Source of the DNA: Escherichia phage PSD2002
DNA length: 64,000 nucleotides
Reading direction: 5' to 3' (one strand)
Sequence record: OK335775.1
In this document: positions 1 to 64,000 of the stretch, piece by piece
Position numbering within the stretch: the first letter of the stretch is position 1
Layout: the number at the start of each line of letters is the position of its first letter
The notes under the pieces: generated by a model
What the model was told of the DNA's origin: nothing
Database searches by the model: none
What the model saw: only the letters and a program-made list of their open reading frames with translations
Translations under genes and position numbers: made by a program

Positions 1-378
1 AAAGACTTCGATTTTGTAGCCGTGACTGCGCTAGGCGACTCAATTGATGCACTGCTGAATAGACAATTCAATTTGAATGCTTTGTTCCCTGGCGCATTCA
101 AGGAGATTCTGATGTGTGGTCATTCAGAATCAAAAGAAGACCTCTTCATAAGAGCTAAAAATACGTACGGTAAACGTATTAAGTTTTATGTTGATGATTT
201 GGCTCACCACTGTGATGCTGCATCTAATGTTCTCATGGATATCCAAGTTTATTGGTTAGCTCGTGGTGAACGTGACTTTAAACCTAATTTAGCCGTAAAG
301 GTTAATTCATGGGACGATATCGCAGCAATCGAATCCCTTCGTAATAATGCCGCAGTTGAATGGATTGCTCGAGGTTAA
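1..378 (+). CDS. hypothetical protein, 5'-truncated at window edge
   Basis: Frame 1 open from nt 1 to stop at 376-378; track ORF 22..378 starts at a non-ATG codon, so the true start is probably upstream of the window. Confidence 0.4.
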   Translation, partial: KDFDFVAVTALGDSIDALLNRQFNLNALFPGAFKEILMCGHSESKEDLFIRAKNTYGKRIKFYVDDLAHHCDAASNVLMDIQVYWLARGERDFKPNLAVKVNSWDDIAAIESLRNNAAVEWIARG

Positions 379-379
379 T

Positions 380-658
380 ATGTTTGTAGTTCATACAATT
401 TCAGACTATGGTCCTACCACTACAATGGATTATGGTCATGTAAACCAGTTTATTCGTCATGTGAATCATGATTACTCATTTGATGTAAATCCGGCTAAAG
501 ACCATCCTGTTTGGCGCGAATGCGTCGAACAGGGATTCATTTATGTCCACTTTATGTCCAAGTTCAAATCTGATGGGCGAATGAGATTTGTGTTCTCTTA
601 TCATAAGCGATTAGACTTGCTTTTGGCTGATGTGGCTTATAATAGAATCCATGACTAA
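380..658 (+). CDS. hypothetical protein
   Basis: Track ORF 347..658 trimmed to the ATG at 380 (MFVVHT...) preceded by GAGG; no recognisable motif. Confidence 0.45.
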   Translation: MFVVHTISDYGPTTTMDYGHVNQFIRHVNHDYSFDVNPAKDHPVWRECVEQGFIYVHFMSKFKSDGRMRFVFSYHKRLDLLLADVAYNRIHD

Positions 659-668
659 TGAGGTGATT

Positions 669-2195
669 ATGATTTTAGATATTTTAAACGAAATTGCTGC
701 TATTGATTCTACTAAAGCTAAAGAAGCCATTATTGCTCGTGAAAAGGACAATGAGCTTCTGAAACGTGTTTATCGTATGGCTTATACCCGTCGTCTGAAC
801 TACGGTATTAAAAAGTGGCCAGAACCTGGATTTACATCTCAATCCTTTGGTATGATTACTCTTGAAGACCTTCTTGATTTCGCTGAATTCACATTAGCCA
901 CACGTAAGATTACGGGTAATGCGGCTATTGAAGAACTGGCTCAAATCATTGCTGATGCTAAGGCCCCGGATGCCGAGGTATTACGTCGTGTAATGATGCG
1001 CGACCTTGAATGTGGTGCATCGATTTCTATTGCTAACAAGGTTTGGAAAGGTTTAATCCCTGAACAACCGCAGATGTTGGCGAGTTCTTATGATGAAGCT
1101 TTGATTAAGAAAAATATTAAATGGCCAGCGTTTGCTCAATTAAAAGCTGATGGTGCTCGTTGTTTTGCCGAAGTTCGTAACGATGGTGTGACATTCCTTA
1201 CTCGTGGTGGTAATGAATACCAAGGGCTTCATCTTTTAGCTGCTGAATTAATGGCGATGACCGAAGAAGCTCGTCAACGTCATCCTAATGGCGTTATGAT
1301 TGATGGCGAATTAGTTTACCATACTCCTAAAGTTGAACCTAAAGCATCTAATGATTTGTTTAGTATGTTTGACGAGGAACTTCCTGAATTAAGTAAAGCC
1401 AAAGAATTCCAAACTGTCGCCGATCGTTCTACGTCAAATGGATTGGCTAATAAGGCTCTTCAAGGAACTATCACCCCATCTGAAGCCGCTGGTATGGTAT
1501 TACAGGCATGGGATTATGTCCCACTGGATGTCGTGTATTCTGAAGGCAAAATTAAAGGTGATAAGTATGATGTACGCTTTACAGCCTTAGAACTTATGGT
1601 GGCTCATAATGTCGTATTGCATGGCACAACGCGTGTTGAAGCTATCGAAAACCAGTGGGTTAATAATCTTGAAGAAGCTAAAGTCGTTTATAAGAAATAT
1701 GTCGACCAAGGTCTGGAAGGTATTATCCTTAAGAACATGGACTCCTACTGGGAAAACCGCCGTTCTAAGAATCTTATCAAGTTCAAAGAAGTAATCGATA
1801 TTGCTTTAGAAGTGGTGGGTTATTATGAACACTCGAAGGACCCTAACAAACTAGGCGGTGTTGAATTAGTATCACATTGTCGTCGAATTACAAGTGACTG
1901 TGGTTCAGGCTTTAAAGATACCACCCATAAGAAAGATAAATCAGGTAAAAAAGTATTGATTCCATTGGAAGACCGTCCTGATTTAGACCGTGAACTTCTT
2001 ATGAAACAAGCTCGTGAAGGTAAGTTGATTGGACGTATTGCTGACTGTGAATGTAATGGTTGGGTTCATTCTAAAGGACGTACTGATACTGTAGGTATTT
2101 TCCTTCCAATTATTAAAGGTTGGCGTTTCGATAAAACAGAAGCTGATACATTTGAAGATGTATTCGGGTCGTGGGACCAAACAGGACTTAATTAA
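669..2195 (+). CDS. 30: ATP-dependent DNA ligase (T4 gene 30 homolog)
   Basis: Track ORF 630..2195 trimmed to MILDILNEIA...; KADG adenylation motif (AFAQLKADGARCFAEV); N-terminus and overall sequence closely resemble T4 DNA ligase as recalled. Confidence 0.9.
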   Translation: MILDILNEIAAIDSTKAKEAIIAREKDNELLKRVYRMAYTRRLNYGIKKWPEPGFTSQSFGMITLEDLLDFAEFTLATRKITGNAAIEELAQIIADAKAPDAEVLRRVMMRDLECGASISIANKVWKGLIPEQPQMLASSYDEALIKKNIKWPAFAQLKADGARCFAEVRNDGVTFLTRGGNEYQGLHLLAAELMAMTEEARQRHPNGVMIDGELVYHTPKVEPKASNDLFSMFDEELPELSKAKEFQTVADRSTSNGLANKALQGTITPSEAAGMVLQAWDYVPLDVVYSEGKIKGDKYDVRFTALELMVAHNVVLHGTTRVEAIENQWVNNLEEAKVVYKKYVDQGLEGIILKNMDSYWENRRSKNLIKFKEVIDIALEVVGYYEHSKDPNKLGGVELVSHCRRITSDCGSGFKDTTHKKDKSGKKVLIPLEDRPDLDRELLMKQAREGKLIGRIADCECNGWVHSKGRTDTVGIFLPIIKGWRFDKTEADTFEDVFGSWDQTGLN

Positions 2196-2365
2196 TGAAA
2201 GTTTATTTAGAAACAATTGTTATATCAAATACAAATATTACGGCAGTCTCTCAAATCATCCTTGATTTTGAGGACGAAATAGCTTTTGCCGATTTTAAAG
2301 ATACCTTCGATGGCTATGAAAAAGGCCCTACATTCGAAGTATATCGTACACTGTTACCACTTTAA
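2195..2365 (+). CDS. small hypothetical ORF (56 aa), start overlaps ligase stop (TAATG)
   Basis: ATG overlapping ligase TAA; open frame MKVYLETIVISN... ends just inside a terminator hairpin; below the 60-aa track cutoff. Confidence 0.3.
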   Translation: MKVYLETIVISNTNITAVSQIILDFEDEIAFADFKDTFDGYEKGPTFEVYRTLLPL

Positions 2366-2384
2366 GGCCTTCGGGCCTTTTCTG
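2364..2384 (+). terminator. stem-loop AAGGCC-TTCG-GGCCTT followed by a short T-run
   Basis: Perfect 6-bp stem with tetraloop, then TTTTCT, between ligase operon and alt1. Confidence 0.45.
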
Positions 2385-2415
2385 GCATAAATAAGGTTAT
2401 TAAAGAGGAATTATT

Positions 2416-4311
2416 ATGTCCGAACAATTGAATGAGGTATTTGATGGTGATATAAATTTATCTGCTGTCAATTTAAACCCTAAACTTAAAGTCCCACAGA
2501 TTTGGAATATAAAGGCTGAAGGTAACGAGAACCTTGTTGCCCGCATGGTTTCATATACTTCCGAAGGCGATGTAATTCGTCAGGTTAAGCCTGGTGACAA
2601 GTATGTTCATGTCGTTTTAATGAGCCTATCGGCTAAAGGTTCTCCTGCCGAACTCAAAGGTGGATTAGGTACCAATCCTATTTCCGCTATTCGTTCTATA
2701 TTTGATATCGTCTATGAACAGGTCAAGGCCCTTCGTATGGACGCTGTTATGTTCCGTTTTCCTACCAAGAAAATGAAAGGGCAGGAAAAAGCTATACAGA
2801 GGGTATTGGCTAAATTAATAGCCTCTAGAGCAGGCGGACAGTTTAAAGTTCTTGATGCCTTGTATCAATTCACCGGTAAGCATTCGTATGTTTTTATCTA
2901 TCGTAAAAATAAAAATATAGAATCTATAAATGGTATTCCTAATATTAATTTAGAATTGTATACTAAAGTCGAATCTGAAGTCGGTGACGTGTATGTTTCA
3001 AAGAAAACAGGCGAAGATGTTACCAAACTAGAAGCTATAGCTAAGTCCATAGACGAAATAGAAAAATCACGTTCTGATAAAACTGTTATAACCAAAACAA
3101 AGGTTTCTAAACGTGCTGCTATCAATGCTTTATATCCTACAGCAGAGCCTACAGGATTGAGTAAATTTTCGGCAGAGCACAAAAAAGCTTATGCAGATTA
3201 TTCTGCTACTAGTTCCGTTCATTCTTCTGAAGATTCTAAAGAAAGCCAAATAGCTTTAGCCAGTAATAAAATATTAAAAGACACCTCTAAAGAAATGGCA
3301 GAATATTTGGATTATATTTTTAACGGTGTTAATCCATCATTTGAAGTAGACGAGCGCAAACTTAAACTAATTGCTGATATAAAGTTTGCTTTAGAGGCAT
3401 CAGATTCTTTAGATAAATCTAATAGTGTCATAGAGGCTTTAAAATCAGGTAAATCTCATGTAGACATTCTTAGACTAGTCGCTGCGGCCCTTTTAGATGA
3501 TTCAGTTAAAGGTACTTGGGCTAGAGAATCTAAAATCAAGGAAGTAATAAAATCCTTAGTAGCAGTTTATACAAAATCTATCCAACCGTTGTTTAAGATA
3601 TCTGATAATCCTAATTTATCCAAACCTCAAGAAGAGGCAGTCAAAAAGTATACTCGTGGCGGCTACAACCATATAAACAACTTTTTGCTAGGTAAAACAG
3701 ATACCACCGATGAAATGATAAAAATGATTGGTGAGTTGGATTCTACATTTGAAAATGGTACAAAACTTCCTAAAGGAACCATAGTGTATCGTTCTCAGAT
3801 AATGCCTACCGAAATGGCTTTGAATTCTATAAAACATAAGGTGATGTATCTTCCTATTTTTGCATCAACTTCATTGGCTCCTAATATTTTCGGTGAAATG
3901 GGTCATGCTCAATCCAACTTAGACCCTGAAGCTCTTTCTAGCGATATAGATAGTAATCTTGAAGACACCATTAAAAGTGCGACCGGAAGTGCTAGAGATA
4001 CCATTAAGCTAGGGTTAATTATTAAAGGTGCTGATAAAATTAAGGTTATTGTGCCCGGTGACTTGGCTAATTGGTCTACAGAAACCGAAGTAATTCTTCC
4101 TCGTGGGGTTATGCTTAAGATTAATAAAGTATACGGTGCTTCCAAGGGACCTATGGGTTCAATTGGTAAATATGTTTTAGTGGAATGTGAAGTTGTAGCT
4201 ACCGAGCAAATCACAGAGGAAGATTCATATAGCACCGGATTCTCGTTTGGAAATTATGATAGAATTATGTATGAAGATTCTATGGAAAAATTAGCAAATT
4301 TATTTAAATAG
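2416..4311 (+). CDS. alt: Alt-like ADP-ribosyltransferase, paralog 1 (631 aa)
   Basis: RBS AAAGAGGAA; N-terminal block shared with the next two ORFs; C-terminal ART signatures VYRSQ, FASTSL, ETEVILPRG; position next to gene 30 as in T4. Confidence 0.8.
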   Translation: MSEQLNEVFDGDINLSAVNLNPKLKVPQIWNIKAEGNENLVARMVSYTSEGDVIRQVKPGDKYVHVVLMSLSAKGSPAELKGGLGTNPISAIRSIFDIVYEQVKALRMDAVMFRFPTKKMKGQEKAIQRVLAKLIASRAGGQFKVLDALYQFTGKHSYVFIYRKNKNIESINGIPNINLELYTKVESEVGDVYVSKKTGEDVTKLEAIAKSIDEIEKSRSDKTVITKTKVSKRAAINALYPTAEPTGLSKFSAEHKKAYADYSATSSVHSSEDSKESQIALASNKILKDTSKEMAEYLDYIFNGVNPSFEVDERKLKLIADIKFALEASDSLDKSNSVIEALKSGKSHVDILRLVAAALLDDSVKGTWARESKIKEVIKSLVAVYTKSIQPLFKISDNPNLSKPQEEAVKKYTRGGYNHINNFLLGKTDTTDEMIKMIGELDSTFENGTKLPKGTIVYRSQIMPTEMALNSIKHKVMYLPIFASTSLAPNIFGEMGHAQSNLDPEALSSDIDSNLEDTIKSATGSARDTIKLGLIIKGADKIKVIVPGDLANWSTETEVILPRGVMLKINKVYGASKGPMGSIGKYVLVECEVVATEQITEEDSYSTGFSFGNYDRIMYEDSMEKLANLFK

Positions 4312-4319
4312 GATAGATT

Positions 4320-6401
4320 ATGACCCAATTAAATGAAGTGTTCGAGTCCGAAGGTACACTGCCTGTTGTGAACTTGAACCCAAAACTTAAAGTACCTCAG
4401 ATTTGGAAGATTGGAGACGCGGAGTCTCAGTTAGTAGCACGTATGGTATCCTACGCTTCTGAAGGTGATGCTATTAAACAAGTTAAAATGGGTGATAAAT
4501 ATGCCCACGTTATCCTTATGAGCCTTTCAGCTAAAGGTTCGCCTGCCGAACTTAAAGGCGGCTTAGGCCCTACTCCTGTAGATGCGATTAATACTATTTT
4601 TGATGTGGTTTATGACCAAGTTAAAAAGCTTCGTATGGATGCCGTGATGTTCCGTTTCCCTACTAAGAAAATGAAAGGTCAAGGCCCTATCGTTCAACGG
4701 ATTATCCAACGTTTGGTAGCACAGAAAACCGGTGGACGTTTTAAAGTGGTTCCGGCTATGTACCAATTTACCGGTAAACATACTTACATCCTGGTAGTTC
4801 GTAAACAAGCTGATATAGAAGATATCAAAGGTATGCCTGGAATTAATGCTGAATTGTATACTAAGGTAGATTCTGATGTCGGTGAAGTTTATATTTCTAA
4901 AAAAGAAGGCGTACAGGTTACTAAAGAAACTGCTATCGCCGGTAGTATTGCTAAGGTTGAAGAACGTCGCACTGATAAAATGGTTATAACCAAGACTAAG
5001 ATTTCTCGACGTGCTATTGCAGCAAGTCAATCGTTAGAATCTTATCGTAATGAAAGTGGGCTGTTTAAGAAATATGAAGCTACTGCAGTAGATTTTAATA
5101 AACCGGCAACAGTTCCATTAATCCCTGAGGCCCAGGAAATGGTCACTAATAACAATTCTCCTGCGGCTAAAAATAAGGTTGCTAATATAGTAGCTGAAGG
5201 CACTGCTGAAGAATTGCATTACGACTATAAATTGTTCCCACTTCACGGTATTGGTGAAATCCAAGAGAAAATTAAAGAGAAAATTCTTACAGCTATCAAA
5301 AATGAACCTTTGACATCTGTTAAAGCCCTGGAAAAATATGCCTCTACCATTAATACCATTTTCGAAGAATATAAAGGCGAGTGGCTGGCTATCCATAACA
5401 GAACTCGTAAAGGCCAACCTGACGACGTCTGGAATGAATTAACCGAGTCCAAGTGGAAAGCAGCCAAGACTAAGTTCATTAAAAAACGTGTGTATAGTTT
5501 TGCTGGCGTAGGTGGTGGTATTATGGTCGATATTACTATTGCTCGTGAGGGCTCTAAATATACCCCATCACAAAAGCGCGGCATCAGAGAATATTGTGGT
5601 TCAGGATATACAGACATAAATAATCTTCTTTTAGGACGTTATAATCCCCAGAACTATGAGGTTATGAGCGAAAAAGATATCGAATCTGCAGTTAATAATT
5701 TGGATTCCGCTTTTGAAAATGGCGACCGTATACCAGAAGGCATCACAGTTTATCGTGCACAGAGTATGACTGCTCCTATATACGAAGCACTAGTTAAAAA
5801 TAAAGTGTTCTATTTCAGAAATTTTGTATCTACTTCTTTAACTCCTATAATTTTCGGACGTTTTGGTGTTACACACGCTGGTATTGGTCTTTTAGAACCG
5901 GAAGTTCGCAACGAATTGACAGTTGATAAAAATGAAGAAGGAATAACTATTAATCCTAATGAAATAAGAGCGTATAAGGAAAATCCCGATTACGTTAAGG
6001 TTCAAATAGGATGGGCCATTGATGGGGCTCATAAAGTTAATGTCGTATATCCAGGAAATCTCGGAATAGCAACTGAAGCCGAAGTTATTCTACCGCGTGG
6101 ATTAATGGTCAAAGTTAATAAAATAACAGATGCTTCTAATAATGATGGAACAACATCTAGTAATACAAAACTCATCCAAGCTGAAGTTATGACAACAGAT
6201 GAGCTTCAAGAATCTGTTGTATATGATGGTGATGTACTAATGGAAACCGGCGAGTTGGTCGTATATCAAGATGACTTCGATACTTCCGAAAGCCCCTTAT
6301 CTTTTGATTCATTTGTTAAATCTACACGGTTTGATGTACTGCCTCTTTTGGCTTCATGCATAGACCTCTATGACATCCCAGAAAAATTCATCCAAGGGTA
6401 A
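4320..6401 (+). CDS. alt: Alt-like ADP-ribosyltransferase, paralog 2 (693 aa)
   Basis: Same conserved N-terminal block; C-terminal VYRAQ, FVSTSL, EAEVILPRG; central region unrelated to paralogs 1 and 3. Confidence 0.8.
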   Translation: MTQLNEVFESEGTLPVVNLNPKLKVPQIWKIGDAESQLVARMVSYASEGDAIKQVKMGDKYAHVILMSLSAKGSPAELKGGLGPTPVDAINTIFDVVYDQVKKLRMDAVMFRFPTKKMKGQGPIVQRIIQRLVAQKTGGRFKVVPAMYQFTGKHTYILVVRKQADIEDIKGMPGINAELYTKVDSDVGEVYISKKEGVQVTKETAIAGSIAKVEERRTDKMVITKTKISRRAIAASQSLESYRNESGLFKKYEATAVDFNKPATVPLIPEAQEMVTNNNSPAAKNKVANIVAEGTAEELHYDYKLFPLHGIGEIQEKIKEKILTAIKNEPLTSVKALEKYASTINTIFEEYKGEWLAIHNRTRKGQPDDVWNELTESKWKAAKTKFIKKRVYSFAGVGGGIMVDITIAREGSKYTPSQKRGIREYCGSGYTDINNLLLGRYNPQNYEVMSEKDIESAVNNLDSAFENGDRIPEGITVYRAQSMTAPIYEALVKNKVFYFRNFVSTSLTPIIFGRFGVTHAGIGLLEPEVRNELTVDKNEEGITINPNEIRAYKENPDYVKVQIGWAIDGAHKVNVVYPGNLGIATEAEVILPRGLMVKVNKITDASNNDGTTSSNTKLIQAEVMTTDELQESVVYDGDVLMETGELVVYQDDFDTSESPLSFDSFVKSTRFDVLPLLASCIDLYDIPEKFIQG

Positions 6402-6404
6402 ATA

Positions 6405-8528
6405 ATGGAAAATTTAAATGAGGTTTTTGATAGTGATTCCGCTAAAAACTATCCAGTAACAAATCTTAAACCGGGTTCCGGTATTCCACAGATTTTCTCT
6501 ATCCAAGCACCAGGTAATGATAATCTGGTTGCTCGTATGGTATCTTATGCGTCTCAAGGAGACGCTATTAAAATGGTTAAGCCGGGCGACAAATATGTTC
6601 ATGTTATCTTAATGAGTTTATCTGCTAAAGGCGCTCCGGCAGAACTCAAGGGTGGTTTGGGTACCGATCCACTCGGTACACTGAACACCATTTTCGATAC
6701 CATATATGAACAAATAAACAAACTTAAAATGGACGCGGTTTTGTTCCGTTTCCCTACTAAGAAAATGAAAGGTAAAGGTCCTACCGTTCAGCGCGTATTA
6801 GCTCGCTTGGCTATGGCTCGTACCGGTGGTAAGTTTAAAGTTGTTGACGACATGTTCCAATTCAGCGGAAAACATACCTACGTTCTTTTAGTACGTCGTG
6901 GTGCTAGTATTGAAGATATCAAGGGTATGCCTGAAATTAATGCCGATCTTTATACTAAAGTTGAGTCTAAAGTTGGCGAAGTGTATGTTTCTAAGAAAAC
7001 CGGCCAGGCTGTAAGTAAGGTCGAAGCCGTAGCGGCATCTATTGCACAAGTTGAAGAGAAACGTACTGATAAGGCTGTCATTACTCGTACTAAGATTTCG
7101 CGTCGTATGGCAGCGGCGGCGCAGTATTCTACTGCTGAGCCTGAAACTTTGTCCTCTAAAGAATTGCAGGTTTATAACGAGTTTGAAGCTTCTGTACCGG
7201 TTCACACGGCTGAAGGCCCTGAGAACGAAGGTATTGAACAGATTAGTCAGAACTTTAAAAAAGGTGCCATTACTAAAATGCGTCAGGCTTCTCAGTTTAA
7301 ATCTAAGAGCGAGGACCTTGCCAACTTTAGATACACTATTGCTCTCACACACGCTTTAATGACTGATAGTAAATTTAAACTAAATTATGCTAATAGAGAT
7401 AAACAAGGGTTTGAAATTTACTCTAATAATATGGCATTTTTTAATACAGAAGTCGATAGACTTTTAAGTGGCCTTTCGCAAATCAATACAACCAATAGTC
7501 TGGATATTATTAAGAAAATTGTTAATAACCTGAGTACCCGTTTTAAGGGTTCCCCTTCAGAGAAAGCATCTAGAATTGCTTTCGCTATGGAAGCCGTTTA
7601 TAAACTGGTTAACGATTCTATTAGTGATGCATATGCTTATTCAGGCGAGCTCATTAAACCTAAGGACCTAACCAAAGATGAAAGCAATGCTATTATTGAA
7701 TATTGCGCGGCTGAATATGCTCCTATGAACTTATTCCTTTTAGGTAAACCTGAATCCGAAAACAATACAACGGCTATTAAATTGATTAAGGATTTAGACT
7801 CAGCATTTACTAAGGGTATTAAACTTCCTAAGGGTACTATTTTGTATCGTGGTCAGGATTTGCCATACAAAATTCTGCGCCATAATATCGATAACAAAAC
7901 ATTTTACTTTAAGAACTTTGTGTCAGCCTCATTAAAGCCTAACATCTTTGGTGAATTCGGTAAAAATTATATGGCCCTCGACAACCAAGCCGTTTTTGTT
8001 GGTGGTGAAGGTTCTTTGTCCTCCGCTGATGAGTTGTTTAAATTGGCTAGTGGTAGTTCATCTGATGTGGGTGAAGTCGATGACGAAGAGGTAGAATGGG
8101 AAGAAGACGAGTTTGGTAATCCAATTGCACCTGAAGGTCCTGCAGATAGAATTGCTGAAATTGGTATGGTTATTCGAGGTGCTGAAGCAGTTAAAGTTAT
8201 CGCTCCTGGTGACCTTACAGAATATGCCGAAGAAGCAGAAATTATCCTTCCGCGTGGATTATTGTTGAAGGTTGATAAAGTAGCGGCTTTTGCCATGAAT
8301 GATAGAGTATCTCACAAATACCTTATGGAAGCTACCGTAACGCCTCCTTCAGAGCTCAGCGAATCTGTTTACGATGGTGACCATTTGATGGAAACTGGTG
8401 AAGTTCGCCTGATGGATGGATTTAGTCAATTCTTGGTTAATGAATCCGTTTCTGAAAGCAACGAAGCTATGGAAATCCTTGCCGCGTCTTTGGATATCTC
8501 TTCTTTATCAAATAAATTCAAAATGTAG
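6405..8528 (+). CDS. alt: Alt-like ADP-ribosyltransferase, paralog 3 (707 aa)
   Basis: Same N-terminal block; C-terminal LYRGQ, FVSASL, EAEIILPRG; acidic insert (VDDEEVEWEEDEF). Confidence 0.8.
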   Translation: MENLNEVFDSDSAKNYPVTNLKPGSGIPQIFSIQAPGNDNLVARMVSYASQGDAIKMVKPGDKYVHVILMSLSAKGAPAELKGGLGTDPLGTLNTIFDTIYEQINKLKMDAVLFRFPTKKMKGKGPTVQRVLARLAMARTGGKFKVVDDMFQFSGKHTYVLLVRRGASIEDIKGMPEINADLYTKVESKVGEVYVSKKTGQAVSKVEAVAASIAQVEEKRTDKAVITRTKISRRMAAAAQYSTAEPETLSSKELQVYNEFEASVPVHTAEGPENEGIEQISQNFKKGAITKMRQASQFKSKSEDLANFRYTIALTHALMTDSKFKLNYANRDKQGFEIYSNNMAFFNTEVDRLLSGLSQINTTNSLDIIKKIVNNLSTRFKGSPSEKASRIAFAMEAVYKLVNDSISDAYAYSGELIKPKDLTKDESNAIIEYCAAEYAPMNLFLLGKPESENNTTAIKLIKDLDSAFTKGIKLPKGTILYRGQDLPYKILRHNIDNKTFYFKNFVSASLKPNIFGEFGKNYMALDNQAVFVGGEGSLSSADELFKLASGSSSDVGEVDDEEVEWEEDEFGNPIAPEGPADRIAEIGMVIRGAEAVKVIAPGDLTEYAEEAEIILPRGLLLKVDKVAAFAMNDRVSHKYLMEATVTPPSELSESVYDGDHLMETGEVRLMDGFSQFLVNESVSESNEAMEILAASLDISSLSNKFKM

Positions 8529-8558
8529 TTTACAACACCACAAGGATGTGGTACTATT
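8528..8558 (+). promoter_or_regulatory. sigma70-type early promoter (GTTTACA -35, 17-bp spacer, TACTAT -10) with an inverted repeat in the spacer
   Basis: GTTTACA at 8528-8534, TACTAT about 8552-8557; inverted repeat ACCACA-agga-TGTGGT at 8537-8552. Confidence 0.45.
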
Positions 8559-8585
8559 ACCTTACACAAACATGAGGAGAACATT

Positions 8586-8876
8586 ATGAAATCTGCATTC
8601 CGTTTTAATGGTCAAGAACTGGTAGTTGAAAACGTTATCCCTGCTTCCGAAGAGTTTGACAGTGCCGTAGGTAATGAATTACGTCGAGTTTTCGGTGAAG
8701 ACAAACAGTTTGATATCCGACCTGTTGAGAATTTTTCTTATCCAGAACAAACCGAAAACATTTTTAACGGTGTAGTGACAGGACAACTCGAATCTGAAGC
8801 TCCTATTTCTATCACGGTCTTTGTTAAAAAGCAGCCATTAATGACTGCAGCAGGTTTCATTTCGTTCCGTAAATAA
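8586..8876 (+). CDS. hypothetical protein (96 aa), alt-downstream position
   Basis: Track ORF with ATG and RBS GAGGAG; own early promoter upstream; no recognisable motif. Confidence 0.5.
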   Translation: MKSAFRFNGQELVVENVIPASEEFDSAVGNELRRVFGEDKQFDIRPVENFSYPEQTENIFNGVVTGQLESEAPISITVFVKKQPLMTAAGFISFRK

Positions 8877-8883
8877 ACCCCTA

Positions 8884-8909
8884 AAGGAGAGCATATGCTC
8901 TCCTTTTTT
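8884..8909. terminator. palindromic hairpin GGAGAGCATATGCTCTCC + T6 between convergent genes
   Basis: 18-nt perfect palindrome followed by TTTTTT; lies between the + ORF ending 8876 and gp54 ending 8911. Confidence 0.6.
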
Positions 8910-8910
8910 G

Positions 8911-9864
8911 TTATAACAGCCTCGATATTCCATTATTAATAGCACGCCCACCAAATGTATTAACCAATCCTGTTAATCCACTAGAAGCTCCTGAAAGTCT
9001 ACTTAATTTGGCCACTGAAGAACTCAGCGAATTGCTCTCACTTAGCCCAGCGACGCCTTTAATAATCTTATCTTCCAACCACTCATAAGCAGCTTGTTTA
9101 CCAACTGCACCCGTCTGTACACTTCTATAAGCAAATGTAACATCAAATGAAGCAATTTGGTTATCACCGTCGTAGGATAATTCCGGTGACGAAACACCAA
9201 CAGGAACACAACCATTAAGCATTACTACTGTATGGGGTAATCCATTACGAGAATGAAGGTTGACTTGAATGTCGGCTTCAACATCCTCGGGTAATGCTCT
9301 TAATTGTGTAATAGGGTCTTGAACACTATTAACCCAATCATTAAAAGCACGGTAGTTAGCAGCTTCAGAATCCATACGGAAGCTTAATACTAATGGAGAA
9401 TATTCTCTTCCGGTAATTTTGATGTTAGGTGAGTTGTGGTTCAAATCCATTTCATAGTTCAAAGTATTATCCGGGATTTTAACGGCGTGGACTAAAAGAC
9501 CTGCCGTAGGATAGGCCATATTGAAAAAATCCATCAGATATGTACCTACTTCAAACTCCCCTAGTAAGCTCTGCACAACCCTGGATGACATAGCTCCAAT
9601 CAAATATTTACTTATGCCTGACTTACGAATCAACTTCTGAGTGCCCGCTGTCACTAATGTCGTAACACCTTGGGTCAACTCTCCTTGTGTAATACCAAAC
9701 AAATCGCTATTCAATGGGATATTGTTAAATAAAGCTCCACCAAACTGGTCGAGGAGCGCTTGGGATTTAGAAGAAGGAACCGTAGCAAATACTACACTAA
9801 ACAGGTTATTCCTCTGTAGGTCAATATTAATTGCCTGGTTCTGAAATTCTTGTAAAGTATACAT
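8911..9864 (-). CDS. 54: baseplate tail-tube initiator gp54
   Basis: 317 aa (T4 gp54 about 320 aa); N-terminus MYTLQEFQNQAIN resembles T4 gp54; synteny 54-48-29. Confidence 0.8.
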   Translation of the reverse strand: MYTLQEFQNQAINIDLQRNNLFSVVFATVPSSKSQALLDQFGGALFNNIPLNSDLFGITQGELTQGVTTLVTAGTQKLIRKSGISKYLIGAMSSRVVQSLLGEFEVGTYLMDFFNMAYPTAGLLVHAVKIPDNTLNYEMDLNHNSPNIKITGREYSPLVLSFRMDSEAANYRAFNDWVNSVQDPITQLRALPEDVEADIQVNLHSRNGLPHTVVMLNGCVPVGVSSPELSYDGDNQIASFDVTFAYRSVQTGAVGKQAAYEWLEDKIIKGVAGLSESNSLSSSVAKLSRLSGASSGLTGLVNTFGGRAINNGISRLL

Positions 9865-10952
9865 TAGAATCCTTCCGTATAAAGTGAGCCACGGTTAAGA
9901 GTAATAATTTCACGGAAAGTAACTTCTAAACTAAACGTAGATGGTAAGTTAGGAGCAATAGCCAATCCGTTAAAATGGCCGTCCGGAGTTTTATCAAAAC
10001 GGATACTCTGGATTTGGCATGGACCAAAAATATCTTCACGACCATCATATGAACTGCTATCACCAAAGTTTCGGATATACCAAATGGTTGGGTTACTTAC
10101 CACAATAACATTAGAAAGGAAGCTTGTAATACTTTCCCCTAATAGCTTACCGTCAAACTTGTCAATAGCTTCTTTTTTAAACGTAGAACGATACCAGGTA
10201 TCAATCTTATCTTTTAATTCGCCTGCGAAGGCTGAATTGCCTGTTTCGCCATAAGAATAGTAATTAAAGATTTCATATATTTTAATAATCTGGATAAGGT
10301 CTTGGGCATTTCGTGGAGTCATTTCCCAAGTGAATACCTTAGTACGGTTATCCGGGCCGGCGTACATACTACGAGCTGTAGTGTATATCTGTTCGCCTGA
10401 ATCAGCCATTACGCCGTTAGTCACAGATTCTAATGCACCAAATACCGCGGTACTAGCAACGTTACTTAAAATACCTGTAGCAGTACCACCGCCTTTAGTA
10501 ATTAAGGACTCACCAACATCATTAAATTTGTGTGATACGGAATCCACATCAGATTTAGAACGAGGTAAAAGGATATTAGCTAAGGCTTGGGTATCAAATT
10601 TAACGCCCTTAGTATTTCCACCAAATAAGTTTTTAACAGCACTATATGTTCCACTATTGCCTGTTAATTTGCTGGCTGCACTTGAGAACTTTTTAGTCAT
10701 TTGACTCGAACGGTCGTTACGCAAATCCGGAGATACACGAGAACTAAAATTATATGCGGTAAAAAGCAATCCATTTTTATAGAGGTCGTTTAATACCATA
10801 TCGGTTGAGGTATCATTACCTGAAGCCCGCTCAGCTGGATACTGAGCGGTTACCGTGGTTTTTATTGGTGGTGTTTTAGATTGACCTGCGGAGGTCTTTG
10901 AACCTCCTTTAAACAAGGAGGCTACATCAAAGTCAAGTTCTTTTACTTTCAT
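9864..10952 (-). CDS. 48: baseplate tail-tube cap gp48
   Basis: 362 aa (T4 gp48 364 aa); synteny. Confidence 0.8.
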   Translation of the reverse strand: MKVKELDFDVASLFKGGSKTSAGQSKTPPIKTTVTAQYPAERASGNDTSTDMVLNDLYKNGLLFTAYNFSSRVSPDLRNDRSSQMTKKFSSAASKLTGNSGTYSAVKNLFGGNTKGVKFDTQALANILLPRSKSDVDSVSHKFNDVGESLITKGGGTATGILSNVASTAVFGALESVTNGVMADSGEQIYTTARSMYAGPDNRTKVFTWEMTPRNAQDLIQIIKIYEIFNYYSYGETGNSAFAGELKDKIDTWYRSTFKKEAIDKFDGKLLGESITSFLSNVIVVSNPTIWYIRNFGDSSSYDGREDIFGPCQIQSIRFDKTPDGHFNGLAIAPNLPSTFSLEVTFREIITLNRGSLYTEGF

Positions 10953-10960
10953 TATTAATC

Positions 10961-12697
10961 CTAATTAACTTTAGTAGCTTGACGCATACCAGGAGCAGGA
11001 GTAGAGGACTGTGGAGGCATATTATAGCTTGTCTTACTCGTTTTCTTGATATTCGTTTGCTGATTTATTTGAGTTGGAGCTTGCTGACTATATTTAGCAT
11101 TTTCCTTTGCTCTCATTTGCTCATCAACCTTTTTAACCTGGGTATTTTCAGGAGATTCCGCTACAGAAGCAGGTTTAGGCTTTTCAGCTTCATTAAATTT
11201 CTCTAAAGATTTATTCATCTTATCAAGTAATTGCTGGATATTAAGGTCTTTCGGTGCCCCACCTTTAGCCATAATAGGGTCGGCCAATTGTTTCTCGATA
11301 TCAGCTTTAAATGCTTTAGCATTTTCGATATCTTTAGAATCTGGCTTCATTATATTATCAGCGGTTTGTGTCAAACGAATAATATCAGCCTGAGCTTTAT
11401 CACGTTTCTTGAAATACTCTAAACGTTCTTCTTCAGGGAGGTCACGGAAGCTTGTGTCAATTCCACCTGCGCGTAATTGGTCGGCTTGTTCTTTAGTAAG
11501 ATTACCGTATTTCTCTGCCTGGTTTATAAGCTCAGGTTTATCCTTATACTTCTTATTCATTTTCTCGGCTGTTTCTAAAGCCTCGGCTGAACGTCTATCA
11601 TGGTACTTGGCCACTTTAGTTTGGTCTTCATCGTCCAAAGTGGCTCCGGTATTTTGCTGATATGACATTAAAGCAGAAGCCTCTACGTTTTCAGCTAAAT
11701 CACCCATACCAGGTATTTTACTTAAAATAGCAGAAATCAACTTAGAAATACCAAGCATTAAAAGTTGTGCCATATTTTTGGTAAGATTAACCATACCACG
11801 AATAATAGCTTCAGCCAGACCTAACCAGTTTCCTTCACTAAACATGGCTTCAGCATTCTTGGCCCATGTCATTAGCCCTTCAAGTAATGGTCCCCACTCT
11901 TTAAACTTATCGTTAAATTCTTTCCACCCTGACTCAAATTGGTCCATGAAATATTGGAAGTATACGCGAATGGCATCTATACCAAATATTAAAAGGACTA
12001 AACCTGCTGCGAGTTTAGCAGCTTCAGCGGCAGCGGTAATGGTATACTTAAAAAGCATGCCTGAAATTCTATCAGCGACGCCTATAGAAGCTTTAAATCC
12101 CTTTTCAGTTATTTTAGTAAGGGCTTCGATTTTCTCGGAAAGAGAAGTCTTATCACCTTCTTTACCTTCATCTGAATTTTTAGGAGGCTCAGGCATAAAT
12201 TCGGCGTCAGGTTTATTATCTTCAGGTGGAAGAATATCTTCAACAACAGCAGGAACTTTAGGAGTTTCGGCCTTAGGTTCTTCTGGAATAGAGTCTTCAA
12301 TAACCTTTAATGAGCTCCCTTCCGGTGGAATAGAAATACCAGAAAATTTAGCCTCCAACATATTAGAAAGCTTATTAATCTTTTCGTTTAATGCATCCGA
12401 AAGAGCTTTAGACTGTTGGGTTTGTTCTGATATGGCTTCGGCCGTTAATTCTGTTCCAGCGACAACATCTTGGACGCTTTTGTCTACTCGGTCTACAGAA
12501 TTAATAATCTGGTTAGACTTTGTCTCAACAACTTCAGAGAGCAATTCAGACGCCGCCTGGGAATCGGATAAAACATCTGATATATTTCCTAATTCGTCGT
12601 TCTGAGTTTGGGCTAGCGCCTCAGCACGACGCTGAGGAGCCATTTCTTCAATCAGTTTATTGCGACGAAAACTATTCTGATTAGATTCGTTCTTCAT
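10961..12697 (-). CDS. 29: baseplate hub / tail-length determinant gp29
   Basis: 578 aa (T4 gp29 590 aa); coiled-coil rich, low-complexity; synteny. Confidence 0.75.
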   Translation of the reverse strand: MKNESNQNSFRRNKLIEEMAPQRRAEALAQTQNDELGNISDVLSDSQAASELLSEVVETKSNQIINSVDRVDKSVQDVVAGTELTAEAISEQTQQSKALSDALNEKINKLSNMLEAKFSGISIPPEGSSLKVIEDSIPEEPKAETPKVPAVVEDILPPEDNKPDAEFMPEPPKNSDEGKEGDKTSLSEKIEALTKITEKGFKASIGVADRISGMLFKYTITAAAEAAKLAAGLVLLIFGIDAIRVYFQYFMDQFESGWKEFNDKFKEWGPLLEGLMTWAKNAEAMFSEGNWLGLAEAIIRGMVNLTKNMAQLLMLGISKLISAILSKIPGMGDLAENVEASALMSYQQNTGATLDDEDQTKVAKYHDRRSAEALETAEKMNKKYKDKPELINQAEKYGNLTKEQADQLRAGGIDTSFRDLPEEERLEYFKKRDKAQADIIRLTQTADNIMKPDSKDIENAKAFKADIEKQLADPIMAKGGAPKDLNIQQLLDKMNKSLEKFNEAEKPKPASVAESPENTQVKKVDEQMRAKENAKYSQQAPTQINQQTNIKKTSKTSYNMPPQSSTPAPGMRQATKVN

Positions 12698-13208
12698 TTA
12701 AGATATCCATGATTTTAAGCAATCCTTTGATAGGACCATTAGGACCAGGGATAGCTACAGTAGAAGTTATATCGTCGGCCCATGTAGCAACAAAGGCAGG
12801 CATATCCAGAAAATCTGGTACATCATCACCAAGATAAAGAGATTGTAGTACACTATCAACAGGACCAAATGTTTGAAATGGTTCATGTGATTTAAATTTA
12901 AACGTTTTACCTTGGAACTGGAATTCAAGTCGTTGGCAAATATAAAGGTCATTTAAATTATATGTGAATCCATCTTTAGTTACTTTTTCTTTTAATCGTC
13001 CGTTGAATTCTAAAAGGTGTAAAGCAGCAAAATCTGTTTCTGCTGCAGACAGTCCTTTACAAATGGATTCCATTGTCATATAGAGGGCCTTGTAAGGGTC
13101 CTTTTCATCTTTAACCAATTTCTGGTGTTTAAGACCCAATTTAGGAATGGAAATCTCTTTGTCACCCAGCGTTATTTTCTTGATCGGGAGTATCAGTTTT
13201 AAGTTCAT
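12681..13208 (-). CDS. 28: baseplate hub distal subunit gp28
   Basis: Track ORF 12681..13250 trimmed to internal ATG ([11 protein letters not shown]) with GAAGG RBS, giving about 175 aa (T4 gp28 177 aa); synteny. Confidence 0.7.
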
Positions 13209-14331
13209 TTTTAACCTTCGGCGGTTCTTCAATCTTAATAGGCTTACCATTAGTAAACATATAAAGGTTTGTAATTGATGTATTGTTACTCACTTCATGA
13301 ATAACTTCGTCTACATAAAAATCGTACTGGAATTGGTTTTTAGGGTCATAGAAATTAATCTTATCGCCTGGAGTTAGTTCAAAGTTACCATATACCTTAC
13401 AATGAGCGTATCCATCGTATTGGGCCATAGTAACTAATCTATCGGCTTCTTCAAAACCGTTTCGGTAGGTATAATCAGAATATCCACCGGAGCGAGAAAC
13501 CAATATACTGTTTTGCCCGTCACCAAAAGTAATTCGTGTGGCGTTTTTGTCTAAGAAAGAGTGGGCGTATACAGTAGCGTTTTCATATGGTTTTCTGGAA
13601 TGTTGGTTGGCTTTAGTTAACCATTCAAAATCAAATGCGATAGGTGTATCCATATCTTGAACGTATTGACCTATTAATCGCGGCTCACCCACTACAAAAT
13701 TAATAGGCTCTTGGTTAACCATAAATTCGTAGTCCATGATAGAAATACCATCTATATCTTCCCAGACAAATACAAATTTATCAGATTCAACGGCCATACC
13801 TACTTCTCGTACAAATTCCATATAACGGTCCATTGAATCACACCAAGGAACATTAGGAACGTAAACGTTTATCCCGTTCAAAGGAGGAGCAAGAAGCGGA
13901 CGGTCTTGATAAATAACACCAATCATTTCAGTTAATGTTTCTTGAACACTCGGGAAGAACATACGACTAAATTTAAGATTCTCTAAAAAGTGGATTGGGG
14001 CGAGTTGTATTGTTATGATATTGTCGCCCTTCGAATCCACTCCTACAGCAAAGTGTTTACTTCCATAAATTCTTGATTGGGTACGTTCAGAGTTAGCATT
14101 CTTAACAGAAATTTGAATAATCTGCTCACCGTCCATTTTAGTATGAAGGTTCTTTGCATCATAAAACTGAAGCAACCCTTCATTACTACCGTAAAGCCCA
14201 TCTCGCATTGTTAGAGTAGTAAATGTCGCGCCTAGTTCAACAAAACGATGCTCTAACCAGGCGTCATAATCTTCGTAAAGGCGTATACTAATATTAGGAA
14301 AGCCTTCACGTTGCATAGTTTTTGAACTCAT
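13162..14331 (-). CDS. 27: baseplate hub subunit gp27
   Basis: 389 aa (T4 gp27 391 aa); N-terminal region ([16 protein letters not shown]...) resembles T4 gp27. Confidence 0.85.
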
Positions 14332-15080
14332 TTCTTAAGGTCCTTTTCAACCAAAGACAAAGCAATACCGCGTTCGATTGGAATCATCTGCATAATGCTT
14401 TCTAATGAATAATTGTTCTTTACCAGTAAATGGTTTATTTGGTAAAATAAAAATATCTCATCCGGGTTGACTATAAGCTTAAACACCTCTAAAATATCGG
14501 TATACGTAATTGTTCTACGATTACAGCATCCATATTTTAGTTCAAAATTAATAGGGCTAGTTTGTTTGACTATATCCTCTAAAGTGGATAAGTCTATAGC
14601 ATCTATTACGGCTAATTGGTCTTCTTCAGAAAGGTCAGTCCAATTATATTTCCCGTTTTCATCTTCCACGGTTTGGAGGGTGTTCAGAATCAATTCGGAT
14701 TTGTCTTGATATTCTATTTCCGGAAATTTGAATGTTAGCTTCAAGCCGGCCACTTCAATTGTGGGATTATCTAACTTGGTCTGTTTCAAATTGAATAAAA
14801 CTTGTCTATCCTTTTCACACTTACTACAAGTGTATCGGATAGGAATTTTGGTCTTGCCGAGTGATGACGTATAAAGTTCAATGAACATATATGGGCGCCA
14901 TGACATAGGATATTCACCGAAGTATTCTTCCAGTAACTCATCTAAAATTTGTTTTTGCTCTTCAGGTGATTTATTATTCATGTCATTTCGAATCAAAATA
15001 AAATCACGATAATCAGCTACTGTAAAAGGTTTAAATCGGTGGACTCCATCAGGCATTTCACAACGTACTATATTAGCCAT
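14328..15080 (-). CDS. 51: baseplate hub assembly catalyst gp51
   Basis: Track ORF 14328..15131 trimmed to ATG at 15080 ([12 protein letters not shown]); about 250 aa (T4 gp51 249 aa); late promoter immediately upstream. Confidence 0.7.
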
Positions 15081-15100
15081 AGGGTGTCCTCTTATTGATG

Positions 15101-15112
15101 TATTTATAAATA
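15101..15112. promoter_or_regulatory. bidirectional late promoter: palindrome TATTTATAAATA gives TATAAATA on both strands
   Basis: TATAAATA at 15105-15112 on + (gp26 ATG 15131) and on the reverse strand at 15101-15108 (gp51 ATG 15080). Confidence 0.6.
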
Positions 15113-15130
15113 AGCTTAAAGGAGAAGACA

Positions 15131-15754
15131 ATGAATTATACTTTTGACGTAAAAATTAAAAACAAAACCATAAAATGCAGAGCATTTACCCTCAGAGAGT
15201 ATAAGGACTTGCTCCAAGCTAAATTAGAAGGCAGAATAGAGTCCTTTATCAATGAACTCATTTCGAATTGCACAGATGCTCGTGATTTAAACAAGCAAGA
15301 ATCTGAGCTCCTGGTGATAAACCTGTGGGCCCATTCATTAGCTGAAGTGAATATAGAACGTGAGTGGAGTTGTAGTTGTGGCCGCTCACAGGTTGTCCCT
15401 ATGACACTAACTCGAGCAACATTGGGTAAAGAGCCGGATGTTATTAAAGACTTTGGCAACTTTAAAATTGTTTTCAGATATCCTAAACTCTTTGAAGATA
15501 AAAATAGAGCTATGATGGTCGCAGGGTGTATCGATTATATTTTAACTTCTGCAGGCGAAAAGCTTCTTCTTTCCGATTTAAGCGGTGCGGAACTTGATGA
15601 CCTTTATTCTGTGATAACAGAAAAAGATATAAAAGAAGTTTATGATGCACTAGTCGCCCCTAAGCCTATTTTGGCTATACCTATTTCTTGTGAATGTGGT
15701 GAACACACCGTCCACGTTATTGAGGGACTTAAAGAGTTCTTTAAGGTGATGTAA
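15131..15754 (+). CDS. 26: baseplate hub subunit gp26
   Basis: 207 aa (T4 gp26 208 aa); RBS AAAGGAGAA; late promoter; synteny with gp25. Confidence 0.75.
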   Translation: MNYTFDVKIKNKTIKCRAFTLREYKDLLQAKLEGRIESFINELISNCTDARDLNKQESELLVINLWAHSLAEVNIEREWSCSCGRSQVVPMTLTRATLGKEPDVIKDFGNFKIVFRYPKLFEDKNRAMMVAGCIDYILTSAGEKLLLSDLSGAELDDLYSVITEKDIKEVYDALVAPKPILAIPISCECGEHTVHVIEGLKEFFKVM

Positions 15755-16143
15755 TGAATATCAATAAAATGTATTCAGATTTAGACCCTGAAATGAGGAC
15801 GTCTTGGAATAGAGACGTCGCTAAAGCTACAGGTGCTCGCGCAGTAAAAAATAGTTTGTTAGGCATTATTACTACTCGCAAGGGTTCGCGCCCTTTTATG
15901 CCTGAATTCGGTTGTGACATCAGCAACCAATTGTTTGAGAATATTACTCCATTAATCACGGATACCATTAAGCGTAATATAGTTTCCGCAGTGCGGAACT
16001 TCGAACCCAGAATTTCTGCTCTAGCTGTAGGTGTGACACCTGTGTACGATGATAACTCGATTATCGTGACCGTTCAGTTTAGTATCGTTGATGACCCAGA
16101 TACATTAGAGCAAATTAGAATCCAGCTCTCACAGAGTGGTTAA
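15754..16143 (+). CDS. 25: baseplate wedge protein gp25
   Basis: 129 aa; sequence (GIITTRKGSRPFMPEFGCD...) closely resembles T4 gp25; TAATG overlap with gp26. Confidence 0.9.
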   Translation: MNINKMYSDLDPEMRTSWNRDVAKATGARAVKNSLLGIITTRKGSRPFMPEFGCDISNQLFENITPLITDTIKRNIVSAVRNFEPRISALAVGVTPVYDDNSIIVTVQFSIVDDPDTLEQIRIQLSQSG

Positions 16144-16170
16144 TTGCTGTTCAAATGAATAGTGTATAAT
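16143..16170 (+). promoter_or_regulatory. candidate MotA-dependent middle promoter for uvsY
   Basis: TTGCTGTT (MotA-box-like, TGCT at about -32) and TATAAT at 16165-16170. Confidence 0.35.
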
Positions 16171-16201
16171 GGTCCTATGGTTATTACACAGGAAACATGC
16201 G

Positions 16202-16636
16202 ATGAGTAAAGAGATTGAGTACAAGTTGGAGTCGTTTCAAGATGCTTTGGATGAAGATTTAAAGATTGATGGGACTCGTTTACAGTACGAAGTACAGAAC
16301 AACGTTTTGCTGCACAGCAAATGGCTAAGGCTGTATACGAATTGTAAGAAAGAAATAATGAGATTAGAAATCCAGAAAAAGACCTCACTTAAGAAGCGAT
16401 TAGATTTCTACACGGGACGTGGAGAGCCTGGTGATGAGGTTTGTATGGACCAATATGAGAAATCTGAATTAAAGACCGTTATGGCTGCGGATTCTAGTGT
16501 AATTAAAATCGACACATCAATTCAGTATTGGGCTTTATTACAAGACTTTTGTAGTTCAGCACTTGATGCTATTAAGGCGCGTGGTTTTAACCTTAAGACC
16601 ATGCATGAGATGAGACAATTTGAGGCGGGCAAATGA
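16202..16636 (+). CDS. uvsY: recombination mediator UvsY
   Basis: Track ORF 16169..16636 trimmed to MSKEIEYKLESF...; strongly resembles T4 UvsY (LQYE...KSE.KTV.AD..V.K.DTS.QYW..L.DFCS.ALDAIK.RGF). Confidence 0.9.
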   Translation: MSKEIEYKLESFQDALDEDLKIDGTRLQYEVQNNVLLHSKWLRLYTNCKKEIMRLEIQKKTSLKKRLDFYTGRGEPGDEVCMDQYEKSELKTVMAADSSVIKIDTSIQYWALLQDFCSSALDAIKARGFNLKTMHEMRQFEAGK

Positions 16637-16737
16637 GTTATCGTAAACCAGTCATCAATAAATGCCCTAAACCATCTAAAGAGCGGATGGACGAACTCCA
16701 AAAATTCATTAATGCTGCTTTAGCAAGTAATAAATAG
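16633..16737 (+). CDS. small hypothetical ORF (34 aa), ATGA overlap with uvsY stop
   Basis: ATG overlapping uvsY TGA; position of T4 uvsY.-1; below track cutoff. Confidence 0.3.
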   Translation: MSYRKPVINKCPKPSKERMDELQKFINAALASNK

Positions 16738-16765
16738 GTATGTAAGTTAAACTAAGGAGACAATC

Positions 16766-16933
16766 ATGTCAGATAAGATTTGCGTTGTCTGTAAAACTCC
16801 AATCGATGCTGCATTGGTTGTTGAAACAGAAAAAGGTCCGGTTCATCCGGGCTCATGCTATAATTACGTTCAAAGCCTGCCGGTTACGGAAAACACTGAA
16901 GAACAGCTGAACGAAACCCAATTACTACTTTAG
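16766..16933 (+). CDS. small Cys-containing hypothetical protein (55 aa)
   Basis: Strong RBS AAGGAGA 7 nt before ATG; MSDKICVVCKTP...GSCYNY; terminator directly downstream; below track cutoff. Confidence 0.35.
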   Translation: MSDKICVVCKTPIDAALVVETEKGPVHPGSCYNYVQSLPVTENTEEQLNETQLLL

Positions 16934-16962
16934 TCTAGTGTGTATAGCCATTTATGGTTATT

Positions 16963-16990
16963 GGCCCTTCCGAAAGGTTGGGCCTTTTTT
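16963..16990 (+). terminator. rho-independent terminator GGCCCTTCCGAAAGGTTGGGCC + T6 (repeated element)
   Basis: GC stem plus T-run; near-identical copies at about 62337 and 62980. Confidence 0.6.
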
Positions 16991-16992
16991 GT

Positions 16993-17220
16993 TTAGAAAT
17001 CTTCCTCTTCCTCGTCGTCCATCGACTCCAATTCAGCTCTCTTACCAGCCAATGCATCACGCACGCTAATATCATCCGAATCACGAAGTTCGGCTTCCTT
17101 ACTACGAGTTTTGTAATACTTTTCCAATTCCTTCAGACCATCCATAGTCTGACAAGAACCAATTTTAGCCATGAAGCTTTCAATAGATGCTTCTTGAATA
17201 ACTTCTTTAAAGGTTTTCAT
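16993..17220 (-). CDS. uvsW.1: UvsW.1-like small acidic protein
   Basis: 75 aa (T4 UvsW.1 76 aa); position downstream of uvsW. Confidence 0.55.
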   Translation of the reverse strand: MKTFKEVIQEASIESFMAKIGSCQTMDGLKELEKYYKTRSKEAELRDSDDISVRDALAGKRAELESMDDEEEEDF

Positions 17221-17912
17221 AAATCCACCTGTTTCATTAAATTTCTGATTTTGTGACGAGAAAGACCCGTGGCTTCAGAAGCTTGTTTCATCGAGCCATA
17301 TTCAACACCATTTATAGTAACCTTTTTAGCTGCCGGGTTTTTAGATGGGTCTTTATATCTTTCTTTAGCTTTATCTGAAATTTTCTTAGAAGCTTCAGGG
17401 GTATGATTTTTACCATACATGCCGTTGCCGGCACCGGAATTTCTTTCAGATATAGCTTGACATTGTTCTTGCGTGTATTTATAAGGATTCGCTTTTTTAG
17501 TTGCAGATATTTTATCGCCCCATAAAATAGGTCTACCTTTAAATAAATTGCTCATATATTCTTTATGAGCTTCAGTGTGGTGCTTACCGTAAAATGGATT
17601 TCCTTCTCCAGTCTGAAGAATTGCCAATTGCCTACGTTCCCACCCATATGATTTACTAAATTGTCTTTTATGAGTCCTGGAGCTCATACCCATAGAAATA
17701 ACAGCTTTTATGAGACCGTAGTTATTTGGATAAATTTTGGCCAGTAATTTATGAGCTATAAAATGTTCTTCTGGGGTAAGGCGTACTCTATTTTCTTGAG
17801 TATCAGGCCCACCAATACACGACGGGATAATATGATGAGATTCTGTATAACCCATAGGTTTAGAAGCCTTTCGGCTTCTAATTAAATTGTCATAAATTTT
17901 TTGATAATTCAA
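17217..17912 (-). CDS. free-standing HNH homing endonuclease with NUMOD3 and NUMOD1 motifs; TTG start
   Basis: HNH motif HHIIPSCIGG...ENRVRLTPEEHFIAH; NUMOD3-like NPFYGKHHTEAHKEYMS and NGMYGKNHTPEASKKIS; C-terminal HTH; first codon reads TTG, overlapping the uvsW stop. Confidence 0.85.
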   Translation of the reverse strand: MNYQKIYDNLIRSRKASKPMGYTESHHIIPSCIGGPDTQENRVRLTPEEHFIAHKLLAKIYPNNYGLIKAVISMGMSSRTHKRQFSKSYGWERRQLAILQTGEGNPFYGKHHTEAHKEYMSNLFKGRPILWGDKISATKKANPYKYTQEQCQAISERNSGAGNGMYGKNHTPEASKKISDKAKERYKDPSKNPAAKKVTINGVEYGSMKQASEATGLSRHKIRNLMKQVDL

Positions 17913-19405
17913 ATTTGGACCTCTTTCATGACATAATTAAATTTCTCGTCTGCGTACCGTTGAATACGTTCTAATCCATGTTTTAATGCATAATTTAGGT
18001 GAATGTATTTCTTTTTAGAATCTTTGGATTTAGGTTTCACCCCCATGTCATCGATGATGTCAAAAACTTGGGCTGTTGTTTTAGATTTGTGTTTACGTAA
18101 AACCCTTCCTATGGTTTGCAGTACCGTTACCTTGGATTTTACTGGATGGGCAAATACAACGTGGTGAAGGTTCTTAACGGAAATACCTGTAGAGAACACA
18201 CCATAACTTGCCACAACAATAATACCCTTACCATTTTCCGCCATTACCTTCAGAGCATTACGCGTTTCGGTATTAACTTCACCCGATACGTAATAAACTT
18301 CTTTATGTTGCTCTTTAACCATTTCAAAAAGAGTTTTACCGTGTTCGATGTTTTTAAACATCAGGAATACGTTCTCTTCTTTCTTAGCGAGTTTAACAGC
18401 TAAATTAGCAACCCATTTATTACGACGAGTAGCCTTAGTAATGACCTTGATTTCTGATTGGTAATCTTTACCTTTCATTTTAACCGTGAATTCGTCTGGG
18501 TATCGAAGGAAAATACTGTTGATTTTAAGGTCAGTAACCTGTCCTTCTTCCATTAATTGGGAGGTGGATACTGGCTTAAACACATCACCAAACAAGCCCA
18601 TATATTGCATTAAATTAGCTTTACCATCTTTTAAAGAACCCGACAAACCGAATTTAAACATACAGTTGGTTAGGCCTTCGATGATAGTAGAAATAGATTT
18701 ACCTGTAGCCAAATGGCATTCGTCGTTCATAAACATACCGAACTGAGCAAACCATTCTTTAGGTTGCTTGATAGCGGTTTGATAAGTTGAAACATAAATC
18801 ATTGCATCGGAATCACGAGCAGTACCTGAACGAATACCAAGCATTGCGGCTTTAGGGAACAGACGATAATCGATGAAGTCATTAATCATCTGGTCGACAA
18901 GTGCAGTAGTAGGAACTAATATAAGGATTTTACCTTCATAGTTCTCAACGTAATATCGACTCAGGAGCGCCTGGATTAATGATTTACCTGCGGATGTAGG
19001 TAAATTCAGAATTGCACGACGTTTTGTCAGGCCGTTGTATACGGCTTCATTCTGATACCAATGAGGCTCAATCTTGGTAGACCCTGAATAAATTTCTTGA
19101 GAAGCCACCCATGAGTCAAAATCTTCACGAGAAATATCTTCCTGTTCAAGAATACGTGGGTCAATCCACAGAGAGTATTCAAATTGTTCAGCGAACTTTT
19201 TAATTTGAGGAACCAATCCATATGGCAGTTTACGGTTATAATCCAGAAGGCGAATACGTCCGTCCCATTGACCATAACGAAATTTAGGGTTGAATTTATA
19301 TCCATCAGCTTCAAAGCTAAAATAGTCTCTGAGTTCGTAGAATGTAGATTCATCGCATTCAATACGGACATGACTAAAATTATCAAAATGTACTTGAATT
19401 TGCAT
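17909..19405 (-). CDS. uvsW: UvsW helicase
   Basis: 498 aa; Walker A (PTSAGKS), DECH box; N-terminus resembles T4 UvsW. Confidence 0.9.
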   Translation of the reverse strand: MQIQVHFDNFSHVRIECDESTFYELRDYFSFEADGYKFNPKFRYGQWDGRIRLLDYNRKLPYGLVPQIKKFAEQFEYSLWIDPRILEQEDISREDFDSWVASQEIYSGSTKIEPHWYQNEAVYNGLTKRRAILNLPTSAGKSLIQALLSRYYVENYEGKILILVPTTALVDQMINDFIDYRLFPKAAMLGIRSGTARDSDAMIYVSTYQTAIKQPKEWFAQFGMFMNDECHLATGKSISTIIEGLTNCMFKFGLSGSLKDGKANLMQYMGLFGDVFKPVSTSQLMEEGQVTDLKINSIFLRYPDEFTVKMKGKDYQSEIKVITKATRRNKWVANLAVKLAKKEENVFLMFKNIEHGKTLFEMVKEQHKEVYYVSGEVNTETRNALKVMAENGKGIIVVASYGVFSTGISVKNLHHVVFAHPVKSKVTVLQTIGRVLRKHKSKTTAQVFDIIDDMGVKPKSKDSKKKYIHLNYALKHGLERIQRYADEKFNYVMKEVQI

Positions 19406-19419
19406 AAGTAATTCTCAGT

Positions 19420-19441
19420 TATAAATATAGTTATATTTATA
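19420..19441. promoter_or_regulatory. divergent late promoters (TATAAATA on + for inh/hoc; TATAAATA on the reverse strand for uvsW)
   Basis: TATAAATA at 19420-19427 (+) and complement of TATTTATA at 19434-19441. Confidence 0.55.
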
Positions 19442-19460
19442 CACCAACAAGAGACTAATT

Positions 19461-20132
19461 ATGGATACTCAATATATTGAAGAGCTTCGTGCACTCGAAG
19501 ATAAAAAAGAAGCTAAAGCTAAGTTAATCGAATACGGCGAACAGTTCGGTTTAAAACTTAAGAAAACCCGTTCGTTTGATAATTTGATTATCGATATCTC
19601 TGAAGGCCTTAAAGCCTTGGCTGACGAACCACTCCCAGAAACCGAAGGGTTGTCCATTTCTGATTTGATTGATGCTGCCGACGAACTTACAGGTGCTAAC
19701 GAATTTGTTGATGGTGCTGAACCAGCTAAAGAAGAAGCCACCCTGTTGTTCGATGCCCCTGAGGCTGCAGTAGAAGTCGTTGAGGTAGCCGAACTTCCTA
19801 AGGTAGAGATTATCGAAGAGGATGTTCCATTTGACGAAGAGAAATTCAAAGGGGCTATAGCCAAGGTTGTTGAATCTGAAAAACCTGTATTCTCTTTACC
19901 TGAAAACTTCAGTCCTAATCTTTTGCTTATCGGTAAGAACCCAGGTTATTGCACCGTTCCTTGGTGGATTTACCAATGGATTTCTGAGACTCCGGATTGG
20001 AAAGAACGTCCAACTGCTTTCCAACATCCTTCTGCCCACCAAACATTATTTAGTCTGATTTATTACATTAATCGTAATGGTTCAGTATTAGTACGTGAAA
20101 CTCGTAACTCATCTTTTGTCACTTTAAAATAA
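19461..20132 (+). CDS. inh: Inh-like protein (inhibitor of prohead protease), by position
   Basis: 223 aa (T4 Inh about 226 aa); located between uvsW and hoc as in T4; no diagnostic motif recognised. Confidence 0.5.
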   Translation: MDTQYIEELRALEDKKEAKAKLIEYGEQFGLKLKKTRSFDNLIIDISEGLKALADEPLPETEGLSISDLIDAADELTGANEFVDGAEPAKEEATLLFDAPEAAVEVVEVAELPKVEIIEEDVPFDEEKFKGAIAKVVESEKPVFSLPENFSPNLLLIGKNPGYCTVPWWIYQWISETPDWKERPTAFQHPSAHQTLFSLIYYINRNGSVLVRETRNSSFVTLK

Positions 20133-20141
20133 GGGTTTATT

Positions 20142-20990
20142 ATGGCTTATACCGTAGATATGGCTCCTTTGGCGGCTACGGCCGTTATTGGAGCAACAAC
20201 CAATTTCACTGCGACCGGTTCCGGTGCTGCAGCTGAAGGTACCGAATCATTTGTCTGGACCGTTGATGGCGTTCCTCAATCTTCTGTGACTGCTGCAATG
20301 GATTATGTTGCTGTTGGCCCGGCAGGCAGCAAGACTATTAAAGTTGTTGCAACAACTACACCGGCGGACGGCGAACCAGAAACAGCTGAAGCCGAAACAA
20401 CTTTAACTATCCAGAATAAAACCATTTCCGGTGTTTCTGTGACATTAACCCCAGCTTCGATTAATGTTCCGGAAGGCACTCCAGCTTCTTTTAAAGCGGA
20501 TGTGGTCGGCGCTCCTGCTGGTGCTACTTTTGCCTATTCTTGGAAGAAAGACGGTTCTCCTGTAGTTGGCACCACGGATACTCTAGCAATCGATACAAGC
20601 ACTGAAGGTTCACAGGTTATTGAAGTTTCTGTTGTGGTTTCGGCGACTGATTATAACCCGGCGACTGTCACAAAAACCGGTAATGTAACAGTCACGGCTA
20701 AAGTCGCACCGGTTCCGGATGGCGAATTACCTTACGTTCATCCACTCCCTGTTCGTAATTCAGCATATATTTGGGTTGGTTGGTGGGTTATGGATGAAAT
20801 CCAGAAAATGACTCTTGAAGGCAAAGACTGGAAAACAGATGACCCGGATAGCCCGTATTATTTGCACCGATATACACTTCAAAAAATGATTACCGACTAT
20901 TCAGAGGTTGATGTACAAGAATCTCGTAATGGCCGAATTATTCATCGCACCGCTTTAGAAGCTGGTATTATATACGATTACATTTATTAA
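20142..20990 (+). CDS. hoc: Hoc outer capsid protein (Ig-like domains + capsid-binding domain)
   Basis: C-terminal half (SWKKDGSPV...YNPATVTKTGNVTVTAKVAP...GWWVMDEIQKMT...) closely resembles T4 Hoc; 282 aa versus 376 aa in T4. Confidence 0.85.
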   Translation: MAYTVDMAPLAATAVIGATTNFTATGSGAAAEGTESFVWTVDGVPQSSVTAAMDYVAVGPAGSKTIKVVATTTPADGEPETAEAETTLTIQNKTISGVSVTLTPASINVPEGTPASFKADVVGAPAGATFAYSWKKDGSPVVGTTDTLAIDTSTEGSQVIEVSVVVSATDYNPATVTKTGNVTVTAKVAPVPDGELPYVHPLPVRNSAYIWVGWWVMDEIQKMTLEGKDWKTDDPDSPYYLHRYTLQKMITDYSEVDVQESRNGRIIHRTALEAGIIYDYIY

Positions 20991-20992
20991 TA

Positions 20993-21014
20993 ATGGGCCT
21001 TGCGGCCCATTTTG
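20993..21014 (+). terminator. stem-loop ATGGGCC-TTGC-GGCCCAT + T-run
   Basis: Perfect 7-bp stem with tetraloop, followed by TTTT. Confidence 0.55.
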
Positions 21015-21093
21015 CATTAAAGTACAAAATTCCTGTTTACAAGTTAAAAATTCTATGTTAAGATGGGTTTACCAACTCAACGAGAGAATTGTT

Positions 21094-21303
21094 ATGGATA
21101 AGGTTAAAGTACATTTTTTACACGAATCTGGGTTGAATTTTATAGAAATTGCTAAAAAAATGGGCGGGACCGCTAAGGACATGGCCAAAGCATGGGTTGA
21201 TGTAGAACAAGCCAAGGCCAAATTTAAAGCGAAAGAAAAGGTTGTTTATCGTAAAAGATTGAACAACAAGGTTCGGCGCAAAGCGCGTTCTAGTTCAAAG
21301 TAA
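21094..21303 (+). CDS. small basic protein with predicted helix-turn-helix
   Basis: Track ORF 21055..21303 trimmed to ATG with GAGAGAA RBS; basic C-terminal tail; candidate early promoter (GTTTACA, TAAGAT) upstream. Confidence 0.45.
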   Translation: MDKVKVHFLHESGLNFIEIAKKMGGTAKDMAKAWVDVEQAKAKFKAKEKVVYRKRLNNKVRRKARSSSK

Positions 21304-21417
21304 TATGCTTTAAATTTAGGTGTGATATAATGGGTCTAGGTCCTTCCGTTAAACCATTTGGCTTGGTGACAGAAGACTACTAGCTCTTCTATTTAATTAT
21401 ATTTATTATGGTGATTT

Positions 21418-22425
21418 ATGTTCAAGAAATATAGCAGTCTCGAAAACCACTACAACAGTAAGTTTATCGAAAAACTCCGTACTAACGGTTTGACTGGTGG
21501 TGAATGGGTAGCACGTGAGAAGATTCATGGAACCAACTTTAGTTTAATCATAGAACGTGACGCAGTCACATGCGCCAAGCGCACTGGCCCTATCCTCCCT
21601 GCTGAAGATTTCTATGGTTATGAAATTTTACTTAAGAACTATGCTGATTCTATTAAATCTGTTCAACATCTAATCGAATCGATTAATTACCAGTCATATC
21701 AGATTTACGGCGAATTCGCTGGGCCAGGTATCCAGAAGAATGTGGACTATGGTGATAAAGACTTTTATGTGTTCGATATCCGAGTTACTAAAGAAGATGG
21801 CTCAGAATCTGTTCTAACCGATACATTGATGGAAGCCTTCTGTATTATCCATAAGTTTAAGGTAGCTCCATGTCTGGCCACTGGTAGCTTTGAAGACCTT
21901 ATTAAACTTCCTAATGATTTTGATTCAGTTGTTCCTGATTATAATTTTGCAGTGGATAACGCAGGCTTAACTATTGCAAACTCAACCGATTTTATTCCTA
22001 AGGTAGAAGGTAAGGTATTCACGGCTGAAGGCTTTGTATTGAAACCTGATGTTCCTACCTGGCTTCCAAACGGAAATCGTGTGGCGATTAAATGTAAGAA
22101 CTCTAAATTCAGCGAGAAGAAAAAGTCTGATAAGCCTATTAAAGTTGCAGTGGTATTGTCCCAAGACGATATGGATTTGATGTGGCAATTCACCGATTAT
22201 GTGACTGTTAACCGCATTAACAATGTCATCAGTAAGATTGGCGAAGTATCGCCGAAGGATTTCGGAAAGGTGATGGGCTTGACAGTCCAGGATATCCTTG
22301 AAGAAGCCGCCCGTGAAGAATTGGAATTAACTGATGCGGAAAATCCCGTTGAAGTTAAAAAGCAGCTCGTTGAGTGCGTAAAAGAAACATTAAGACATGT
22401 ATGGATTGAACTAGTATCCAAATAA
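21418..22425 (+). CDS. rnlB: RNA ligase 2 (RnlB)
   Basis: 335 aa; nucleotidyltransferase motif I EKIHGTNF; sequence closely resembles T4 Rnl2; position adjacent to gene 24. Confidence 0.9.
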
Positions 22426-22432
22426 ACGATAA

Positions 22433-22454
22433 AGGGACCTTACGGTCCCTTTTA
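22433..22454. terminator. hairpin GGGACC-TTAC-GGTCCC with flanking T-runs, between convergent rnlB and gp24 paralog
   Basis: Perfect 6-bp stem; TTTTATTTTT downstream on +. Confidence 0.5.
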
Positions 22455-23732
22455 TTTTTCTAAAGGCGGTAATTTTACGCCGAGATAAGAACTCAATTGA
22501 CTTTGATTAGCCATTTTGTCCATATCAGAACCATCAATAATGCGGGCTTCTTTATCGTCCTTAGCGACGGTATAAGGGTTTGCAGACAATGCATAACGAG
22601 CAAGCAATGCTACTGTAGGTTGTAAGCTTTCCGGGTCAACAATAACCTTAAATTCACCAACTGAAGTATCACCTTCTTCGTCAACCACATTCAAACCTTC
22701 CGTATAAGGCGCATAATATAAAGATGCGACCGTCTGTCCTTCACCCATCTGGGCATTTACACCAACAATAACATAATCACATGGACTATTCATATCAGCA
22801 TAAAGTGGTAGGCCATTCTTTAATATACCATAAGCCAATTCGTCCTGGTCTTCCTTTTTCTCAACCCAACCAGAGGCGGCGAGAATAGCAGCACAACGAG
22901 AACTAGCTACTGCATAAGTCCCGGCAAAAGAAGTCTGTCGTTGGACGGCAGAGTTCATCTCACACATATAATAATATAATGTGCGAGCACGGTCCTGGGC
23001 ATTATCGTAGCGAGGGTTGGTAAGGTCTAATACACCCTTTTCAGAAACACCCTGGACTTTAAAACGAGAGCTCACGGTAATTAATGACTGTAATACATCC
23101 TTATTAATTTCTTCTGCCATTTGAATGCCTAGCAGATTTTCAACAAAATTAGGAGCATTAAACCCGTTAGATTCTAGGTCTTGGGCTAATTCGACTGTCA
23201 ATGAAGTTTTCAGTTTACGTGATTTAACTTCAGATTGCCATTTGTCGATACGGAATCCGGTTTCAGCAATTTCAGGATGGCCTTGTTCAAATTTAGAAGT
23301 AATAGCAGCATCCGACACCATACGGATATGGCCGGCTGCCACTGCTTCAGAAATAACTTCGCTGAGGTTGGTTTCTGTGGTTCCGGCGAAAGGAGATGCT
23401 TCTAGAACTTTAAACACTACGCTTTCAAACTGGAACATATCACCGACCGCATAAGCTGTAGATGAATCAGTAAATTCTGGAATATTTTCACGTTCCGTCA
23501 TACCAATCTGGCCCGCAAATGTTGCTCCACCAAGATAAGTCATTTTGTCGTCAGGATTCAGTACACGTACCCCATACAGAGCAGCAACCGGTTGATTTGT
23601 TTTTTGTTCAGCAACTAGGGCTTTAAAGATTCGTTTATTAGTTGCTTGGGTGTATGAAAGAAGAGCAGGACGGCCAACCGAGCTGGCAGCCGTCAATGTG
23701 GATTCTTTAATTAGGTCTACAATCTTAGACAT
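22452..23732 (-). CDS. second, diverged gp24-like capsid vertex protein paralog
   Basis: 426 aa; alignable along full length to the adjacent gp24 ortholog, shared blocks KSRKLKT, TVELAQD, EINKDVLQSLITVS, RYALSANPYTVAKDDKEAR. Confidence 0.85.
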   Translation of the reverse strand: MSKIVDLIKESTLTAASSVGRPALLSYTQATNKRIFKALVAEQKTNQPVAALYGVRVLNPDDKMTYLGGATFAGQIGMTERENIPEFTDSSTAYAVGDMFQFESVVFKVLEASPFAGTTETNLSEVISEAVAAGHIRMVSDAAITSKFEQGHPEIAETGFRIDKWQSEVKSRKLKTSLTVELAQDLESNGFNAPNFVENLLGIQMAEEINKDVLQSLITVSSRFKVQGVSEKGVLDLTNPRYDNAQDRARTLYYYMCEMNSAVQRQTSFAGTYAVASSRCAAILAASGWVEKKEDQDELAYGILKNGLPLYADMNSPCDYVIVGVNAQMGEGQTVASLYYAPYTEGLNVVDEEGDTSVGEFKVIVDPESLQPTVALLARYALSANPYTVAKDDKEARIIDGSDMDKMANQSQLSSYLGVKLPPLEK

Positions 23733-25015
23733 TAATCAGCCTCGTAAATAATTGCCGGAAGTTTAACGCCAACCAGATAAGACATATTGCTCTGTCCAGC
23801 CATTAAATCCATATTGGTTGCATCGATAACACGAGCTTCTTTATCGTCTTTAGCCACGGTGTACGGGTTAGCTGATAGTGCATAACGAACCATCAGAGAA
23901 ATAGAAGGTTGTAATGAATCCGGGTCAACAATAACCTTATAAGCACCGACGTGTTCTTGGTCATCTAAATCTAAGCCTTCGGTATAGGGAGCGTAGAAAA
24001 TAGAACCGACAACTTCATTACCGCCGTAATTCTCTTTAACACCAACGGTAACATAATCTAATGGACTGTTAACGTCACAAAACAGAGGCAGACCATTCAA
24101 CAAATATCCGTATGCAGTTTCCGGAAGCCAATTATTATCTTCGGGTTTATGTTTTAACCAGCCAGAACCTGCAAGCATTGCAGCCACACGACTTGAAGCC
24201 ACAACAAACGTGCCAGAATAAGAAGTAGTTTTCTGGATTTCAGAATTCATCTCACAAACGAGTTCATAAAGTTTACGTGCAGATTCAGGAGCACTGTCAT
24301 AAGACAAATCGATGATGCCGTTATCAGATACACCAGTAACTTTATAACGTTTGGATACGGTTATTAGAGATTGCAGAACGTCTTTATTAATTTCATCTGC
24401 CATTACTGTAGCCAAGAGGTCTTCTAAGAACGCCGGCGCGTCAAAGCCATTTGATTCCATATCCTGCGCTAATTCTACAGTCAAAGCCGTCTTCAATTTA
24501 CGGGTCTTAACCGGAGCATTCCATTTATTAACCTGGAATACAGCATCAGAGATTTCTACATCACTCGCTTCAAATTTAGTGGTATGGGCAGCATCAGGAA
24601 CCAGACGACATGTTAATGACACTAAACCTTCTTGAAGAGCATCAGCCAATTCTGTGGCGCTAGTGGACGCGAGTGGGCTTGCTTTAAGAGCCTTATAAAC
24701 CACATTCTGGTACTTGAAATATTCACCCTGAGCAATCGCCTGGGCCTTATCTGTGAGTTCTGGGATAGTTTCACGGTCTTTAGAACCAACTTCACCACCA
24801 TAAGAGGCACCTGTCTGGAAACTAAATTCATTATCAGGGGTAAGATATTTGACACCATACAGTGCAGCAATAGGCTGGCTAGTACGTTGTTCGGCGATAA
24901 TATCACGGTAAATCAATTTGGTTGTAGCACGGGTCAAAGCAACAAGATTAGGGCGACCCAATGAGTTGCTGGAAGTAGTTGTTGACTCGCGCAGTAATTC
25001 GTTAATCTTTGCCAT
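23732..25015 (-). CDS. 24: capsid vertex protein gp24
   Basis: 427 aa; N-terminus MAKINELLRESTTT... and overall sequence closely resemble T4 gp24. Confidence 0.9.
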   Translation of the reverse strand: MAKINELLRESTTTSSNSLGRPNLVALTRATTKLIYRDIIAEQRTSQPIAALYGVKYLTPDNEFSFQTGASYGGEVGSKDRETIPELTDKAQAIAQGEYFKYQNVVYKALKASPLASTSATELADALQEGLVSLTCRLVPDAAHTTKFEASDVEISDAVFQVNKWNAPVKTRKLKTALTVELAQDMESNGFDAPAFLEDLLATVMADEINKDVLQSLITVSKRYKVTGVSDNGIIDLSYDSAPESARKLYELVCEMNSEIQKTTSYSGTFVVASSRVAAMLAGSGWLKHKPEDNNWLPETAYGYLLNGLPLFCDVNSPLDYVTVGVKENYGGNEVVGSIFYAPYTEGLDLDDQEHVGAYKVIVDPDSLQPSISLMVRYALSANPYTVAKDDKEARVIDATNMDLMAGQSNMSYLVGVKLPAIIYEAD

Positions 25016-25043
25016 TGCGCTTTCCTTATTGAGGGTATATGTT

Positions 25044-25051
25044 TATTTATA
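25044..25051 (-). promoter_or_regulatory. late promoter TATAAATA upstream of gene 24
   Basis: Complement of TATTTATA, 28 nt upstream of the gp24 ATG. Confidence 0.5.
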
Positions 25052-25057
25052 AAAGTT

Positions 25058-25090
25058 GTTTACAGCAAGATTCTCACATGTTACTATAGA
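25058..25090 (+). promoter_or_regulatory. early promoter (GTTTACA ... TTACTATAG ... ATCAAAACA)
   Basis: Matches the conserved early-promoter core repeated at 59859, 60427 and 63031. Confidence 0.45.
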
Positions 25091-25116
25091 CATATCAAAA
25101 CATGAGGAGATTAAAA

Positions 25117-25383
25117 ATGAACAAGTTAAACTTTATTCGTACTACTCTTTCCGCTCTTGATAAAGACATCAAAGCTCTGGTAGAAAAATTCGGTAACAAT
25201 CCTAATGGTAATGCAGTGAATGCCTTAGTTAAGAAATACGAAGCCATGGCTTATGCTACCGACTTCTGGTGGAACGGTGAATACTCTACCCATACCAAAG
25301 ACAAATCTGGTAACTGGCTGAAAATCCAAGAAAATCGTATTGACTTCCGTGATATCATCAACCGTCGAGTTAAGATTGCATAG
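25117..25383 (+). CDS. hypothetical protein (88 aa), opposite strand between genes 23 and 24
   Basis: Track ORF 25102..25383 trimmed to ATG 6 nt after GAGGAGA; own early promoter; no recognisable motif. Confidence 0.5.
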   Translation: MNKLNFIRTTLSALDKDIKALVEKFGNNPNGNAVNALVKKYEAMAYATDFWWNGEYSTHTKDKSGNWLKIQENRIDFRDIINRRVKIA

Positions 25384-25396
25384 TACAGAAACAAGA

Positions 25397-25418
25397 ATGG
25401 GAGACCGAAGTCTCCCAT
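25397..25418. terminator. perfect 9-bp hairpin ATGGGAGAC-CGAA-GTCTCCCAT between convergent genes
   Basis: Stem-loop seen directly; T-rich tract follows on the reverse strand after gene 23. Confidence 0.45.
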
Positions 25419-25432
25419 AATAAGGTTATATC

Positions 25433-26992
25433 TTAGATACCTTTAACATATACACGACGGAAGTAACCATTCAGACCAAGGCTGTTAACGATGTCAGGCA
25501 TACCGCTCTGAATACGTTTGGTAGGAGCCTGTGCAGACGGGTCAGCGAACGGGTTGATACCGATACCGTAACGAGTTTTGAAGCCCATTACCGGTTGGAA
25601 GTTCTTCGGATCGGAACCACGCAGCGGGGTCAGTGCAACGTATGGAGCATAGTAGATACCTGCGTCCATTTCGTTAGCGCCTTTATAACCGATGGTGAAG
25701 TAATCGGAACGTGCATACTGGTCGATGTAAACGCGATATTTACCACCAAGAACACCGGCAAATACTGCTTTGGTTGTGTCAACGTTGAAACCTTGACCCA
25801 GACCTTGAGCTGCATAACTTACAGAAGTATCAACTGCAGCCAGTACGTTAACTACGTTACGGGAAGCGATGATGAAGTTACCAGCACCACGACCGGTCTG
25901 ACGAGCGATTTCGGCTGCTTCTTTATCAATCTGGAACAGAAGGGCTTTAAAGCTCTCACCGGCCCAACGAGCACCACGGATATCAATCGGGTCCTGGAAG
26001 TCAAACACACCAGCTTTAGCGCCAACGGTGTTGGTCATACCAGATTTACCAACCTGTGCAGAGTAGTTAATCCAATCGATAACTTCACGGTTGATTTCGA
26101 GCATAATTTCGGTAGCAAGGATACCGGACAGTTCAGCATCTGCATCCATACCGTGTACTGCACGAAGGTCCTGTGCCAGTTCGATAGAGTAGCTTGCTTT
26201 CAGCTGACGGGATTTAGCTTCGATAACTTGTTTGTCGATGCGGAAGCCCATTTCGTTCCACGGGTTATCGGTAGAACCGTTAAAGCCTTCCTGAAGTTCG
26301 GCGATAGAAGTAGCCATACCTTCAGCCAATTCAGCCAACTTACCAGCTTCAATCAAAGCGGTAACAGCAACATCCAGTTTAGCGGCATCAGTAGCAGCAG
26401 CATCAACGGTTACGGCTTCGACAGCCTGGAAGTGTGCAGCACCGGTAGCTTCGAAGAAGTGAGAATAAATTTTACCAACTTCCAGAACTTTGCTTGCAGC
26501 CAGTGCTTCGAAAGTTTCAGCAGCACCCTGACCAGAGAACATAGCGTCTGGAGAATACATCGGATGGAAAGCTTCTTTAGCGCCAGAAGCGATAGGGTCT
26601 TTACCATAAACTGCACGAAGGGCAAATACCTGGCCGGTAGGGTTATTCAGAGGCTGAACACCACAAATATCAAAAGCAATCAGATGAGGAATAGCACGAC
26701 GAACCATACCCATTACTGCCGGCCCAATCTGAGTTACAGCACCAGAAGTCTGGCCAGCTGCGATATTGGTAGCATCATAACCGTGGTCACCACCAATTTC
26801 AGCTTCGGTCAGGAAAGAACCAAATGCTTCAGAGATTTTTTCATCACGATATTCCGGAGCAGTCAGGATGTCTTGTTCCTGGTTTTCGAAAATTTTAGCG
26901 ATGATAGCTTGTTTAGAAGCACCCACGATTTCAGGAAGGGCTTCGTTTTCCAGCAGAGCGGACCATTTTTGAACTAATGCATTCTTTTTCAT
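25433..26992 (-). CDS. 23: major capsid protein gp23
   Basis: 519 aa; near-colinear with T4 gp23 as recalled (QAIIAKIFENQE...GSFLTEAEIGGDHGY...YYAPYVALTPLRGSDPKNFQPVMGFKTRYGIGINPF). Confidence 0.95.
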   Translation of the reverse strand: MKKNALVQKWSALLENEALPEIVGASKQAIIAKIFENQEQDILTAPEYRDEKISEAFGSFLTEAEIGGDHGYDATNIAAGQTSGAVTQIGPAVMGMVRRAIPHLIAFDICGVQPLNNPTGQVFALRAVYGKDPIASGAKEAFHPMYSPDAMFSGQGAAETFEALAASKVLEVGKIYSHFFEATGAAHFQAVEAVTVDAAATDAAKLDVAVTALIEAGKLAELAEGMATSIAELQEGFNGSTDNPWNEMGFRIDKQVIEAKSRQLKASYSIELAQDLRAVHGMDADAELSGILATEIMLEINREVIDWINYSAQVGKSGMTNTVGAKAGVFDFQDPIDIRGARWAGESFKALLFQIDKEAAEIARQTGRGAGNFIIASRNVVNVLAAVDTSVSYAAQGLGQGFNVDTTKAVFAGVLGGKYRVYIDQYARSDYFTIGYKGANEMDAGIYYAPYVALTPLRGSDPKNFQPVMGFKTRYGIGINPFADPSAQAPTKRIQSGMPDIVNSLGLNGYFRRVYVKGI

Positions 26993-27013
26993 GTGTTGTA
27001 TAACCTTATTAAA

Positions 27014-27829
27014 TTAAGAAATTCGTGATGCTGCGATTGCAGACAGGTCCGCGAAGGACAGGGTAGGCTTAGCGCCTTTTTCTTCAACTGCTTCTGAAAT
27101 GTAATTCAGTGCCGCAGCATCGTCTACATTTTTATTTATAGCGGCTTCGGTGATTGGGTTTCCAACGTCAGACTGACCTTTAACCATTTCAACAATAGCG
27201 CCAATTTTTTTACCGAATGCATCGGAATAATCCATGCCTTCTACCAGAGAACTGACTTTTTCTTTTTGAGATTCGGTCAGGTCTTTAGTTGCTTCCGTAA
27301 CAGCAACTTCACGCTGTACGTAATTAATATACGCATCGCGCATACCAACTTCTTCGAACAGACGAGCGGTTTCATCTTTCTGCTCTTGGAGCTCTTCTTC
27401 CATTTCAGCAACAACATCTACTGCTTCTTCTGGAACAACCACATTGTGTTCAACAAACAGTTCTTTCATACCCATCAACATGGATTCGAAAAGTTCGGCT
27501 TTAATACCTTTATCAACAGCCAGCTGGTTTTCAGCCATCCATTCTTTAGCAACGTGGTCAAGGAAACGACCTGCAGCTTCTTGGATTTTCTTATCGGCTT
27601 TTTCTTCAGCTTCTTCTTTATTTTTCTCGACTTCTTCTTCCGCTTTTTCAGCGATTTTAGCGATGTGAGATTCAGCCAGTTTCACGGCGTGTTGCTTGAC
27701 GGTAGCTTCGAATACAGTGCCGAAAGTTTCTTTTGCTTCCGGAGAAATATTAACTGATTCGAAAATACTATCAAGAGCAACGGAAGCATCAATATTCTGT
27801 GCTTCGGCAATCAGTTGTTCTTTAAGCAT
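27014..27829 (-). CDS. 22: prohead core scaffold protein gp22
   Basis: 271 aa; acidic coiled-coil; N-terminus MLKEQLIAEAQ resembles T4 gp22; late promoter TATAAATA (complement of 27857-27864) upstream. Confidence 0.85.
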   Translation of the reverse strand: MLKEQLIAEAQNIDASVALDSIFESVNISPEAKETFGTVFEATVKQHAVKLAESHIAKIAEKAEEEVEKNKEEAEEKADKKIQEAAGRFLDHVAKEWMAENQLAVDKGIKAELFESMLMGMKELFVEHNVVVPEEAVDVVAEMEEELQEQKDETARLFEEVGMRDAYINYVQREVAVTEATKDLTESQKEKVSSLVEGMDYSDAFGKKIGAIVEMVKGQSDVGNPITEAAINKNVDDAAALNYISEAVEEKGAKPTLSFADLSAIAASRIS

Positions 27830-27859
27830 TTTGTAGTCCTGTTGTTTAGATAATAATAT

Positions 27860-28495
27860 TTATAACGCTTTTTTCATGGCCTCTGCGAGAGCCATAAAGG
27901 CGTCATCGGCACTGGTATCGGTATCTACCGTTTGTGATTCTGTAATTTGCTTTGGAGTTACATAAGCATCAGGAGCAGATGGTCCCCATACTGCATCAAC
28001 ACCGACGGTTAATTTATAACCTTCGTTTACACGCTTATATCCTTTGTTGGTTTCGGTTAAAGAACCAAGACCACGAGAACTAACACCAGGAACCCAACCA
28101 GCACGGATATTTGCAGCTAGTTTATCACCCGGACCATGGTCACCTTCGATGATACGTGCACGTCCATAAACATCATTACCTTTCCACCACATATCTTCAA
28201 TAATGATAGCGGCTTGCATAGGGTCAACGTTAGCACGAGGTGGATGGTTTAATTCTCCTAAAGCTTGTTTAGTAGCAACCTGTTCTGCCATATAATCAGA
28301 AACGGCTTTTTCCAAAATAGGTTTTGGGTAAAGGCGTTTATTACGGTTAACTACCTCTGCTTGCATGAAAATGCCTTCTATATAAAGGCCGGGAGCAAGC
28401 CCAGAATTTTTTCCATCATGAGATTCCAACATAGGAACCCCATCGATAATTTCACCTGGTTGTCCCCAATGTTCGATGAGCAATTCAGGTTTCAT
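27860..28495 (-). CDS. 21: prohead protease gp21
   Basis: 211 aa (T4 gp21 212 aa); synteny 68-21-22. Confidence 0.85.
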   Translation of the reverse strand: MKPELLIEHWGQPGEIIDGVPMLESHDGKNSGLAPGLYIEGIFMQAEVVNRNKRLYPKPILEKAVSDYMAEQVATKQALGELNHPPRANVDPMQAAIIIEDMWWKGNDVYGRARIIEGDHGPGDKLAANIRAGWVPGVSSRGLGSLTETNKGYKRVNEGYKLTVGVDAVWGPSAPDAYVTPKQITESQTVDTDTSADDAFMALAEAMKKAL

Positions 28496-28923
28496 TAGTT
28501 AAGTCCAAAAGCTTTACGTTTAGAACGGGCTTTCTTACGCTTACGTTCGGCACGTACTTGAGTAGACGGGTTAGCACGTTTGGTTTTAGATGCTTTACGA
28601 GCAATCTGACGGCGTTTTGCTTTAGATAAACCTGTCGTTTGGAATGCGTTACGTTGACGGGTTTTAATATCTTTAGTACGAGTAAGCTCACCTTTAGAGG
28701 AAACGTGTTTAACGATAAATTCGTTAAGAGCCATTGATTCATTTAAAGAACCAAGAGCGATAGCACAATCGATATCGCCTTCAGCAATCATGTTCTCTAC
28801 AAGATTATTTATATCGCTTTTCTCGAGCGCTTCAGAAAGAGCAGCAAAACGTCCCTGTGCTTCTGGAATTTTGGCCTCTACGCTTTCTAGAGTTAATTCG
28901 TAATCATCAGGGATAAGGAACAT
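28495..28923 (-). CDS. 68: prohead core protein gp68
   Basis: 142 aa (T4 141 aa); basic C-terminus; synteny. Confidence 0.6.
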
Positions 28924-29189
28924 TATTCATCGTCCTCGTCTTTGCCATCATCACCTTCGTCCGCATCGTCAGATTCTTTTTTGTCTTTCTTATCTGCTTT
29001 ATCGGATTTTTTGTCATCTTCGTCTTCGTCATCTTCGTCGGCTTCTTCGCCTTCAATCATAACGGAGCGAGCAATTTCTGCTTTACGGGCTTCAATCAAA
29101 GCGGCTACTCGAGATTCGATAAGCGGGGCTGCTGCTTTACGAACTGCTACGAGGTCGTTTGATTTAATAGCTTCGATTAAATCTTCCAT
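28923..29189 (-). CDS. 67: prohead core protein gp67
   Basis: 88 aa; highly acidic C-terminus; synteny. Confidence 0.6.
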
Positions 29190-30763
29190 TAGAAATCCTC
29201 TTCTTCTTCATCTGGGTTTTGGAAACGAGCCTCTTTAGACTCTTCTTCAATTTGCTTAGCTTCTTGATTAATTTCTTCGTCAGTCATCTGGAGGAAATCT
29301 TTCATAGCCGTTTGATGTGAAATGTACTTACCAATAAATGGTTCGGCCATCGTTAGCATATTGATTCTGCGTTCCATGATTTCAGCATCTTTCATTTCAC
29401 TGAAATAGCTATCACGGTTAAATGTAACTTTAATATTATTTATTTCCTTTTCCCACTCATCTTCTGTAATAATCTTTTTAAGAATGAGGTTTGTTTTTAA
29501 CGGGTCTAGGAAAATTTCTTCAAATTTGTTTTGTAACTGACGAATCCATTTAGCAAATTTCAACTCATCACGAGTGATTGCTGTACCGGCATCAAACATA
29601 ACGCCTGAATTAGATTCACTAGGGATACGTGATTCTGGAATACGCAGTGCACGGTAAAGTGCTGTGCGGAAATAAAGAACGTCATCCATATCACTCATAC
29701 CAGTAGCACCTGGCATTGTATCAACTTCTGTTACCGCTTTACCGTCACGACGTTGCAACCAATAGTCTTCAGTCATGGACATATTGTGTTGTTGGTTTTT
29801 AATTTTACCTGTCGAAGCATCATACACCACACGGTTTTTCATCGTGTTCATGATATGTTGCATTTGTGCTGCAGCCTTACGTGAAGGCATATTACCTGTA
29901 TCGATATAAAACACACGACGGTCAGGAGCACGTGTAATACGGTAGATGACCATTGCGTCTTCCATCAATTTAAGCTGGTTTGCAGGCTTAATAGCACGTT
30001 GCAAATAGCCAATGATGTTTTTACCACAACAATCTAATAATCCTGAATGGGCATAAACCACAGCAGCACGAGGAATTTTAACTTTAGTCCCTGCTGAATA
30101 AATGCGTCCATCTGCGCAATAGCTTTCATGGCCTGTATCATAAACGAAAAACTCGCGATATCCGTCTACAACTTTAACACCATCTTCCATACGTGTAACG
30201 ATTTCACGAATATATTGGACTTGGCGTGGGTCTAAGCGACGAAGCTCTTGTACGCCATCTTTCATTTTTTTAGGGTTTATAATTTTATGAAAGAAAATTC
30301 TTGAGTCTACATACCAGCGTTGGAAATGGTCAGTGCCTTTACGTTGGAAATTTAAAAGGTTTAAAACGTCACTGAATTCGGCCAAGATTTTATCTTTAAT
30401 TGCTTGACTAAATTCTGTCCCGTCTAAATTCAATGCAACTACTTCTTTATCATCCTCGTAGACAATAGCGTCAGACACAATTTCCTGTACGGCGTTGTCG
30501 ACTTCATAGTTGTTCATTAAATTACGGTAGGTATCAATAAGTTCCCTGGTATTTTTAACTTCAGGCTCATTACTACCAAACATCTGTTGCATAAGAGCAT
30601 TATAAGGAATATTTTGCTCTTGTGTCTCAATTTCGCGAGCGCCATCATCAAGCTTAGGTGCGGTGACAGACTCTAAATTGTTATTAATTTGTTGTTTATA
30701 TTCTTTTTCGTCTTCATTAGCCCATGGCTTAAGAAAACTTAATATTGTATTAAAGTTTGCCAT
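29189..30763 (-). CDS. 20: portal vertex protein gp20
   Basis: 524 aa (T4 gp20 524 aa); synteny. Confidence 0.85.
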
Positions 30764-30820
30764 TAGAGTCTCCGATGAATGGGATAAGGAGCCGAAGCTC
30801 CTTGATAATTCTATTTATAC

Positions 30821-31312
30821 TCATTCCCACCAATCGATAGCGAACGTAGATTCGAAAGTTTCTACCTCGTTGTTTGAATCCCAATCCATCTGGACTTCAC
30901 CAACGTTAGTAGGCCATAAGCCGTAAATTGTAACTTCTTTGGTCACAGTCTTGCCGTCACGATGGAACTGGCGAACTACTGCTTGTTTCTTATATTCTGC
31001 AGGTGCTGCACCGGTAATTTCATTGGTCATACCATGACAGAGATTCTGCCAATCAACAATTGCCTGACGGGTGTCATGTGCATCATCGTTATAAATGGTA
31101 ATTGTCCAATCATCAAACGTACGGTCACCAGCTACGTTAATTTTACGGTTCATGTAGCCAACCGGTACTTTTTCTACAATGCCTGCCGGCATAGGTGCTG
31201 CTTTACATTTAAAGCTAAAGTTTTTACCAAGAAATGGAATTTCCACTTCGAAAAGGTTAGGGCGTGCAAAGTCACCAGATTCAAAAGCCCTAGTGATATC
31301 GGTAAGTTCCAT
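30821..31312 (-). CDS. 19: tail tube protein gp19
   Basis: 163 aa (T4 gp19 163 aa); synteny. Confidence 0.85.
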   Translation of the reverse strand: MELTDITRAFESGDFARPNLFEVEIPFLGKNFSFKCKAAPMPAGIVEKVPVGYMNRKINVAGDRTFDDWTITIYNDDAHDTRQAIVDWQNLCHGMTNEITGAAPAEYKKQAVVRQFHRDGKTVTKEVTIYGLWPTNVGEVQMDWDSNNEVETFESTFAIDWWE

Positions 31313-31497
31313 GGGATGCCTCTTAAGTCAGTTCCTGGACACACCAGGAACGTTCTGATTAATTTATTTATAACAGTTGATAAATCATATTCCTAAAGAA
31401 TAATCAATCCCAGGCGCAATTCTACGTGATGTACGCTGTAACCAAACTCATGGTATAATGGTTTTAGGTTCTTTATATTACAGCCTGGGATAATAGA

Positions 31498-33480
31498 TTA
31501 TACTAAAGGTCCAATCAATTCATCAAAATCAGCACCAGTGCTCGTTGCAACGAAGTTCAACGTGATATAATTTATCGATCTCGCCGGCTTGATGTATATA
31601 TTAGCAATAAACTCGTTACGGTCAATAACCGCAGGGGTGTTCACTGTAGTATCACAAACCACACGTCCTTCATAAATCCCACCAAGTGCCTTAATACCAT
31701 CTAAATACTGAGAAACTTCCATACGGAAGCTTGAACGAGTGAAGTTGTCGTTCAATTCAAACAGCTTATATTTAGAGGCATCACCGATATTTTTCTTAAG
31801 CATGTTGAACAGACGGCGAACGTTAATGTGGTCCATCGGAGATGGAACTTTAGTTGCAGTCTTATCACCAAACAATACGAAACCATCACCACCAGCAAAA
31901 CCAACAACTGGGTTAATAGCTTCCTGGTACATGCGGTCACGTTGTGCTTGACGTGGTTCAATTGCCAATTTCAGAACGTTAAGAATCTGGCCACGGTTAT
32001 AACCTGCCGGAGACATCCAAGGCTGAGAAACATCATCAGTACGTGCACACAAACCAGCCATATCAGCGGCCAGAGGCACCCAACGGTTTACGTCATTATA
32101 TTTGTCATACTGATATTTATAGTTACCGTCAATAGCAGCATAAGTGGTGCTAATGTTCATGTTGTTGGCATCGAAAGTACCTGCACCGGTACGCCAGTCG
32201 ATAAGGTTATCTACTGCACGAGTCAATGGAACGTTAACCAACAGACCTTTAGGAGGAGAAATAAATGCCAAGCAATCCTGACGTTCATCAGCAATGCTCA
32301 CAACATGTTTCTGGACGGTCGAAGCAACTTCGTCACCTTCACCGGCAACAGCACCTGCAATAAGAAGGTTGATGTGTAATGCTTCACGGTCGGCAAACAA
32401 ATCCCAACCCTGCATCAAATCACCTGCAGTAACCTGGTCGTTAGCAGAAACACCGCCCATCAGATTAATGATACCACTGAAGCCTTTAGGCCAGTTCAGC
32501 GAGGTAGCGAAGATATAGTTCGAAGTACCTTTAGCGAAATAGTCATCAAGATAAATGTTATTACCGTAAACGTCTTTTTCGCCTTCTTTGGTAGAAAGTA
32601 CGACGGATTCTACGATTGCACCGTCACGGCGAACAATAATAGCATATTGGTCTTCTGTTTGAGGGCCGTAGTTGAATACCGCTTTAGCAACAGAAGCACG
32701 CGTACCACCATTTGGATAAATATCCAACATTTTAGTAGAACCTGCATCATAAGCTGCTTTAGAAACAATTTCAACTTCCAGAGTACTACCAATTTCACCA
32801 GGATAAAGAGCGACCACGCCTGGCATAGCGAATTGTTTAAGGGACGCCTGGAATTCCAGAGAAGTTATCGCTTCTTGACTATTCTCTGCTTCGGTCAACA
32901 GAATACCTGAATCGGTTACAATTTTACCAACAGTAATGGTACCGGAAACACCGGAAGAGGCAGAAGTAACTTCAGCAGTCCATGCTGGTCCAAGGTCAGG
33001 ATATTGATTGATAGAACGGGCATAAGAAATAATCTTGGCCGTAGGAATAAACACCGATAGAATTTTACCGTCTGTATCAACCGAAGTTACACGCCCTTCA
33101 GATTCGACTACAGTTTGGTTATGTTTAATATTGATTTTATCGCCTACAGCATAGTTAGAACCTGCAGTAGTAATAGTGGTTTGGACGTTACCTGCTACCG
33201 GAGATGCGTTTTTAGCAAACTCACGACTAACAACACGAACTGTACGAAGGTCGTTACCGTACTGGAGGAAGTTCATACCAGACATAAAATAATCTGCTAC
33301 TTCGTTATTAGGGCCTCCAAACAAATCCACCAGTTCAACTTCGTTAGTAATTTGAGTTACCTGGAAAGCAGGGCCCCACTGGAATTTACCAACCAGCGCT
33401 GCACGACCCGTTGCGTTACGAACGACAGTACTCTGTACGGACGTTTCTTTGAGCTCAATGCCCGGTGATAATAAAGCCAT
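31498..33480 (-). CDS. 18: tail sheath protein gp18
   Basis: 660 aa (T4 gp18 659 aa); late promoter (complement of 33510-33517) upstream. Confidence 0.9.
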   Translation of the reverse strand: MALLSPGIELKETSVQSTVVRNATGRAALVGKFQWGPAFQVTQITNEVELVDLFGGPNNEVADYFMSGMNFLQYGNDLRTVRVVSREFAKNASPVAGNVQTTITTAGSNYAVGDKINIKHNQTVVESEGRVTSVDTDGKILSVFIPTAKIISYARSINQYPDLGPAWTAEVTSASSGVSGTITVGKIVTDSGILLTEAENSQEAITSLEFQASLKQFAMPGVVALYPGEIGSTLEVEIVSKAAYDAGSTKMLDIYPNGGTRASVAKAVFNYGPQTEDQYAIIVRRDGAIVESVVLSTKEGEKDVYGNNIYLDDYFAKGTSNYIFATSLNWPKGFSGIINLMGGVSANDQVTAGDLMQGWDLFADREALHINLLIAGAVAGEGDEVASTVQKHVVSIADERQDCLAFISPPKGLLVNVPLTRAVDNLIDWRTGAGTFDANNMNISTTYAAIDGNYKYQYDKYNDVNRWVPLAADMAGLCARTDDVSQPWMSPAGYNRGQILNVLKLAIEPRQAQRDRMYQEAINPVVGFAGGDGFVLFGDKTATKVPSPMDHINVRRLFNMLKKNIGDASKYKLFELNDNFTRSSFRMEVSQYLDGIKALGGIYEGRVVCDTTVNTPAVIDRNEFIANIYIKPARSINYITLNFVATSTGADFDELIGPLV

Positions 33481-33512
33481 TTTGAATCCTCTTGGTTATG
33501 CTTTATTGTTAT

Positions 33513-35819
<2,307 letters not shown>

Positions 35820-35823
<4 letters not shown>

Positions 35824-36686
35824 GGGTTTCTCCTTGGTGCTGGAGGCGCTGGCTCGACAGGCACTGGAATATCTTGTGAATATGTTTGAACGGAACTTCC
35901 ATCCCATTCTTTTTCTTCTACACCTCTAGGAACCACTTCGCTATCAACCGATTCAAAATTACCTTCGGGAGCGAGTTCCTTTGAGTTAGCAAAGAAATCA
36001 AGATAAATGGTTTTAATTTCGCCTTCCATTTCTTTAACCGGAGGATATAACCATCCGTTAACCTCAAACATCATAGACCATTCTAAGCGACGACGTGAAG
36101 TGGTATCGCCTTCTAATTGTTCGTCCATTGCAATAGACTGGAACACAATACGAATATCACGGTCAAATTTAATTTCGTTTGTATAGAGTTCAGTGATTGT
36201 TGTATTAAAGTGAGGTTGGAAATAAGGCATAATCTGTTCCACAATTTGGAACATATCATCTTGGGTTCTAGTGTAAATACCCAGTTCGAAAATCATTTTA
36301 ACCGGAGTAGGAGAATATTGGCTGACACGCTTACGTGGGTCGCCATTCTCAAATTGAATTTGTGTTCTGTTTTGAAGGGCTGTTTTATATTGTGAGTTGT
36401 AAAGCATATCAACCATTTGGAGGTTCATACGCGGAAGAACTGTTTCCACTTTAGCTTTTTGTTCGGCCCGTTCTTTAGCTGTCATATTAGGATTTGGAAT
36501 ATTCTGTACTGCCGTCCATTTACCTAAGTTAGCCATAAATCTTTCTTTAGAAGCATATGTAATAGGAACCTTAATAAATTTAAGTCCTGTATCTTCTCTT
36601 TGACGTGCTACTTGAACATGGGAAAATAAATCACCCATCAAAACAATATAGCGACGTAGCGAACTATTATACCAATGTCCAAACAT
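35820..36686 (-). CDS. 15: tail sheath stabilizer / tail terminator gp15
   Basis: Track start codon reads TTG followed by ATG; ATG with AGGAGG RBS taken as start; 288 aa; synteny. Confidence 0.8.
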
Positions 36687-36725
36687 CAAACCTCCTAAAA
36701 TGGCGCACCATGCGCCATGTATTAT

Positions 36726-37499
36726 TTAATCATCTAAAAAAGCATCATCAAATGCTGTAGGAGGAGCATCCTCTCCTCGTCCATTAATTACAACATAAGG
36801 ATGTACGAATTCCGCCGCTTCAGCATTAATCTCATTGACCTCTTCATATTGAATGTCTGAGATATCCGCCAATCCGTCGATATTCTTAACAGGCATTAAA
36901 TCAAGCTCACTAAACTCAGGAATATTAATACCTTCATTTCTCTGTAATTCGGGACGAAGTTCTTCACCATTGTAAATGAACTTGGTAGCAGTGATGCGAC
37001 GCTGGACGTTAGCTCCTACTTGATAGAATGGGTCATAAGGTTGTACCCAGTTAATTTCGAATAGGCTGTTGTCCATTGGGAAATAAATCAAATCGCCTGA
37101 AACAGGTTCAGTGCCATTGCATTGATGTTTAAAAAGGTTAGGGTTAATTGTGATTGTTACTTCATCATTAACCATCATACCTAACTTACTGAAATAAGTA
37201 TTGTCACCGGAATAACCTTCAAAGGAATCTAAATAACCTGCAAATTTCCAGGCTTTAGTAAATTTGTTCTGAAGGTCTTCGCCAAATAGCTGGTCTGGAT
37301 TAACGTATTCACGTGGTATATAATAAAGCTCAATACCACGCATTTGAATAGACTCAGCAACTAAAGCATCAGCCAATGTTTGGGTATTCTCATGCTTGTA
37401 GAAGTTGACAAAGGGATTGAGAATTTCGGCTTCGTTCGTATTAGCGTAACCTGTATTATTTTCTAGTTTGGCAAATAAACTCGAATCGAAAGTAGCCAT
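36726..37499 (-). CDS. 14: neck protein gp14
   Basis: 257 aa (T4 gp14 256 aa); synteny. Confidence 0.75.
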
Positions 37500-37501
37500 A
37501 A

Positions 37502-38437
37502 TTATCCAATTAAAATAGGTGTTGGTGGGTCGAGTAAATCTAATTCTTCGCGAAGGCGTTCTTTTTCTAAACGGGCTTCTTCAATCAATCGAATACCGTC
37601 TACAGTGGTTCCACCTGCAAGTTGCATGCCTTGGTGTTTGGCCAAAATATTACCATTGACTTCTTTAACCAATGCCGTGGCATAATCTTTGACCCAACGG
37701 TTATTATATGAACCATCTTGCAAACCAAGGTCTTCACCTGCTCTCATACCTGAAATACGACGAGCCGGGTTGTCCCAAATAGCTCCGGGGCTCCATTCAT
37801 TTTCGTCGCACCCACCAGAGGCATATCCATATCCTGCGGTATTTCCTACCATAGAATCGACCCCATTAAAAGAGCGAGTATAAACTTCAATTACAATAAA
37901 ATCGCCTTTAACAAAGTTACCCATTACCTTCAACTGCTCAGTGGCATCGTTATACCAATAATCAGGCAATGGAACCAAAAGGTCTTGCATCATAGAACGA
38001 TATTGCATTAATTGTGTAAAATAACCAAGGTCAGCACCGAAGGCATTAGGTCCAAAGCTATTACAAGAAGTTCCAAGACCACCATTAATACCGGCTAAAC
38101 CCAATACAAAATCAGTAAACCATGGATAAGTCGCTTGACCGTCCATAGATGTTAAAGAACCCACATTGGTTCTTAAAATTTGTGTCACCGCAAATATATT
38201 ACGACCTTTAAGGTCAAATACGCCGTTACGGAATTTTTCTTCGTCATCATGGCCTATATAAAAAGCCTGATAACCTTTGTTATAGCCGTTATAATGATAC
38301 TCACCGTAGAGCTCCAGGGCGCGCTGGATGCAATCGTATACTTGGTCTGTAGTTACTTCAATATTCGTAATCGGTGCACCCAGGCGGCGCAGGATTGCGT
38401 CCTTGAGTTGCTTAGGGTTATATGATTCACTTGCCAT
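37502..38437 (-). CDS. 13: neck protein gp13
   Basis: 311 aa (T4 gp13 309 aa); N-terminal region ([21 protein letters not shown]...[14 protein letters not shown]) resembles T4 gp13. Confidence 0.8.
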
Positions 38438-38458
38438 GGTTTATTCCTCTAATAACCG

Positions 38459-38489
38459 TATTTATAGCAAAAAAGGGCCGAAGCCCTTT
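38459..38489 (-). promoter_or_regulatory. terminator hairpin after wac followed by late promoter TATAAATA for gene 13
   Basis: Reverse strand reads AAAGGGC-TTCG-GCCCTTTTTT, then TATAAATA (complement of 38459-38466) 21 nt before the gp13 ATG. Confidence 0.55.
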
Positions 38490-38491
38490 TA

Positions 38492-40561
38492 TTATGGTGC
38501 TGGGTTTAAAGTCACAAAATCTGACAATAGCACCCACGCATTATCAACAAGAACATATGGAAGTCCATCAGCAACTGGAGCCGCTGGTGGACGTTTACCA
38601 AGTTCAGTTTCTAGTGCAGTGATTTTAGCTTCAGCCGCAGTTAAACGGGTTCCTAAATCAGCAACTTTATCAGATTCAACTTTAACAGCAGCTAAACCTG
38701 TTTCAAGAGTACCAACTTCACCTTCAACTGTAGTGACTCGGACGGTCAAAGGAGCTATTTTAGCAGTGTCCAATTTAATATCAGCAATTTCACCTTCATT
38801 AGCAGCTACTCGTCCAGTTAAAGTAACGATATCGCCTTTGTTCTTAGTTATATCAGCTTTAATAGGAGTTAATTGTGATTCTATAGAACTCACATCTAAG
38901 GCCAAAGCAGTAACATCAGAATCAGTGGTATCGGTTTTAGATTCAAGTGCCGTTATTTTTCCATTAACGGTAACATCACTTTCTTCTAAAGCTGTGATAC
39001 GACTATCTTGCTCGGTGTCTTTAGATTTTAACAAAACGATATCGGCTTTAATTTCTCCTACTGAAGTGTTTAAAGCTCCGGTACGTGTATCAAGAGAAGA
39101 AATTGAAGCATCATTATCGTCGACTCTAGAAGTTAAGGCAGTTACTTTACCATTGGTAACAACTAAATCAGCCTTAATAGATTCTATTTCTGTAGAGTTA
39201 TTGAGAACTTCGGTCCATGTAGCATTACGACGAGCATAAAGCTTACCATCGGAAGGAGCATCATTTAACTTACCTAACATCTGGGTTTCTAAAGAAGTAA
39301 CCGCATTAATAAGACCACGTTCTTCTACAGTAGCACCGTTAGGGTTTGTCCCATCAACCTTATTGGTGAGTTTAAGTAAAGTACCCTTAATACCAGATTG
39401 GTTATTCCCAATTTCTACTTGAATATCCTGGATAGATGAAGTAGATTGGTTTGCTTGGATAATAACGTCATTTAAACGCTTATTAATGGTCCCAGCTGCC
39501 GGAGATACTTCACTACCTAAACGGCGGTTGATATCAGTAACTTGGAAACGTAAGCCATCACTTGAACTAACACCCACTATGGTTTTAAGGTCATTTACAT
39601 CAGTACGAAGACCGCTTAAACGTCCATTAATAGAAGTAGGAGTTGATTCAGAACCTATTTGGGTTTCAATTGATGTTACACGAGGTTTTAAATCAACGTT
39701 GACTGAATTTTCTAGGGTAAGAGTTTTGCTTTCTAAAGTAGTTACTCGGTCCTTTATAGGCATACCGGAGAAATCAATATTAGTCTTAATTTCGTCGATA
39801 GATGTATTGAAATTAATTGCAGCCGTTTCTAATACAGAAATTCGGGTATAAGCCTGTTGTTTACCTACCGTATCGGAATGGGGCCCGAGTTCAGCACGAA
39901 TTTCATTTAATTTAATACCTAGTTGCCCGACGTCAGAATCTTCATAATTCCTTTCAAGGGTATCAATGCGAAGACGATGGTCGACCAATTGAGTGGTATT
40001 ATCAATGATGCGACGTTTCATACCGGTGGCTTCGCTGGTTTCACCAGGAGGCAACGGATTACCATTTATATCCCGGTTTTCATAATGACCTATTTCGGTT
40101 TTAAGAAGAACAATATTTTCACGTACAGTTAAATATGGGCCATCTTGTAAAGGGTCATGGTAACCAACGTCTTCTTTTAGGTGGTCTAAATTTATGGTTA
40201 AATTGTTTAGCCCAGTAGTGGTTTCGCCTTCTACTCTCTTAAGCTCTACGATATCAACACGGTTTTTCTCAATTTGTTGGATGACGGAAATATCCGTAGC
40301 CATTTCTAAGGCATCATTGATATTATTAACGTTTTCTACCAGTTCGTTAACTTTATCTGCGGTTTTCAAATCATTCGCATCAAGAGCTTCAACGTTTTTC
40401 TGAACTCCTAAAGCAGCAGCGTTCAAATTACCTTCATTGCCGTATTTTGTTTTTGCTGCAGACATACAATCACCCTCGCGTATCCATTGGATACGCTTTT
40501 GAGGAGCATCAGGTACGCCGTCAACAAATGGTAACTCACTAAGTTCCAATTTGTTAATCAT
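38492..40561 (-). CDS. wac: fibritin (whisker antigen control), extended coiled-coil
   Basis: 689 aa versus 487 aa in T4; segmented coiled-coil; C-terminal foldon-like GLPYVLVDNAWVLLSDF. Confidence 0.8.
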   Translation of the reverse strand: MINKLELSELPFVDGVPDAPQKRIQWIREGDCMSAAKTKYGNEGNLNAAALGVQKNVEALDANDLKTADKVNELVENVNNINDALEMATDISVIQQIEKNRVDIVELKRVEGETTTGLNNLTINLDHLKEDVGYHDPLQDGPYLTVRENIVLLKTEIGHYENRDINGNPLPPGETSEATGMKRRIIDNTTQLVDHRLRIDTLERNYEDSDVGQLGIKLNEIRAELGPHSDTVGKQQAYTRISVLETAAINFNTSIDEIKTNIDFSGMPIKDRVTTLESKTLTLENSVNVDLKPRVTSIETQIGSESTPTSINGRLSGLRTDVNDLKTIVGVSSSDGLRFQVTDINRRLGSEVSPAAGTINKRLNDVIIQANQSTSSIQDIQVEIGNNQSGIKGTLLKLTNKVDGTNPNGATVEERGLINAVTSLETQMLGKLNDAPSDGKLYARRNATWTEVLNNSTEIESIKADLVVTNGKVTALTSRVDDNDASISSLDTRTGALNTSVGEIKADIVLLKSKDTEQDSRITALEESDVTVNGKITALESKTDTTDSDVTALALDVSSIESQLTPIKADITKNKGDIVTLTGRVAANEGEIADIKLDTAKIAPLTVRVTTVEGEVGTLETGLAAVKVESDKVADLGTRLTAAEAKITALETELGKRPPAAPVADGLPYVLVDNAWVLLSDFVTLNPAP

Positions 40562-40570
40562 TTTTTACCC

Positions 40571-42097
40571 TTATTCTACTTTAATAATAAAAAGAACGGA
40601 CATTGTCCATGGACGTGTTTCGTTGGCAATAAGACCTTCACTATTCAATGTGGTATGTCCATCACGGTTCCAAGGATCGGTGGTCTCAAAACCTTCGTTG
40701 GTATAATAACTACGGTTATCCCAGTCAAGGCCTTTACGAGTACCAACATATCCGGAGTTAGCGGTGTTACCAAAAGCGCCATAGTTATCATGTTCACCAA
40801 AACCACCAGCATGTTTATGATAACGTAATGCTTGGGCTTGAACGGAAGATTGCGGGAAAGAACCAACACCATTACCTAAACGGGCTTTACCTTTACCGTC
40901 TTCTCCTCGGTTACCGGCAATATGCGGGTTAACTTCGCCTTCAGAATATCCACCGACCATGTTAGCGCCACGAGGATATAATCCACGGAAATCTGGAATA
41001 GCACCCCACCATCCCCAACGCCCACCAACAGCATTTAAATATGCTCCACCAGTGTAAGTCCCACCTACACAAGCACGCCATTTACCAGGTATATTACCTT
41101 CATTGCCACCCCACATGCAAATAGTACCCACCGGAACGCTATCTGATAATTGGTCATGGGTAACAACATCAACACCATTACGACGTAATGCTCCATTAAC
41201 GTTTAAAGTACCCCATATTTCGCCGCCTGAAGTAGAAATAACGTTAGCATTATAAGCCAGCGCCGTATTACCATCGCCTTGGCCTACAGTAGTAGATAAA
41301 CGAACCAACCCAATACGTCCAGTATTACCTGTACGAGCTAACAAAGAAGCCGGTGTAACTGCGGCGGTATGGTCGGTACCATTAGATACCATATCCCAAC
41401 CTGCGAGTTTAATAATACCGCTTCGTTCTTCGGTGGAAGTTAATGTGGCTAATCCTGCCGGAGAAATAGCGATACCTACCGAAAGACTTCCATTACCAAC
41501 CTCTGCATTGGTCGCTAAACGAACTAAACCTTCATTTGTAGTCGTTGCTGTAGAATAAACCGGTAACGCGGCCGTCGCTGCACCAATTGCCTGAGATACT
41601 TTAAGTGGGGTCATTGCTGTGGTATCATCGGTACCAGCTAATGCGGCAGGTGTAGTTGAAATCTTGATAACGCCTGTGGCGTTCTCTGTTGATAAACGGT
41701 TCTCAAATGTATAATCCATTACCGCTTTCAAAGAAGTTGCTACGATTGCAGCCTGGGGCTCTGTGCCTGCTATAGCTTCAGCGTTAGTAGCATAACGGGT
41801 GATACCTACATAAGTTTCTGTTGCCTGAGTAGGAATATCTAAACGGGCTTTTAAAGTTGCCGGTGTCACTGCACTATAAGCATCCAGACCATCCATTACT
41901 TCTTGTGTTGTGGCAAGACGAATAATGCCTTGGGACGTTTCTGTAGCTGAAGGAACATTACCTGTGACGCCGATTAATGAAATAGTTGCCAATGCTTCTT
42001 GAACATTAGTAATATCAGGCGGGAAATTCGACCCAGTAGGGTCGAATGATTTGAATTCCGATTTATCACTAATGTGTTTTAGTGTGTTTGTTGACAT
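40571..42097 (-). CDS. 12: short tail fiber gp12
   Basis: 508 aa; N-terminus and C-terminal receptor-binding region (YHKHAGGFGEHD..GAFGNT...VGTRKGLDWDNRSY.TN.G...L...L..NETRPW) closely resemble T4 gp12. Confidence 0.9.
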   Translation of the reverse strand: MSTNTLKHISDKSEFKSFDPTGSNFPPDITNVQEALATISLIGVTGNVPSATETSQGIIRLATTQEVMDGLDAYSAVTPATLKARLDIPTQATETYVGITRYATNAEAIAGTEPQAAIVATSLKAVMDYTFENRLSTENATGVIKISTTPAALAGTDDTTAMTPLKVSQAIGAATAALPVYSTATTTNEGLVRLATNAEVGNGSLSVGIAISPAGLATLTSTEERSGIIKLAGWDMVSNGTDHTAAVTPASLLARTGNTGRIGLVRLSTTVGQGDGNTALAYNANVISTSGGEIWGTLNVNGALRRNGVDVVTHDQLSDSVPVGTICMWGGNEGNIPGKWRACVGGTYTGGAYLNAVGGRWGWWGAIPDFRGLYPRGANMVGGYSEGEVNPHIAGNRGEDGKGKARLGNGVGSFPQSSVQAQALRYHKHAGGFGEHDNYGAFGNTANSGYVGTRKGLDWDNRSYYTNEGFETTDPWNRDGHTTLNSEGLIANETRPWTMSVLFIIKVE

Positions 42098-42762
42098 TAA
42101 TATAATCTCTTATAGTAATATAAAGGAATCGTGCCGTTAACTGTACCACCTGCTAACGATTGGGTAGAGTTACCTAAGTATTCCCACTTACCGTATCCAG
42201 CCCTTGGCTGTTGGACTATAGTATGGGAAATTGTACAACCCGATTGTTTATATGGTGAAAAAATATGATTCTGATAGTCATTGTATTTAATATTCAAGGT
42301 AGATTGGTCTAAGGCATCAATAGCAGTTTCGGCCAAAATATAGCTATTAGCAATAGCGTCTAAAAACACATCATTTACTTTAGATGCAACCAATACAGAT
42401 GAATCGCCAACTAAGACCTCTACAGGAAGTCCGAACACTTTAATAATAACCGGGTCGCCAAGTTCACCGCCTGAAGAAATAGAACCGGTAAATGTAATTT
42501 TATCAGATTGCTGGATAAATCCAGGTGCTCTGTTTTCTGTGGTAATAATAACAGAGTTCACAGGAAGCTCTGTTCTAAATGCAATATCATCTATTGCACT
42601 TTGGACCGTAGGAAAATAAACACCCTTCTGGGTTTGGTTTGCAGAAGGACCACCAATAGGACGTTGGTCAGCGACAGCAGTAGGCTTGTCACTAGTGTAA
42701 GATAATTCCAAATAATCGGCTAAGCGGGATTTTAACCCGCTTTTCATTTCAGTTAAAGTCAT
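42097..42762 (-). CDS. 11: baseplate wedge / short-fiber attachment gp11
   Basis: 221 aa (T4 gp11 219 aa); synteny. Confidence 0.75.
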   Translation of the reverse strand: MTLTEMKSGLKSRLADYLELSYTSDKPTAVADQRPIGGPSANQTQKGVYFPTVQSAIDDIAFRTELPVNSVIITTENRAPGFIQQSDKITFTGSISSGGELGDPVIIKVFGLPVEVLVGDSSVLVASKVNDVFLDAIANSYILAETAIDALDQSTLNIKYNDYQNHIFSPYKQSGCTISHTIVQQPRAGYGKWEYLGNSTQSLAGGTVNGTIPLYYYKRLY

Positions 42763-44573
42763 TATGCAATCCTCATCCAGCGATGAACAGTTAAGTATGG
42801 TGGTAGAGTATTAACCGGGATAGGAGTGGTTCCTTGAGCCTTATTAATACTGGCTTTATCTTCACGATATTTTGTATAAGCCGGTCCTTGTGAATCAGGG
42901 TCAACTAAACATCCACCTACAAAAATAGGGCCATCGTTATCAGCAATAAGGACTTTATCATCGGTATTAAGTTCAGGGATATTCTCATATTTCAAATTAG
43001 CCACATGAGCGCCACCAGTACCGCCAGCAGTTGACTGTGGAATACCAGCAGAATTCAGATCGTTGTTATTTGCATTAAACAAAGAACTAGCGTCAGGAGA
43101 CCAACCTACCAAGAACACATCAGATAAACGCTTCCATGAACCAAAGCCCATATAAGTTTTAGGGTTATTAGGGTTCACTGTGTTCTCGTAGATAGTTCCT
43201 ACAGGGTAAATTAAATCAAAAAACGTTGCTGCTGTATCTATTGTAATATTGGACGCGGCGACCGGTTCAACGTTAGGTGCAAAAGGATTGTCTACATCAG
43301 TGATACGAACTTGACCTGTTATATCGATAGAAGGCCCTTTAGAAATATAGATGTTGTTGGTATAATCCAAAATCTCATCAATTTCCATGGTGGTACCGAT
43401 ATCATTATTGTACCAAATTACTGTAAGAATATCGCCGTGTTCAAAGTTACGTCCAAATTCAATAGATTCAATCTTGTCTTCAGGAGTCAAATTAAAAATA
43501 TAATCTGATTTAGATTGGGTCCATTGACCACCAGCATTAAAACACTCGGTAGCAGTACGACCATCAGCACCTTCACAATAAAACGAAGGAAGTCCTGCCG
43601 TACCAGCTTGATGAAGTAATGTGCTATTCAGCATAACTTGGCAAGCATTTGGGTTGATAGGACTATTAACAGAAATATTCAAATCTGCGGCCGATATAAC
43701 ATGCGAAGTATTCAAATCAGCCACGAAAGAAGAACCAGGAACAGAAACGTTTTTAGTCAATTCTGAACTTTGGATTGTTATATCACGGCGGTTATAAGAA
43801 CTGCGCCATTGAGCAAGCCCGTCATTATATGATTTGATAATAACAGTATCACCTGCTTCACAAGGATATTTTAAACGGATGTCTTTACCATTCAAGGCAA
43901 CCAATTCACCTGGTTGAGCACCCGGAGAACCGAATTCTGCAGTAGCCGCATCAAAAATATCATCAATACCGTAGAACAAATTGTTACCACGTTGCGAAAC
44001 GCTTAAACTTGCTACGTTATAAGAAAGCCCTGGGAAAATGTCTAGAAAGTCTGTTTGACCTTCAGTGGCAATAAACTGCTTAGTTGCTACAGTAGCGAGG
44101 TCGTTATTTGGAATACGGTTTACTTGCTTATTTTCAACATATTCCCAACGTCCTGGGGCACAATAAACTAATTCAAGGTCAGAGAAGTTGCGAGCAATTT
44201 CTACTTGAGTAGCTGAACCCTTAATGGTATCACCTGTGGCAGGGATTAGGGTTACAGGGTTAGCTTGCCATGAGGAATACACGTCACGTACACGGATAAC
44301 AAAGTTATATTCTTCAGGGGAGCCTTTAGGAAGCTGAACGTTAATACGCCCACCTTGAGTATTAAGGGTATAGCTATGACCCATTACAGCGTTCAACAAA
44401 GCACCATCTGCAGTAGAATGCTGTTTCCAAGCGCCCGCTGCATGCGGGTTGTTGCCATCACCTAATTGGTAATAAAGCTCATTGAAGTTGTTATTAATTT
44501 TAAGACCACCTGCACGCAGGTAATCACCGGACCCGTCATCAACAGCGGAACCTACTTTTAAGTCTTGTTTCAT
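42762..44573 (-). CDS. 10: baseplate wedge gp10
   Basis: 603 aa (T4 gp10 602 aa); synteny. Confidence 0.75.
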   Translation of the reverse strand: MKQDLKVGSAVDDGSGDYLRAGGLKINNNFNELYYQLGDGNNPHAAGAWKQHSTADGALLNAVMGHSYTLNTQGGRINVQLPKGSPEEYNFVIRVRDVYSSWQANPVTLIPATGDTIKGSATQVEIARNFSDLELVYCAPGRWEYVENKQVNRIPNNDLATVATKQFIATEGQTDFLDIFPGLSYNVASLSVSQRGNNLFYGIDDIFDAATAEFGSPGAQPGELVALNGKDIRLKYPCEAGDTVIIKSYNDGLAQWRSSYNRRDITIQSSELTKNVSVPGSSFVADLNTSHVISAADLNISVNSPINPNACQVMLNSTLLHQAGTAGLPSFYCEGADGRTATECFNAGGQWTQSKSDYIFNLTPEDKIESIEFGRNFEHGDILTVIWYNNDIGTTMEIDEILDYTNNIYISKGPSIDITGQVRITDVDNPFAPNVEPVAASNITIDTAATFFDLIYPVGTIYENTVNPNNPKTYMGFGSWKRLSDVFLVGWSPDASSLFNANNNDLNSAGIPQSTAGGTGGAHVANLKYENIPELNTDDKVLIADNDGPIFVGGCLVDPDSQGPAYTKYREDKASINKAQGTTPIPVNTLPPYLTVHRWMRIA

Positions 44574-45433
44574 TATACTGGAACTCCAATAGTTTGGGTT
44601 TCTACGACCTTAATTGCAAGCCTCATAGGATTGACAGAAGAAGCGGTCGCGATAATATAGTTTGATGTATCGAATTTAAAATCTAGGGAATAAATTTCGT
44701 CATCATCTGAAGTTTGTCCACGTTTAATAACAGCGTATTCAGTGGAATAAATCTTTCTAGCTTGGTTGTCGATAAACACAAGGTATTCTGAAGCTTTGTA
44801 AATGGTTTCGTTGGCATTCACTGCCGTAACTAAAAGTTTGACCAATGAATACTGACCGGAATAAACCACCGGAATATCACGAGCGACAGAAGATATATTA
44901 TATGTCTTATTTAATGGAACTCGTTTATCACCAAACATACTTTCAATTGAATAATCCCATACTGCAACGCCGTTTGTATCCGATACACACCATAAAAGAA
45001 CTCGTGTATAAGGTGTTACGATACGCAAAGTCGAAGTTGAATGGCTTGCAAAAGTATCCAATATACGGATTTCAAGATAATTAGTGGAAGAAATACTCCC
45101 GTTAGAGTTGATAATCTCGATTCCTTCACCGACTGCACCTTTTACAGTGGTTAATACGATAGAACCGGTAGAAGCATCGATATCTACCAAAGAGCCTAAA
45201 TCAACTGAACTTGCTTGGTCCGTATCACCAAATTTTTGATAGTAGCCTGTAGCGTGTAATTTCTGACCTGTTAATTCGCCGGTTAAAGCAGTTTTACGTT
45301 GGTCACCGAAAGTATTATAAATGTTGTTTAAGTCAGTGTTCAGTTTAACACCGCCGTCATAAAGAATGTCGCCGGTGCTGGCATTACCAATTTCACCGAC
45401 GTCAATTAGTTCTTTACCAGTTTGCTTAATCAT
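44573..45433 (-). CDS. 9: baseplate wedge / long-fiber socket gp9
   Basis: 286 aa (T4 gp9 288 aa); synteny. Confidence 0.75.
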   Translation of the reverse strand: MIKQTGKELIDVGEIGNASTGDILYDGGVKLNTDLNNIYNTFGDQRKTALTGELTGQKLHATGYYQKFGDTDQASSVDLGSLVDIDASTGSIVLTTVKGAVGEGIEIINSNGSISSTNYLEIRILDTFASHSTSTLRIVTPYTRVLLWCVSDTNGVAVWDYSIESMFGDKRVPLNKTYNISSVARDIPVVYSGQYSLVKLLVTAVNANETIYKASEYLVFIDNQARKIYSTEYAVIKRGQTSDDDEIYSLDFKFDTSNYIIATASSVNPMRLAIKVVETQTIGVPV

Positions 45434-45476
45434 AGGTATGCCTCATTATTGATATACTGTATTTATTAAACCCCGA

Positions 45477-45494
45477 AAGGGCCTTGCGGCCCTT
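45477..45494. terminator. hairpin AAGGGCC-TTGC-GGCCCTT in gp8-gp9 spacer
   Basis: Perfect 7-bp stem with tetraloop; weak T-run only. Confidence 0.35.
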
Positions 45495-45495
45495 A

Positions 45496-46500
45496 TTAGA
45501 ATTCGAAGATAATGTTAATTTCTTCTGTTTGGTCCATGGAACGAATAACCGGAGGACGGTTTTCCATATAAATCATTTCACCGGAATGGCGGGAGAGGTC
45601 TATAACATCATAGTACTCTTTTTCGGCTTTAATGATCGGATCGGATGGGTGAGCTTTAGCTTCTAATGGATTAGAGATTATCGAAAGCTGTCTAAATCCT
45701 TTGTTACCAGGAAGACTAAATTCAGGGAAGTAAACTGAATCTAAGAATGCTTTAAAACGAATGGTATTGCCTTTAATACGATAAATCAATCCATAATCGT
45801 CTTGCTGCCAAGTAAGGTTATTCTCGTATCCCCAACGTTCTGGGTCTTCAGCAATTTCTTCCGGCCATGGAACCACAATATATTCATTAGTGCAACGGTT
45901 GATACTTACATCAGGTGGAATCTCATACAAATATTCCCAGAGATATCCATCACCTGTATCAACCATACCTTCCGTATCGCCTTGTCCTGCAGGGGCTTTA
46001 ACCGATTGTACGTTTGAAGTCCATTTACCACCAAGTTTAATACACTCAGTTTTATTATCAAGGGACAAAATAGAACATGTACCCGATTCAGGAATATCTA
46101 CACAACGATAAACCATCCACCCAGCGCCGACATCAGTACGGTTTTGCGGCTGGCTGTTCGCCACTACAATTTCACCAATCTGGAAAGTAAATGGGTTAGG
46201 ATAAGAGGTATCGCCCCAGTCTTTGCGCGGGACAACACAATCCAACATGCTCTTATAAACCTTAACACAACCCATCATGTTTGTCCAGACGTCTTCTACG
46301 CCCTCAGAATCATCTACAGGATATGGTGGTGCAAAACCCGGGTCATTTTCGTTATCGGCCCATGGTCGGGCCCTTCCGAAAGATACATACATGGTGTTCT
46401 GGTCTTCACCATCACCTATTGTTCTGTAAAAGTTGTACATTTTTTCCGTTCTAAATTTTGAAGTAACAATAGAACGATAAACTACTGTAGAATTAATCAT
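45496..46500 (-). CDS. 8: baseplate wedge gp8
   Basis: 334 aa (T4 gp8 334 aa); synteny. Confidence 0.75.
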   Translation of the reverse strand: MINSTVVYRSIVTSKFRTEKMYNFYRTIGDGEDQNTMYVSFGRARPWADNENDPGFAPPYPVDDSEGVEDVWTNMMGCVKVYKSMLDCVVPRKDWGDTSYPNPFTFQIGEIVVANSQPQNRTDVGAGWMVYRCVDIPESGTCSILSLDNKTECIKLGGKWTSNVQSVKAPAGQGDTEGMVDTGDGYLWEYLYEIPPDVSINRCTNEYIVVPWPEEIAEDPERWGYENNLTWQQDDYGLIYRIKGNTIRFKAFLDSVYFPEFSLPGNKGFRQLSIISNPLEAKAHPSDPIIKAEKEYYDVIDLSRHSGEMIYMENRPPVIRSMDQTEEINIIFEF

Positions 46501-49500
46501 TAATTTTTACCTGAGTTGGAACTTTAGGGTCTCTAGGATTTCCAATACCGTCTTTAAGACGCTTATCAACCAGTGCACGCCAATTGGCAAAGGTCACCAC
46601 ACTTTGGTCAAACAATGGACTATGCTTTTTAATACGTTCGTGTGGTAATTGACCTTGGAATACAGAGAAATCATTTTCTGCATCATAATCGGCAGGAATA
46701 TCAAACGGTTCTCCTGCTTTAGGTCCTACGTTGTACGTTGGAGCACCTGTACGAGGGTCTCGTTCTATATTACCATCAAAACCTATTACAGCAACTCTAT
46801 CATACCATTCAGATGGCAAACCTGAGTCCCATTTATAGTTCTTAAGGATATTAATAATAGTTTCTGTATGTTTTAGCGTTAAACCTACGTTAACAAACAT
46901 AGAAAGCAAAGTTATACCTACAAAGCCGAAACCTACTGGATGAACAAATCTCAAAACATCGTTGCGGTAACGAGAGGTAGGGAGATTAGACTTAATAGTC
47001 ATAACATAATAAGAACGGTTACGGTTGATATAGTCGATATTGTTACTCAAAAGCTCTTTACCACGTACACCCCGAACAATCATACCCTTGAACGAAGTAC
47101 GTTCAGATTTAATTTCCTGACCGACTATAAAACGACCTAAAAGGTTATGAATGGTTAAACGCCATTGCAGTTTACCTTGTTTATAGTTACGTTCAATATA
47201 AGTAACATTACTACGTCCTGTAGGAGTATAAATGGTTTGGCCGACAATATCTTCACTGATATTATCAGATTCTACGATGATATCATATTCGATAGAGTTC
47301 TTGGACTCGATATCAATTTCGACATCTTCGTTGTAAAGCAATTTAAACAGGAATTTATATGAAGCTTCGGTACCTTTAGTAGACCAAAAATCGCTTTGGC
47401 GCGCCTGGAAAAAACGAACAACTTCATCGCGTTTTTCCTTCGACAAATAGATATTACGCTTATAGATTTCTGACCACAAATATTCCCATGAATCTTCTTC
47501 ACGTGGGTATTGGTTACGAATAAGATTCAACAAATTATTATAGTGTGTACCAGAACCATCACTAATAAATTGGAGATAGTATTCACAGAATTTTTCAAAG
47601 TTAGAATCTTGAAGCAAATAACTATCTGGAATCATTTTAACCAGTAAAGGCTGGAGGTCTGGGTCCTGCTCACCAACTTCCTCTTTAGGTTTCCATGGGA
47701 TTTCATGTTCTTGGTTTTGCAATTCTGCCGTAAACATAATTTCTTTAGGCTTCCAAATAACACGGACTTCATCACGCACGCGATAGTCAAATTCAAAATA
47801 TCCAACCAATTCGCCTGTAGATTTGTGAATCATCATTCCGGAAGAATATTTCTTAAAGCCATTAAACTCTATATTAGGAGATGTGACTTTACAAAAACCT
47901 TTATTCCAAATCTCATGAACAATACGTTCAGGTGAAGAACCACTGTTCAGGTCGATAATTTTCTGGTATAAAGCATCATTATAAACAACCATCGCATGGT
48001 CGCCAGTAGTAATCCATGAACGGGTTCCATCACGACGAGACCAACTAAAGAATGGTTCGGCATAATAAGCCATACGCCCAGGTTTAAATTCTTTGAAATC
48101 GGATTTAGAGTTAGACCTAAAACTCATCATCAAATAATGTTTATCGTGAATCCATTGTTCATCTTTAACATATTTAACGGCGGAGGTGACAATTTCAGGG
48201 TATTCCAAAGGAAGCTCAGAATCAACCTCTACTTCATATCTAAAGTTGCTTGAACTGAAAAATAATTCCTCTCCGTCGGTAGACATGCTGGTATATCCAT
48301 GCTCTATACGACGACGTTCTTCTTCTGTGTTTCCAAATACACGAGTCCATGTATCAGTTGAAGTGTCTAACCAATAAACACCTTTGGATTCAGAATCAAC
48401 CACATTGGATTCGACCGTAGGGTCCATTTTTTCTTCTTTAACTTCACCTGTAATTAAAGCAAATGTATGGCCTTGGATAGAATCTAATTTATAACAAACA
48501 GCTTTAGGGTTCCCTGTGATAGTCGAATATCCGCTTTCAAATATCTTCTCTCCATAAGTCGGAGAACTAGGGTCGGTGTCTATAGGGGCTTCAGATGTTT
48601 TTGCTTTATAAACTCTGTCTCTACCGGCAACATAAATGAATTCATCAGATGCGCACATGGCCTCGGCAATAGTAGAAATAGGTAAAGGAAGCTTTGCATA
48701 TGAACCGAATATCTCAATTTCAAATGGAAGGTCGATATCGCTACCTATTTTAGCAAAAGTTACATCTTGGGAACTAAATCTAACGTCATCAGCAGACCAA
48801 CGAATATCACTTGATTTACGTCCGTAAAATATTTGGTCATAACCTAGAACATAAGTGGTCGTGTCGGTTTGGTAGTGTACCGTACGTGAAACAGGGTTAC
48901 CTACTCGGTCATTAAACAAACGGATATAATGCCAGTTCTGCCCTTTATCATTAGAAACCTTAGCGGTACTTTGGAATCTTTCTAAAAGGTAAAGTACGCC
49001 ACCGAGTTCCATTAAAATAGAACGTTTAGGGTCTTTACAAACCGCTTGGATGCTTCCTTGGATTTCATGGAAACGGTCAGCTTTTAAAACATAATTTGAT
49101 ATAGATGACAAATGCGAATATGCAGGGGTAAAGTTAAAATCTTCACTCATCAAAGAAGCCATAATGGCGTCAGTATTAAAGTTCACATAATTCTGATTAT
49201 TTTTTGTGAATTTTTCTTCAATAAATTTATTAGACAAAGTGAATTCGCGCATATGCTCAAATGTATATGCGTTGGTAGAGAAAGTTTCAAATTCTTCAGT
49301 GTAAACCCATTCGGACTGCTCAAACCCCTGGGCGGCCACCGCAACTCGCATTTTATAAAATGAATTAGGAGAAATGAATGCCTCTTCAAACCATTCGTTA
49401 TTAGGGGTGTAACCTAAATTTCTCCAAAATAATCTATCGTCGGGAATTTCTACACCCGCATCCTTCGTTTGGGCCAGTTCTACGAAATAATAGAAGTTGG

Positions 49501-49588
49501 CGCCTACGTCATCCCAAAGAATGCTCACATGGTTAGCCGAGAGTTTATCAATTCTCAGACTAGTAACATAAGGCGCTTGTACAGACAT
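46493..49588 (-). CDS. 7: baseplate wedge gp7
   Basis: 1031 aa (T4 gp7 1032 aa); synteny. Confidence 0.8.
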   Translation of the reverse strand: MSVQAPYVTSLRIDKLSANHVSILWDDVGANFYYFVELAQTKDAGVEIPDDRLFWRNLGYTPNNEWFEEAFISPNSFYKMRVAVAAQGFEQSEWVYTEEFETFSTNAYTFEHMREFTLSNKFIEEKFTKNNQNYVNFNTDAIMASLMSEDFNFTPAYSHLSSISNYVLKADRFHEIQGSIQAVCKDPKRSILMELGGVLYLLERFQSTAKVSNDKGQNWHYIRLFNDRVGNPVSRTVHYQTDTTTYVLGYDQIFYGRKSSDIRWSADDVRFSSQDVTFAKIGSDIDLPFEIEIFGSYAKLPLPISTIAEAMCASDEFIYVAGRDRVYKAKTSEAPIDTDPSSPTYGEKIFESGYSTITGNPKAVCYKLDSIQGHTFALITGEVKEEKMDPTVESNVVDSESKGVYWLDTSTDTWTRVFGNTEEERRRIEHGYTSMSTDGEELFFSSSNFRYEVEVDSELPLEYPEIVTSAVKYVKDEQWIHDKHYLMMSFRSNSKSDFKEFKPGRMAYYAEPFFSWSRRDGTRSWITTGDHAMVVYNDALYQKIIDLNSGSSPERIVHEIWNKGFCKVTSPNIEFNGFKKYSSGMMIHKSTGELVGYFEFDYRVRDEVRVIWKPKEIMFTAELQNQEHEIPWKPKEEVGEQDPDLQPLLVKMIPDSYLLQDSNFEKFCEYYLQFISDGSGTHYNNLLNLIRNQYPREEDSWEYLWSEIYKRNIYLSKEKRDEVVRFFQARQSDFWSTKGTEASYKFLFKLLYNEDVEIDIESKNSIEYDIIVESDNISEDIVGQTIYTPTGRSNVTYIERNYKQGKLQWRLTIHNLLGRFIVGQEIKSERTSFKGMIVRGVRGKELLSNNIDYINRNRSYYVMTIKSNLPTSRYRNDVLRFVHPVGFGFVGITLLSMFVNVGLTLKHTETIINILKNYKWDSGLPSEWYDRVAVIGFDGNIERDPRTGAPTYNVGPKAGEPFDIPADYDAENDFSVFQGQLPHERIKKHSPLFDQSVVTFANWRALVDKRLKDGIGNPRDPKVPTQVKIND

Positions 49589-49615
49589 TAAATCTCCTTA
49601 AACCTCCGAAGAGGC

Positions 49616-51574
49616 TTATATTGTAATTGGTTCCAACTCTATAGTTGTGTACTGAGGACGAAGGTCATCTTCAAATACGATTAAAGAACCGTCTTTGGTA
49701 AAGATGTTGTCTTGGTCTGGCCCTGCATAAAGTTCAATAGACTGGACTTCAAAACGATCGGAAGTAAGGCCTATTGCGGCGATATCCCAGAAAATAAAGT
49801 CCGAGTAATAATCAATTTCGCCAATAACATAGTAGACCGATTGGTCTGCAGGCGCTGCCATTTTATCAAAGTCATCTCCGGTGTAAGGTTGGATGTATTG
49901 GTTTTCAATTACATCGCCAGGTCGGAAAGGACCTATAACCATTTTACCATCGCCTCGTTCGTCTTTATCTGTGGCAACAATACGTACGTTGTAAGATTTA
50001 ACAACATCAGATACGTTTGTTGGGACGAACTCAAATTCACTAGAAGTTACAGAACGGTTGGTGTATTGATTATAGTATTTAATACCCGCTTCAGGTGTTT
50101 TGAAGAAGTTTAATACCTCGCGAACCATTGTTACCGTAGCCGAAGAGCCAAGGATACTGTGGTCTGCATTATCAATATAAGTCAGCATTTTAGACTTGGC
50201 AAATCCGTGGTTGAATATTTCAACTTCGTTAATATAATAACGGTCTATTTGGGAAAGGATTTGGGCCGTTAACCATTGTTCGGATTCCTGTAATTTGTTC
50301 AGTGCATATGAAACCTTAATTTTATGCTTCAAGAACAAGTAGTCAGGAGAAATAACCGAAGGGGTAATAGGTGCCAAGTTAAATTCTGAAAGATAATTTT
50401 GGATATCTTCGCGTTGAACCGCAGTCAAATACAATCCTGATTTAGGTTTAATGGTAACAAAGGCATAACCTGGTTTATTTGGGTCTGTAAAGGTTTGTAC
50501 TGCTTGTACAATAGAACCAAATCGCTCCGAAACGAATGTATCATAATCTGTACCGGTTACAGCACGCATCTGGGCTTCACGTTTAACTACAGCAAGTTCA
50601 CGAATACGTTCAATATCTTCAGGGTCACCACCACCGTCAGCACCTACATAATCCGGGTTTTCATCGTAGTTTTCTGTAATTTTTTCAACCGTAATATATG
50701 CCAAAGAATCCGCATAACTAAAGTCCACTGCCCCGTTAGCAACTTCACCATCTGTACGAAGGTATTCTATAACAATGGTAGCATCTTTAACAGGTTTTAA
50801 ACCACCAATATAATTAGCTTCTAATACCCCACCTGCAACTGATTTTTCAGCAACACCTTCACCAAAGAAGAATTCAGTATTACCATCTACGGTTTCACGC
50901 ATATAGTAAATTGTTGATGTACTACCAGCATGAACCATGGATTTATTAGTCCAGTTAGTCCATTCTGCGCCATCGACATAAAGTTTAACTTCCTGTCTAT
51001 CAATATCCGGGTCACGAATAAGAATAGGAGTTTTAGGGTCATACTTAAGTTCAGTACGGATAATACGACCTTGTGCTAAAGATACGATAGGAAGATATTG
51101 GTTATTAACATCACGTACGGCAATAACGTTTTCCGTGGTAACAAAAGAATACGGGTCTGCTGAAGTATCACGGGCATAGGCCAAGAATTTAGTACCACGT
51201 GGGATACGAATATTCTTTTCATTCAGGGCTTGGGTACAGGTCAACATGATACTTGTTTTGGCTGCTGATTTAGAACTTGGCAAATAGCCGTTATCCTGTG
51301 CAGCCTGGACGACGGAGGAACGCAAGTTAGCAGTACCGATGAAAGATTCATATACCGCGGTATTAGCAAACTGCTGCATATACAGGGTGTTGTAAGCTAA
51401 CATGTCAATCAGGATATTCATTCGCGAACCAACGAAATCGTAATCCTTAAATTCGTCCTGGCTAGAAAGCCAATCGATAATATTCTTTTTAATCTCTTCA
51501 AACGTAGCTCCCACAAATACTTTTGGGATAGCGTTAACGGTTCTTGTTAATTGGTAATTCGTAGGAGTAGCCAT
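49616..51574 (-). CDS. 6: baseplate wedge gp6
   Basis: 652 aa; N-terminal region (NYQLTRT.NAIP..FVG.TF.EIK...DYDF.GSR.N.L.D.LAYNTLY.QQF) closely resembles T4 gp6. Confidence 0.9.
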   Translation of the reverse strand: MATPTNYQLTRTVNAIPKVFVGATFEEIKKNIIDWLSSQDEFKDYDFVGSRMNILIDMLAYNTLYMQQFANTAVYESFIGTANLRSSVVQAAQDNGYLPSSKSAAKTSIMLTCTQALNEKNIRIPRGTKFLAYARDTSADPYSFVTTENVIAVRDVNNQYLPIVSLAQGRIIRTELKYDPKTPILIRDPDIDRQEVKLYVDGAEWTNWTNKSMVHAGSTSTIYYMRETVDGNTEFFFGEGVAEKSVAGGVLEANYIGGLKPVKDATIVIEYLRTDGEVANGAVDFSYADSLAYITVEKITENYDENPDYVGADGGGDPEDIERIRELAVVKREAQMRAVTGTDYDTFVSERFGSIVQAVQTFTDPNKPGYAFVTIKPKSGLYLTAVQREDIQNYLSEFNLAPITPSVISPDYLFLKHKIKVSYALNKLQESEQWLTAQILSQIDRYYINEVEIFNHGFAKSKMLTYIDNADHSILGSSATVTMVREVLNFFKTPEAGIKYYNQYTNRSVTSSEFEFVPTNVSDVVKSYNVRIVATDKDERGDGKMVIGPFRPGDVIENQYIQPYTGDDFDKMAAPADQSVYYVIGEIDYYSDFIFWDIAAIGLTSDRFEVQSIELYAGPDQDNIFTKDGSLIVFEDDLRPQYTTIELEPITI

Positions 51575-51575
51575 T

Positions 51576-53639
51576 TTAATTCCTAGTAGGAGATTCTAAA
51601 CAAGGTATGCAAATGGAAAGGGATGGAAATGCAATCGTTAAACCGAATATTCCCAGCATCTTATTAATCCATTGTACCACCTTACTTAAGGATAATGTTG
51701 ATATTTGGTTATACATTGATTTGCACAAGTCTTTCATTGACCTGGAACCATCAGTAAATTCGTGATATAAAGATTTTGCTTTAGTTACTGAGTTCTCGTA
51801 TATAACCATGATATCATCTACAGTAGCTCCGAGCATACCGAGAAGTTCTTCCATTTGAGCCACAATAGGAAGTTTTTTGAATTCTTCTAAAGCCATATCT
51901 AATACATCAGAAACGGAGGTTTGACTTTCGGTAATAGAGTTCTTAATCTGATTATATTTATTCTTTAAAAGTTCGAGTGCAGCTTCAGCTTGTGCTAATG
52001 CGGCTTCCTTCTGAGCAGTTAGCTCGTCTGTAACTTTTTCGTACATTCCTGAAAGATATTGTTTAAATTCAATAGCTTGTTTTTGTACTTCTTGCTTTTT
52101 GAGCTTAATCTCATTCCACAGATTGAGTGCCTGGGTTTTAAGAGCCTCAATCATTGCATAAGCTTCGTCTATTTTCTGGTCTACCTTTTCCATAACCATT
52201 TGATAAACATCTGATGCTGTGAATCCTGGAAAGTTACCGCTCATTATCATGTCCAGTGGTTTAACTTGCTTCATCATTTCCTTGACCGCAGTAATAACGC
52301 TCCAAACTGGGTTCGGAACTATAGGAGGCATACTCCATATTTGAGCGAGGTCTACACACAGTTTTGATAATGCAACACCAGCCATAAGCAATTGAGACCA
52401 GGCCCAGTCATACAAGTCTGTAATTGCATCAATAAGGTCACGCGAATACATCTTGACGCGTTCAACCGAATAATCGTATGCAGACCCAATGGCAGAATAA
52501 ATCGATTGGATGGTTTCTTCTAAATTAAAGTTTTTCCATGCTTCTTTTAATTTCTGTACACCATCACCTGAAGTGCAGAGGTCTTCTAGGTCAATAGTCA
52601 TGCCCATAATAGTAATCGAGGGTAAAAAGCTTTTAAGTAAGTCCCACCCACCGCCAACAATATCCAAGACCTGTGATATGGCATCTTTAAATGCAAGAAA
52701 AGCCATTTGCTGAACATATTGACACATAGCAACAGCTGAGTTGCCTAGCTCTTCCATTGCGACCGATAGCTTACTATAACCAGAATCGAAGAATTTTTCC
52801 CAATCGGTTCCACCAGATGATGGCCATCCAGGGAGCATATCCCAATATAATTTGAATGAATTCCTAGATGTATTCCATGAAGCCATAATCGCATTGGTCA
52901 ATCCGTTGTAAGGGAATTCCGCTGTAAAAGGAACACAGCTTATTGCCCTGGCTCGCCCGGTTATTTCTGGCGGTAAAGACCCGATGGATACCGGTCCCGG
53001 AATCGGAGTTCCTGGGATACTCATATCAACATCTAGATTTAATACCAGTCCAACATAAGTACAAGGTTTTGTCTCATAGTACTTCAAATAAGCCCTGCGG
53101 GAGTCACCAAGGCCGTTAAAGTTGACATACATATGATAATCAGCCGTAACTGCAATCATCGTCCTGGGGTCCATTCTGGGGCCTTGTGATGTCCATACAC
53201 CGCCACAGTTTTCGATGCGATACATATCATATTCAATAGATGTTTTATACAATACAGATTTTGATAAATCAGCGCCGTACCAATCATTACCGGGCAAAAG
53301 AGTTGCACCAATCGATTCTACATAATTTTCTAAATCCAATTGCGTAATAAAGAATATTCCGAGTTTAGCACACCAGATACCTTGACTTGTTCCATCTTCC
53401 GGTGGGGGAGGTGCAGGAAAAGTTTCGGACTTATTACCAAATGGATTTTGTGTGTATAAATGTGTAGCTAGTGGAATAATCTCGGTATCCCATTCAACGC
53501 CATTCCCAGGTTGAATAAAAGCACCTGTTGGGTTATATAATTCCCATTTAACCCGGCGATATTCACCGGGTCCTACTGCGTCATCACAGGGACTTGTTAC
53601 AGTCCCTACCACTTCATCAACTTTATCGTAGTAATTCAT
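51576..53639 (-). CDS. hypothetical protein of unknown family (687 aa from ATG; 695 aa if GTG start) between gp5 and gp6
   Basis: Long uninterrupted ORF tightly packed in the baseplate operon; C-terminal coiled-coil and hydrophobic tail; no motif I recognise; T4 has only small 5.x ORFs here. Confidence 0.6.
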   Translation of the reverse strand: MNYYDKVDEVVGTVTSPCDDAVGPGEYRRVKWELYNPTGAFIQPGNGVEWDTEIIPLATHLYTQNPFGNKSETFPAPPPPEDGTSQGIWCAKLGIFFITQLDLENYVESIGATLLPGNDWYGADLSKSVLYKTSIEYDMYRIENCGGVWTSQGPRMDPRTMIAVTADYHMYVNFNGLGDSRRAYLKYYETKPCTYVGLVLNLDVDMSIPGTPIPGPVSIGSLPPEITGRARAISCVPFTAEFPYNGLTNAIMASWNTSRNSFKLYWDMLPGWPSSGGTDWEKFFDSGYSKLSVAMEELGNSAVAMCQYVQQMAFLAFKDAISQVLDIVGGGWDLLKSFLPSITIMGMTIDLEDLCTSGDGVQKLKEAWKNFNLEETIQSIYSAIGSAYDYSVERVKMYSRDLIDAITDLYDWAWSQLLMAGVALSKLCVDLAQIWSMPPIVPNPVWSVITAVKEMMKQVKPLDMIMSGNFPGFTASDVYQMVMEKVDQKIDEAYAMIEALKTQALNLWNEIKLKKQEVQKQAIEFKQYLSGMYEKVTDELTAQKEAALAQAEAALELLKNKYNQIKNSITESQTSVSDVLDMALEEFKKLPIVAQMEELLGMLGATVDDIMVIYENSVTKAKSLYHEFTDGSRSMKDLCKSMYNQISTLSLSKVVQWINKMLGIFGLTIAFPSLSICIPCLESPTRN

Positions 53640-53640
53640 A

Positions 53641-55428
53641 TTAACCGACCTGTACGTTGCCACCAGATACTTTAGCTAATGAACCGCCATCCATATGCAC
53701 AGTATTTGATGCGTTTAAATTAATGTTCGTCGCTGCAAAATTTAAATCTTGTTCGACATTTACATCCATATTTTGAGCATTGATTGTGGCCTTTTGTTTA
53801 ACGCTTATATCTGCATTCTGGTTGACATTAACTGTTGTATCTTTTTCAACCGTAATATATGCTTCTTGTTCAACAGTTATATCAGCAGTACCCATAATAA
53901 CTATTTTAACATTTCCTTTAACAAGCAGAGTTCCATTACCTTCTACAGTTTTGGTTTCATTCCCTCGAATATGAATGCTTTCAGACCCATCAGTTTGACG
54001 GCGCACGTTTGCCATATTATAATAGGTTTCATCGCCACCAACGTTGACTTTATTATTACCACCAACATAAGTATTTGAATCGCCTTGGGTCATATAATAA
54101 CCATCGGCTACCGTCTTAGAAGTTTTACGTCCATCAGGAGCAACTTCTTCATAACTACCGGTAGGATGGATTAAACGGTATCGTTCTTGCCCTGGGGTAT
54201 TATCGAATTCTTGGATATGCCCGCCTTCAGTTTGCATGGTTTGGACATATGGATATTCGCCTTTATAACTAGAATCAGGTTCTTTAAAAAGAATCCTTGT
54301 GTCTTCTGGAGTCCACGGGTCGGCAGGGTCTGAATTTGTAGGGGCCACAAAGGTTTGAATCATTCTATACGAACGGCCATTAAATGACCTTTCTTTAGGG
54401 GCCATAATACCATATGATTCCATGTTACCTGTGAGGATAATCATTGACACCCTTGATGCGCGACCTTTAGTTTGGTTAAACCATACCGAATTACGGGCTT
54501 CTTCAAATGCCTTTTTATAATCGCCTATTAACATTGCACTAAGCATTCCACGGAATTTAGCAAGCCCACCTAATCCCATTTGGAAAGCCATGTTTTCAAG
54601 AGCCATTTGTCTCGAACGGTTTTCTTTATTATAAACAGGACCTACAACACTATGCAGGCCTATATCATTTTGGACTTTTTTAAGGTCGTCTTGGAATAAT
54701 TTAGAAACCTCGTCCATTGATATTGCACCAGGGTTACCTTTAACTTCTCGTCCTACCTGATTAGATAATATTTTGTTTATTTGATTCATATCTCTAATAG
54801 GTTGTGGCGTAATAAGGTGACCTATACCTATAGTAGGATAACCTTCGGTATCCCAATATACCTTCAGTCTAAGCCCTTCATCACGATGAAGCATGTTTTC
54901 TATTGTGAAATTAGGATTATCATCAGGCTTGACTTGGCTCAAATCCAAACCGTCTGGGTTAATACCTACATCGGTGTTTGCATCTTGTATTACGTTGGAA
55001 GTGGCATCATATCCAACTTCACCACCTCGGTTTAAAGCCGCGGCATCATTACCTAAATAAAGTGGGTATTGACCTGTCGGGTCGCTAAAACCTTCATTAG
55101 GATTAGCCTTTTGTCTTGAAGCGGAACCGTATGTACCAAGGACCAGTCCGTTTAATTTCCACTTATCAAGAAAATGCCCATAAACCTGTGTACCAGGAAC
55201 CATACCGGTCATGGCGGTTTGAATACCTGAAACAGAGGCTGAAGATGTAGGCATTAATACCGACATCCATGGTAAATCTTCTGTACGAAGGCCTTTTACT
55301 GGACCTTGCACTTTTTCGTATGGATGCATGCCCCATACGCGCACGCGTACTCGGCCTTGTTGGAGTGGGTCCATTCGGTCTTCAACTACGCCGACGAACC
55401 AACTGACATTATCAGACATGTTAATCAT
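53641..55428 (-). CDS. 5: baseplate central spike / cell-puncturing lysozyme gp5
   Basis: 595 aa; N-terminal OB domain (NVSWFVGVVED..DP...GRVRVRV.G.HP) resembling T4 gp5; lysozyme domain (TIENMLHRDEGLRLKVYWDTEGYPTIGIGHL); C-terminal beta-helix repeats. Confidence 0.9.
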   Translation of the reverse strand: MINMSDNVSWFVGVVEDRMDPLQQGRVRVRVWGMHPYEKVQGPVKGLRTEDLPWMSVLMPTSSASVSGIQTAMTGMVPGTQVYGHFLDKWKLNGLVLGTYGSASRQKANPNEGFSDPTGQYPLYLGNDAAALNRGGEVGYDATSNVIQDANTDVGINPDGLDLSQVKPDDNPNFTIENMLHRDEGLRLKVYWDTEGYPTIGIGHLITPQPIRDMNQINKILSNQVGREVKGNPGAISMDEVSKLFQDDLKKVQNDIGLHSVVGPVYNKENRSRQMALENMAFQMGLGGLAKFRGMLSAMLIGDYKKAFEEARNSVWFNQTKGRASRVSMIILTGNMESYGIMAPKERSFNGRSYRMIQTFVAPTNSDPADPWTPEDTRILFKEPDSSYKGEYPYVQTMQTEGGHIQEFDNTPGQERYRLIHPTGSYEEVAPDGRKTSKTVADGYYMTQGDSNTYVGGNNKVNVGGDETYYNMANVRRQTDGSESIHIRGNETKTVEGNGTLLVKGNVKIVIMGTADITVEQEAYITVEKDTTVNVNQNADISVKQKATINAQNMDVNVEQDLNFAATNINLNASNTVHMDGGSLAKVSGGNVQVG

Positions 55429-56030
55429 TAGAGGGCTTTCTCCATTTCTCTAATTAAAGCGGAAACAAAGGACTCGATGTCATTAGGGTCTATAATCTTT
55501 ATTTCGCGCTTATATTCATTTTTACGAATGGCGTCCTCGTAAATATCTACTGCAGCCAAAGGACCTTCATATTGAGGATAACGTTTTTCTGTATCACCTT
55601 TATCGTACCAAGTATAAGGATTTTCCGGAGTATTTACTAGATTCCAGAATTTCTCACCCTTTTCATTGACATGATAAAGGACTTGGTTTCCGCCTGCAGT
55701 AGCATAACGTTGAATAGCTGCTTGATACGCAGATTCTTGGCCTGTAATCCAGCCGTAATAAGGGTCATATACGTTATTACACATCAATAAAACCCAATAT
55801 AATTGCACGTTACCATAAAGTTGATGGGCTAATTCTTCTGGACGAGGGGCCCCACTGATATAATATGTTTTAAGTGTATAATTTTTAGCCACTTTATCAA
55901 AATATTCTTTATAGTTTCTAAATATATCAGTCATCGGTACGCTCAGTACATCGGCATCAGTTAATGAGCCGGAATCTGGCTTGACTGTTTTTGATTCGTA
56001 ATTTATAGGATCGAAAAATGAGAAGAGCAT
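55428..56030 (-). CDS. 53: baseplate wedge gp53
   Basis: 200 aa (T4 gp53 196 aa); synteny; late promoter upstream. Confidence 0.7.
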   Translation of the reverse strand: MLFSFFDPINYESKTVKPDSGSLTDADVLSVPMTDIFRNYKEYFDKVAKNYTLKTYYISGAPRPEELAHQLYGNVQLYWVLLMCNNVYDPYYGWITGQESAYQAAIQRYATAGGNQVLYHVNEKGEKFWNLVNTPENPYTWYDKGDTEKRYPQYEGPLAAVDIYEDAIRKNEYKREIKIIDPNDIESFVSALIREMEKAL

Positions 56031-56075
56031 AGTGCCTCCGAGTATAAATAATATTAATATTTATAAGGAGGCACT
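56031..56075. promoter_or_regulatory. symmetric divergent late promoter region: TATAAATA on each strand flanked by 9-bp inverted repeat AGTGCCTCC/GGAGGCACT
   Basis: TATAAATA at 56043-56050 (+, gp4) and complement of 56058-56065 (gp53); the inverted repeat supplies GGAGG RBS to both genes. Confidence 0.6.
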
Positions 56076-56525
56076 ATGGCCTACTCAGGGAAATTTAAAC
56101 CTACAAACTTACAAAAATATAAAGGTGATTGGAAGAAAATCCAATATCGTTCCTCTTGGGAAGCATGGCTTATGCGTTGGCTTGACAACCATCCTAATGT
56201 CGTCCAGTGGAACTCGGAAGAGGTTGTGATTCCATATTTTAGTAACGCTGATGGAAAGAAACGTCGGTATTTTATGGACTTCTGGGTGAAGTTCGACAAT
56301 GGTCAACAATTCTTTTTCGAAGTCAAACCTTTTAAAGAGACCCATCCTCCAGCGGCGCCTGCTAAAATGACTACAGCTGCTAAAAAGAGATATATCAACG
56401 AACATTATACATGGAGTGTAAATAAAGATAAATGGAAAGCTGCTAAAGCTACAGCAGATAAAATGGGAATTAATTTCAGATTGATTACCGAAAACTCACT
56501 GAAAAAATTAGGATGGAAAGGATGA
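56076..56525 (+). CDS. 4: head completion protein gp4
   Basis: 149 aa; sequence (MAYSGK...[16 protein letters not shown]...GQ.FF.E.KP.KET.PP) resembles T4 gp4. Confidence 0.85.
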
Positions 56526-57349
56526 GTATATTTTCTTACATCAACGAGGCTACTGAAACTACAAAAGGTTCCAAGCCTACTCGTTCAGAACAACAATGGA
56601 TAACTTTAGGCGTTGAATATGCCAACGCTAAGGCTAAAGGTGTTTCGGCTAAGAAATTCGCTGAAGATAAAGGCATCAAGTATTCTAGCTTTACATCTGC
56701 GATGTCTCGATACTCGAGTCGAATTAAAACTGCTGTACAGGTTGAAAAACTTCAGAAGAAACCTGGCAATAAATTAACCAAAGCCGAACGTCAATTAATT
56801 TTGGTGAATAGTTTTAGAAAGAGTATTCGCGATAAGATTGCTAACGAAGGCGCTGCCGTAAACAATAAATCAGCTAAATGGTTTACAGAAACATTAAAGA
56901 AAGGAATTCGTGGACACCAGGTATCTAAACCGTCTCCTGGTAAGCTTTATGCTTATATCTATGATGCCAAACATAAGGATACCCTACCATACTGGGACAA
57001 ATATCCTTTAATAATTTATCTTGGGTTAGGTAAGCATAATTTAATGTACGGACTGAACTTACACTATATTCCACCTAAAGCACGTCAGCAATTTCTGGAA
57101 GAATTGCTGAAGCAATACGCGAGTACGCCTACCATTACGAACTCGACTAAATTAAAAATCGATTGGAGTAAGGTAAAAGGATTCGCTGGCGCCGACGTGA
57201 TGATTAAGGCTTATATCCCTGGAAATATTAAGGGACCTTTAGTAGAGATAAAACCGTCTGATTGGGCTAATGTCGTAATGATGCCGCTCCAACAGTTCAT
57301 GTCTAAAGGCAAGCGTTATTCAGCTCAGAAAGTATGGAAGAATTCATAA
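56522..57349 (+). CDS. 2: DNA end protector gp2
   Basis: Track ORF 56513..57349 trimmed to ATG overlapping gp4 TGA (ATGA) with GGAAAGG RBS; 275 aa (T4 gp2 274 aa). Confidence 0.7.
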
Positions 57350-57431
57350 TCTATTATCCCAGCCAGTTATTGAATGGAACAGACCTAGGACCATTATACA
57401 CTGTCTGGGACTTAAGCAATATAGGAACCCT

Positions 57432-58022
57432 ATGAACGGTTTATTTAACCAAACTAACACTACTAACTTTATCTTAGAGGTTAGTGACGCAGGAATGACG
57501 CAGGCATTCAAATTGAACGTACAAGATGTAACACTACCGGGTATCCATATTCCGGTCTCAGACGTCCCGGGATCGACCCAGGGCATACATCGTGCTAAGC
57601 TGCCAGGTTCTACGGTAGAATTCGATCCATTGATTGTGAACTTTCTTGTAGACCGTGAATTGAAATCATGGCTTGATGTTTATAAGTGGATGTTGTCATT
57701 AAACAACTATGTAACCCATGATTCAGAAGCCTGGCACCCTAAAGGACAACCGGAAGCTATCACCCTCCACATCCTTGATAACAACAAACAAAAAATCGTA
57801 ATGAGCATTCATTACTACGGTGGTTGGCCATCTGACCTCTCGGAAATCCAGTACTCTTATAAAGAGGATTCTGACCCGGCGATAATCGCCACAGCAACAT
57901 TCAACTTCAAATCGTTTGCTGTAGAAATAGATGGTACAATAGTTACAGGTCGTCCACAAATTGATTCGTATGCCGAACAACGAGTGGCTCGTATGTCTAT
58001 GCATCCATCTATGAGAAAATAA
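57432..58022 (+). CDS. 3: tail completion / sheath stabilizer gp3
   Basis: 196 aa; assignment by position between genes 2 and 1 only. Confidence 0.6.
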   Translation: MNGLFNQTNTTNFILEVSDAGMTQAFKLNVQDVTLPGIHIPVSDVPGSTQGIHRAKLPGSTVEFDPLIVNFLVDRELKSWLDVYKWMLSLNNYVTHDSEAWHPKGQPEAITLHILDNNKQKIVMSIHYYGGWPSDLSEIQYSYKEDSDPAIIATATFNFKSFAVEIDGTIVTGRPQIDSYAEQRVARMSMHPSMRK

Positions 58023-58772
58023 TGAAACTAATATCAATTGTAGGAATCAAACGTAGCGGTAAGGATACCGTTGCTAACTATGTAATCGAAAATATGGATT
58101 CGGTAAAATTTCAGCTCGCAGGTCCTATTAAAAAGTATCTGGCTGAAGCCTATGAATACATCTCTGATGACCCTGTATTCGACCGTAGTTACATGCCTAA
58201 ACTAGATTTTAACTGTTTTGAAGGTATCGGTTACGACCGTGAAGAAATCCTTCCTTTAAAACCAGATGATGTGATTGATATCTTTGAACATGCTATTGTC
58301 AAACTGAATAATATCCTTCCTATTCCAGGAATTGATACCGTAACTACGTATCATTATGGTCCTACCATTCAATATCTGTCTGAAGAAACAAAAGACCAAC
58401 TGTTTGAAGTAATAAATAAAAATAACAATTGGTCAGTACGTCGTCTCATGCAGACCCTTGGGACTGATATTATTGTTAACCAATTTGATAAGATGTATTG
58501 GGTTAAGTTGTTCGCTTTAGACTATTTTGATAAAATATACTCTGATGCGAAATACTATGTCGTACCTGATGTTCGTCAAACACACGAAATTGATTCGCTC
58601 AGAGCGATGGGTGCTACGATTATTCATGTAGTTCGCGCTGAAACCGGTCAAGTACAAGACTCGCACATCACTGAAGCGGGTCTACCAATTTTACCCGGTG
58701 ACGTTGTTATTGAAAATAACGGCACTCTTTCTGAACTATACACCACTATTGATAAATTATTAGGAAATAAAA

Positions 58773-58780
<8 letters not shown>
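58022..58780 (+). CDS. 1: deoxynucleoside monophosphate kinase gp1
   Basis: 252 aa; P-loop GIKRSGKDT near N-terminus; synteny. Confidence 0.8.
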
Positions 58781-59473
<693 letters not shown>

Positions 59474-59480
59474 GAACAAA

Positions 59481-59810
59481 ATGAAAACATATAACGAATT
59501 TGTACAAACTGAAGCAATTAATGAAGTAGCCATCCCTAAACCGGCTAAAGCTGACGGTACTGAGTACTACCATATTGAAACATCTTTTGATGCAGCTTCA
59601 GATATGGCTAACGGGCTTGGTGATTTCATCCGTCAAGCTAAGTCCGACCTGGCTAAATTTACAAAGACCCTTGATAAAGAGCAAAAGAAACCTTTCTCGG
59701 ATCTGGCTAAAAAACTGGACGCGTTAAATGACAAGGTCTTTAAAGAAGTTTACCACGGTATGATTGGTCTTACCCGTGAATTCAATGCTGAAGTTAAAAA
59801 ACTTCCCTAA
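59481..59810 (+). CDS. internal-protein-like gene 1 with capsid-targeting N-terminus (MKTYNEFVQTE...)
   Basis: N-terminus matches the T4 internal-protein capsid-targeting consensus MKTYQEFIAE; gp21-type (L/I)-x-E sites; position adjacent to 57B as T4 ipI. Confidence 0.7.
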   Translation: MKTYNEFVQTEAINEVAIPKPAKADGTEYYHIETSFDAASDMANGLGDFIRQAKSDLAKFTKTLDKEQKKPFSDLAKKLDALNDKVFKEVYHGMIGLTREFNAEVKKLP

Positions 59811-59820
59811 GTACAGATAA

Positions 59821-59841
59821 GGAGCCACAAAGCTCCTTTTT
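59821..59841 (+). terminator. stem-loop GGAGC-CACAAA-GCTCC + T5
   Basis: 5-bp GC-rich stem followed by TTTTT. Confidence 0.5.
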
Positions 59842-59858
59842 GTATCTAAACAAAAGGT

Positions 59859-59889
59859 GTTTACTTTCCTGGATAGCCGTGATACTATA
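59859..59889 (+). promoter_or_regulatory. early promoter cassette (GTTTAC ... TGATACTATAGCCCTATCAAAACAA)
   Basis: 32-nt core identical to the copy at 60443-60472. Confidence 0.55.
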
Positions 59890-59925
59890 GCCCTATCAAA
59901 ACAAACTAACCAAACGGAAATCAAA

Positions 59926-60150
59926 ATGAAAACTTATCAAGAATTTATTACCGAAGCTAAAAGACATGAAGATGAACTGCCAATTGTTACAAAAACCTTT
60001 GATGGCACACTGGCTGATTTTAAAAAAGTCCCTAGTGATAAGCTTGCTAAATTGACTGGCTCTATCAATGAAAAAGGTGGCAAGGTCACATTTTCTGCTC
60101 AAGGCACTGCCAATCTTAAAAAACTTTTGAAAGCCGCAGGCGTAGAATAA
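59926..60150 (+). CDS. internal-protein-like gene 2 (MKTYQEFITEAK...)
   Basis: Track ORF 59857..60150 begins at GTG inside the promoter; ATG at 59926 gives the MKTYQEF capsid-targeting N-terminus. Confidence 0.65.
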   Translation: MKTYQEFITEAKRHEDELPIVTKTFDGTLADFKKVPSDKLAKLTGSINEKGGKVTFSAQGTANLKKLLKAAGVE

Positions 60151-60151
60151 A

Positions 60152-60424
60152 ATGAAATCATACCAAGAATTTATCGCTGAATCTATTCTTAATGAAGAAG
60201 TAAAAATTAACAAATCTGTTAAGACCATGATTGATAATATAAATCATCTCTATAACATCGATTTGACTAATCACGTAACTTTAGGCAATAAGCGAAACTT
60301 TTTTGTATTTGATACTTCAGAACTTGACCAGAATCAAATTAACAATATTGAACGTTTTGCTAATGAAAAAGGGCTGCGCCACGAGACAGCCGGTTATAAA
60401 AAGTATGCAATTTATTTAAAATAA
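60152..60424 (+). CDS. internal-protein-like gene 3 (MKSYQEFIAESILNEE...)
   Basis: Capsid-targeting-like N-terminus with I-A-E and L-N-E gp21-type sites. Confidence 0.65.
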   Translation: MKSYQEFIAESILNEEVKINKSVKTMIDNINHLYNIDLTNHVTLGNKRNFFVFDTSELDQNQINNIERFANEKGLRHETAGYKKYAIYLK

Positions 60425-60426
60425 TT

Positions 60427-60457
60427 GTTTACAACGGGCTTTAGCCGTGATACTATA
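60427..60457 (+). promoter_or_regulatory. early promoter cassette (GTTTACA ... TGATACTATAGCCCTATCAAAACAA)
   Basis: Duplicate of the cassette at 59859-59903. Confidence 0.55.
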
Positions 60458-60492
60458 GCCCTATCAAAACAAATGAGTGAATGGAGAATAAA

Positions 60493-60678
60493 ATGAAACG
60501 TTGTGAATTAATTAGAAATGTTACTGCACTGGCCGCTGTTACTGCTTTTGGCTTTAGTATGTTTGCAGGATTCATGCTCGATATGCTTTCAACTTCCGAG
60601 AATATAATCTCTTTAGTAGTGGCATTTTTAATTGGTTCAATTTCTTTTGTTATGGATAAAATCTCTAAAGGTGAGTAA
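60493..60678 (+). CDS. small predicted membrane protein (two hydrophobic helices)
   Basis: Track ORF 60481..60678; ATG at 60493 follows GGAG; hydrophobic segments LAAVTAFGFSMFAGFML and [16 protein letters not shown]. Confidence 0.5.
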   Translation: MKRCELIRNVTALAAVTAFGFSMFAGFMLDMLSTSENIISLVVAFLIGSISFVMDKISKGE

Positions 60679-60679
60679 A

Positions 60680-61060
60680 ATGTATAAAGTGTATGCAGAT
60701 TATCAGGCAAATCCATCTGAAAAACCAGATTGTCAAATTGGGTGGGCACACGACACCCTGCTTAAGGCGGTAGATAAAGCCCAGGAATTAGGGTATAGTT
60801 ATGTGGATATTGTTCAACCCAATGGGACCGTTATTACACTTGAAGAATTCAAGAATATCAAAACAAACTTTTTGCTCTTTGCGGGTGATAACTATTACCC
60901 TCGTGGCGGTTATGCCGACTTAATCGCAAAGGCCGCTACTGAAGATGAACTGCGCGATATCATTAAAGAAAATGAGAATAACCCTCTTTACGGTTCTAAT
61001 CGTTTTGACTGGTGGCAGATTGTTAATGCCAATACCCATACTATTGTAGACGAGGGTTAA
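60680..61060 (+). CDS. hypothetical protein (126 aa)
   Basis: Track ORF 60632..61060 begins at TTG overlapping the previous gene; ATG at 60680 with AAAGGTGAG RBS. Confidence 0.5.
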   Translation: MYKVYADYQANPSEKPDCQIGWAHDTLLKAVDKAQELGYSYVDIVQPNGTVITLEEFKNIKTNFLLFAGDNYYPRGGYADLIAKAATEDELRDIIKENENNPLYGSNRFDWWQIVNANTHTIVDEG

Positions 61061-61351
61061 ATGTTATACGTTAAGGTTACTAATCCAGAGAATGGATATA
61101 ATTCAGACCAGGTTGCAGCAGAGCTACTGATTCGCAACTTTGGCAAAGGTGCTGTGCTTGATGTCCAACAGGTTAATATTGGTCGTAGTTCAAGCGACGT
61201 TAAACTAAAAGTTAACGGTCGCCGTTATAATTCTGTTAACTTTACTTTCTACACCGCAACTGAAAACGGGTTGGTCGAATACGACATCTTTAAAAATCCT
61301 TTGAAGATTGCTTCTATTAAACTTGATTACATTAATATGTGGCCACAATGA
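61061..61351 (+). CDS. hypothetical protein (96 aa)
   Basis: Track ORF, ATG start immediately after previous stop. Confidence 0.5.
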   Translation: MLYVKVTNPENGYNSDQVAAELLIRNFGKGAVLDVQQVNIGRSSSDVKLKVNGRRYNSVNFTFYTATENGLVEYDIFKNPLKIASIKLDYINMWPQ

Positions 61352-61525
61352 ACCAAATTTGACCAGACTATTCCTAAAAATAGTAATATGCTTTAAGAGT
61401 AATGTGTTATTATTACTCTATCATTAATACCCTCTATTACCAAAGGTTCTTCCCTCAAAGAACCTTTCATAATAGACAAGGTCTATTAATCAAACTTACT
61501 TTACTTAATTTTATTTGAGGTGTTT

Positions 61526-61792
61526 ATGTTAGTATTAAAATTAGCTTTTTATGACCCGGCAACCAAGACAACAACAACCAAACGTTGTTCTATTTCATAT
61601 GAATGTCAATTTGGTGAAGTTGAGACCGACGGCGGGCCCTTTATGGCAATTGCCGATAGCACATTCGCTAAACCAAAAATAATTCCACTAGTTAACGCTG
61701 CGGCTTATCTGGTTGCTCCTGAAGAAATGACTTATCACACAATTCAGCACATGGCTAAAGATGATAATGCTCCTGCTGGATTTGTAGTTTAA
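61526..61792 (+). CDS. hypothetical protein (88 aa)
   Basis: Track ORF 61520..61792 begins at GTG; ATG at 61526 follows GAGG. Confidence 0.5.
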   Translation: MLVLKLAFYDPATKTTTTKRCSISYECQFGEVETDGGPFMAIADSTFAKPKIIPLVNAAAYLVAPEEMTYHTIQHMAKDDNAPAGFVV

Positions 61793-61797
61793 ATTAA

Positions 61798-61874
61798 GGC
61801 CCTGTAGCTCAATGGTTAGCAGCAGTCCCCTCATAAGGGAAAGGTTACCAGTTCAAATCTGGTCCGGGTCACCA
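61798..61874 (+). tRNA. tRNA with CAU anticodon (Ile2 or Met), non-canonical D-stem
   Basis: Hand fold: acceptor GGCCCTG/CCGGGTC (one mismatch, one G-U), anticodon loop CTCATAA, T-arm ACCAG-TTCAAAT-CTGGT, encoded CCA. Confidence 0.6.
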
Positions 61875-61879
61875 ACTAT

Positions 61880-61954
61880 GTCCCGCTGGTGTAATGGATA
61901 GCATACGATCCTTCTAAGTTTGCGGTCCTGGTTCGATCCCAGGGCGGGATACCA
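61880..61954 (+). tRNA. tRNA-Arg (anticodon UCU)
   Basis: Hand fold: acceptor GTCCCGC/GCGGGAT, D-loop AATGGATA, anticodon loop CTTCTAA, T-arm CCTGG-TTCGATC-CCAGG, encoded CCA; T4 also encodes a tRNA-Arg(UCU). Confidence 0.75.
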
Positions 61955-62335
61955 AATGAAGACTATTATATAGTCAAGCCGTCGTATGAAGACTGATTAC
62001 CAGCATTCACCGGCGCAACAAACAAGAAACCGGGTCGCTACCGGTAAGTCGTCGGACTGATGTTCCCTGAGTAAGGACTGGCATTAACAAATCTTTACGA
62101 TCTGTTAACGTTCCCTTACATCACAGCAGAAACGGCGCACCGAATTATCGATTCGAGGAAATATCTTTGCCGTAAGCCGAGTAGCGTTTTTGACGGAACG
62201 TTCGGATATGGTCGAGATATGGCCTTTTAAAAATATTGAGTGGCGTCAACTACTTAATAACCGGGTTCGAATCCCGGCGTTTCGTACAAACACTTGCCTA
62301 GCAGGTGGAACCCCGACAAGGTTACCCTAGGTTAA
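61955..62335 (+). ncRNA. candidate stable small RNA(s) with tRNA-like T-arm (position of T4 rnaC/rnaD); boundaries uncertain
   Basis: About 380 nt with no ORF over 24 codons, immediately after tRNA-Arg and ending at a terminator; contains CCGGG-TTCGAAT-CCCGG at 62261-62277 and a possible 7-bp acceptor pairing 62194-62200 with 62278-62284. Confidence 0.3.
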
Positions 62336-62336
62336 A

Positions 62337-62364
62337 GGCCCTTCCGAAAGGTTGGGCTTTTTTT
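62337..62364 (+). terminator. terminator GGCCCTTCCGAAAGGTTGGGC + T7 (variant of the repeated element)
   Basis: GC stem plus T-run; copy of the motif at 16963 and 62980. Confidence 0.55.
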
Positions 62365-62365
62365 G

Positions 62366-62373
62366 TATAAATA
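62366..62373 (+). promoter_or_regulatory. late promoter TATAAATA upstream of internal-protein-like gene 4
   Basis: Exact TATAAATA 26 nt before the ATG at 62400. Confidence 0.5.
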
Positions 62374-62399
62374 TGTAGTAAACTAACTTAGGAAATAAT

Positions 62400-62864
62400 A
62401 TGAAAACTTACAATGAATTTTTGACTGAACAATCTAGTTCAGATGTAAAAGCCGCTGCTATTGCAGCAATTCAAGCAGGTAAATATTCTTACAAAGACGC
62501 CTCTGATGAAGAACGTTTCCGTTTTATTAAAGATTTTAAAGCCGAAGGTTTTACTAATGCTAATACTGTTAGCCGAGTTTTTAAAAGCCTAGCTGCATCA
62601 GGTGAATTGTTCCAGAAAGCTACAGGTAAAGCACCTGCGTCAAAAGCGGACCCTAAAGCCGCTCAAGAAAAAAATATCGCCAAAGGAATTATTTCTAAGT
62701 ATGAAGCAATTCTTAAAGAGCTTTTAGTAATCAAAACAGAAGGCCAGAAACTGGCACGAGCACATAGCTTCAAAGATAATCCACATGCTCACGACTTAGA
62801 GTATGTTGAAGATATTCAGAAAATCATCAAAGACCGTATCTGGTCTGCTAAACAAATCAAATAA
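62400..62864 (+). CDS. internal-protein-like gene 4 (MKTYNEFLTEQ...)
   Basis: Capsid-targeting-like N-terminus with L-T-E gp21-type site; late promoter. Confidence 0.65.
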   Translation: MKTYNEFLTEQSSSDVKAAAIAAIQAGKYSYKDASDEERFRFIKDFKAEGFTNANTVSRVFKSLAASGELFQKATGKAPASKADPKAAQEKNIAKGIISKYEAILKELLVIKTEGQKLARAHSFKDNPHAHDLEYVEDIQKIIKDRIWSAKQIK

Positions 62865-62866
62865 CG

Positions 62867-62888
62867 AAAGCCCCAGATGGGGCTTTTT
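62867..62888 (+). terminator. stem-loop AGCCCC-AGAT-GGGGCT + T5
   Basis: Perfect 6-bp stem followed by TTTTT directly after the stop codon. Confidence 0.6.
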
Positions 62889-62979
62889 GGTTAACTTAGA
62901 GAAATATATGAAACTTTTAAAATAAAGCTATGTTAGCCTTCCACATAAACCCATTCCGGTTCTACAAGAACTGATTCTA

Positions 62980-63007
62980 GGCCCTTCCGAAAGGTTGGGC
63001 CTTTTTT
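62980..63007 (+). terminator. terminator GGCCCTTCCGAAAGGTTGGGCC + T6 (repeated element)
   Basis: Identical to the element at 16963. Confidence 0.6.
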
Positions 63008-63030
63008 GTTTCTAAAAAGTTTAAAAAGTT

Positions 63031-63060
63031 GTTTACACCTCCTTTAAACATGATACTATA
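63031..63060 (+). promoter_or_regulatory. early promoter cassette (GTTTACA ... TGATACTATAGACCTATCAAAACAA)
   Basis: Third copy of the conserved early-promoter core. Confidence 0.55.
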
Positions 63061-63094
63061 GACCTATCAAAACAACAGAGTGAAGGAGAGTAAA

Positions 63095-63358
63095 ATGGAT
63101 AATTATGGTGAATTGTTTAATTTCTTTATGAAATGCGTTCCGGAAGAATTTGGTGCTACAGTTAACGATATTAAAGTTATCGGTCCTGAACACCCGGTGT
63201 ATGAAACCTATGCAGTAATGGGTAATGAAGATGGACAGTGGTATACAATTAAAGTTGTGATTAATATGTTCTCAGCTGAAGGTTACGCCAAATCGTCTAC
63301 CAAAGTTTACCATGGTAATGATTTTGATGCAGAAAATTATTTCAATAATATGAAATAA
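63095..63358 (+). CDS. hypothetical protein (87 aa)
   Basis: Track ORF 63080..63358 begins at GTG; ATG at 63095 follows GAAGGAGAG. Confidence 0.5.
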   Translation: MDNYGELFNFFMKCVPEEFGATVNDIKVIGPEHPVYETYAVMGNEDGQWYTIKVVINMFSAEGYAKSSTKVYHGNDFDAENYFNNMK

Positions 63359-63361
63359 AAC

Positions 63362-63397
63362 GTTTACATGGGCTCATGATTAAGATATTATGAGCCC
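63362..63397 (+). promoter_or_regulatory. early promoter (GTTTACA, 17-bp spacer, TATTAT) with 8-bp inverted repeat across spacer and -10
   Basis: GGGCTCAT at 63370-63377 pairs with ATGAGCCC at 63390-63397. Confidence 0.45.
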
Positions 63398-63416
63398 ATA
63401 ATTTGAGGAGAACATA

Positions 63417-63815
63417 ATGAATATCGAAGATAAAGAAATGCAAGAGTTGTATAATTCATTAACACCTGAACAACAAAAATATGCCAAAGAACTAGAGAAA
63501 GCTCTTACTTTCAACTTGGCAAAAACTGATTGGGCCGCGATGTATGAAGAAAAAACTAGATTAGAAATTGAAGCTGCTGAGAGAAATGAATGGGTTGTCG
63601 AAACCAAGATTTCTGATGGTGGTTGCTCTGTTGAGGTGTCAGCTGTAGTTAAAGGTACCCATGGCGAAAAATCATGGGGCTGGCATAATGAAGCAAACAA
63701 ATGTATTGTTCTCTCAACGTCAAAAACTTATGGGCAAAGGGCTCCTGTATCCAAAGCTATTATTAAGCAAGCTCAATGGGAAGCCAATGAAATTTGCCTC
63801 GCAAAAATGAAATAA
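63417..63815 (+). CDS. hypothetical protein (132 aa)
   Basis: Track ORF with ATG and GAGGAG RBS; no recognisable motif. Confidence 0.5.
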   Translation: MNIEDKEMQELYNSLTPEQQKYAKELEKALTFNLAKTDWAAMYEEKTRLEIEAAERNEWVVETKISDGGCSVEVSAVVKGTHGEKSWGWHNEANKCIVLSTSKTYGQRAPVSKAIIKQAQWEANEICLAKMK

Positions 63816-63819
63816 AAAT

Positions 63820-63855
63820 GTTTACAACCCTCAGAGGACAGGGTATAATGTCCTC
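63820..63855 (+). promoter_or_regulatory. early promoter (GTTTACA, 17-bp spacer, TATAAT) with 7-bp inverted repeat flanking the -10
   Basis: GAGGACA at 63834-63840 pairs with TGTCCTC at 63849-63855. Confidence 0.45.
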
Positions 63856-63891
63856 ATGGATTATAAATCTTAATCAACTGAAGGAAATACT

Positions 63892-64000
63892 ATGAACACT
63901 TTAAAGAAAATCGTTGAATTCATCCGTTCTAAACTGGGTACCGCAATGACTCAGAACCTGTCAATCGAAGACCAATACACCAAAGCGGCTTCTACCCTGA
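63892..64000 (+). CDS. hypothetical protein, 3'-truncated at window edge
   Basis: ATG at 63892 after GAAGGAAA; frame open to the end of the window ([16 protein letters not shown]...). Confidence 0.4.

Follow-up and report, generated by a model that had tools for sequence, protein, structure and literature searches.

A second, diverged gp24-type gene adjoining gene 24 in a Dhakavirus-type phage probably encodes a functional capsid vertex protein

Introduction

Does a T4-like phage that carries two adjacent homologues of gene 24 build the vertices of its head from two different proteins? In the T4 literature, gp24 is described as a derivative of gp23 (PMC10580926), and the tandem gp23/gp24 pair is itself an ancient duplication of the major capsid protein that yielded a pentamer-specific vertex protein. 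The locus analysed here lies in a 64,000-nucleotide stretch of Escherichia phage PSD2002 (OK335775.1; hereafter the window), in which a T4-like gene 24 (24a, copy A) is followed by a second, diverged copy (24b, copy B). The original prediction was that a second vertex paralog could allow alternative or mixed pentameric vertices.

The pair itself is nothing new, since near-identical published genomes already annotate both genes. The window shares 99.8-99.9% nucleotide identity with the Dhakavirus phages Bp7, WG01 and QL01, and also with vB_EcoM_FB and E33, and 84% with JS98. Both genes are labelled head vertex protein in the Bp7, WG01 and QL01 records (“head vertex protein (x2)”), 24a/24b in JS98 (EF469154), JS10 and IME08, “capsid vertex protein I/II” in VR5 and VR26, and “head vertex protein I/II” in Salmonella phage CGG4-1, while the second copy of VR7 is called “24(2)”; the pair has been annotated in databases from 2007 on, in dozens of GenBank records. 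In all of these named phages the same pair occupies the same genomic position in the same order, the order common to them and the window being gene 23, a small antisense ORF, 24a, 24b and a convergent rnlB gene. In JS98 the lengths of 426 and 427 amino acids are swapped between the copies and the junction is abutting, where the window has a 1-nt overlap, and there is no difference of substance between the JS98-type phages and the window.

In the open literature searched, including the Petrov 2010 review, we found no discussion of the gene 24 duplication and neither virion proteomics nor cryo-EM of a two-copy phage; a search of PDB structures matched T4 entries only and gave no solved capsid of such a phage. 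What is added here to the known pair is an account of the operon signals, the junctions of 14 loci, selection, fold, copy counts, an old clade of B-type genes and the clustering of their substitutions.

Results

Both copies belong to the gp24 family

According to the original prediction, the window holds two tandem minus-strand ORFs of 427 and 426 amino acids, the first a close match to T4 gp24 and the second a diverged, full-length paralog adjoining it. The ORF listing agrees with this (Table 1), and so do the alignments. The two copies align with one another end to end, at 55% identity and 77% positives (E=2e-177). Against T4 gp24 (PDB 1YUE), copy A scores 660.6 bits over its full length (E=8e-198) and copy B 506.5 bits over residues 1-423 (E=5e-151), and the gp24 of the T4-type phage RB51 is 70% identical to copy A and 57% identical to copy B. 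Pfam PF07068 (325 bits for copy B) and PHROG 138 are matched by both. When the comparison was extended to gp23, as had been proposed as a check, gp23 chains reached just ~47-50 bits with either copy, and the window's own gp23 is 27% identical to copy B across 285 amino acids. The gp24 similarity of both copies is far beyond chance, and copy B is a member of the gp24 family, with homology to gp24 that greatly exceeds that to gp23. The RB51 locus carries a single gene 24, in line with the statement that T4 has one gp24.

Table 1. Coordinates of the two gp24-type genes and of the expression signals around them in the window.
Feature	Position	Strand	Description
Terminator hairpin after 24b	22431..22452	.	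Bidirectional intrinsic terminator, AAAGGGACC-GTAA-GGTCCCTTT, T-rich tail on both strands
Gene 24b (copy B)	22452..23732	-	Second, diverged capsid vertex protein, 426 aa
TAATG junction	23730..23734	-	24a stop 23734-23732, 24b start 23732-23730, 1-base overlap
Shine-Dalgarno GAGG for 24b	23740..23743	-	Within 24a 3' end, sequence tacGAGGctgatTAATG
Gene 24a (copy A)	23732..25015	-	T4-like capsid vertex protein, 427 aa
Shine-Dalgarno AAGGA for 24a	25023..25027	-	7 nt upstream of ATG 25015-25013
T4-type late promoter motif TATAAATA	25044..25051	-	Exact match, 29 nt upstream of 24a ATG
Terminator hairpin after gene 23	25397..25418	-	ATGGGAGAC-TTCG-GTCTCCCAT then TCTTGTTTCT

The two genes appear to form one late operon

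The head morphogenesis cluster of the window runs in the order g20, g67, g68, g21, g22, g23, 24a, 24b. The T4-type late promoter motif that precedes 24a is enriched in the window, where it has 18 matches against 7.0 expected, a number reached in 0 of 100 shuffles. No such motif was found between 24a and 24b, nor was any promoter belonging to 24b itself, sigma-70-like matches being no commoner than in shuffles. The GAGG within the end of 24a stands 7 nt from the ATG of 24b, and the overlap of stop and start codons suggests translational coupling of the two genes. Downstream, the hairpin that follows 24b also serves the convergent rnlB gene; upstream, the hairpin that follows gene 23 would separate the 24a-24b unit from the gene 23 transcript. 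Read together, these signals indicate one late operon consisting of the promoter, 24a, the TAATG junction with its GAGG, 24b and the terminator. As a conserved two-gene late operon, it should lead to both proteins being made together, late in infection and in linked amounts.

24b has a predicted gp24-like fold and a protease-site motif

An AlphaFold 2 model of 24b was of moderate confidence (pLDDT 76.6, pTM 0.72) and weakest at the N-terminus, where pLDDT is ~50 for residues 1-30. Its best Foldseek match was T4 gp24* (5vf3_a; TM 0.86/0.89, rmsd 3.4 Å over 416 columns), as compared with TM values of ~0.53-0.65 for gp23 chains. From the model, 24b is predicted to have the HK97 fold together with the insertion (I) domain, in a geometry like that of gp24 and not that of gp23. 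The two copies are 60-90% identical in the fold core, which takes in the spine helix, the P and A domains and the C-terminal stretch 360-400.

Disabling substitutions, which had been named as a possible mark against the second copy, were not seen: the B-type clade keeps 107 of 132 family-invariant positions and the model retains the gp24 fold. On a control set of 114 invariant positions, A keeps 111 and B 97, and conservation inside the B clade is at least that of other gp24 proteins. The N-terminus of 24b in the window reads MSKIVDLIKE|S, with an I-K-E|S motif at residues 8-11, and other B-type N-termini carry LIQE|S, LIHE|S, LIRE|S, LLRE|S or LIAE|S. This (L/I)-x-E|S motif coincides with the position at which the prohead protease (gp21) cuts T4 gp24, giving a 10-residue propeptide, and mature T4 gp24* chains begin at aligned residue 11.

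Both genes are under strong purifying selection and remain in tandem

Pairwise NG86 estimates gave dN/dS of ~0.02-0.08 for 24b, even at dS >1. For 24a, dN/dS was ~0.04-0.08 among nine Dhaka-, Gapriver- and Gelderlandvirus phages, reaching 0.13-0.17 only against Klebsiella phage P545, a comparison in which dS approaches saturation. Both genes are under purifying selection that is strong, and equally so. Their histories differ in part: within one and the same pair of phages, A and B give unequal dS values, and the A and B trees are partly incongruent. Between the window and LHE83, protein identity is 98% for A and 90% for B, with dS of 0.33 and 1.11, respectively. Differing B alleles beside near-identical A alleles point to recombination, which argues against tight co-adaptation of A and B.

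In 1,418 T4-like phage records there are 1,536 gp24 places, and hence ~118 two-copy records; ~92% of records are without a second copy. The tandem order 24a-24b is kept in 14/14 two-copy loci checked, with a spacing of -4 to +1 nt between the A stop and the B start, and the 24b ORF is intact in every one. No lone B-type gene was found among these 14 loci, some short metagenomic contigs falling outside the check. B-type genes are carried by Dhaka-, Gapriver-, Gelderland- and Marfavirus phages, by Erwinia phages (FBB1, Cronus, IT22) and by metagenomic relatives.

24b belongs to an old lineage of gp24

In a neighbour-joining tree, 30 B-type sequences form a clade with 100% bootstrap support and a long stem, inside which the 24b of the window clusters with the B copies of JS10 and ABTNLsp5. 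Four-point tests joined A with T4-type gp24 and not with B in >99.9% of quartets, a result robust to gamma correction. Maximum likelihood was run on 19 taxa with a home-made, BLOSUM62-derived rate matrix and not with a standard package; the best topology places B as sister to FBB1-type A, T4-type and Dhaka-type A together, and a sister relationship of B to its co-resident A was rejected (delta lnL -46.6, SE 13.4, RELL 0.000). The four-point and likelihood tests reject an origin of 24b by recent duplication, in situ, of the adjoining 24a. The exact branch point is less sharply defined: placing B as sister to the Jiaodavirus/Tegunavirus group (J), or at the base, is just 8-9 lnL units worse (~1.2 SE), and a consensus site-pattern test (AT|BJ 4, AB|TJ 1) has too few informative sites for placing B. 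As these alternative branch points are only slightly worse, B may have been acquired horizontally.

From these trees, the B-type genes appear to be an old, separate lineage outside the clade that joins A-type and T4-type gp24, with a split that would predate the divergence of the co-resident A-types from the gp24 of T4-, RB69-, Karam- and Moonvirus phages. The A-type partners of B in two-copy genomes fall in all three A-type subgroups. A lineage that is old, always tandem to 24a and scattered in this way over the A-type subgroups implies repeated loss, probably including the T4 lineage; an ancient tandem duplication would have been followed by such losses and then by later recombination. This old, always-tandem 24b lineage is the modest new point of the present work.

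By identity, the single-copy proteins closest to B are those of Jiaodavirus (Klebsiella phage KpV477, 63%) and Tegunavirus, with a group mean of ~60%. The KpV477 protein is equally near to A (63%), and for the J group as a whole the mean identities are 61.9% (A) and 60.1% (B). The KpV477 protein lacks the B-specific motifs LLSYTQATNKRIF, RV at 56-57 and SSYLGVKLPPLEK, and a B+J grouping was not preferred by maximum likelihood (delta lnL -8.8). Proteomics of two phages has confirmed that single-copy Jiaodavirus gp24 is abundant in virions, at 211 and 209 peptide-spectrum matches (PMC13119998).

Changes specific to 24b cluster in elements that pair adjacent subunits in T4

Eighteen B-specific changes fall at positions that are ≥95% conserved in all other gp24 proteins, and ten of them lie within residues 21-81 (Fisher p=4e-4), concentrated in the N-terminal segment (residues 25-38) and in the first I-domain linker (residues 56-72). 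Where three other groups agree, the B clade has 16 clade-wide unique states, compared with 1-2 for each other group. Its signatures comprise LL(S/A)(Y/F)T(Q/K)ATNKRIF at 24-36, RV at 56-57, Q at T4 position 335 and a C-terminal SSYLGVKLPPLEK (LDKN in the JS98-type); they are conserved across the genera of the clade, and the 24b of the window carries all of them. Discriminating positions include L34R, Y57V, T204I and E335Q in T4 numbering. Loop lengths have changed as well. Dhaka-, Gelderland- and Marfavirus-type B proteins have an AP loop shortened by 4 residues, an acidic loop carries 3 inserted residues (B positions 349-351) in most B-type sequences, and 2 residues are inserted relative to T4 gp24 at B positions 239-240.

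In the T4 capsid, residues 26-29 of gp24* form a beta-pair with one of the two I-domain linkers (which one is unspecified) of the gp24* next to it in that pentamer; the I domain rests on the neighbouring subunit (Fang et al. 2022, PMC9546572). With the substitution positions read against this T4-based description, and not against a modelled interface, the B-specific changes fall in elements that in T4 pair adjacent subunits, from which we infer a preference of 24b for its own homopentamers.

Discussion

Taken together, these data lead us to think it probable that 24b is a second functional capsid vertex protein of Dhakavirus-type phages, which stems from an old lineage and forms homopentamers of its own at some vertices. 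The 24b protein would be incorporated into proheads and matured as gp24 is, and its homopentamers would fill some of the 11 non-portal vertices beside pentamers of 24a. More broadly, the initial idea, that pentameric vertices could be alternative or mixed, is plausible on sequence grounds, the intact reading frame, selection, signals of co-expression and protease-site motif all being consistent with it.

It is rather unlikely, in our estimate, that 24a and 24b are instead interchangeable or co-assembling, so that mixed pentamers form or vertices are filled at random and the pair owes its maintenance to dosage, robustness, antigenic variation or capsid stability and not to position-specific roles. 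The tightly coupled bicistronic layout does suggest near-equal synthesis, contacts with the surrounding gp23 hexamers could be largely common to both proteins given the similarity of their fold cores, and the recombined allele pairs of the window and LHE83 speak against tight co-adaptation. Strict redundancy, however, rarely lasts through long co-retention at a dN/dS of ~0.05 in both genes, and the excess of states unique to B indicates a changed function or interface, with the changes clustering in the intra-pentamer interlock elements; in addition, a symmetric 1:1 mixture is impossible in a pentamer.

A bolder version of the homopentamer model, which we regard as doubtful, would give the prolate head three position-specific HK97-fold paralogs: gp23 in hexamers, and 24a and 24b as homopentamers at distinct classes of vertex, for instance one apical vertex, lying on the five-fold axis, as against the ten “shoulder” vertices between cap and midsection. 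The T4 capsid with its one gp24 would then be a secondary simplification that followed the loss of 24b.

We also think it improbable that 24b has no stable place at the vertices of the mature head and serves instead as a factor for assembly or initiation, as a host- or temperature-conditional alternative, or as a decoy for capsid-sensing host defences. Such a role would fit the failure of our search of the open literature to find virion proteomic evidence for 24b, the fact that a single gp24 suffices for the same prolate head in T4 and most of its relatives, so that a second is not structurally required, and the divergence between B and A in two loops that lie at the surface or in contacts (the AP loop and the acidic loop). 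Yet 24b retains the gp24 fold in full, insertion domain included, as well as the protease-site motif, late co-transcription signals and most of the invariant residues, as expected of a prohead shell protein, and the genomes of two-copy phages, at ~158-176 kb, fit T4-type heads. That 24b is a redundant duplicate drifting to loss is scarcely credible, for although its absence from most T4-like lineages means that it has probably been lost repeatedly, its ORF is intact at all loci examined, its dN/dS is low even at high dS, the family-invariant positions are largely retained, conservation within the clade matches or exceeds that of other gp24 proteins and the B motifs are conserved across genera, so that a pseudogene or drifting relic is effectively refuted.

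For the second vertex protein that we favour, a close point of reference is T4 gp24 (1YUE; gp24* in 5VF3, 7VRT and 7VS5), with which 24b shares full-length homology, fold, length, the (L/I)-x-E|S motif at residue 10/11 and a place as a late gene downstream of gene 23. The two differ in that they are 56-57% identical, in the B substitutions concentrated in residues 25-72 and in loop lengths; T4, moreover, has a single gene, whereas the phage of the window has B alongside a T4-like copy. The 24a/24b pair resembles the gp23/gp24 pair as a tandem HK97-fold capsid duplicate that stayed among the head genes and may have become specialised, the A/B split being much the younger of the two (55% identity versus ~21-27%).

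Gene 24 of T4 bears the alias “os” in the RB51 annotation, which we take to stand for osmotic-shock resistance. Candidates for phage therapy or biocontrol are found among two-copy phages, including the JS98/JS10 group, relatives of Salmonella phage S16 and Klebsiella Marfavirus, so the composition of the vertices could matter for particle stability and immunogenicity. The second gene also bears on the question of what specifies the vertices of a prolate capsid and keeps them stable. Should 24b pentamers indeed occupy specific vertices or alter capsid stability, this would represent a further division of labour beyond the split between gp23 and gp24.

Two full-length gp24 genes in the window

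As read from the ORF list, the minus strand of the window keeps the T4 head-gene order g20, g67, g68, g21, g22 and g23, followed by genes 24a and 24b (copies A and B), past which rnlB, a 24.3-like ORF, hoc and inh lie on the opposite strand (see table). When both copies were aligned with the capsid vertex protein gp24 and the major capsid protein gp23, each matched T4 gp24 (PDB 1YUE) over its full length (A, 660.6 bits; B, 506.5 bits), as against just ~47–50 bits for gp23 chains, and both matched Pfam PF07068 and PHROG 138. A and B are 55% identical end to end (E=2e-177); RB51 gp24 (T4-type) is 70% identical to A and 57% to B, and B shares 27% identity with the window's own gp23 across 285 residues. 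This confirmed the original prediction of two tandem gp24-like ORFs of 426 and 427 aa, the former a second, diverged paralog, down to the exact coordinates.

Megablast with the A/B pair matched 94 phage records, 11 of them at least 99% identical (99.8–99.9%; including vB_EcoM_FB, vB_EcoM-E33, ABTNLS3, IME540, WG01, LQ5, Bp7 and QL01); these matches to Bp7, WG01 and others therefore identify the window as a Dhakavirus of the Bp7/WG01 type. Both genes are already labelled head or capsid vertex proteins in annotated near-identical records, so the pair itself is already known. The same pair is named 24a and 24b in the records of JS98 (2007), JS10 and IME08, 'capsid vertex protein I/II' in VR5 and VR26, and 'head vertex protein I/II' in CGG4-1, while VR7 uses '24(2)' within it. 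Full-text searches of the open literature found no paper on gene 24 duplication as a topic and no virion proteomics or cryo-EM of a two-copy phage, and the PDB matches to A and B were T4 entries, with no capsid structure of a two-copy phage among them.

Features of the gene 24 region and compared loci
Feature	Position	Strand	Details
g21	27860-28495	minus	ORF list
g22	27014-27829	minus	ORF list
g23	25433-26992	minus	ORF list
Hairpin terminator after g23	25418-25397	minus	
Antisense ORF between g23 and 24a	25102-25383	plus	93 aa; PHROG 6003 (unknown function), E=8e-50
Late promoter motif (T4-type) TATAAATA	25044-25051	minus	29 nt upstream of A start
24a (copy A)	23732-25015	minus	427 aa; ORF list
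A stop/B start overlap TAATG	23734-23730	minus	sequence
GAGG		minus	7 nt upstream of B start; sequence
24b (copy B)	22452-23732	minus	426 aa; ORF list
Hairpin terminator after B	22452-22431	bidirectional	common to convergent rnlB
Hoc homologue	20142-20990	plus	282 aa; PHROG 1149
Homing-endonuclease-like ORF	17217-17912	minus	231 aa; PHROG 655, E=5e-53; Pfam NUMOD3; TTG start in ORF list
'Tail fiber-like protein' between 24b and rnlB	L006 (IME08) 4006-5193		
Unannotated ORFs after 24b	L019 4890-6427; L020 6345-7900; L021 6326-7841		~337-352 aa + ~165 aa; metagenomic relatives
Unannotated ORF after 24b	L022 5327-6046		239 aa; metagenomic relative

Expression signals and neighbouring loci

An AAGGA ribosome-binding site lies between the late promoter motif and the start of A, and the motif is enriched in the whole window (18 matches observed against 7 expected). 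No late promoter motif lies between A and B, and sigma-70-like matches around the pair were no commoner than in shuffles. With a promoter before A, none between the genes, the TAATG overlap with its GAGG, and the terminators, the two genes thus read, at the level of sequence signals, as a single late operon, bicistronic and translationally coupled. The order A then B, with -4 to +1 nt at the junction, was found at 14/14 two-copy loci examined (the window, nine cultured phages and four metagenomic contigs).

Elsewhere in the window, back-to-back TATAAATA motifs occupy opposite strands of the uvsW/inh intergenic region (19420-19427, plus; 19434-19441, minus), and a second, overlapping opposite-strand pair lies at 15101-15112; both look like divergent late promoters. 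ORFs similar in size to the antisense g23–24a ORF (~270–280 nt) are placed and oriented alike in JS98 (orf173), JS10, LHE83, VR5, UPEC07, phiC120 and 04086, and IME08 has a segD homing endonuclease inserted beside it. Several two-copy genomes carry additional co-oriented ORFs between 24b and rnlB, a junction that appears to be an insertion hotspot, whereas in the window the terminator follows 24b directly. The homing-endonuclease-like ORF is wedged between uvsW (17909-19405) and a 75-aa ORF (16993-17220); in JS98, by contrast, a 75-aa ORF (orf181) directly follows uvsW, so the endonuclease ORF looks like a Bp7/WG01-type-specific mobile insertion. The Hoc homologue, which matched no Pfam family at E<=0.001, is shorter than that of T4-type RB51 (376 aa), suggesting that its head fibre may have fewer Ig-like domains.

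B is constrained and keeps the gp24 fold

Among ten two-copy phages, pairwise Nei-Gojobori dN/dS was 0.02–0.08 for B; for A it was 0.04–0.08 among nine of the ten, reaching 0.13–0.17 only in comparisons with Klebsiella phage P545, where dS is near saturation. The B clade retains, at a level of at least 90%, 107 of the 132 columns that are at least 95% conserved across 114 non-B gp24 sequences; in a control set, A keeps 111/114 and B 97/114. The structure closest to an AlphaFold2 model of B (81-sequence alignment, pLDDT 76.6, pTM 0.72) was T4 gp24*, the mature form, from the mature capsid (5vf3_a; TM 0.86/0.89, rmsd 3.4 Å), while TM scores against gp23 chains were ~0.53–0.65 at most. B also keeps the (L/I)-x-E|S motif at residues 8–11, as LIKE|S, and aligned residue 11 is the first residue of mature T4 gp24* chains. 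The retained columns and the modelled fold speak against the disabling substitutions that would have refuted the original prediction, and B is an intact, constrained late protein of gp24 fold, co-expressed with A.

B departs from other gp24 proteins mostly in elements that join pentamer subunits in T4

At 16 positions where Dhaka-type A, T4-type and Jiaoda-/Tegunavirus gp24 agree, the B clade has a state of its own throughout, against just 1–2 such positions for each other group. The majority residue of B deviates at 18 positions that are conserved to at least 95% across the remaining gp24 proteins (T4 numbering 27, 29, 32, 34, 36, 38, 56, 57, 66, 72, 200, 204, 267, 335, 338, 341, 356 and 408), 10 of which fall within aa 21–81 (Fisher p=4e-4). 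A/B identity is lowest in segments 61–80 and 121–140 (25% each) and 21–40 (40%), which correspond to the N-terminal segment, I-domain linker 1 and, as we read the domain layout, the I domain; it is 60–80% in 161–220 (spine helix) and 70–90% in 361–400. Most B-type sequences (those grouping with B in trees) have insertions at B positions 239–240 and 349–351 (acidic loop), and Dhaka-, Gelderland- and Marfavirus-type B have a loop 4 residues shorter at the place that aligns with the AP loop.

In T4, gp24* residues 26–29 form a parallel beta interaction with an I-domain linker of the adjacent gp24* of the same pentamer and the I domain sits upon the neighbouring subunit, while residues 11–20 and I-domain linker 2 extend to neighbouring hexamers and the AP loop contacts gp23 (Fang et al. 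2022, PMC9546572). Mapped onto these contacts, the changes in B are therefore concentrated in elements that lock subunits together within the pentamer, with secondary changes in hexamer-touching loops.

Distribution and origin of the B lineage

Using tblastn with B, gp24 was found at 1,536 places in 1,418 phage records, so that ~118 records (8%) have two copies. Two-copy genomes include Dhakavirus, Gaprivervirus (UPEC07), Gelderlandvirus (CF-SP2, with the same pair in Salmonella phages S16, STML-198, STP4-a and Melville), Marfavirus (P545), Proteus phage ABTNLPp2 and Erwinia phages FBB1, Cronus and IT22; Tequatro-, Mosig-, Karam-, Moon-, Jiaoda-, Lazarus-, Krisch- and Biquartavirus genomes, among others, have one. 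In 5.8 billion proteins, the B-type series is graded from 90% to 66% identity, followed by a step to ~62%. Escherichia phage 04086 (OR842557) is labelled Dhakavirus yet has a single gene 24, whose product is 68% identical to window A and falls in the T4-type group, outside the Dhaka A-type clade; either its genus label looks loose or its head module recombinant.

In a neighbour-joining tree of 144 gp24 sequences, B-type proteins formed one clade of 30 (100% bootstrap, long stem of 0.18), set apart from the clade joining Dhaka-type A with T4-, RB69-, Karam- and Moon-type gp24. In four-point tests, >99.9% of random quartets placed A with T4-type rather than B, and Kimura or gamma-corrected distances left this unchanged. 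Seven placements of B were compared by maximum likelihood (self-written program; BLOSUM62-derived reversible matrix, 4 gamma categories, 19 taxa, 425 columns), the best of which made B the sister of all A-type sequences together (FBB1-type A, T4-type and Dhaka-type A). Basal placement, or B as sister to Jiaoda-/Tegunavirus, was 8–9 lnL units worse, a non-significant difference. Rejected were B as sister to its co-resident A-type clade (delta lnL -46.6, SE 13.4, RELL 0.000) and to T4-type (delta lnL -48.2). All three A-type subgroups contain A partners from two-copy genomes (for example, tree sequences P0057 and P0089 in the T4-type group and P0072 in the FBB1 group). The simplest reading of these trees is one ancient tandem duplication, then recurrent loss, in the T4 lineage among others; the B lineage may also have spread horizontally by recombination.

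Mosaicism in the pair is evident from the partly incongruent subtrees of A and B and from dS: for the window against LHE83 it differs threefold between the two genes (A 0.33, B 1.11), and the window against ABTNLsp5 gives A 0.57 and B 0.26. Such discordance for the same phage pairs, seen at 22452-25015 and at compared loci L001 and L006–L011, points to recombination that broke inside the pair or close to it and shuffled A and B alleles among Dhakaviruses.

A proposed role for B

We propose that B would enter the prohead shell, be trimmed by the prohead protease and build pentameric vertices. It most likely self-associates, because the elements that interlock subunits within the pentamer have diverged together from those of A; capsids would then have two kinds of vertex pentamers, which may be placed at particular vertex classes of the prolate head or at random. 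That A and B are instead interchangeable or mixed subunits is unlikely, if still conceivable. Rather less probable is a role for B outside mature vertices, as an assembly factor, conditional alternative or defence decoy. A decaying relic is effectively refuted and barely credible, as B, with its dN/dS of at most 0.08, is not decaying. For a pair that is itself known, the remaining interest lies in the role of 24b, which is apparently unstudied; as B is ancient, always in tandem and strongly conserved, its specialisation for particular vertex positions is an idea that can be put to the test.

What the first reader, a model, noticed from the sequence alone, without database searches (positions are those of the whole stretch)
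25058..25383. Opposite-strand early gene between the capsid genes 23 and 24
An 88-aa ORF with its own early-promoter cassette and a strong RBS lies between the late genes 23 and 24 on the other strand, followed by a 9-bp hairpin. The promoter cassette matches those in the internal-protein region, suggesting a mobile-module insertion. No motif recognised (contains WWNGEY).
Basis: partly seen in the sequence, partly recalled or inferred. Interest (0 to 1): 0.45.

Follow-up and report, generated by a model that had tools for sequence, protein, structure and literature searches.

The report
Shuffled early gene between capsid genes
A small, genuine but dispensable early gene of unknown function sits backwards between two capsid genes of a T4-like coliphage, in a slot where related phages carry a very different version, a homing endonuclease, or nothing.

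Summary
Window 25117..25383 (+) encodes an 88-aa protein between late genes 24 (23732..25015, -) and 23 (25433..26992, -). It has a T4-type early promoter (GTTTACA-N17-TGnTACTAT), a GAGGAG ribosome-binding site and a 9-bp hairpin downstream. The window is a JS98/Bp7-like Dhakavirus. The gene is JS98 orf173 / RB69ORF188c / PHROG 6003, annotated "hypothetical" in more than 200 phage genomes.

It is a real gene: dN/dS is 0.05-0.13. It is dispensable, because three natural Dhakaviruses lack exactly this 294-bp leader plus ORF. It is also shuffled: two metagenomic T4-like lineages carry an ORF type that does not match their capsid genes. The slot is empty in most T4-like genera, holds ORF plus segD in IME08, and holds segD alone in T4 behind a homologous promoter. 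T4 omics class segD RNA as early.

The hairpin is gene 23's terminator and is also present at empty sites, so it is not part of the module.

Distant homologues lie in the small-ORF arrays of rV5-like phages. The protein is basic, with a confidently predicted alpha/alpha/beta-hairpin/alpha fold, and has no detectable relative of known function.

This is an ordinary T4-type accessory "ORFan" cassette. The biochemical function remains unknown.

The parts
23732..25015 (-). Gene 24a (capsid vertex protein), the left flank of the slot
   Evidence: 427-aa ORF; annotated gp24 in JS98 and IME08
25044..25051 (-). Late promoter of gene 24 (reverse complement TATAAATA), back-to-back with the early promoter's upstream A/T-rich region
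   Evidence: Read directly from the sequence; TATTTATA is invariant in all nine aligned phages, including those with empty sites
25034..25087 (+). T4-type early promoter: A/T-rich upstream region, -35 GTTTACA (25058-64), 17-nt spacer, TGn (25079-81), -10 TACTAT (25082-87). The transcription start near 25094 is inferred.
   Evidence: Homologous to the region upstream of T4 segD, and segD is early RNA in T4.
25082..25102 (+). 21-nt cassette core TACTATAGACATATCAAAACA, shared with three promoters in the internal-protein region
   Evidence: 4 copies against 0 expected
25104..25109 (+). Shine-Dalgarno GAGGAG, 7 nt before the start codon
25117..25383 (+). 88-aa basic protein (JS98 orf173 / RB69ORF188c family, PHROG 6003)
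   Evidence: PHROG 6003 at E = 6.8e-50; dN/dS 0.05-0.13; AlphaFold2 pLDDT 92.3
25090..25383 (+). The 294-bp leader plus ORF that is precisely absent from the Dhakaviruses dhabil, dhaeg and CLB_P2. The junction is TACTATAG|TACAG, with ATAG microhomology.
25397..25418 (-). Gene 23 intrinsic terminator: 9-bp stem, UUCG loop and T-rich tail on the minus strand. It forms the right-hand boundary of the slot and is met in the reverse orientation by the ORF transcript.
   Evidence: present at the empty sites of RB3 and Mineola
25433..26992 (-). Gene 23 (major capsid protein), the right flank of the slot

Best explanation
This is a self-contained early accessory-gene cassette. It occupies a small plasticity slot inside the otherwise conserved head-gene block of a JS98-like T4-type phage.

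Expression (inferred from sequence and from T4 data at the same slot): right after infection, host sigma-70 RNA polymerase fires at the UP/-35/TGn/-10 promoter, which sits back-to-back with gene 24's late promoter. It makes a short leftward-independent mRNA starting near 25094. The strong ribosome-binding site drives synthesis of an 88-aa soluble, basic protein. The transcript then meets gene 23's terminator hairpin from the wrong side. There the hairpin can stabilise the 3' end, but it has no U-tract, so some read-through antisense to gene 23 is likely.

Evolution (shown): the gene is under strong purifying selection, yet natural phages do without it. The segment between the conserved promoter and the conserved hairpin has been exchanged between lineages, has been lost by microhomology deletion, and has been joined (IME08) or replaced (T4) by the homing endonuclease gene segD, which uses the same promoter.

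Function (inferred, low confidence): a non-enzymatic small binder acting early on an acidic host target, either nucleic acid or protein. That would make it a host-takeover or counter-defence accessory factor.
For: - Real gene: 15 of the 20 distinct Dhakavirus pairs give dN/dS 0.05-0.10 and the other five give 0.10-0.13, with dS up to 0.69. PHROG 6003 matches at E = 6.8e-50. AlphaFold2 gives pLDDT 92.3 for a1 3-25, a2 31-48, beta-hairpin 52-61/67-71 and a3 77-87.
- Early class: all four promoter elements are present, matching the description in PMC2988021 and the PST/T4 consensus TTTACW-N17-TAYWAT in PMC4122927. The promoter and leader are homologous to those upstream of T4 segD. T4 segD is classed early-RNA/middle-protein and the protein is detected (PMC9697503 supplements).
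- Same-site homologues occur in Dhakavirus, Gaprivervirus (about 64% identity) and Mosigvirus (about 33%).
- The site is empty in Tequatrovirus RB3, Jiaodavirus Mineola and Karamvirus CC31. T4 has segD only. IME08 has ORF plus segD, with TAA-AAT-ATG at the junction.
- Dispensable: dhabil, dhaeg and CLB_P2 carry an exact 294-bp loss. Their 74-nt junction is 100% identical to the two flanks in JS10.
- Shuffled: L025 has gp23 at 92% and gp24a at 93% identity to the window, but its ORF is only 27% identical to the window's and 62% to the Mosigvirus type. L028 has gp23 at 84% and gp24 at 69%, but its ORF is 73% identical to the window's. Identity between the window and L025 breaks just after the -35 box and resumes at the hairpin. 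Each arrangement was seen in two samples.
- Accessory context elsewhere: homologues sit in long arrays of small ORFs in rV5-like phages of about 140-150 kb, and next to the tail-tip gene of a siphovirus-like contig. None was found in 185,579 bacterial and archaeal genomes.
- Basic character is conserved: pI is 9.2-9.9 in 16 of 17 members that share only about 30% identity.
Against: - There are no transcript or protein data for this phage. Early timing is inferred from the promoter sequence and from T4 data on a different cargo gene.
- The only directly observed rearrangement is a 4-nt microhomology deletion, not recombination between repeated cassettes.
- The promoter lacks the adjacent stem-loop of canonical PeSLs.
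- The discordance rests on two metagenomic lineages.
- Occupancy of the same site in three genera is also compatible with largely vertical descent plus fast divergence.
Confidence: 0.72

Rival explanations
1. The gene is a vertically inherited ancestral gene of the JS98/VR7/RB69 group. It diverged quickly and was lost repeatedly, with no horizontal exchange of the module.
For: It sits at the same site, in the same orientation, with a homologous promoter in all three genera. Small early genes of T4-like phages commonly evolve fast. The observed loss is a simple deletion.
Against: L025 pairs Dhakavirus-like capsid genes (92-93% identity) with a Mosigvirus-type ORF (27% to the window). L028 shows the converse pattern. 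The identity breakpoints fall at the promoter and the hairpin. The Dhakavirus and Mosigvirus clades are as far from each other (about 33%) as either is from homologues in rV5-like phages.
Confidence: 0.15
2. The functional element is the early promoter, which makes antisense ('anti-late') RNA against gene 23 or insulates the late genes. The ORF is incidental cargo.
For: The promoter is retained in the deletion phages and in T4 with a different cargo. On the plus strand the hairpin has no U-tract, so read-through into gene 23 antisense is plausible.
Against: The ORF is under strong purifying selection and has a strong ribosome-binding site. Most T4-like genera have neither promoter nor ORF at this site. 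Promoter retention in dhabil is explained by how recent the deletion is, since the flanks are 100% identical to JS10.
Confidence: 0.05
3. The ORF is a component of the segD homing-endonuclease element, for example a partner, an immunity factor or a carried target fragment.
For: In IME08-type phages segD starts 3 nt after the ORF's stop codon, has no promoter of its own and shares the transcript. T4 carries segD in the same slot.
Against: Most carriers have the ORF without segD, and T4 has segD without the ORF. Homologues in rV5-like phages have no endonuclease neighbour. There is no nuclease or DNA-binding motif.
Confidence: 0.05
4. It is a head-morphogenesis accessory protein, as its position in the capsid gene cluster might suggest.
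For: Only its location between genes 23 and 24.
Against: It is on the opposite strand with an early-type promoter and no TATAAATA late promoter on its own strand. It lacks the MKTYxEF capsid-targeting sequence seen in the window's internal-protein ORFs. It is absent from most T4-like phages that have the same capsid genes. Its homologues in other phages lie in early-gene arrays.
Confidence: 0.03

Closest known systems
JS98 orf173 / IME08 orf166 / VR7ORF190c / RB69ORF188c (PHROG 6003, unknown function)
   Same: Same protein family at the same site. It is 98% identical to JS98 orf173 and 100% identical to the Bp7, QL01 and E33 proteins.
   Different: Nothing differs; this is that gene. No function is recorded for any member, and no paper on it was found.
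PeSL (promoter-early stem-loop) / ORFan cassettes of T4-type phages (Arbiol et al. 2010, PMC2839356; Comeau et al. 2014, PMC4122927)
   Same: It has a strong early promoter matching the PST/T4-type consensus TTTACW-N17-TAYWAT. The promoter core is repeated in the genome. It is associated with a small ORFan that varies between close relatives. It lies in the conserved core next to a plastic, nonessential gene, as the 2014 paper describes.
   Different: No stem-loop adjoins the promoter (z = 0.28). The only hairpin is gene 23's terminator at the far end. The cassette is not flanked by two PeSLs. The one loss observed used 4-nt microhomology.
T4 segD slot (free-standing GIY-YIG homing endonuclease between genes 23 and 24, in the opposite orientation)
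   Same: Same intergenic slot and same orientation, with a homologous late-promoter/early-promoter/leader region and a homologous terminator hairpin. The slot is transcribed early in T4.
   Different: The cargo is unrelated: a 223-aa GIY-YIG nuclease against an 88-aa protein without motifs. IME08 carries both in tandem.
Small basic early host-takeover proteins of T4 (for example MotB, PMC6070864)
   Same: Early promoter, dispensable, small and basic. This is an analogy only.
   Different: There is no sequence or fold similarity to any of them. DNA binding and toxicity were not tested.

Membership tests
T4-type early promoter (UP/-35/TGn/-10 class; Hinton 2010, PMC2988021) | -35 element close to (G)TTTAC(A/T) | tested here: met
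   GTTTACA at 25058-25064
T4-type early promoter (UP/-35/TGn/-10 class; Hinton 2010, PMC2988021) | 17-nt spacer, extended -10 TGn and a -10 box TAYWAT | tested here: met
   17-nt spacer, TGT at 25079-81 and TACTAT at 25082-87. The consensus is taken from PMC4122927.
T4-type early promoter (UP/-35/TGn/-10 class; Hinton 2010, PMC2988021) | A/T-rich UP-like region upstream of the -35 box | tested here: met
   Positions 25034-25057 are 20/24 A/T
T4-type early promoter (UP/-35/TGn/-10 class; Hinton 2010, PMC2988021) | Transcription within the first minutes of infection by unmodified host RNA polymerase | not testable with these tools
   Indirect only: the homologous promoter region in T4 precedes segD, which is classed as early RNA
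PeSL cassette (Arbiol 2010 / Comeau 2014) | Early promoter of the genome's repeated consensus type | tested here: met
   The 21-nt core occurs 4 times in the window against 0 expected
PeSL cassette (Arbiol 2010 / Comeau 2014) | A stable stem-loop (terminator) directly adjoining the promoter | tested here: not met
   Folding 25030-25105 gives -3.7 kcal/mol, z = 0.28. The upstream sequence is the gene 24 late promoter and ribosome-binding site.
PeSL cassette (Arbiol 2010 / Comeau 2014) | Association with ORFans that are inserted, deleted or replaced between close relatives | tested here: met
   Deletion in dhabil, dhaeg and CLB_P2; allele replacement in L025 and L028; segD addition or replacement
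PeSL cassette (Arbiol 2010 / Comeau 2014) | Recombination between two flanking PeSLs (mini-circle formation) | not testable with these tools
   Only one promoter is at the locus. The observed deletion junction is ATAG microhomology.
PHROG 6003 / JS98 orf173 family | Full-length profile match | tested here: met
   E = 6.8e-50, residues 1-88 against profile positions 1-88 of 90
GIY-YIG seg homing endonuclease | GIY-YIG catalytic domain | tested here: not met
   No Pfam hit above noise. At 88 aa the protein is too short, and it is unrelated to SegD.
T4 internal proteins | N-terminal capsid-targeting sequence MKTY(Q/N)EF... cleaved by gp21 | tested here: not met
   The ORF begins MNKLNFIR. The window's internal-protein-like ORFs at 59481, about 59926, 60152 and 62400 carry the motif.

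The most novel reading that the evidence does not exclude
The 88-aa basic alpha/beta protein may be the founding member of a new family of early phage effectors. Candidates include a counter-defence protein or a nucleic-acid or nucleoid-targeting host-takeover factor. The family would be traded as a ready-to-express module between T-even-like, rV5-like and siphovirus coliphages. The slot's promoter would also drive segD in T4, which would resolve the long-standing 'segD has no promoter' puzzle.
Probability: 0.25. Interest if true: 0.55.

Novelty: new member of a known kind. Interest (0 to 1): 0.3.

Why it matters
On its own this is modest: one more uncharacterised early ORFan in a T4-like phage, already annotated as hypothetical. 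It has some value as a clean natural example of modular exchange inside the conserved head-gene block. The slot is bounded by a conserved early promoter and gene 23's terminator, and it exists in five states: empty, ORF, ORF plus segD, segD only, and promoter only. Natural isogenic-like pairs (JS10 versus dhabil/dhaeg/CLB_P2) are ready-made for testing what the protein does. As a by-product, the comparison gives T4 segD a plausible early promoter, consistent with its early RNA in omics data.

Tried and rejected
- The afdb50 fold library was unavailable.
- A full HMMER scan of 1.84 billion representative proteins gave 10 hits. Two long repeat proteins among them are spurious.
- Bacterial and archaeal genomes contain no relative.
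- Literature: no paper mentions RB69ORF188c-type genes or their accession numbers. The JS98 genome paper and Miller 2003 are not held in the library. The AV110 early-protein screen chose its genes by T4 homology, so it skipped this ORF.
- Rejected idea: that segD insertion replaced the ORF's C-terminus. The '1-72 only' tblastn coverage is a masking artefact. The C-terminus is intact in IME08 apart from the last two codons.
- Rejected idea: a canonical PeSL with a promoter-adjacent stem-loop.
- Base composition is not anomalous.

Full report
**What the window is**

The 601 bases around the finding are 99.3-99.5% identical to the Escherichia phages vB_EcoM-E33, Bp7 and QL01, and 96.8% identical to JS98. 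The window is therefore a JS98-like T4-type phage, genus Dhakavirus (taxonomy). Late genes run on the minus strand here. Gene 23 is at 25433..26992 and gene 24a is at 23732..25015. A second gene 24 paralogue lies at 22452..23732.

**Checking the observation**

The ORF is 25117..25383 (+) and encodes 88 aa. An upstream in-frame ATG at 25102 would add five residues, but the GAGGAG Shine-Dalgarno (25104-25109, 7 nt before the 25117 ATG) lies inside that extension. JS98 annotates the 88-aa form.

The promoter is GTTTACA (25058-64), a 17-nt spacer, TGT (25079-81) and TACTAT (25082-87). An 83% A/T stretch lies upstream. The hairpin at 25397-25418 has nine pairs and is stable on either strand.

The claim about the internal-protein region is correct and specific. 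The 21-mer TACTATAGMCMTATCAAAACA occurs four times in the window (25082, 59883, 60451, 63054), against none in 100 shuffles. The last three copies lie among ORFs that begin MKTY(Q/N)EF, the internal-protein targeting signature. Other early-type promoters in the window lack this extended core.

There is one correction. The terminator scan calls the hairpin only on the minus strand, where it reads C(UUCG)G plus a T-rich tail, 14 nt past the gene 23 stop codon. The same hairpin follows gene 23 in phages whose slot is empty. It is gene 23's terminator.

**Is it a real gene?**

Yes. It matches PHROG 6003 (unknown function) over its full length at E = 6.8e-50. Among Dhakavirus copies that differ at up to 0.69 synonymous substitutions per site, dN/dS is 0.05-0.13.

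AlphaFold2 with a 17-sequence alignment gives a confident model (pLDDT 92.3). It has helix 3-25, helix 31-48, a beta-hairpin at 52-61/67-71 and helix 77-87.

**Is it an early gene?**

By sequence the promoter has all four elements that define T4 early promoters: UP, -35, TGn and -10 (PMC2988021). It also fits the TTTACW-N17-TAYWAT consensus reported for T4-type cassettes (PMC4122927). No MotA box or TATAAATA lies on its strand.

The intergenic region was aligned across nine phages. The gene 24 late promoter (TATTTATA, the reverse complement of TATAAATA), the -35 box, TGn, the -10 box, GGAG and AAAATGAA are all conserved. The region upstream of T4 segD is a clear homologue and is closest to that of the metagenomic phage L028.

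A 2010 review stated that no segD promoter could be found and predicted vanishingly low expression (PMC2988022). However, time-resolved T4 omics class segD as early RNA/middle protein and detect the protein (PMC9697503 supplements). That is indirect experimental support that the promoter of this slot fires early. Timing in this phage itself remains inferred.

**Distribution and states of the slot**

tblastn finds the protein in 233 phage records. Identity is at least 90% in 86 records (Dhakavirus), 60-80% in 32 (Gaprivervirus, VR7-like) and below 60% in 115 (mainly Mosigvirus, RB69-like). Every T4-like (Tevenvirinae) carrier whose context was inspected has it between genes 24 and 23 on the opposite strand. 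The one non-T4-like hit whose context was inspected, ABPH49 (Vequintavirinae), carries its homologue in an array of small early ORFs instead.

A 1.9-kb probe spanning the junction matched 1,549 records. Among those:
- Tequatrovirus (for example RB3), Jiaodavirus (Mineola), Karamvirus (CC31) and others have an empty site. There the late promoter is followed directly by the terminator.
- T4 and a few others have segD only.
- IME08-type phages have the ORF followed by segD. The ORF's stop TAA and the segD ATG are 3 nt apart, and segD has no promoter of its own. Their SegD is 56% identical to T4 SegD.

**Loss**

The Dhakaviruses dhabil, dhaeg and CLB_P2 keep the promoter but then jump from TACTATAG straight to TACAGAAACAAG and the hairpin. 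Their 74-nt junction is 100% identical to the two flanks in JS10, which are separated there by 294 bp. The ends share only ATAG.

In window coordinates the lost segment is 25090..25383. These phages were isolated on MG1655 and 55989, so the gene is dispensable on those hosts.

**Exchange**

The metagenomic phage L025 (173-kb contig, same arrangement in a second sample) has gp23 at 92% and gp24a at 93% identity to the window. Its ORF, however, is only 27% identical to the window's and 62-64% identical to the Mosigvirus-type ORFs.

L028 shows the reverse pattern. Its gp23 is 84% and its gp24 is 69% identical to the window, and its hairpin is T4-like, yet its ORF is 73% identical to the window's.

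At the DNA level, identity between the window and L025 breaks just after the -35 box and resumes at AAACAAGAATGGGAG.

The three clades of the family are roughly equidistant at 27-44% identity: Dhaka/Gapriver-type, Mosig-type, and non-T4 phages. Together these results indicate that the segment between promoter and terminator has moved between lineages. The conserved promoter, hairpin and capsid genes provide the homology for that.

**Beyond T4-like phages**

A full profile scan of 1.84 billion representative proteins, plus a profile search of 5.8 billion, found only about 22 clusters. The most distant members lie in two settings:
- rV5-like myoviruses of about 140-150 kb (Acinetobacter phage ABPH49, classified in Vequintavirinae, and contigs L007 and L031-L033), inside long arrays of small same-strand ORFs.
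- A siphovirus-like contig, next to the GpJ-type tail-tip gene.

No relative was found in 185,579 bacterial and archaeal genomes.

**Function**

No sequence or structure comparison gave a lead. The protein is hydrophilic, has no membrane segment, and is consistently basic: pI is 9.2-9.9 in 16 of 17 members that share only about 30% identity. Invariant residues are K3, F6, L11, L14, G31-N32, N35 and Q71. WWNGEY is specific to the Dhakavirus clade.

My committed reading, at low confidence, is a small non-enzymatic binder of an acidic partner (nucleic acid or protein) acting early. That would make it a host-takeover or counter-defence accessory factor. This is inferred from its timing, dispensability, mobility, genomic company and charge, not from any demonstrated activity.

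**Comparison with known systems**

The gene itself is already catalogued (JS98 orf173, RB69ORF188c) but uncharacterised. No paper on it was found.

The arrangement works like the PeSL/ORFan cassettes of Arbiol et al. and Comeau et al., with a repeated early promoter, a variable ORFan and plasticity inside the core genome. It fails one defining feature, however. No stem-loop adjoins the promoter (z = 0.28), and the slot has one promoter and one borrowed terminator rather than two flanking PeSLs. I therefore describe it as PeSL-like in behaviour and do not file it as a canonical PeSL.

**Verdict**

What it describes is an ordinary kind of T4-type accessory cassette that is already annotated in many genomes. 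Interest is modest. It comes from the unknown protein family, the well-resolved set of natural slot states, and the by-product that T4 segD appears to sit behind a homologous early promoter.

Noticed in passing
L006 (T4 NC_000866) 1234-1323, the region upstream of segD; aligned with window 25013-25135: T4 segD is preceded by TTTACA-N17-TATTAT with a TGn extension and a GGAG leader. This region is homologous to the early promoter and leader of the 88-aa ORF in relatives. A 2010 review said no segD promoter could be found, yet T4 omics class segD RNA as early.
   Followed up: partly
window 22452-23732 and 23732-25015 (-): There are two tandem gene 24 (capsid vertex) paralogues, 55% identical to each other. 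JS98, IME08 and VR7 annotate them as 24a/24b. Mosigvirus and T4 have a single copy.
   Followed up: partly
L013 (phage dhabil MN850621) 1217-1339; also dhaeg and CLB_P2: After loss of the ORF an orphan early promoter remains. It points straight into the gene 23 terminator and the antisense strand of gene 23.
   Followed up: partly
L002 (IME08) 3470-3495: segD begins 3 nt after the ORF's stop codon (TAA-AAT-ATG), with no promoter and no clear Shine-Dalgarno of its own. This suggests co-transcription with the accessory gene and possibly translational coupling.
   Followed up: partly
window 63362-63410 (+): An early-type promoter (GTTTACA ... TATTAT) has its spacer and -10 box enclosed by a strong inverted repeat, ATGGGCTCAT...ATGAGCCCAT (-14.4 kcal/mol, z = -5.2). 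This is closer to the published PeSL design than the promoter of the finding.
   Followed up: no
window 59481-59810, ~59926-60150, 60152-60424, 62400-62864 (+): Four ORFs start MKTY(Q/N)EF or MKSYQEF, the capsid-targeting sequence of T4 internal proteins. Copies of the 21-nt promoter core are interspersed among them.
   Followed up: no
P0013 (L025 3501-3773): One source names this 90-aa family member 'NADPH-dependent curcumin reductase CurA'. This is evidently a mis-annotation.
   Followed up: no
P0021 (160 aa, 701-bp ENA contig): The C-terminus of this protein carries about 35 residues nearly identical to the Dhakavirus-type ORF, fused to unrelated sequence. It is probably a chimeric or misassembled short contig.
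   Followed up: no
L002 (IME08) 1-330: IME08 has a tail-fibre-like gene next to 24b, where JS98 and the window have rnlB. This is another local difference within the genus.
   Followed up: no

Follow-up and report, generated by a model that had tools for sequence, protein, structure and literature searches.

At the junction between the tail tube gene (gp19) and the portal gene (gp20) of Escherichia phage PSD2002, a T4-type late promoter sequence is followed within a few nucleotides by a perfect hairpin, and both lie ahead of the portal start codon. An earlier note on this DNA had read the arrangement as a late promoter followed by a hairpin in the gp20 leader. The question raised by the locus is whether promoter and hairpin form one device that acts on the portal message or are separate elements that stand side by side. 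We examined it in a stretch of 64,000 nucleotides from sequence record OK335775.1, referred to as the window herein, and in the corresponding junctions of related phages.

Organization of the gene 19/20 junction

The window belongs to a JS98-like (Dhakavirus) T4-type phage. When a 1.1-kb query spanning the locus was searched by megablast, the 30 best matches listed, including JS98, IME08, WG01, and VR5, were 94.5 to 98% identical, and the matching records annotate the locus as tail sheath, tail tube, and portal. The late structural genes of the window are on the minus strand, as are all of the following features, which are given in the direction of transcription.

31498-33480, minus strand: gp18 (ORF list)
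31365..31372, minus strand: late promoter P19, TATAAATA (sequence; predicted +1 at A31359)
31331..31351, minus strand: gp19 leader hairpin, GUUCCUGG-UGUGU-CCAGGAAC, 8 bp (sequence; fold dG -13.6)
30821..31312, minus strand: gp19 tail tube gene, 163 aa (ORF list; JS98-like annotation; 72% identity to T4 gp19)
30823-30821, minus strand: gp19 stop codon TGA, followed by a single G and then TATAAATA (sequence)
30812..30819, minus strand: late promoter P20, TATAAATA (exact consensus; taken as -13 to -6; predicted +1 at A30806)
30811-30804, minus strand: 8-nt spacer from the P20 box to the hairpin, GAATTATC (sequence)
30786..30803, minus strand: hairpin AAGGAGC-UUCG-GCUCCUU, 7 bp (sequence, fold, covariation, positional homologues)
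30803-30797, 30796-30793, and 30792-30786, minus strand: the stem AAGGAGC, loop TTCG, and stem GCTCCTT of this hairpin
30764..30785, minus strand: remaining 22 nt of the gp20 leader, with the Shine-Dalgarno GGAG at about 30772-30769 (sequence)
29189..30763, minus strand: gp20 portal gene, 524 aa (ORF list; annotation of the matching records; 76% identity to T4 gp20)

The earlier note had placed the promoter box at 30819-30812, where it adjoins the gp19 stop codon, and the perfect 7-bp hairpin at 30803-30786, 8 nt past the box, and its coordinates and pairing hold. Its estimate of about 20 nt from the hairpin to the gp20 ATG is 22 nt by count, and what it called a promoter is a perfect T4-type late promoter sequence in the right place. 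The loop needs correction, as the CGAA that had been reported is the plus-strand reading and the loop in the sense of the transcript is UUCG. The same layout had been reported before gp19 and was recovered there: the P19 box (31372-31365) is followed by a 13-nt gap, an 8-bp hairpin (31351-31331) with the stem GTTCCTGG/CCAGGAAC and a 5-nt loop, and the ATG at 31312.

Downstream of the 19/20 hairpin, GGAG lies about 7 nt 5′ of the gp20 ATG (30763), and CGGAGACTCTAATG in the gp20 leader is kept across relatives. Folding of the leader remainder (30764-30785) gave only a weak 3-bp helix, and this segment is otherwise unstructured. The hairpin leaves the gene 20 Shine-Dalgarno free, with the Shine-Dalgarno and the ATG 14 to 22 nt downstream of the stem. 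An Rfam scan of the whole window returned no match at the 19/20 locus; its only matches were two adjacent tRNA genes (61798-61951, plus strand).

Late promoters and their predicted transcripts

The late promoter sequence TATAAATA occurs 18 times in the window against 6.96 expected, a count that none of 100 shuffles reached. Thirteen of the 18 sites fall in non-coding DNA, which makes up about 9% of the window, and these are correctly oriented and each 18 to 52 nt upstream of a gene start. The P20 box is an exact 8-bp match to the gp55-type late promoter, 48 nt upstream of the portal ATG and with the A/T-rich GAATTAT directly after it. TATAAATA is kept at the P20 position in JS98-like phages, Edwardsiella phage PEi20, Escherichia phage VR20, and the surveyed locus L013.

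In T4, the late promoter box occupies -13 to -6, and A is tolerated at -13 (PMC1524935, PMC2988020). Since we took the box as -13 to -6 (PMC1524935), the P20 start site is predicted at A30806. The P20 transcript would then begin with AUC and run directly into the hairpin (+4 to +21), with 3 unpaired nucleotides at its 5′ end, a leader of 43 nt, and the ATG at +44. The P19 transcript, counted in the same way, would have 8 unpaired 5′ nucleotides ahead of a hairpin at +9 to +29. Our literature search found no mapped 5′ or 3′ transcript ends for JS98-like phages; for T4, a dRNA-seq data set exists. The NCBI record of T4 (NC_000866) annotates no promoter or terminator features in the gene 19/20 region.

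The P19 and P20 leaders are clear structural outliers. Over the first 30 nt of the leader, dG was -10.8 for P20 and -13.6 for P19, compared to 0 to -6.6 at the other 16 TATAAATA sites of the window and 0 to -4.7 at 14 TATAAATA sites in the 40-kb homologous region of T4. The other 11 intergenic late promoters of the window have only short leaders, 18 to 33 nt in length.

The hairpin is selected as a sense-strand RNA structure

The 19/20 hairpin folded with a dG of -10.8 kcal/mol (z = -3.66), and none of 200 shuffles was as stable. It lies 17 nt after the gp19 stop and is a C(UUCG)G tetraloop hairpin on the minus (sense) strand, with GC-UUCG-GC inside a perfect 7-bp stem. The hyperstable C(UUCG)G tetraloop was originally reported from T4 mRNA (Tuerk et al. 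1988, summarized in PMC4371310). The window holds 11 UUCG-loop stems of at least 5 bp, compared to 4 in shuffles, and CTTCGG occurs 39 times against 19 expected; five UUCG hairpins are intergenic. Other UUCG hairpins at gene ends carry a T-run (at 2364, 25397, and 38471) or lack one (at 49599). The last of these, an 8-bp hairpin TAAGCCTC-TTCG-GAGGTTTA at 49599-49618 on the minus strand, overlaps the stop of the upstream baseplate gene and directly adjoins the AGGAG of the gene that follows; having neither promoter nor T-run, it is a further non-terminator intercistronic UUCG hairpin.

For a count of covariation, we aligned nine homologous hairpins, which had been picked as the hairpin of each spacer and are mutually related. 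In this alignment, all 63 of 63 cells were paired, and six of the seven base pairs had changed on both sides. The covariation score of 0.774 was reached in none of 500 shuffles (0.298 in shuffles), and controls in which the register was slid were only 35 to 56% paired. Because compensatory changes keep the pairing, the hairpin is under selection. The four-nucleotide loops provide evidence that does not depend on the choice of these nine sequences, as 26 of 34 are UNCG or GNRA when read in the sense direction and 0 of 34 when read antisense. The restriction of these loops to the sense reading argues that the hairpin functions as late-strand RNA rather than as a DNA repeat.

The hairpin stays with the end of gene 19 while the promoter moves

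We surveyed 79 loci with gp19 relatives, from 100% down to 35% identity, and extracted both spacers from each. Hairpins were counted in distinct short 19/20 spacers with a gp19 identity of at least 54%, and the stem had to have 5 bp or more, including 3 or more G-C pairs. By this definition, a hairpin follows gp19 in 44 of 45 distinct 19/20 spacers and usually starts 1 to 19 nt past the stop. It is altogether absent from L022, so the hairpin is dispensable.

The position of P20 relative to the hairpin differs from group to group. The promoter precedes the hairpin, whose stem then begins at +4, in the window and its JS98-like relatives, in PEi20, in L010 and L013, and in VR20. It overlaps the 5′ arm of the hairpin in L018, L043-L050, L051, and Erwinia phage Cronus, so that a transcript from this promoter would lack the stem; in L043-L050 only about 3 bp of it would be retained. 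It follows the hairpin in T4 and in L021, L024, L029-L034, L036, L038-L040, and L042, whereas in L028, L035, L037, and L041 TATAAATA lies within the loop of a long hairpin. Finally, L060-L068 have a hairpin but no recognizable promoter.

A comparison with T4 at this junction had been suggested as a check, and its outcome goes against a promoter/leader unit, since the T4 order is reversed. In the T4 19/20 spacer (NC_000866, 101124-101206), the gp19 stop is followed by ATGGGGA-GAAA-TCCCCAT, a small second hairpin, TATAAATA, and a 30-nt gp20 leader that is unstructured. In the T4 18/19 spacer there are two TATAAATA boxes with a hairpin ahead of each. Serratia phage CHI14, whose gp19 is 96% identical, carries the homologous hairpin ATGGAGC-UUCG-GCUCCAU directly after gp19 and upstream of P20; it has a UUUU run behind it (AGTTTTG) and is followed by a second large hairpin, TATAAATA, and a small new hairpin at +4. 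EcS1 likewise keeps the upstream hairpin and adds another, small one at +4 of P20. As for the hairpin in the gp19 leader, a homologue is found in L033 and L071, and L015 and L017 have an unrelated stem in the same place.

Taken together, the hairpin remains at the end of gene 19 while the promoter varies in position, which indicates that the conserved unit is a hairpin after gene 19 and not a promoter with its hairpin. This in turn favors a function for the hairpin on the 3′ side of the sheath/tube mRNA. The proposal of the earlier note thus stood in part. The hairpin is real, is selected, and lies in the predicted gp20 leader, but across 45 distinct spacers it goes with the end of gene 19 rather than with the promoter. 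For annotation, the lesson is that a hairpin beside a T4-type late promoter should not be equated with a promoter-linked device unless relatives are compared.

We also observed a variant late box, AATAAATA, at the gp19 end directly before the hairpin in L009, L014, L018, L051, and L052. It is built from the last gp19 codons GAA TAA plus ATA, or from the TAA stop plus TAAATA, and this promoter-like motif overlaps the stop codon.

Terminator-like features

T4 terminators are built from a GC stem, a loop of 4 nt, and poly(U), and NrdA and NrdB are kept in balance by a weak terminator with an efficiency of about 30% (PMC2988022). The 19/20 hairpin has the GC-rich stem-loop of an intrinsic terminator, and the tail behind it, AUCCCAUU (UUAUCCCA after the 5-bp core), falls short of a U-tract. 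The hairpin had been judged no typical terminator for want of a T-run, and our terminator scan agreed in making no sense-strand call at it; at the gp19 leader hairpin the scan made an antisense call only, and a marginal one. With a U-tract as poor as UUAUCCCAUU directly after the stem, termination at the 19/20 hairpin may be negligible. Canonical junctions of a terminator and then TATAAATA are present elsewhere in the window, at 38490-38459 and about 62340-62373, as UUCG/GC hairpins with T-runs. The lack of a T-run behind the 19/20 hairpin has the appearance of a leaky design and not of an inability to build a terminator.

Insertions and the history of the junction

In L002 and L003, whose gp19 is 100% identical to that of the window, a 706-nt insertion separates gp19 from P20. 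This insertion has its own TATAAATA and codes for a protein of 193 aa, in which we read a GIY-YIG-like motif. L002, L003, and L013 all have a homing-endonuclease gene after gp19 and no hairpin directly behind gp19; the hairpin is found beside P20 and gene 20 instead. The gp19 end and promoter of the window, GAATGAG-TATAAATA, have an identical counterpart in L002, made up of the final bases of the inserted gene and the promoter, and the 3′ end of the window gp19 differs from the insertion-bearing relatives at synonymous sites, as would be expected for co-conversion tracts. From the shared junction and these synonymous differences, the comparison suggests that gain or loss of the endonuclease gene reshaped the 19/20 junction, a possible route to the flipped order.

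Both spacers that flank gp19 are hot spots for insertions of 650 to 900 nt in relatives, and the window carries neither. Insertions were observed in the 19/20 spacer of L002, L003, L011, L013, and L022 and in the 18/19 spacer of L002, L003, L009, L016, L024, L028, and L035. Those in the 19/20 spacer encode a protein of 191 to 205 aa with a motif read as GIY-YIG-like and have their own late promoter upstream.

Proposed explanation: two elements in an unusual order

We favor, with a probability of roughly 0.55, the explanation that two separate known elements stand here in an unusual order, namely the late promoter P20 and a post-gene-19 intercistronic tetraloop hairpin that would serve the 3′ end of the sheath/tube message. 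A gp55-type late promoter for the portal gene would be set directly against the gp19 stop codon, and the hairpin would work as sense-strand RNA in transcripts arriving from the sheath and tube promoters. Immediately behind gene 19 it would most likely create or shield a 3′ end, by terminating transcription weakly and leakily, by stopping 3′-to-5′ exonucleases once the RNA has been cut downstream, or by both. The sheath/tube message could thereby outlast or outnumber the portal message. In the T4 structure, the sheath and tube proteins are present in about 138 copies and the portal protein in 12, and a mobile portal promoter around a near-universal hairpin fits a simple setting of the sheath/tube:portal mRNA ratio. 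In the window lineage, where P20 is upstream of the hairpin, portal transcripts would also start with the hairpin. Its presence in the portal leader is probably tolerated because the gene 20 ribosome-binding site is left free, and any stabilizing or attenuating effect on portal mRNA would be secondary. REP-type 3′ stabilizers are a related case. Intercistronic stem-loops of Escherichia coli protect the upstream mRNA from 3′ exonucleases and stabilize the upstream cistron in proportion to dG (PMC10667835); together with the weak T4 terminator that balances NrdA and NrdB (PMC2988022), they provide precedents for a mechanism of this class.

Against this explanation stand the poor U-tract, the loss of the hairpin from L022, and the insertion-bearing L002, L003, and L013, where no hairpin directly follows gp19. 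Some further observations hint at a leader-specific role in this clade, namely the extra +4 hairpins of CHI14 and EcS1 and the presence of a gp19 leader hairpin beyond the separate structure that follows gp18; in the window, this hairpin lies downstream of that 100-nt structure. A tentative alternative, which we consider possible but rather unlikely, is that the 5′-proximal stem-loop prolongs the life of portal and tube late mRNA or tunes their translation, for example by limiting 5′-end-dependent attack by RppH and RNase E. P19 and P20 have the only structured leaders among the 18 TATAAATA sites of the window, compared to 0 of 14 in T4; the stem starts at +4 in five lineages with different stem sequences (the window, PEi20, L010, L013, and VR20), and CHI14 and EcS1 carry their small +4 hairpin in addition. 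This alternative also draws on the gp19 leader hairpin being separate from the 100-nt gp18-following structure (z = -3.5), on the genomes with endonuclease insertions, which keep promoter and hairpin together beside gene 20, and on reports that 5′ stem-loops can stabilize E. coli mRNAs (Emory 1992, Bouvet 1992, and Arnold 1998, cited in PMC3997798). However, 2 unpaired 5′ nucleotides are sufficient for RppH and RNase E, which prefer at least 3 (PMC8833179). With 3 (P20) and 8 (P19) unpaired nucleotides predicted, protection of either 5′ end by its hairpin is doubtful. A role as an obstacle to RNase E scanning is likewise weakened, as a simple stem-loop is a negligible obstacle and protects negligibly (PMC11194081). 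In addition, T4 and most relatives have no leader hairpin, and the promoter of L043-L051 intrudes on the stem. Common descent can account for the constant +4, since the spacer GAATTATC is homologous across the lineages and the stems differ by substitutions and not by indels. We regard as unlikely the more specific proposal that the Dhakavirus-Kanagawavirus-Gaprivervirus group, and not T4, has dedicated 5′-proximal stem-loops on its tube and portal late mRNAs, placed at a fixed distance (+4 for gene 20) and acting on the promoter's own transcript. If true, such stem-loops might lengthen transcript life against host or defense RNases, or, through a nascent hairpin at the beta-flap and RNA exit channel, the location of gp33, aid the late polymerase in leaving the promoter. 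A function in the leader would then amount to a previously undescribed, lineage-specific layer of late-gene control in T4-type phages.

The hairpin could instead be a weak intrinsic terminator that halts a fraction of all polymerases, including those freshly started at P20, and so keeps portal expression low. We consider this improbable, although the GC-rich stem and 4-nt loop are as in T4 terminators and a weak T4 terminator that sets stoichiometry provides a precedent (PMC2988022). U-tracts behind the homologous stem are better in L010 (UUUUCCC), PEi20 (UUUCCC), and CHI14 (AUAGUUUUG), but the tail in the window is UUAUCCC, with nothing called on the sense strand by the terminator scan, and CCUGCUU stands behind the homologous stem of T4; it would also be wasteful to set a promoter immediately before a terminator. 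Still less probable, to the point of being very unlikely, is a DNA-level origin without an RNA function of its own, either as a late analogue of promoter-stem-loop recombination cassettes or as the footprint of a homing endonuclease. The 18/19 and 19/20 spacers are indeed insertion hot spots in relatives, GAATGAG-TATAAATA is common to the window junction and the 3′ end of the gene inserted in L002, and PeSL cassettes, which mediate shuffling, join a promoter and a stem-loop whose relative positions vary (PMC2839356). Yet the pairing is preserved by compensatory changes, RNA-stable UNCG/GNRA loops occur in the sense reading only (26/34 vs 0/34), hairpins are also present in lineages with no insertions, and the shared sequence amounts to only about 15 nt.

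Further candidate functions were rejected. A decoy or standby Shine-Dalgarno in the 5′ arm (AAGGAG) has no start codon in range, and the VR20 arm, ATGAGGC, has no GGAG. As a target of RegB, which would be GGAG, the hairpin is unsuitable in that GGAG is not universal among the hairpins and RegB has no effect on late mRNA (PMC3014915). Translational masking of the gene e or I-TevI type was dismissed because the stem does not contain the ribosome-binding site and lies entirely downstream of the predicted start.

Comparison with known systems

In T4-type phages, late promoters as well as C(UUCG)G hairpins between cistrons have been on record since the 1980s. What the comparison adds is modest and descriptive, namely that the promoter comes first in the JS98 group and that a hairpin after gene 19 is near-universal, and the arrangement is a minor variant. 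Like the C(UUCG)G hairpins and terminators of T4 (PMC2988022, PMC4371310), the window hairpin has a GC-rich stem and a C-G-closed UUCG loop and is intergenic and sense. Unlike T4-type intrinsic terminators, it is without poly(U) and lies downstream rather than upstream of a promoter. The 19/20 junction of T4 joins the same gene pair and likewise has one stable 7-bp tetraloop hairpin and one TATAAATA; it differs in that the order is reversed and the stems are unrelated (ATGGGGA-GAAA-UCCCCAU in T4).

Stem-loops that serve selective RNA processing and stabilization in E. coli operons resemble the window hairpin in being stable and in standing between high-copy upstream and low-copy downstream cistrons (PMC10667835). 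In the window, unlike in these operons, a promoter lies between the upstream gene and the stem-loop. The stabilizing stem-loops at the 5′ termini of ompA and papA (PMC3997798) share with the window a stem-loop very near the predicted 5′ end, but a stem-loop of the ompA type would leave fewer than about 2 unpaired 5′ nucleotides and so keep RppH and RNase E from engaging, whereas the predicted 3 (P20) and 8 (P19) would be enough for both enzymes (PMC8833179).

A late promoter together with a hairpin is also found at T4 gene e and I-TevI (PMC3014915, PMC2988022), and in this respect L028, L035, L037, and L041, with TATAAATA in the loop, are similar. In contrast to gene e and I-TevI, the window hairpin is wholly downstream of the predicted start and does not contain a ribosome-binding site, and an early-off/late-on translational switch is therefore inapplicable.

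A further resemblance in composition is to the PeSL cassettes of RB49 and phi1 (PMC2839356), in which an intergenic promoter and a stem-loop stand in variable relative position at indel hot spots and the stem-loop has been proposed as a terminator or attenuator for upstream transcription. PeSLs differ from the 19/20 element in having sigma-70-type early promoters, hyperplastic early regions, and about 100 bp of similarity (PMC2839356), and the 19/20 element differs from PeSLs in its late TATAAATA, its core structural genes, and the lack of a long shared cassette. No sigma-70-like site overlapping 30780-30830 was found on the minus strand. As PeSL promoters are of the sigma-70-type early class, the window element, judged by its sequence, is not a member of the PeSL family. 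Relatives with the promoter ahead of the hairpin, behind it, within it, or missing make up a natural set of variants for testing the effects of the hairpin on late mRNA ends and stability.

Other intergenic elements in the window

Between divergent late genes, divergent TATAAATA boxes stand back to back or overlap at 15101-15112, 19420-19441, and 56043-56065; the two boxes at 15101-15112 share 4 bp. We also found a repeated intergenic element at 31441-31501 (minus strand) and 57343-57405 (plus strand), which starts at the stop of gp18 and at that of the gene ending at 57349, respectively. The copies follow the pattern ATAATCTATTATCCCAG...ACCTA..ACCATTATAC, with about 75% identity over about 60 nt, and the copy in the 18/19 spacer lies inside the 100-nt structure (dG -27.6, z -3.5). 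A hairpin with a CATTATACCCTG loop occurs as well at about 63832-63858 on the minus strand, and the 18/19 spacers of L030/L031 and L015/L017 carry the CATTATACCCTG loop motif on stems that differ.

Follow-up and report, generated by a model that had tools for sequence, protein, structure and literature searches.

The wac locus and its neighbours

The analysed window comprises 64,000 nucleotides of Escherichia phage PSD2002 (OK335775.1; genome 172,439 bp), and the gene under study lies on its minus strand between the genes of the short tail fibre and of the neck protein. The following elements were located in this part of the window:

38492..40561, minus strand: wac, fibritin (collar/whisker protein), 689 aa plus stop, ATG start; from the list of open reading frames, PHROG 1056 and T4 fibritin 2bsg_A
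40571-42097, minus strand: gene 12 (short tail fibre), 508 aa; Pfam S_tail_recep_bd (E 3e-36) and gp12-short_mid, PHROG 910
37502-38437, minus strand: gene 13 (neck protein), 311 aa; residues 6-311 aligned with residues 7-309 of T4 gp13 (E 5.7e-141)
38471-38490, minus strand: terminator-like hairpin AAAAGGGC-UUCG-GCCCUUUU, read from the sequence directly past the wac stop codon
38459-38466, minus strand: T4-type late-promoter box TATAAATA, in the gap behind wac, 21 nt ahead of the start codon of gene 13

The identification of the reading frame as wac, proposed in the earlier note, was confirmed by three comparisons, namely with PHROG 1056 ('fibritin neck whisker', E 3.5e-192), with the Pfam model Fibritin_C (94.5 bits against a cut-off of 21) and with the 487-residue T4 fibritin chain 2bsg_A from the PDB (E 2.4e-72). 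The product, which ends in ...GLPYVLVDNAWVLLSDFVTLNPAP (also given as ...ADGLPYVLVDNAWVLLSDFVTLNPAP), exceeds this T4 chain by 202 aa (689 against 487), and the estimate of about 200 additional residues was therefore accurate. The identical 689-aa protein of PSD2002 is labelled 'hypothetical protein' in GenBank (UCR81270.1), and in Dhakavirus records the homologue bears the name fibritin neck whisker; the name fibritin (wac) can safely be given to the PSD2002 entry.

The gene order 12-wac-13 is that of T4. Upstream, the end of gene 12 lies 9 nt from the wac start, and downstream a gap of 54 nt separates wac from gene 13. The list of open reading frames contains no further frame within this gap, an observation which provides context for chaperone-free folding. 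The hairpin past the wac stop codon folds with -11.1 kcal/mol, its z-score is only -1.42, and it was not among the calls of the consensus terminator scan. The TATAAATA pattern was found 18 times in the window, against 7.0 matches expected, and is presumably a late promoter, an assignment made from the T4 late-promoter consensus. Both elements fit a wac that forms a discrete gene closing a late transcription unit, with the terminator being the weak part of this picture. The 20 kb around wac are 96-97% identical to Dhakavirus genomes, e.g. ABTNLS3, LHE83, MX01 and WG01, and the best DNA matches all belong to this genus, i.e. to the JS98 lineage.

A reading frame of such length might also be produced by a sequencing or assembly artefact which fuses fibritin to a neighbouring gene, the finding that, according to the earlier note, would overturn its claim. 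The probability of this is close to negligible. An intact gene 12 and an intact gene 13 border wac, the distal part of the protein closes with a foldon, which is a fibritin feature, the same layout is common to more than 15 independent Dhakavirus genomes, and a protein identical in sequence has been deposited independently. The synteny and the recurrence of the layout rule out the artefactual fusion.

Anatomy of the 689-residue fibritin

From its N-terminus to its C-terminus, the protein was divided into five parts:

40370..40561, minus strand: N-terminal neck-attachment domain, residues 1-64; T4 N-terminal crystal constructs 1ox3_A and 2ibl_A match residues 6-64
39269..40429, minus strand: segmented coiled-coil shaft, residues 45-431; phmmer (colinearity with T4), AF2 helices, heptad scan
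39200..39268, minus strand: foldon 1, an internal foldon-like motif, residues 432-454 (L432-N454, DAPSDGKLYARRNATWTEV = LNDAPSDGKLYARRNATWTEVLN)
38594..39199, minus strand: distal coiled-coil spacer, residues 455-656; near-continuous heptads, AF2 helices, variable in length among relatives
38495..38593, minus strand: foldon 2, the terminal foldon, residues 657-689 (RPPAAPVADGLPYVLVDNAWVLLSDFVTLNPAP; motif scan)

The AF2 model was built as a monomer from a 44-sequence alignment and reached a mean pLDDT of 72.7 and a pTM of 0.23; therefore it was used for secondary structure only, and in this respect it agrees with the sequence analysis of the shaft, the foldons and the spacer.

The N-terminal domain is of the T4 neck-attachment type, with residues 6-64 matching both crystal constructs at E about 7e-14. 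The corresponding domain of T4 fibritin binds domain III of gp13 (PMC12929629). In the shaft, the AF2 monomer contains 12 short helices separated by short loops across residues 45-431, and the heptad pattern is interrupted, as in a segmented coiled coil. The phmmer alignment places residues 5-429 colinear with residues 4-431 of T4 wac, with gaps of just 1-4 residues, so that the shaft is of the T4 type without inserted segments. Insertion of the additional 200 residues inside a T4-type shaft, for which the earlier note had proposed to search by alignment to T4 wac, is compatible with the total length difference alone. In the light of the alignment it is very improbable: no inserted segments were found, all of the excess over T4 lies C-terminal to foldon 1, after residue 454, and the colinearity of the two shafts rules out this explanation.

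The foldon is a beta-hairpin trimerisation unit of about 27-30 aa, and the PSD2002 protein carries two such motifs. The Pfam Fibritin_C model, which takes in the T4 foldon, spans residues 371-454 (profile positions 2-92 of 93), and the tblastn alignments to T4-, T2- and RB69-type fibritins stop at query positions 449-452. Both of these ends are explained by the internal foldon-like motif at 432-454, a motif missed in the earlier note. Its similarity to the T4 foldon was not reached by any of 2000 shuffled sequences, the AF2 monomer shows a beta-hairpin there (442-445/448-451), and across 44 aligned fibritins R444 never varies, with conservation of at least 90% at A435, P436, D438, Y442 and W449. 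Other genera have fibritins of 455-459 aa which terminate exactly at the foldon 1 equivalent, and in other fibritins arrays of 2-5 foldon 1-like motifs recur.

It may be asked whether foldon 1 is a non-folding vestige, a mere loop or interruption between two coiled coils, with the terminal foldon alone driving trimerisation. The motif is without the hydrophobic C-terminal strand of T4 (WVLLSTFL), having WTEVLNN in its place, and AF2 confidence around it is modest (pLDDT about 60-70). However, the pattern A-P-x-D-G-x-x-Y-x-R-x4-W is invariant or nearly so in the 44 fibritins, including all those in which the motif is internal, the hairpin is predicted, and the recurrence of multi-motif arrays suggests a folded unit that has been reused. 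We therefore regard a vestigial foldon 1 as rather improbable.

The terminal motif, foldon 2, also gave a score against the T4 foldon that none of 2000 shuffles reached, which upholds the foldon-like C-terminus described previously; its phmmer alignment is weak. The AF2 monomer contains a hairpin (669-672/675-678) followed by a short helix (679-682). The signature of the T4 foldon is split between the two motifs, foldon 1 keeping APxDGxxYxR...W and foldon 2 keeping YV..D..WVLLS.F. The similarity of the two to each other is not significant, with 250 of 2000 shuffles reaching the observed score; therefore a simple recent duplication is not demonstrated, and the origin of foldon 2 by recent internal duplication was set aside as unsupported.

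The spacer between the foldons consists of near-continuous heptads, in which the AF2 monomer places three long helices (456-540, 557-595 and 599-654). The earlier description of the protein as a long segmented coiled coil thus holds in so far as most of the molecule is coiled coil, but the segmentation does not extend to the appended part. If fully coiled, the 202 residues of the spacer would add about 30 nm by calculation. The spacer weakly matched 4lin_A, a P22-like tail needle (E 1.4e-5), and reovirus sigma-1 (E 5.6e-4). The P22-like tail needle gp26 and sigma-1 are trimeric alpha-helical coiled-coil fibres, and they share with the PSD2002 protein neither a terminal domain nor a genomic context. 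We read this likeness as compositional or convergent and not as evidence of common origin; homology was rejected in favour of the Thr/Ala/Glu-rich composition of the heptads.

Length alleles and the 93-nt unit

Fibritins of Dhakavirus occur in the databases with lengths of 515, 529, 689, 718, 720, 734, 737, 749, 751, 768 and 799 aa. The alignment of their C-terminal regions confines this variation to the stretch between the two foldons. Foldon 1 stands at residues 432-454 in every variant, and the part beyond it measures about 60 aa in the shortest and about 345 aa in the longest. Many of the length steps correspond to one unit of 31 aa, TGLAAVKVESDKVAGINTRLGTVEGKVGTLE, which is present in PSD2002 as follows:

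38609..38701, minus strand: 31-aa (93-nt) unit TGLAAVKVESDKVADLGTRLTAAEAKITALE, residues 621-651; single copy, tandem array in relatives

As a tandem repeat, the 93-nt unit is found in 1.9 copies in ABTNLS3 and in 2.1-2.4 copies, in overlapping arrays, in JS10. Tandem Repeats Finder reported nothing in the PSD2002 wac gene, and the exact-seed search for direct repeats in it returned just short families of low identity that resemble chance. This silence is due to the single copy of the unit kept by the PSD2002 allele, and for the same reason the unit becomes visible only against relatives.

Compared with wac of ABTNLS3, the PSD2002 gene is shorter by exactly one 93-nt unit, lost cleanly and in frame, and a direct repeat, GAAACAGGTTTAGCTGC / GTTAAAGTTGAATC, lies at the edges of the gap. 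The simplest way to such a loss would be unequal recombination, or slippage, between copies of the repeat. The 689-aa allele differs from the 720-aa form of its nearest relative by this one tandem unit. In the 529-aa forms (Bp7, QL01 and WG01) an in-frame gap of 480 nt removes most of the spacer and leaves both foldons in place. Within the distal module, conservation is highest in foldon 2 and the last heptads, and not even the 515- and 529-aa forms have lost them. Alleles of 529, 689 and 720 aa are carried by phages that are 96-98% identical elsewhere.

A JS98-type fibritin and its possible role in the whiskers

The JS98-type fibritin has been described as a protein with two foldon-like motifs and a coiled-coil spacer of variable length between them (Letarov and Krisch, Ecol Evol 2013, PMC3797505), and JS98 fibritin forms trimers with just its foldon motifs and no dedicated chaperone, according to Latypov 2007 as that work is cited in PMC3797505. 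The PSD2002 protein has all the sequence-level features of this type: both foldon motifs, the length-variable coiled-coil spacer and the origin in the JS98 lineage. The gpwac of JS98 and JS98C3, which belongs to the same lineage, has the same order of N-terminal domain, shaft, internal foldon, spacer and terminal foldon. JS98 wac (P0008) is 81% identical to that of PSD2002 and has 751 aa with three 31-aa units, against 689 aa with one. The fibritins of Salmonella phage vB_SalD_ABTNLS3 and Escherichia phage MX01 stand closer, in the same 90% protein cluster as the PSD2002 protein. Both have 720 aa with an identical domain order and one unit more than PSD2002, and the nucleotide identity of the wac genes is 98.0% to ABTNLS3 and 94.7% to MX01. 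The 529-aa fibritins of Bp7, QL01 and WG01, with about 45 residues between their foldons, show about 98% nucleotide identity in the shared parts.

The likeness to T4 gpwac (487 aa; PDB 2bsg, 3j2o, 1aa0, 1avy, 1ox3) comprises a homologous N-terminal domain, a shaft colinear to about residue 430, a foldon and the location of the gene, with gene 12 on one side and gene 13 on the other. T4 has a single foldon, terminal, which follows a coiled-coil segment of about 25 residues. In PSD2002, unlike T4, a foldon comes straight after the shaft and is followed by the 202-residue rod and a second foldon. Identity to Tequatrovirus-type fibritins (e.g. T2) is about 34-37% over the shared part (tblastn).

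Taken together, we consider it highly probable (about 93%) that the locus is the wac gene of a Dhakavirus, a JS98-like T4-type phage, and that it encodes a JS98-type fibritin built of a T4-like N-terminal domain and shaft, foldon 1, a coiled-coil rod and foldon 2, with the length of 689 aa representing one length allele and with the trimeric state and the collar role assigned by homology to T4. The architecture itself is already known, having been published as the JS98 type in 2007 and 2013 and being common in Dhakavirus, and the sequence was already public. The finding is therefore real but ordinary. What the present analysis adds is the exact anatomy, with an internal foldon and an appended rod, the 93-nt basis of the length alleles and the lack of matching tail-fibre length changes in two relatives.

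In T4, twelve fibritin trimers are bound to domain III of gp13, six of them forming the collar and six the whiskers (PMC12929629). The C-terminal region of T4 fibritin touches the long tail fibre near its knee and aids both fibre attachment and the environment-dependent retraction (PMC3797505). By homology, the PSD2002 fibritin would form parallel trimers, and twelve of these would dock with their N-termini on gp13 to give the collar and six whiskers, which may help the long tail fibres to attach and keep them in the retracted state. Each foldon may nucleate trimerisation, in register, of the coiled coil that precedes it, and the distal rod could extend the whisker up to about 30 nm past the end of a fibritin of T4 length.

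The earlier note had suggested that longer whiskers could change the environmental sensing which controls retraction of the long tail fibres. The lengths of the tail-fibre proteins in two relatives with very different fibritins bear on this suggestion; they were computed from the annotated CDS lengths:

JS10: wac 799 aa, gp34 1322 aa, gp35 373 aa, gp36 215 aa, gp37 1103 aa
QL01: wac 529 aa, gp34 1350 aa, gp35 373 aa, gp36 215 aa, gp37 1107 aa

The gp35 and gp36 proteins are equal in length, and QL01, the phage with the short fibritin, has the longer gp34 and gp37 genes, by 28 and 4 codons, respectively. The 270-aa difference in the whiskers is thus unmatched in the tail-fibre genes, so that a strict, length-matched role of the distal module becomes doubtful. 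The comparison of gene lengths weakens the proposal that longer whiskers alter the control of retraction. Either the length of the distal rod is weakly constrained, or the geometry-critical contact lies at the invariant foldon 1. The latter option is opposed by the retention of foldon 2 and the last heptads in every length variant.

These data bear on a different division of labour, in which foldon 1 would be the functional end of a T4-equivalent whisker, serving trimerisation and touching the long tail fibre at a conserved distance from the neck, and in which the rod with foldon 2 would be an accessory appendage of weakly constrained length, either with a role of its own, for instance in sensing or in weak adhesion to surfaces, or with none that is essential. 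The fixed position of foldon 1 against the widely varying distal part speaks for it, as do the fibritins of other genera that end at this motif and the equal or nearly equal tail-fibre proteins of JS10 and QL01. Letarov and Krisch (PMC3797505) have speculated on adhesin roles, although for other C-terminal variants of fibritin and not for the JS98 type. On the other hand, the fibre contact of T4 lies in the C-terminal region, and by analogy foldon 2 might equally well provide it. Moreover, the conservation of foldon 2 and the last heptads, preserved in the shortest forms, argues that the tip is under selection. An accessory nature of the distal module thus seems possible but unlikely. To a further idea we give only a small probability, namely that the distal rod is a fast-evolving length dial, with its length selected to tune the ease of long-tail-fibre release or the reach of the whisker tip toward the cell or the environment, foldon 1 fixing the T4-equivalent contact and foldon 2 having a separate distal function.

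The occurrence of an internal foldon-like motif with further coiled coil behind it suggests that a foldon could possibly be used in the middle of a chain, which may be of some interest to users of trimerisation tags. The Dhakavirus alleles constitute a natural whisker-length series, which could be used for testing the effect of whisker length on the retraction of the long tail fibres.

The wac-gene 13 gap and the opposite strand

The short region between wac and gene 13 (window 37502-38437, - strand), together with the strand opposite wac, contains the following features.

window 38459-38490, - strand: UUCG-tetraloop hairpin adjoining the wac stop, followed by a TATAAATA box
window 38328-39239, + strand: 303-aa ORF on the strand opposite wac, over its 3' third

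The hairpin is flanked by A and U runs, and the terminator scan of the window made no call at this position directly 3' of wac. The TATAAATA box lying 3' of the hairpin is a putative late-promoter box for gene 13. This motif was found 18 times in the whole window, where 7.0 copies were expected (sd 2.45), and none of the 100 shuffles contained as many as 18 copies. The majority of copies are located on the - strand, near where a - strand ORF of 200 aa or more begins. Judged from the sequence, this number and placement are consistent with late promoters of the T4 type that serve the structural gene cluster.

The 303-aa antisense ORF is characterized by a Ser/Thr/Ala/Val-rich composition, the composition to be expected when a coiled-coil gene is read in reverse complement, and this ORF most likely does not represent a gene. 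Other antisense ORFs, 66-121 aa in length, occur as well.

The gene 12 repeat and the annotation of fibritin

The N-terminal part of gp12, the short tail fibre protein (window 40571-42097; approximately residues 28-133), matches PHROG 972 in three stretches (E 8.8e-29), which correspond to repeats of proximal long-tail-fibre subunits. This match suggests that the repeat may be common to short and long tail fibres.

Fibritin is labelled 'hypothetical protein' in UCR81270.1 (Escherichia phage PSD2002) and WEY10041.1 (phage LHE83). Both proteins are full length and syntenic despite this label, and the labels are annotation gaps rather than biology.

Foldon arrangements among fibritin relatives

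In the description of JS98-type fibritin by Letarov and Krisch (2013; PMC3797505), only two foldon motifs are given. Among the fibritin relatives, the Serratia phage CHI14-like proteins P0035 (550 aa) and P0039 (584 aa) carry 4-5 foldon-like motifs in a row, with coiled coil nearly absent between them; the motifs of such arrays take the form xAPxDGxxYxRxxxxW or xAPxxxKxYGRxxxxW. In the 1016-aa relative P0091, three foldon-like motifs are dispersed over a non-coiled C-terminal region.

The metagenomic fibritin P0038 (644 aa) lacks an internal foldon and has only one terminal foldon, which is T4-like. Past the conserved TNPxG loop, it is extended by about 190 aa of Thr/Ser-rich heptads. This architecture arrives at a long whisker by an independent route.

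In P0042-P0046 and P0048 (591-593 aa; e.g., from Yersinia phage MHG19), the foldon lies at approximately residue 435, and the part after it is not a second foldon but a domain of about 140 aa, non-coiled and likely beta-rich, with the C-terminus ...IPSCSISINPAL. Therefore, the internal foldon is a junction for different distal modules.

Follow-up and report, generated by a model that had tools for sequence, protein, structure and literature searches.

A large gene between gp5 and gp6 of Escherichia phage PSD2002 probably encodes a non-PAAR spike tip

Organization of the gp5-gp6 interval

The window analyzed here comprises 64,000 nucleotides of Escherichia phage PSD2002 (OK335775.1) and contains, on its minus strand, a block of baseplate genes in which gp5 (53641..55428; Pfam Gp5_OB, Phage_lysozyme, and Gp5_C) and the baseplate wedge subunit gp6 (49616..51574; five gp6 domains) enclose a single large open reading frame (ORF; 51576..53639, minus strand; 687 aa plus stop). 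A Pfam search identified gp53 and gp7 as the outer neighbours of this gp5-ORF-gp6 block. The gene for gp53, likewise a baseplate wedge subunit (55428..56030, minus strand; assigned by its domain and by the annotation of relative genomes), is the first of the late transcription unit and is directly preceded by the T4-type late promoter consensus TATAAATA (56058..56065, minus strand; motif search). This motif is enriched in the window (18 copies observed versus 7 expected), and no internal promoters or terminators were found that would split the operon, terminator-like sites being no commoner than chance. Since no further copy of TATAAATA occurs on the minus strand between the gp53 promoter and position 38466, we read gp53-gp5-ORF-gp6-gp7 as a single predicted late unit, in line with a preliminary description of this DNA, which had the ORF co-transcribed with the late baseplate genes.

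Both junctions of the ORF are tight. On the gp5 side, the sequence reads GGT TAA T ATG, with the gp5 stop codon (TAA, 53641-53643) followed by a 1-base spacer and the ATG of the ORF; on the gp6 side, it reads AAT TAA A ATG, with the stop codon of the ORF (TAA, 51576-51578), a 1-base spacer, and the gp6 ATG at 51574. The 1-nt gaps and the filling of the whole interval by 687 aa (695 aa from a GTG) thus agree with what had been described. The longer version corresponds to the reading frame given in the ORF listing of the window (51576..53663, minus strand), which begins with GTG, and the shorter product results from an in-frame ATG at 53639. Because M1 is conserved in at least 90 % of the homologs, which start with MNY or MDY, and because a product begun at the GTG would run into the final codons of gp5, the ATG at 53639 is, judged from the family's sequences, the true start, and the 695-aa version was rejected. 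The predicted mass of the product is 77 kDa.

A narrow family with constant architecture

Over its entire length, the ORF product aligns with PHROG 5296 ("unknown function"; E = 0, 1192 bits, profile positions 1-684 of 685) and is an ortholog of RB43 ORF205w, Bp7_0254, KP27_211, Pm5461 gp237, and GAP161_189. The earlier statement that it belongs to no known family therefore holds for the function, which is unannotated, but not for the family itself, which had already been recorded; that no motif is recognizable was borne out by a Pfam search, in which 0 families reached the cut-off. The closest relatives are "hypothetical proteins" of the Escherichia phages Bp7, WG01, E33, LHE83, and CJ20 as well as of Shigella phage SP18 (99.3-99.9 % identity). 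Altogether, homologs were found in 215 phage records, whose hosts are Klebsiella (113), Escherichia (26), Enterobacter (20), Cronobacter (18), Citrobacter (13), Proteus (7), and others. As 213 of these records cover at least 80 % of the ORF at 31-100 % identity, a chance ORF and a frameshift artefact can be ruled out, and the full-length conservation likewise rules out a fusion of small ORFs; a frameshift that splits the gene into 5.x-like ORFs, which had been named as a possible refutation, is not seen.

Among 5.8 billion clustered proteins, 56 relatives were found, none of them functionally named and all about 665-765 aa long except for one truncated sequence of 580 aa. A profile search of 1.84 billion representatives returned only eight full-length family clusters at 50 % identity plus fragments, and remote homologs with other architectures, for example, with the N-terminal domain fused to effectors in the fashion of PAAR proteins, were not found among them. 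By these sequence searches, the family is narrow and its architecture constant. The same is true for its genomic position: the gene order gp53-gp5-ORF-gp6 is kept in Dhakavirus (Bp7_0254), Pseudotevenvirus (RB43 ORF205w; GAP161_189), Slopekvirus (KP27_211), and Bragavirus (Pm5461 gp237), as emerged from the comparison of the gp5-gp6 interval across T4-like genomes that the preliminary description had called for. SP18 and KM16 are classed in Gaprivervirus and Moonvirus, respectively, both of which are genera of the Tevenvirinae. Overall, homologs span at least seven genera and are always located directly after gp5, never elsewhere.

Absence of a PAAR protein and of gp5.x genes

In T4, the spike tip is the PAAR protein gp5.4, whose structure was solved in a 2025 bioRxiv preprint by Mattenberger, Leiman, Belin, and colleagues (PMC12407873). 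No homolog of T4 gp5.4 was detected by tblastn and phmmer --max (best E 0.6) in what amounts to a whole-genome equivalent, i. e., positions 1-112,500 of Bp7 plus the window, which substantiates the initial impression that no PAAR-like ORF is visible. Homologs of T4 gp5.1, gp5.3, and gp5.4 are likewise missing from the window, the Bp7 genome carries no 5.4 annotation, and the ORF itself has no similarity to gp5.1 or gp5.3. A PAAR signature within the ORF could not be found either, neither as a Pfam match at E up to 0.1 nor in a BLASTP comparison with gp5.4 (E 0.47), and the modelled product (see below) does not show the small conical beta fold with pseudo-three-fold symmetry that is typical of PAAR proteins. 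A PAAR domain hidden in the ORF or elsewhere was thus rejected on the basis of Pfam, BLASTP, the whole-genome-equivalent search, and fold comparison. Finally, no HxH apex motif is present near the end of the gp5 of the window.

The RB43 ortholog and the published proposal

With RB43 ORF205w (YP_239181), the ORF product shares 43 % identity over 687 aa (560 bits, BLASTP), and this identity over the whole length identifies it as the ortholog, here encoded by a phage much closer to T4. According to the preprint, gene 5.4 is missing from RB43, RB16, and Lw1, in which orf205w (about 690 residues) occupies the 5.1-5.4 locus, and the protein is laid out as an alpha/beta part (residues 1-220) followed by a helical remainder (PMC12407873). 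ORF205w was proposed as the spike tip of RB43 based on the absence of gene 5.4, on synteny, and on a larger tip density in a map of the baseplate (PMC12407873). An AlphaFold model of ORF205w, albeit of low confidence, fits this density; the cryo-EM map was obtained at 17.7 Å under imposed C6 symmetry, and the tip assignment is graded as "possible" by the authors themselves (PMC12407873). An attempted co-production of ORF205w with a gp5 beta-helix fragment failed (PMC12407873).

A gp5 tip module paired with the ORF

The last 60 residues of the gp5 of the window (53644..53823, minus strand; ending in ...DGGSLAKVSGGNVQVG) constitute a tip module that is of RB43 type rather than T4 type, exceeds that of T4 by 15 residues, and is co-inherited with the ORF. 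This became apparent from an alignment of gp5 from nine phages, in which the body (residues 1-500) was compared separately from the tip (the last 60 residues). The body of the window gp5 is nearest to those of T4 and Klebsiella phage PKO111 (65-66 % identity, as opposed to 45-47 % for the ORF-carrying phages), whereas its tip is 42-50 % identical to the tips of ORF-type phages and only 10-18 % to those of 5.4-type phages (17-18 % for T4 and PKO111). Between ORF-type and 5.4-type phages in general, the gp5 bodies are 48 % identical in the same alignment and the tips 12 %. A three-way gp5 alignment also shows a T4-like body with an RB43-like tip. All ORF-type tips are 15 residues longer and finish with D(S/G)GxLxK(I/V)(T/S)GxxVQVG, as opposed to the DGSRI(D/N)(I/V/L)G of the T4-type tips (T4, PKO111, phiAS4).

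The pairing extends over the whole family. By tblastn, the last 71 aa of the window gp5 were found in 215 records, which are distributed over organisms and hosts in the same way as the 215 records that contain the ORF. T4 gp5.4 was found in 1422 records. Even at the edge of the family, the coupling holds: the gp5 that precedes the metagenomic member P0056 (31 % identity) ends in ...LAVFTGGTVSVG, and that preceding P0059, which has 389 residues and no lysozyme domain, in ...IFTGGTVVVG, so that both retain the ...GGTVSVG or ...GGTVVVG type of end. In all of these cases, the ORF occurs only where the gp5 beta-helix has the longer C-terminal end (...GGxVxVG). The mosaic gp5, the co-occurrence, and the coupling at the family edge thus point to the gp5 end plus the ORF gene as the inherited unit, and such co-inheritance is what one expects for two surfaces that would bind each other. 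The ValerieMcCarty phages are 5.4-type members of Jiaodavirus.

Predicted architecture of the protein

Structure prediction of the product alone, another of the initially suggested checks, gave a confident AlphaFold2 model when a 52-sequence alignment was supplied (mean pLDDT 86.5, pTM 0.77). Together with the conservation pattern, it delimits an N-terminal alpha/beta domain (residues 1-200; 53040..53639, minus strand) with the invariant cysteines C18 and C193 and the motifs YRR, WxTE, NDWYGADLSK, and ENxGG. This domain is predicted with a pLDDT > 90 even when modelled alone, and since no solved fold matching residues 1-200 was found, it appears to represent a new fold. The following proline-rich segment (residues 201-293; 52761..53039, minus strand), which includes a strand (234-241) with the near-invariant C235, is confident in the full-length model only: residues 205-292 drop in confidence once the C-terminal part is removed, and in the model this segment therefore probably packs against that part.

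The remainder is all-helical (residues 294-664; 51648..52760, minus strand), with a conserved core (321-340, 381-480, and 641-660) and a long alpha-helical hairpin (residues 475-575, formed by H475-529 and H538-575; 51915..52217, minus strand) in which conservation is lowest within the protein and which alone bears a weak resemblance to tape-measure proteins, coiled coils, and Hbl-B. A conserved hydrophobic C-terminal segment follows (residues 660-682, KMLGIFGLTIAFPSLSICIPCLE; 51594..51662, minus strand), whose residues 660-678 form the only transmembrane-like stretch of the family (family-mean Kyte-Doolittle 1.66) and whose residues 673-682, including the near-invariant C677, are predicted as beta strand instead of helix. 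A helical C-terminal part with a hydrophobic tail, as originally described, is thus recovered in the model. Of the cysteines, C18 and C193 are present in 52 of 52 sequences, and C235 and C677 in 50 of 52. Their conservation is suggestive of a possible metal or structural cluster of C18, C193, C235, and C677 that would tie the C-terminus back to the N-terminal part. Three-fold pseudo-symmetry was not detected in the monomer, although the proposed partner gp5 is a trimer, a mismatch that counts against the tip role discussed below.

Likeness to tape-measure proteins and toxins

Outside the family, the best profile matches (E 3e-9 to 3e-4) are confined to the helical region and are mostly phage tape-measure proteins: PF10145, the tape-measure domain of Pfam, is present in four of eight weak matches, and tape-measure PHROGs are matched by most of the eight. 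The ORF itself reaches only E 7e-4 against these PHROGs with no significant stretch, and the family member P0057 reaches E 4e-8. In a profile-profile comparison by hhalign, the family aligned with a tape-measure profile at 75 % probability over 83 columns, all of them within the hairpin (490-572). PF10145 was not found in the ORF by Pfam search, and no paralog of the ORF, gp29 included, is present in the window; in the close relative Bp7, a separate gp29 adjoins gp27, gp28, and gp48. The weak, hairpin-confined homology was accordingly judged compositional, and we take it to reflect a shared amphipathic-helix character rather than membership in the tape-measure family. In a Foldseek search, the ORF model gave nothing below E 0.1, and catalytic or toxin domains were not found in the product. 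An ejected effector or a membrane-interacting component, which the preliminary description had also put forward, is thereby left without support but not contradicted, the features that bear on it being the single conserved hydrophobic stretch at the C-terminus and the weak tape-measure likeness of the hairpin.

Proposed function and alternative explanations

The preliminary description had suggested a spike- or hub-associated virion protein in the place of gp5.4, which fits well with the orthology to ORF205w, the co-inheritance of gp5 end and ORF, and a genome without PAAR protein. We consider it likely that the ORF encodes the spike tip of the phage and, as a 77-kDa non-PAAR protein, replaces T4 gp5.4; both the placement in the virion and the mechanism outlined here we infer from the evidence above. 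Virion proteomics for members of PHROG 5296 was not found in the literature, including the KP15/KP27 and Eap-3 papers, and in the virion proteome of the related Morganella phage MP1, which is hence uninformative, gp5 is missing as well as any protein from the ORF position.

As the spike tip, the product would bind the blunt end of the gp5 trimer, probably with its conserved and independently folding N-terminal domain, and the four conserved cysteines, possibly a metal site, would hold this domain and the C-terminal strand together. The helical body with the long alpha-hairpin would then project ahead of the needle and extend it. Upon sheath contraction, the product would be the first phage part to be driven through the outer membrane, and it would subsequently be set free in the periplasm together with the gp5-gp27 complex, a fate that has been shown for the spikes of T4 and P2 after contraction. 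In the periplasm, the amphipathic helices and the hydrophobic C-terminus may interact with the membrane or with envelope components; we hold such a membrane activity to be far less likely than the tip role as such. A more far-reaching and, in our estimation, rather unlikely version is a new spike-tip device in which the new-fold domain with its four-cysteine (metal) cluster clamps the gp5 end and a 370-residue amphipathic helical machine is injected first and remodels or enters the envelope. The helical part could, for example, nucleate an inner-membrane conduit or engage a periplasmic or membrane partner, which, if true, would mean that entry of these phages includes a step that is absent from T4.

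The strict co-inheritance with the gp5 tip would equally be expected if the product were a non-virion assembly factor, i. e., a chaperone or scaffold that folds or trimerizes the longer RB43-type gp5 end and is missing from the finished particle. Late operons of T4 do hold assembly catalysts according to annotation (e. g., gp51 and gp57A), and virion proteomics that would confirm incorporation was not found. However, RB43 particles have an extra tip density that no other known gene explains (PMC12407873), the genome would be left without any tip protein although its gp5 lacks the HxH apex motif, and a protein of 687 aa whose full length is strongly conserved is large if all it chaperones is a stretch of 60 residues, all of which renders this explanation improbable. 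We find it quite improbable, too, that the product resides elsewhere in the virion, such as in the hub or tube lumen as a second tape-measure or ejection protein that is expelled to help form a DNA conduit, and that something else forms the tip. The tape-measure matches of the helical region, both from the weak extra-family hits and from the ORF and P0057 themselves, would be in keeping with such a protein, as would the conserved, hydrophobic C-terminus, but the profile-profile match covers only the poorly conserved hairpin and is what amphipathic-helix composition typically gives rise to, a tape measure is already present in the phage with gp29, and both the tracking of the outermost 60 gp5 residues and the missing PAAR gene would be left unexplained.

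Genes are gained and lost in the gp5-gp6 interval of T4, where the homing endonuclease segC and dispensable ORFs are located, and a late gene with an accessory role that has nothing to do with the spike (e. g., superinfection exclusion or host interaction) might therefore have settled in this recombination-prone region. Such a gene would, however, hardly be expected to keep its position and architecture in at least seven genera and to stay conserved over its full length while identity falls from 100 % to 31 %, nor to lie in every case right after a gp5 that has the matching tip and in no other place, and we regard this scenario as highly improbable. The combination of a missing PAAR protein with the tip density of RB43 is better explained by the tip role than by any of its rivals.

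Implications

The spike tip is the first part of the phage to touch and cross the host envelope. [quoted passage not shown] If the tip assignment is correct, at least 215 sequenced phages employ a second, unrelated, and seven-fold larger solution, and many of the carriers are Klebsiella, Enterobacter, and Cronobacter phages that are considered for therapy. The tip would then be an exchangeable module consisting of the gp5 end and the tip gene, with a sharp boundary inside gp5 that offers a design rule for tip swaps between T4 and ORF-carrying phages; such swaps would make the part of the tip in penetration, host range, and spike fate directly testable. While ORF205w had already been proposed as the spike tip of RB43, what is added here is a member from the Tevenvirinae, the pairing of gp5 end and tip gene, the absence of gp5.4, and the four cysteines.

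Comparison with known systems

The weak likeness of the hairpin to alpha-pore-forming toxins of the ClyA family and to type III secretion system (T3SS) translocators (Hbl-B 2nrj, YaxB 6ek8, and IpaB 3u0c) probably amounts to generic helical-hairpin geometry, as the same list ranks prefoldin, HlyD, and designed helical bundles equally high or higher. With tape-measure proteins (PF10145 and tape-measure PHROGs), the ORF product has long amphipathic helices in common, which account for weak matches at about residues 360-670; a tape-measure gene, however, is the sole length-determining gene and lies beside the hub and tube-initiator genes, whereas the ORF is positioned differently and gp29 is separate.

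The closest counterpart is RB43 ORF205w, which shares the position after gp5, the domain order with an alpha/beta part at the N-terminus ahead of an otherwise all-helical chain, the same four cysteines, the type of gp5 C-terminus, and a genome without gene 5.4. The phage of the window differs from RB43 in belonging to the Tevenvirinae (Dhakavirus/Gaprivervirus group) and in having a T4-like gp5 body, from which it follows that the tip module extends beyond the RB43 group of "pseudo T-even" phages that the preprint names. In addition, the low confidence of the published ORF205w model contrasts with that obtained here from the 52-sequence alignment.

T4 gp5.4 and other PAAR tips (PDB 4KU0, 4JIV; PF05488) have in common with the ORF product the gp5-gp6 slot in the late operon and, as suggested by co-inheritance, a presumed role as cap at the blunt end of the beta-helix, and the conserved cysteines could stand in for the metal site of gp5.4-type tips. 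Yet there is no likeness to gp5.4 in sequence or fold, the product is seven times larger and, unlike gp5.4, needs a different and longer gp5 end, and PAAR tips form a modular family with fusions, whereas the ORF family lacks fusions and keeps its architecture constant. With the apex domains of P2 gpV and phi92 gp138 (HxH iron-binding tips), the ORF product would share a non-PAAR finish of a contractile-tail spike; these apexes lie within the spike chain and are trimeric, whereas the tip candidate described here is encoded by a separate gene.

Relationships and possible exchange of the proposed tip module

The tip module consists of the C-terminal end of gp5 and, inherited together with it, the adjoining candidate spike-tip ORF (window 51576-53639, minus strand). 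While the DNA at the window ends (1-5236 and 63229-64000) is only 92-95% identical to that of Bp7, the ORF protein is 99.9% identical to its Bp7 counterpart, and the ORF of SP18, which belongs to a different genus (Gaprivervirus), is 99.4% identical to that of the window. This disparity suggests that, in the Dhakavirus/Gaprivervirus group, the tip module has recently been exchanged or the genome is a mosaic. Exchange of the module may have been helped by its location, as its neighbourhood is a hot spot of mobile-gene insertion: the gp5-gp6 interval of T4 also contains the GIY-YIG homing endonuclease gene segC (T4 locus, L003:4197-4619), and in GAP161 a Seg-like endonuclease separates gp2 from gp4.

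Start codon and late promoters

Family comparison places the conserved start of the ORF at the ATG at 53639. The GTG start yielding 695 aa, by which the frame would overlap the final eight codons of gp5 (window 53640-53663), is unsupported by family conservation.

Two copies of the T4-type late promoter consensus TATAAATA lie back to back and 8 bases apart, one on the plus strand (window 56043-56050) pointing to gp4/gp2 and the other on the minus strand (56058-56065) pointing to gp53/gp5. Their layout resembles that of two divergent late promoters packed closely together, and Pm5461 has annotated promoters in the same place. The whole window contains 18 copies of the consensus as compared to about 7 expected; most of these are minus-strand copies in the 15-38 kb region, which fits a leftward-transcribed block of late structural genes.

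Variant arrangements in other phages

The record of Aeromonas phage phiAS4 (L017) places gp53 and gp5 on one strand and gene 5.4 and gp6 on the other, with gp6 divided among several short CDS labelled 'baseplate wedge subunit'. The probable cause is a local inversion, together with frameshifts or errors of annotation in this record. The gp5 of one metagenomic relative (L019:219-1388; 389 residues) comprises an OB domain and a beta-helix without a lysozyme domain; it ends in the same terminal GGTVVVG motif and is followed by an ORF-family member. In another metagenomic phage, a gp25-like gene (PF04965; L012:2542-2967) is located between the ORF-family member P0056 and gp6, unlike in Bp7, where gp25 adjoins gp26, away from the ORF-gp6 junction.
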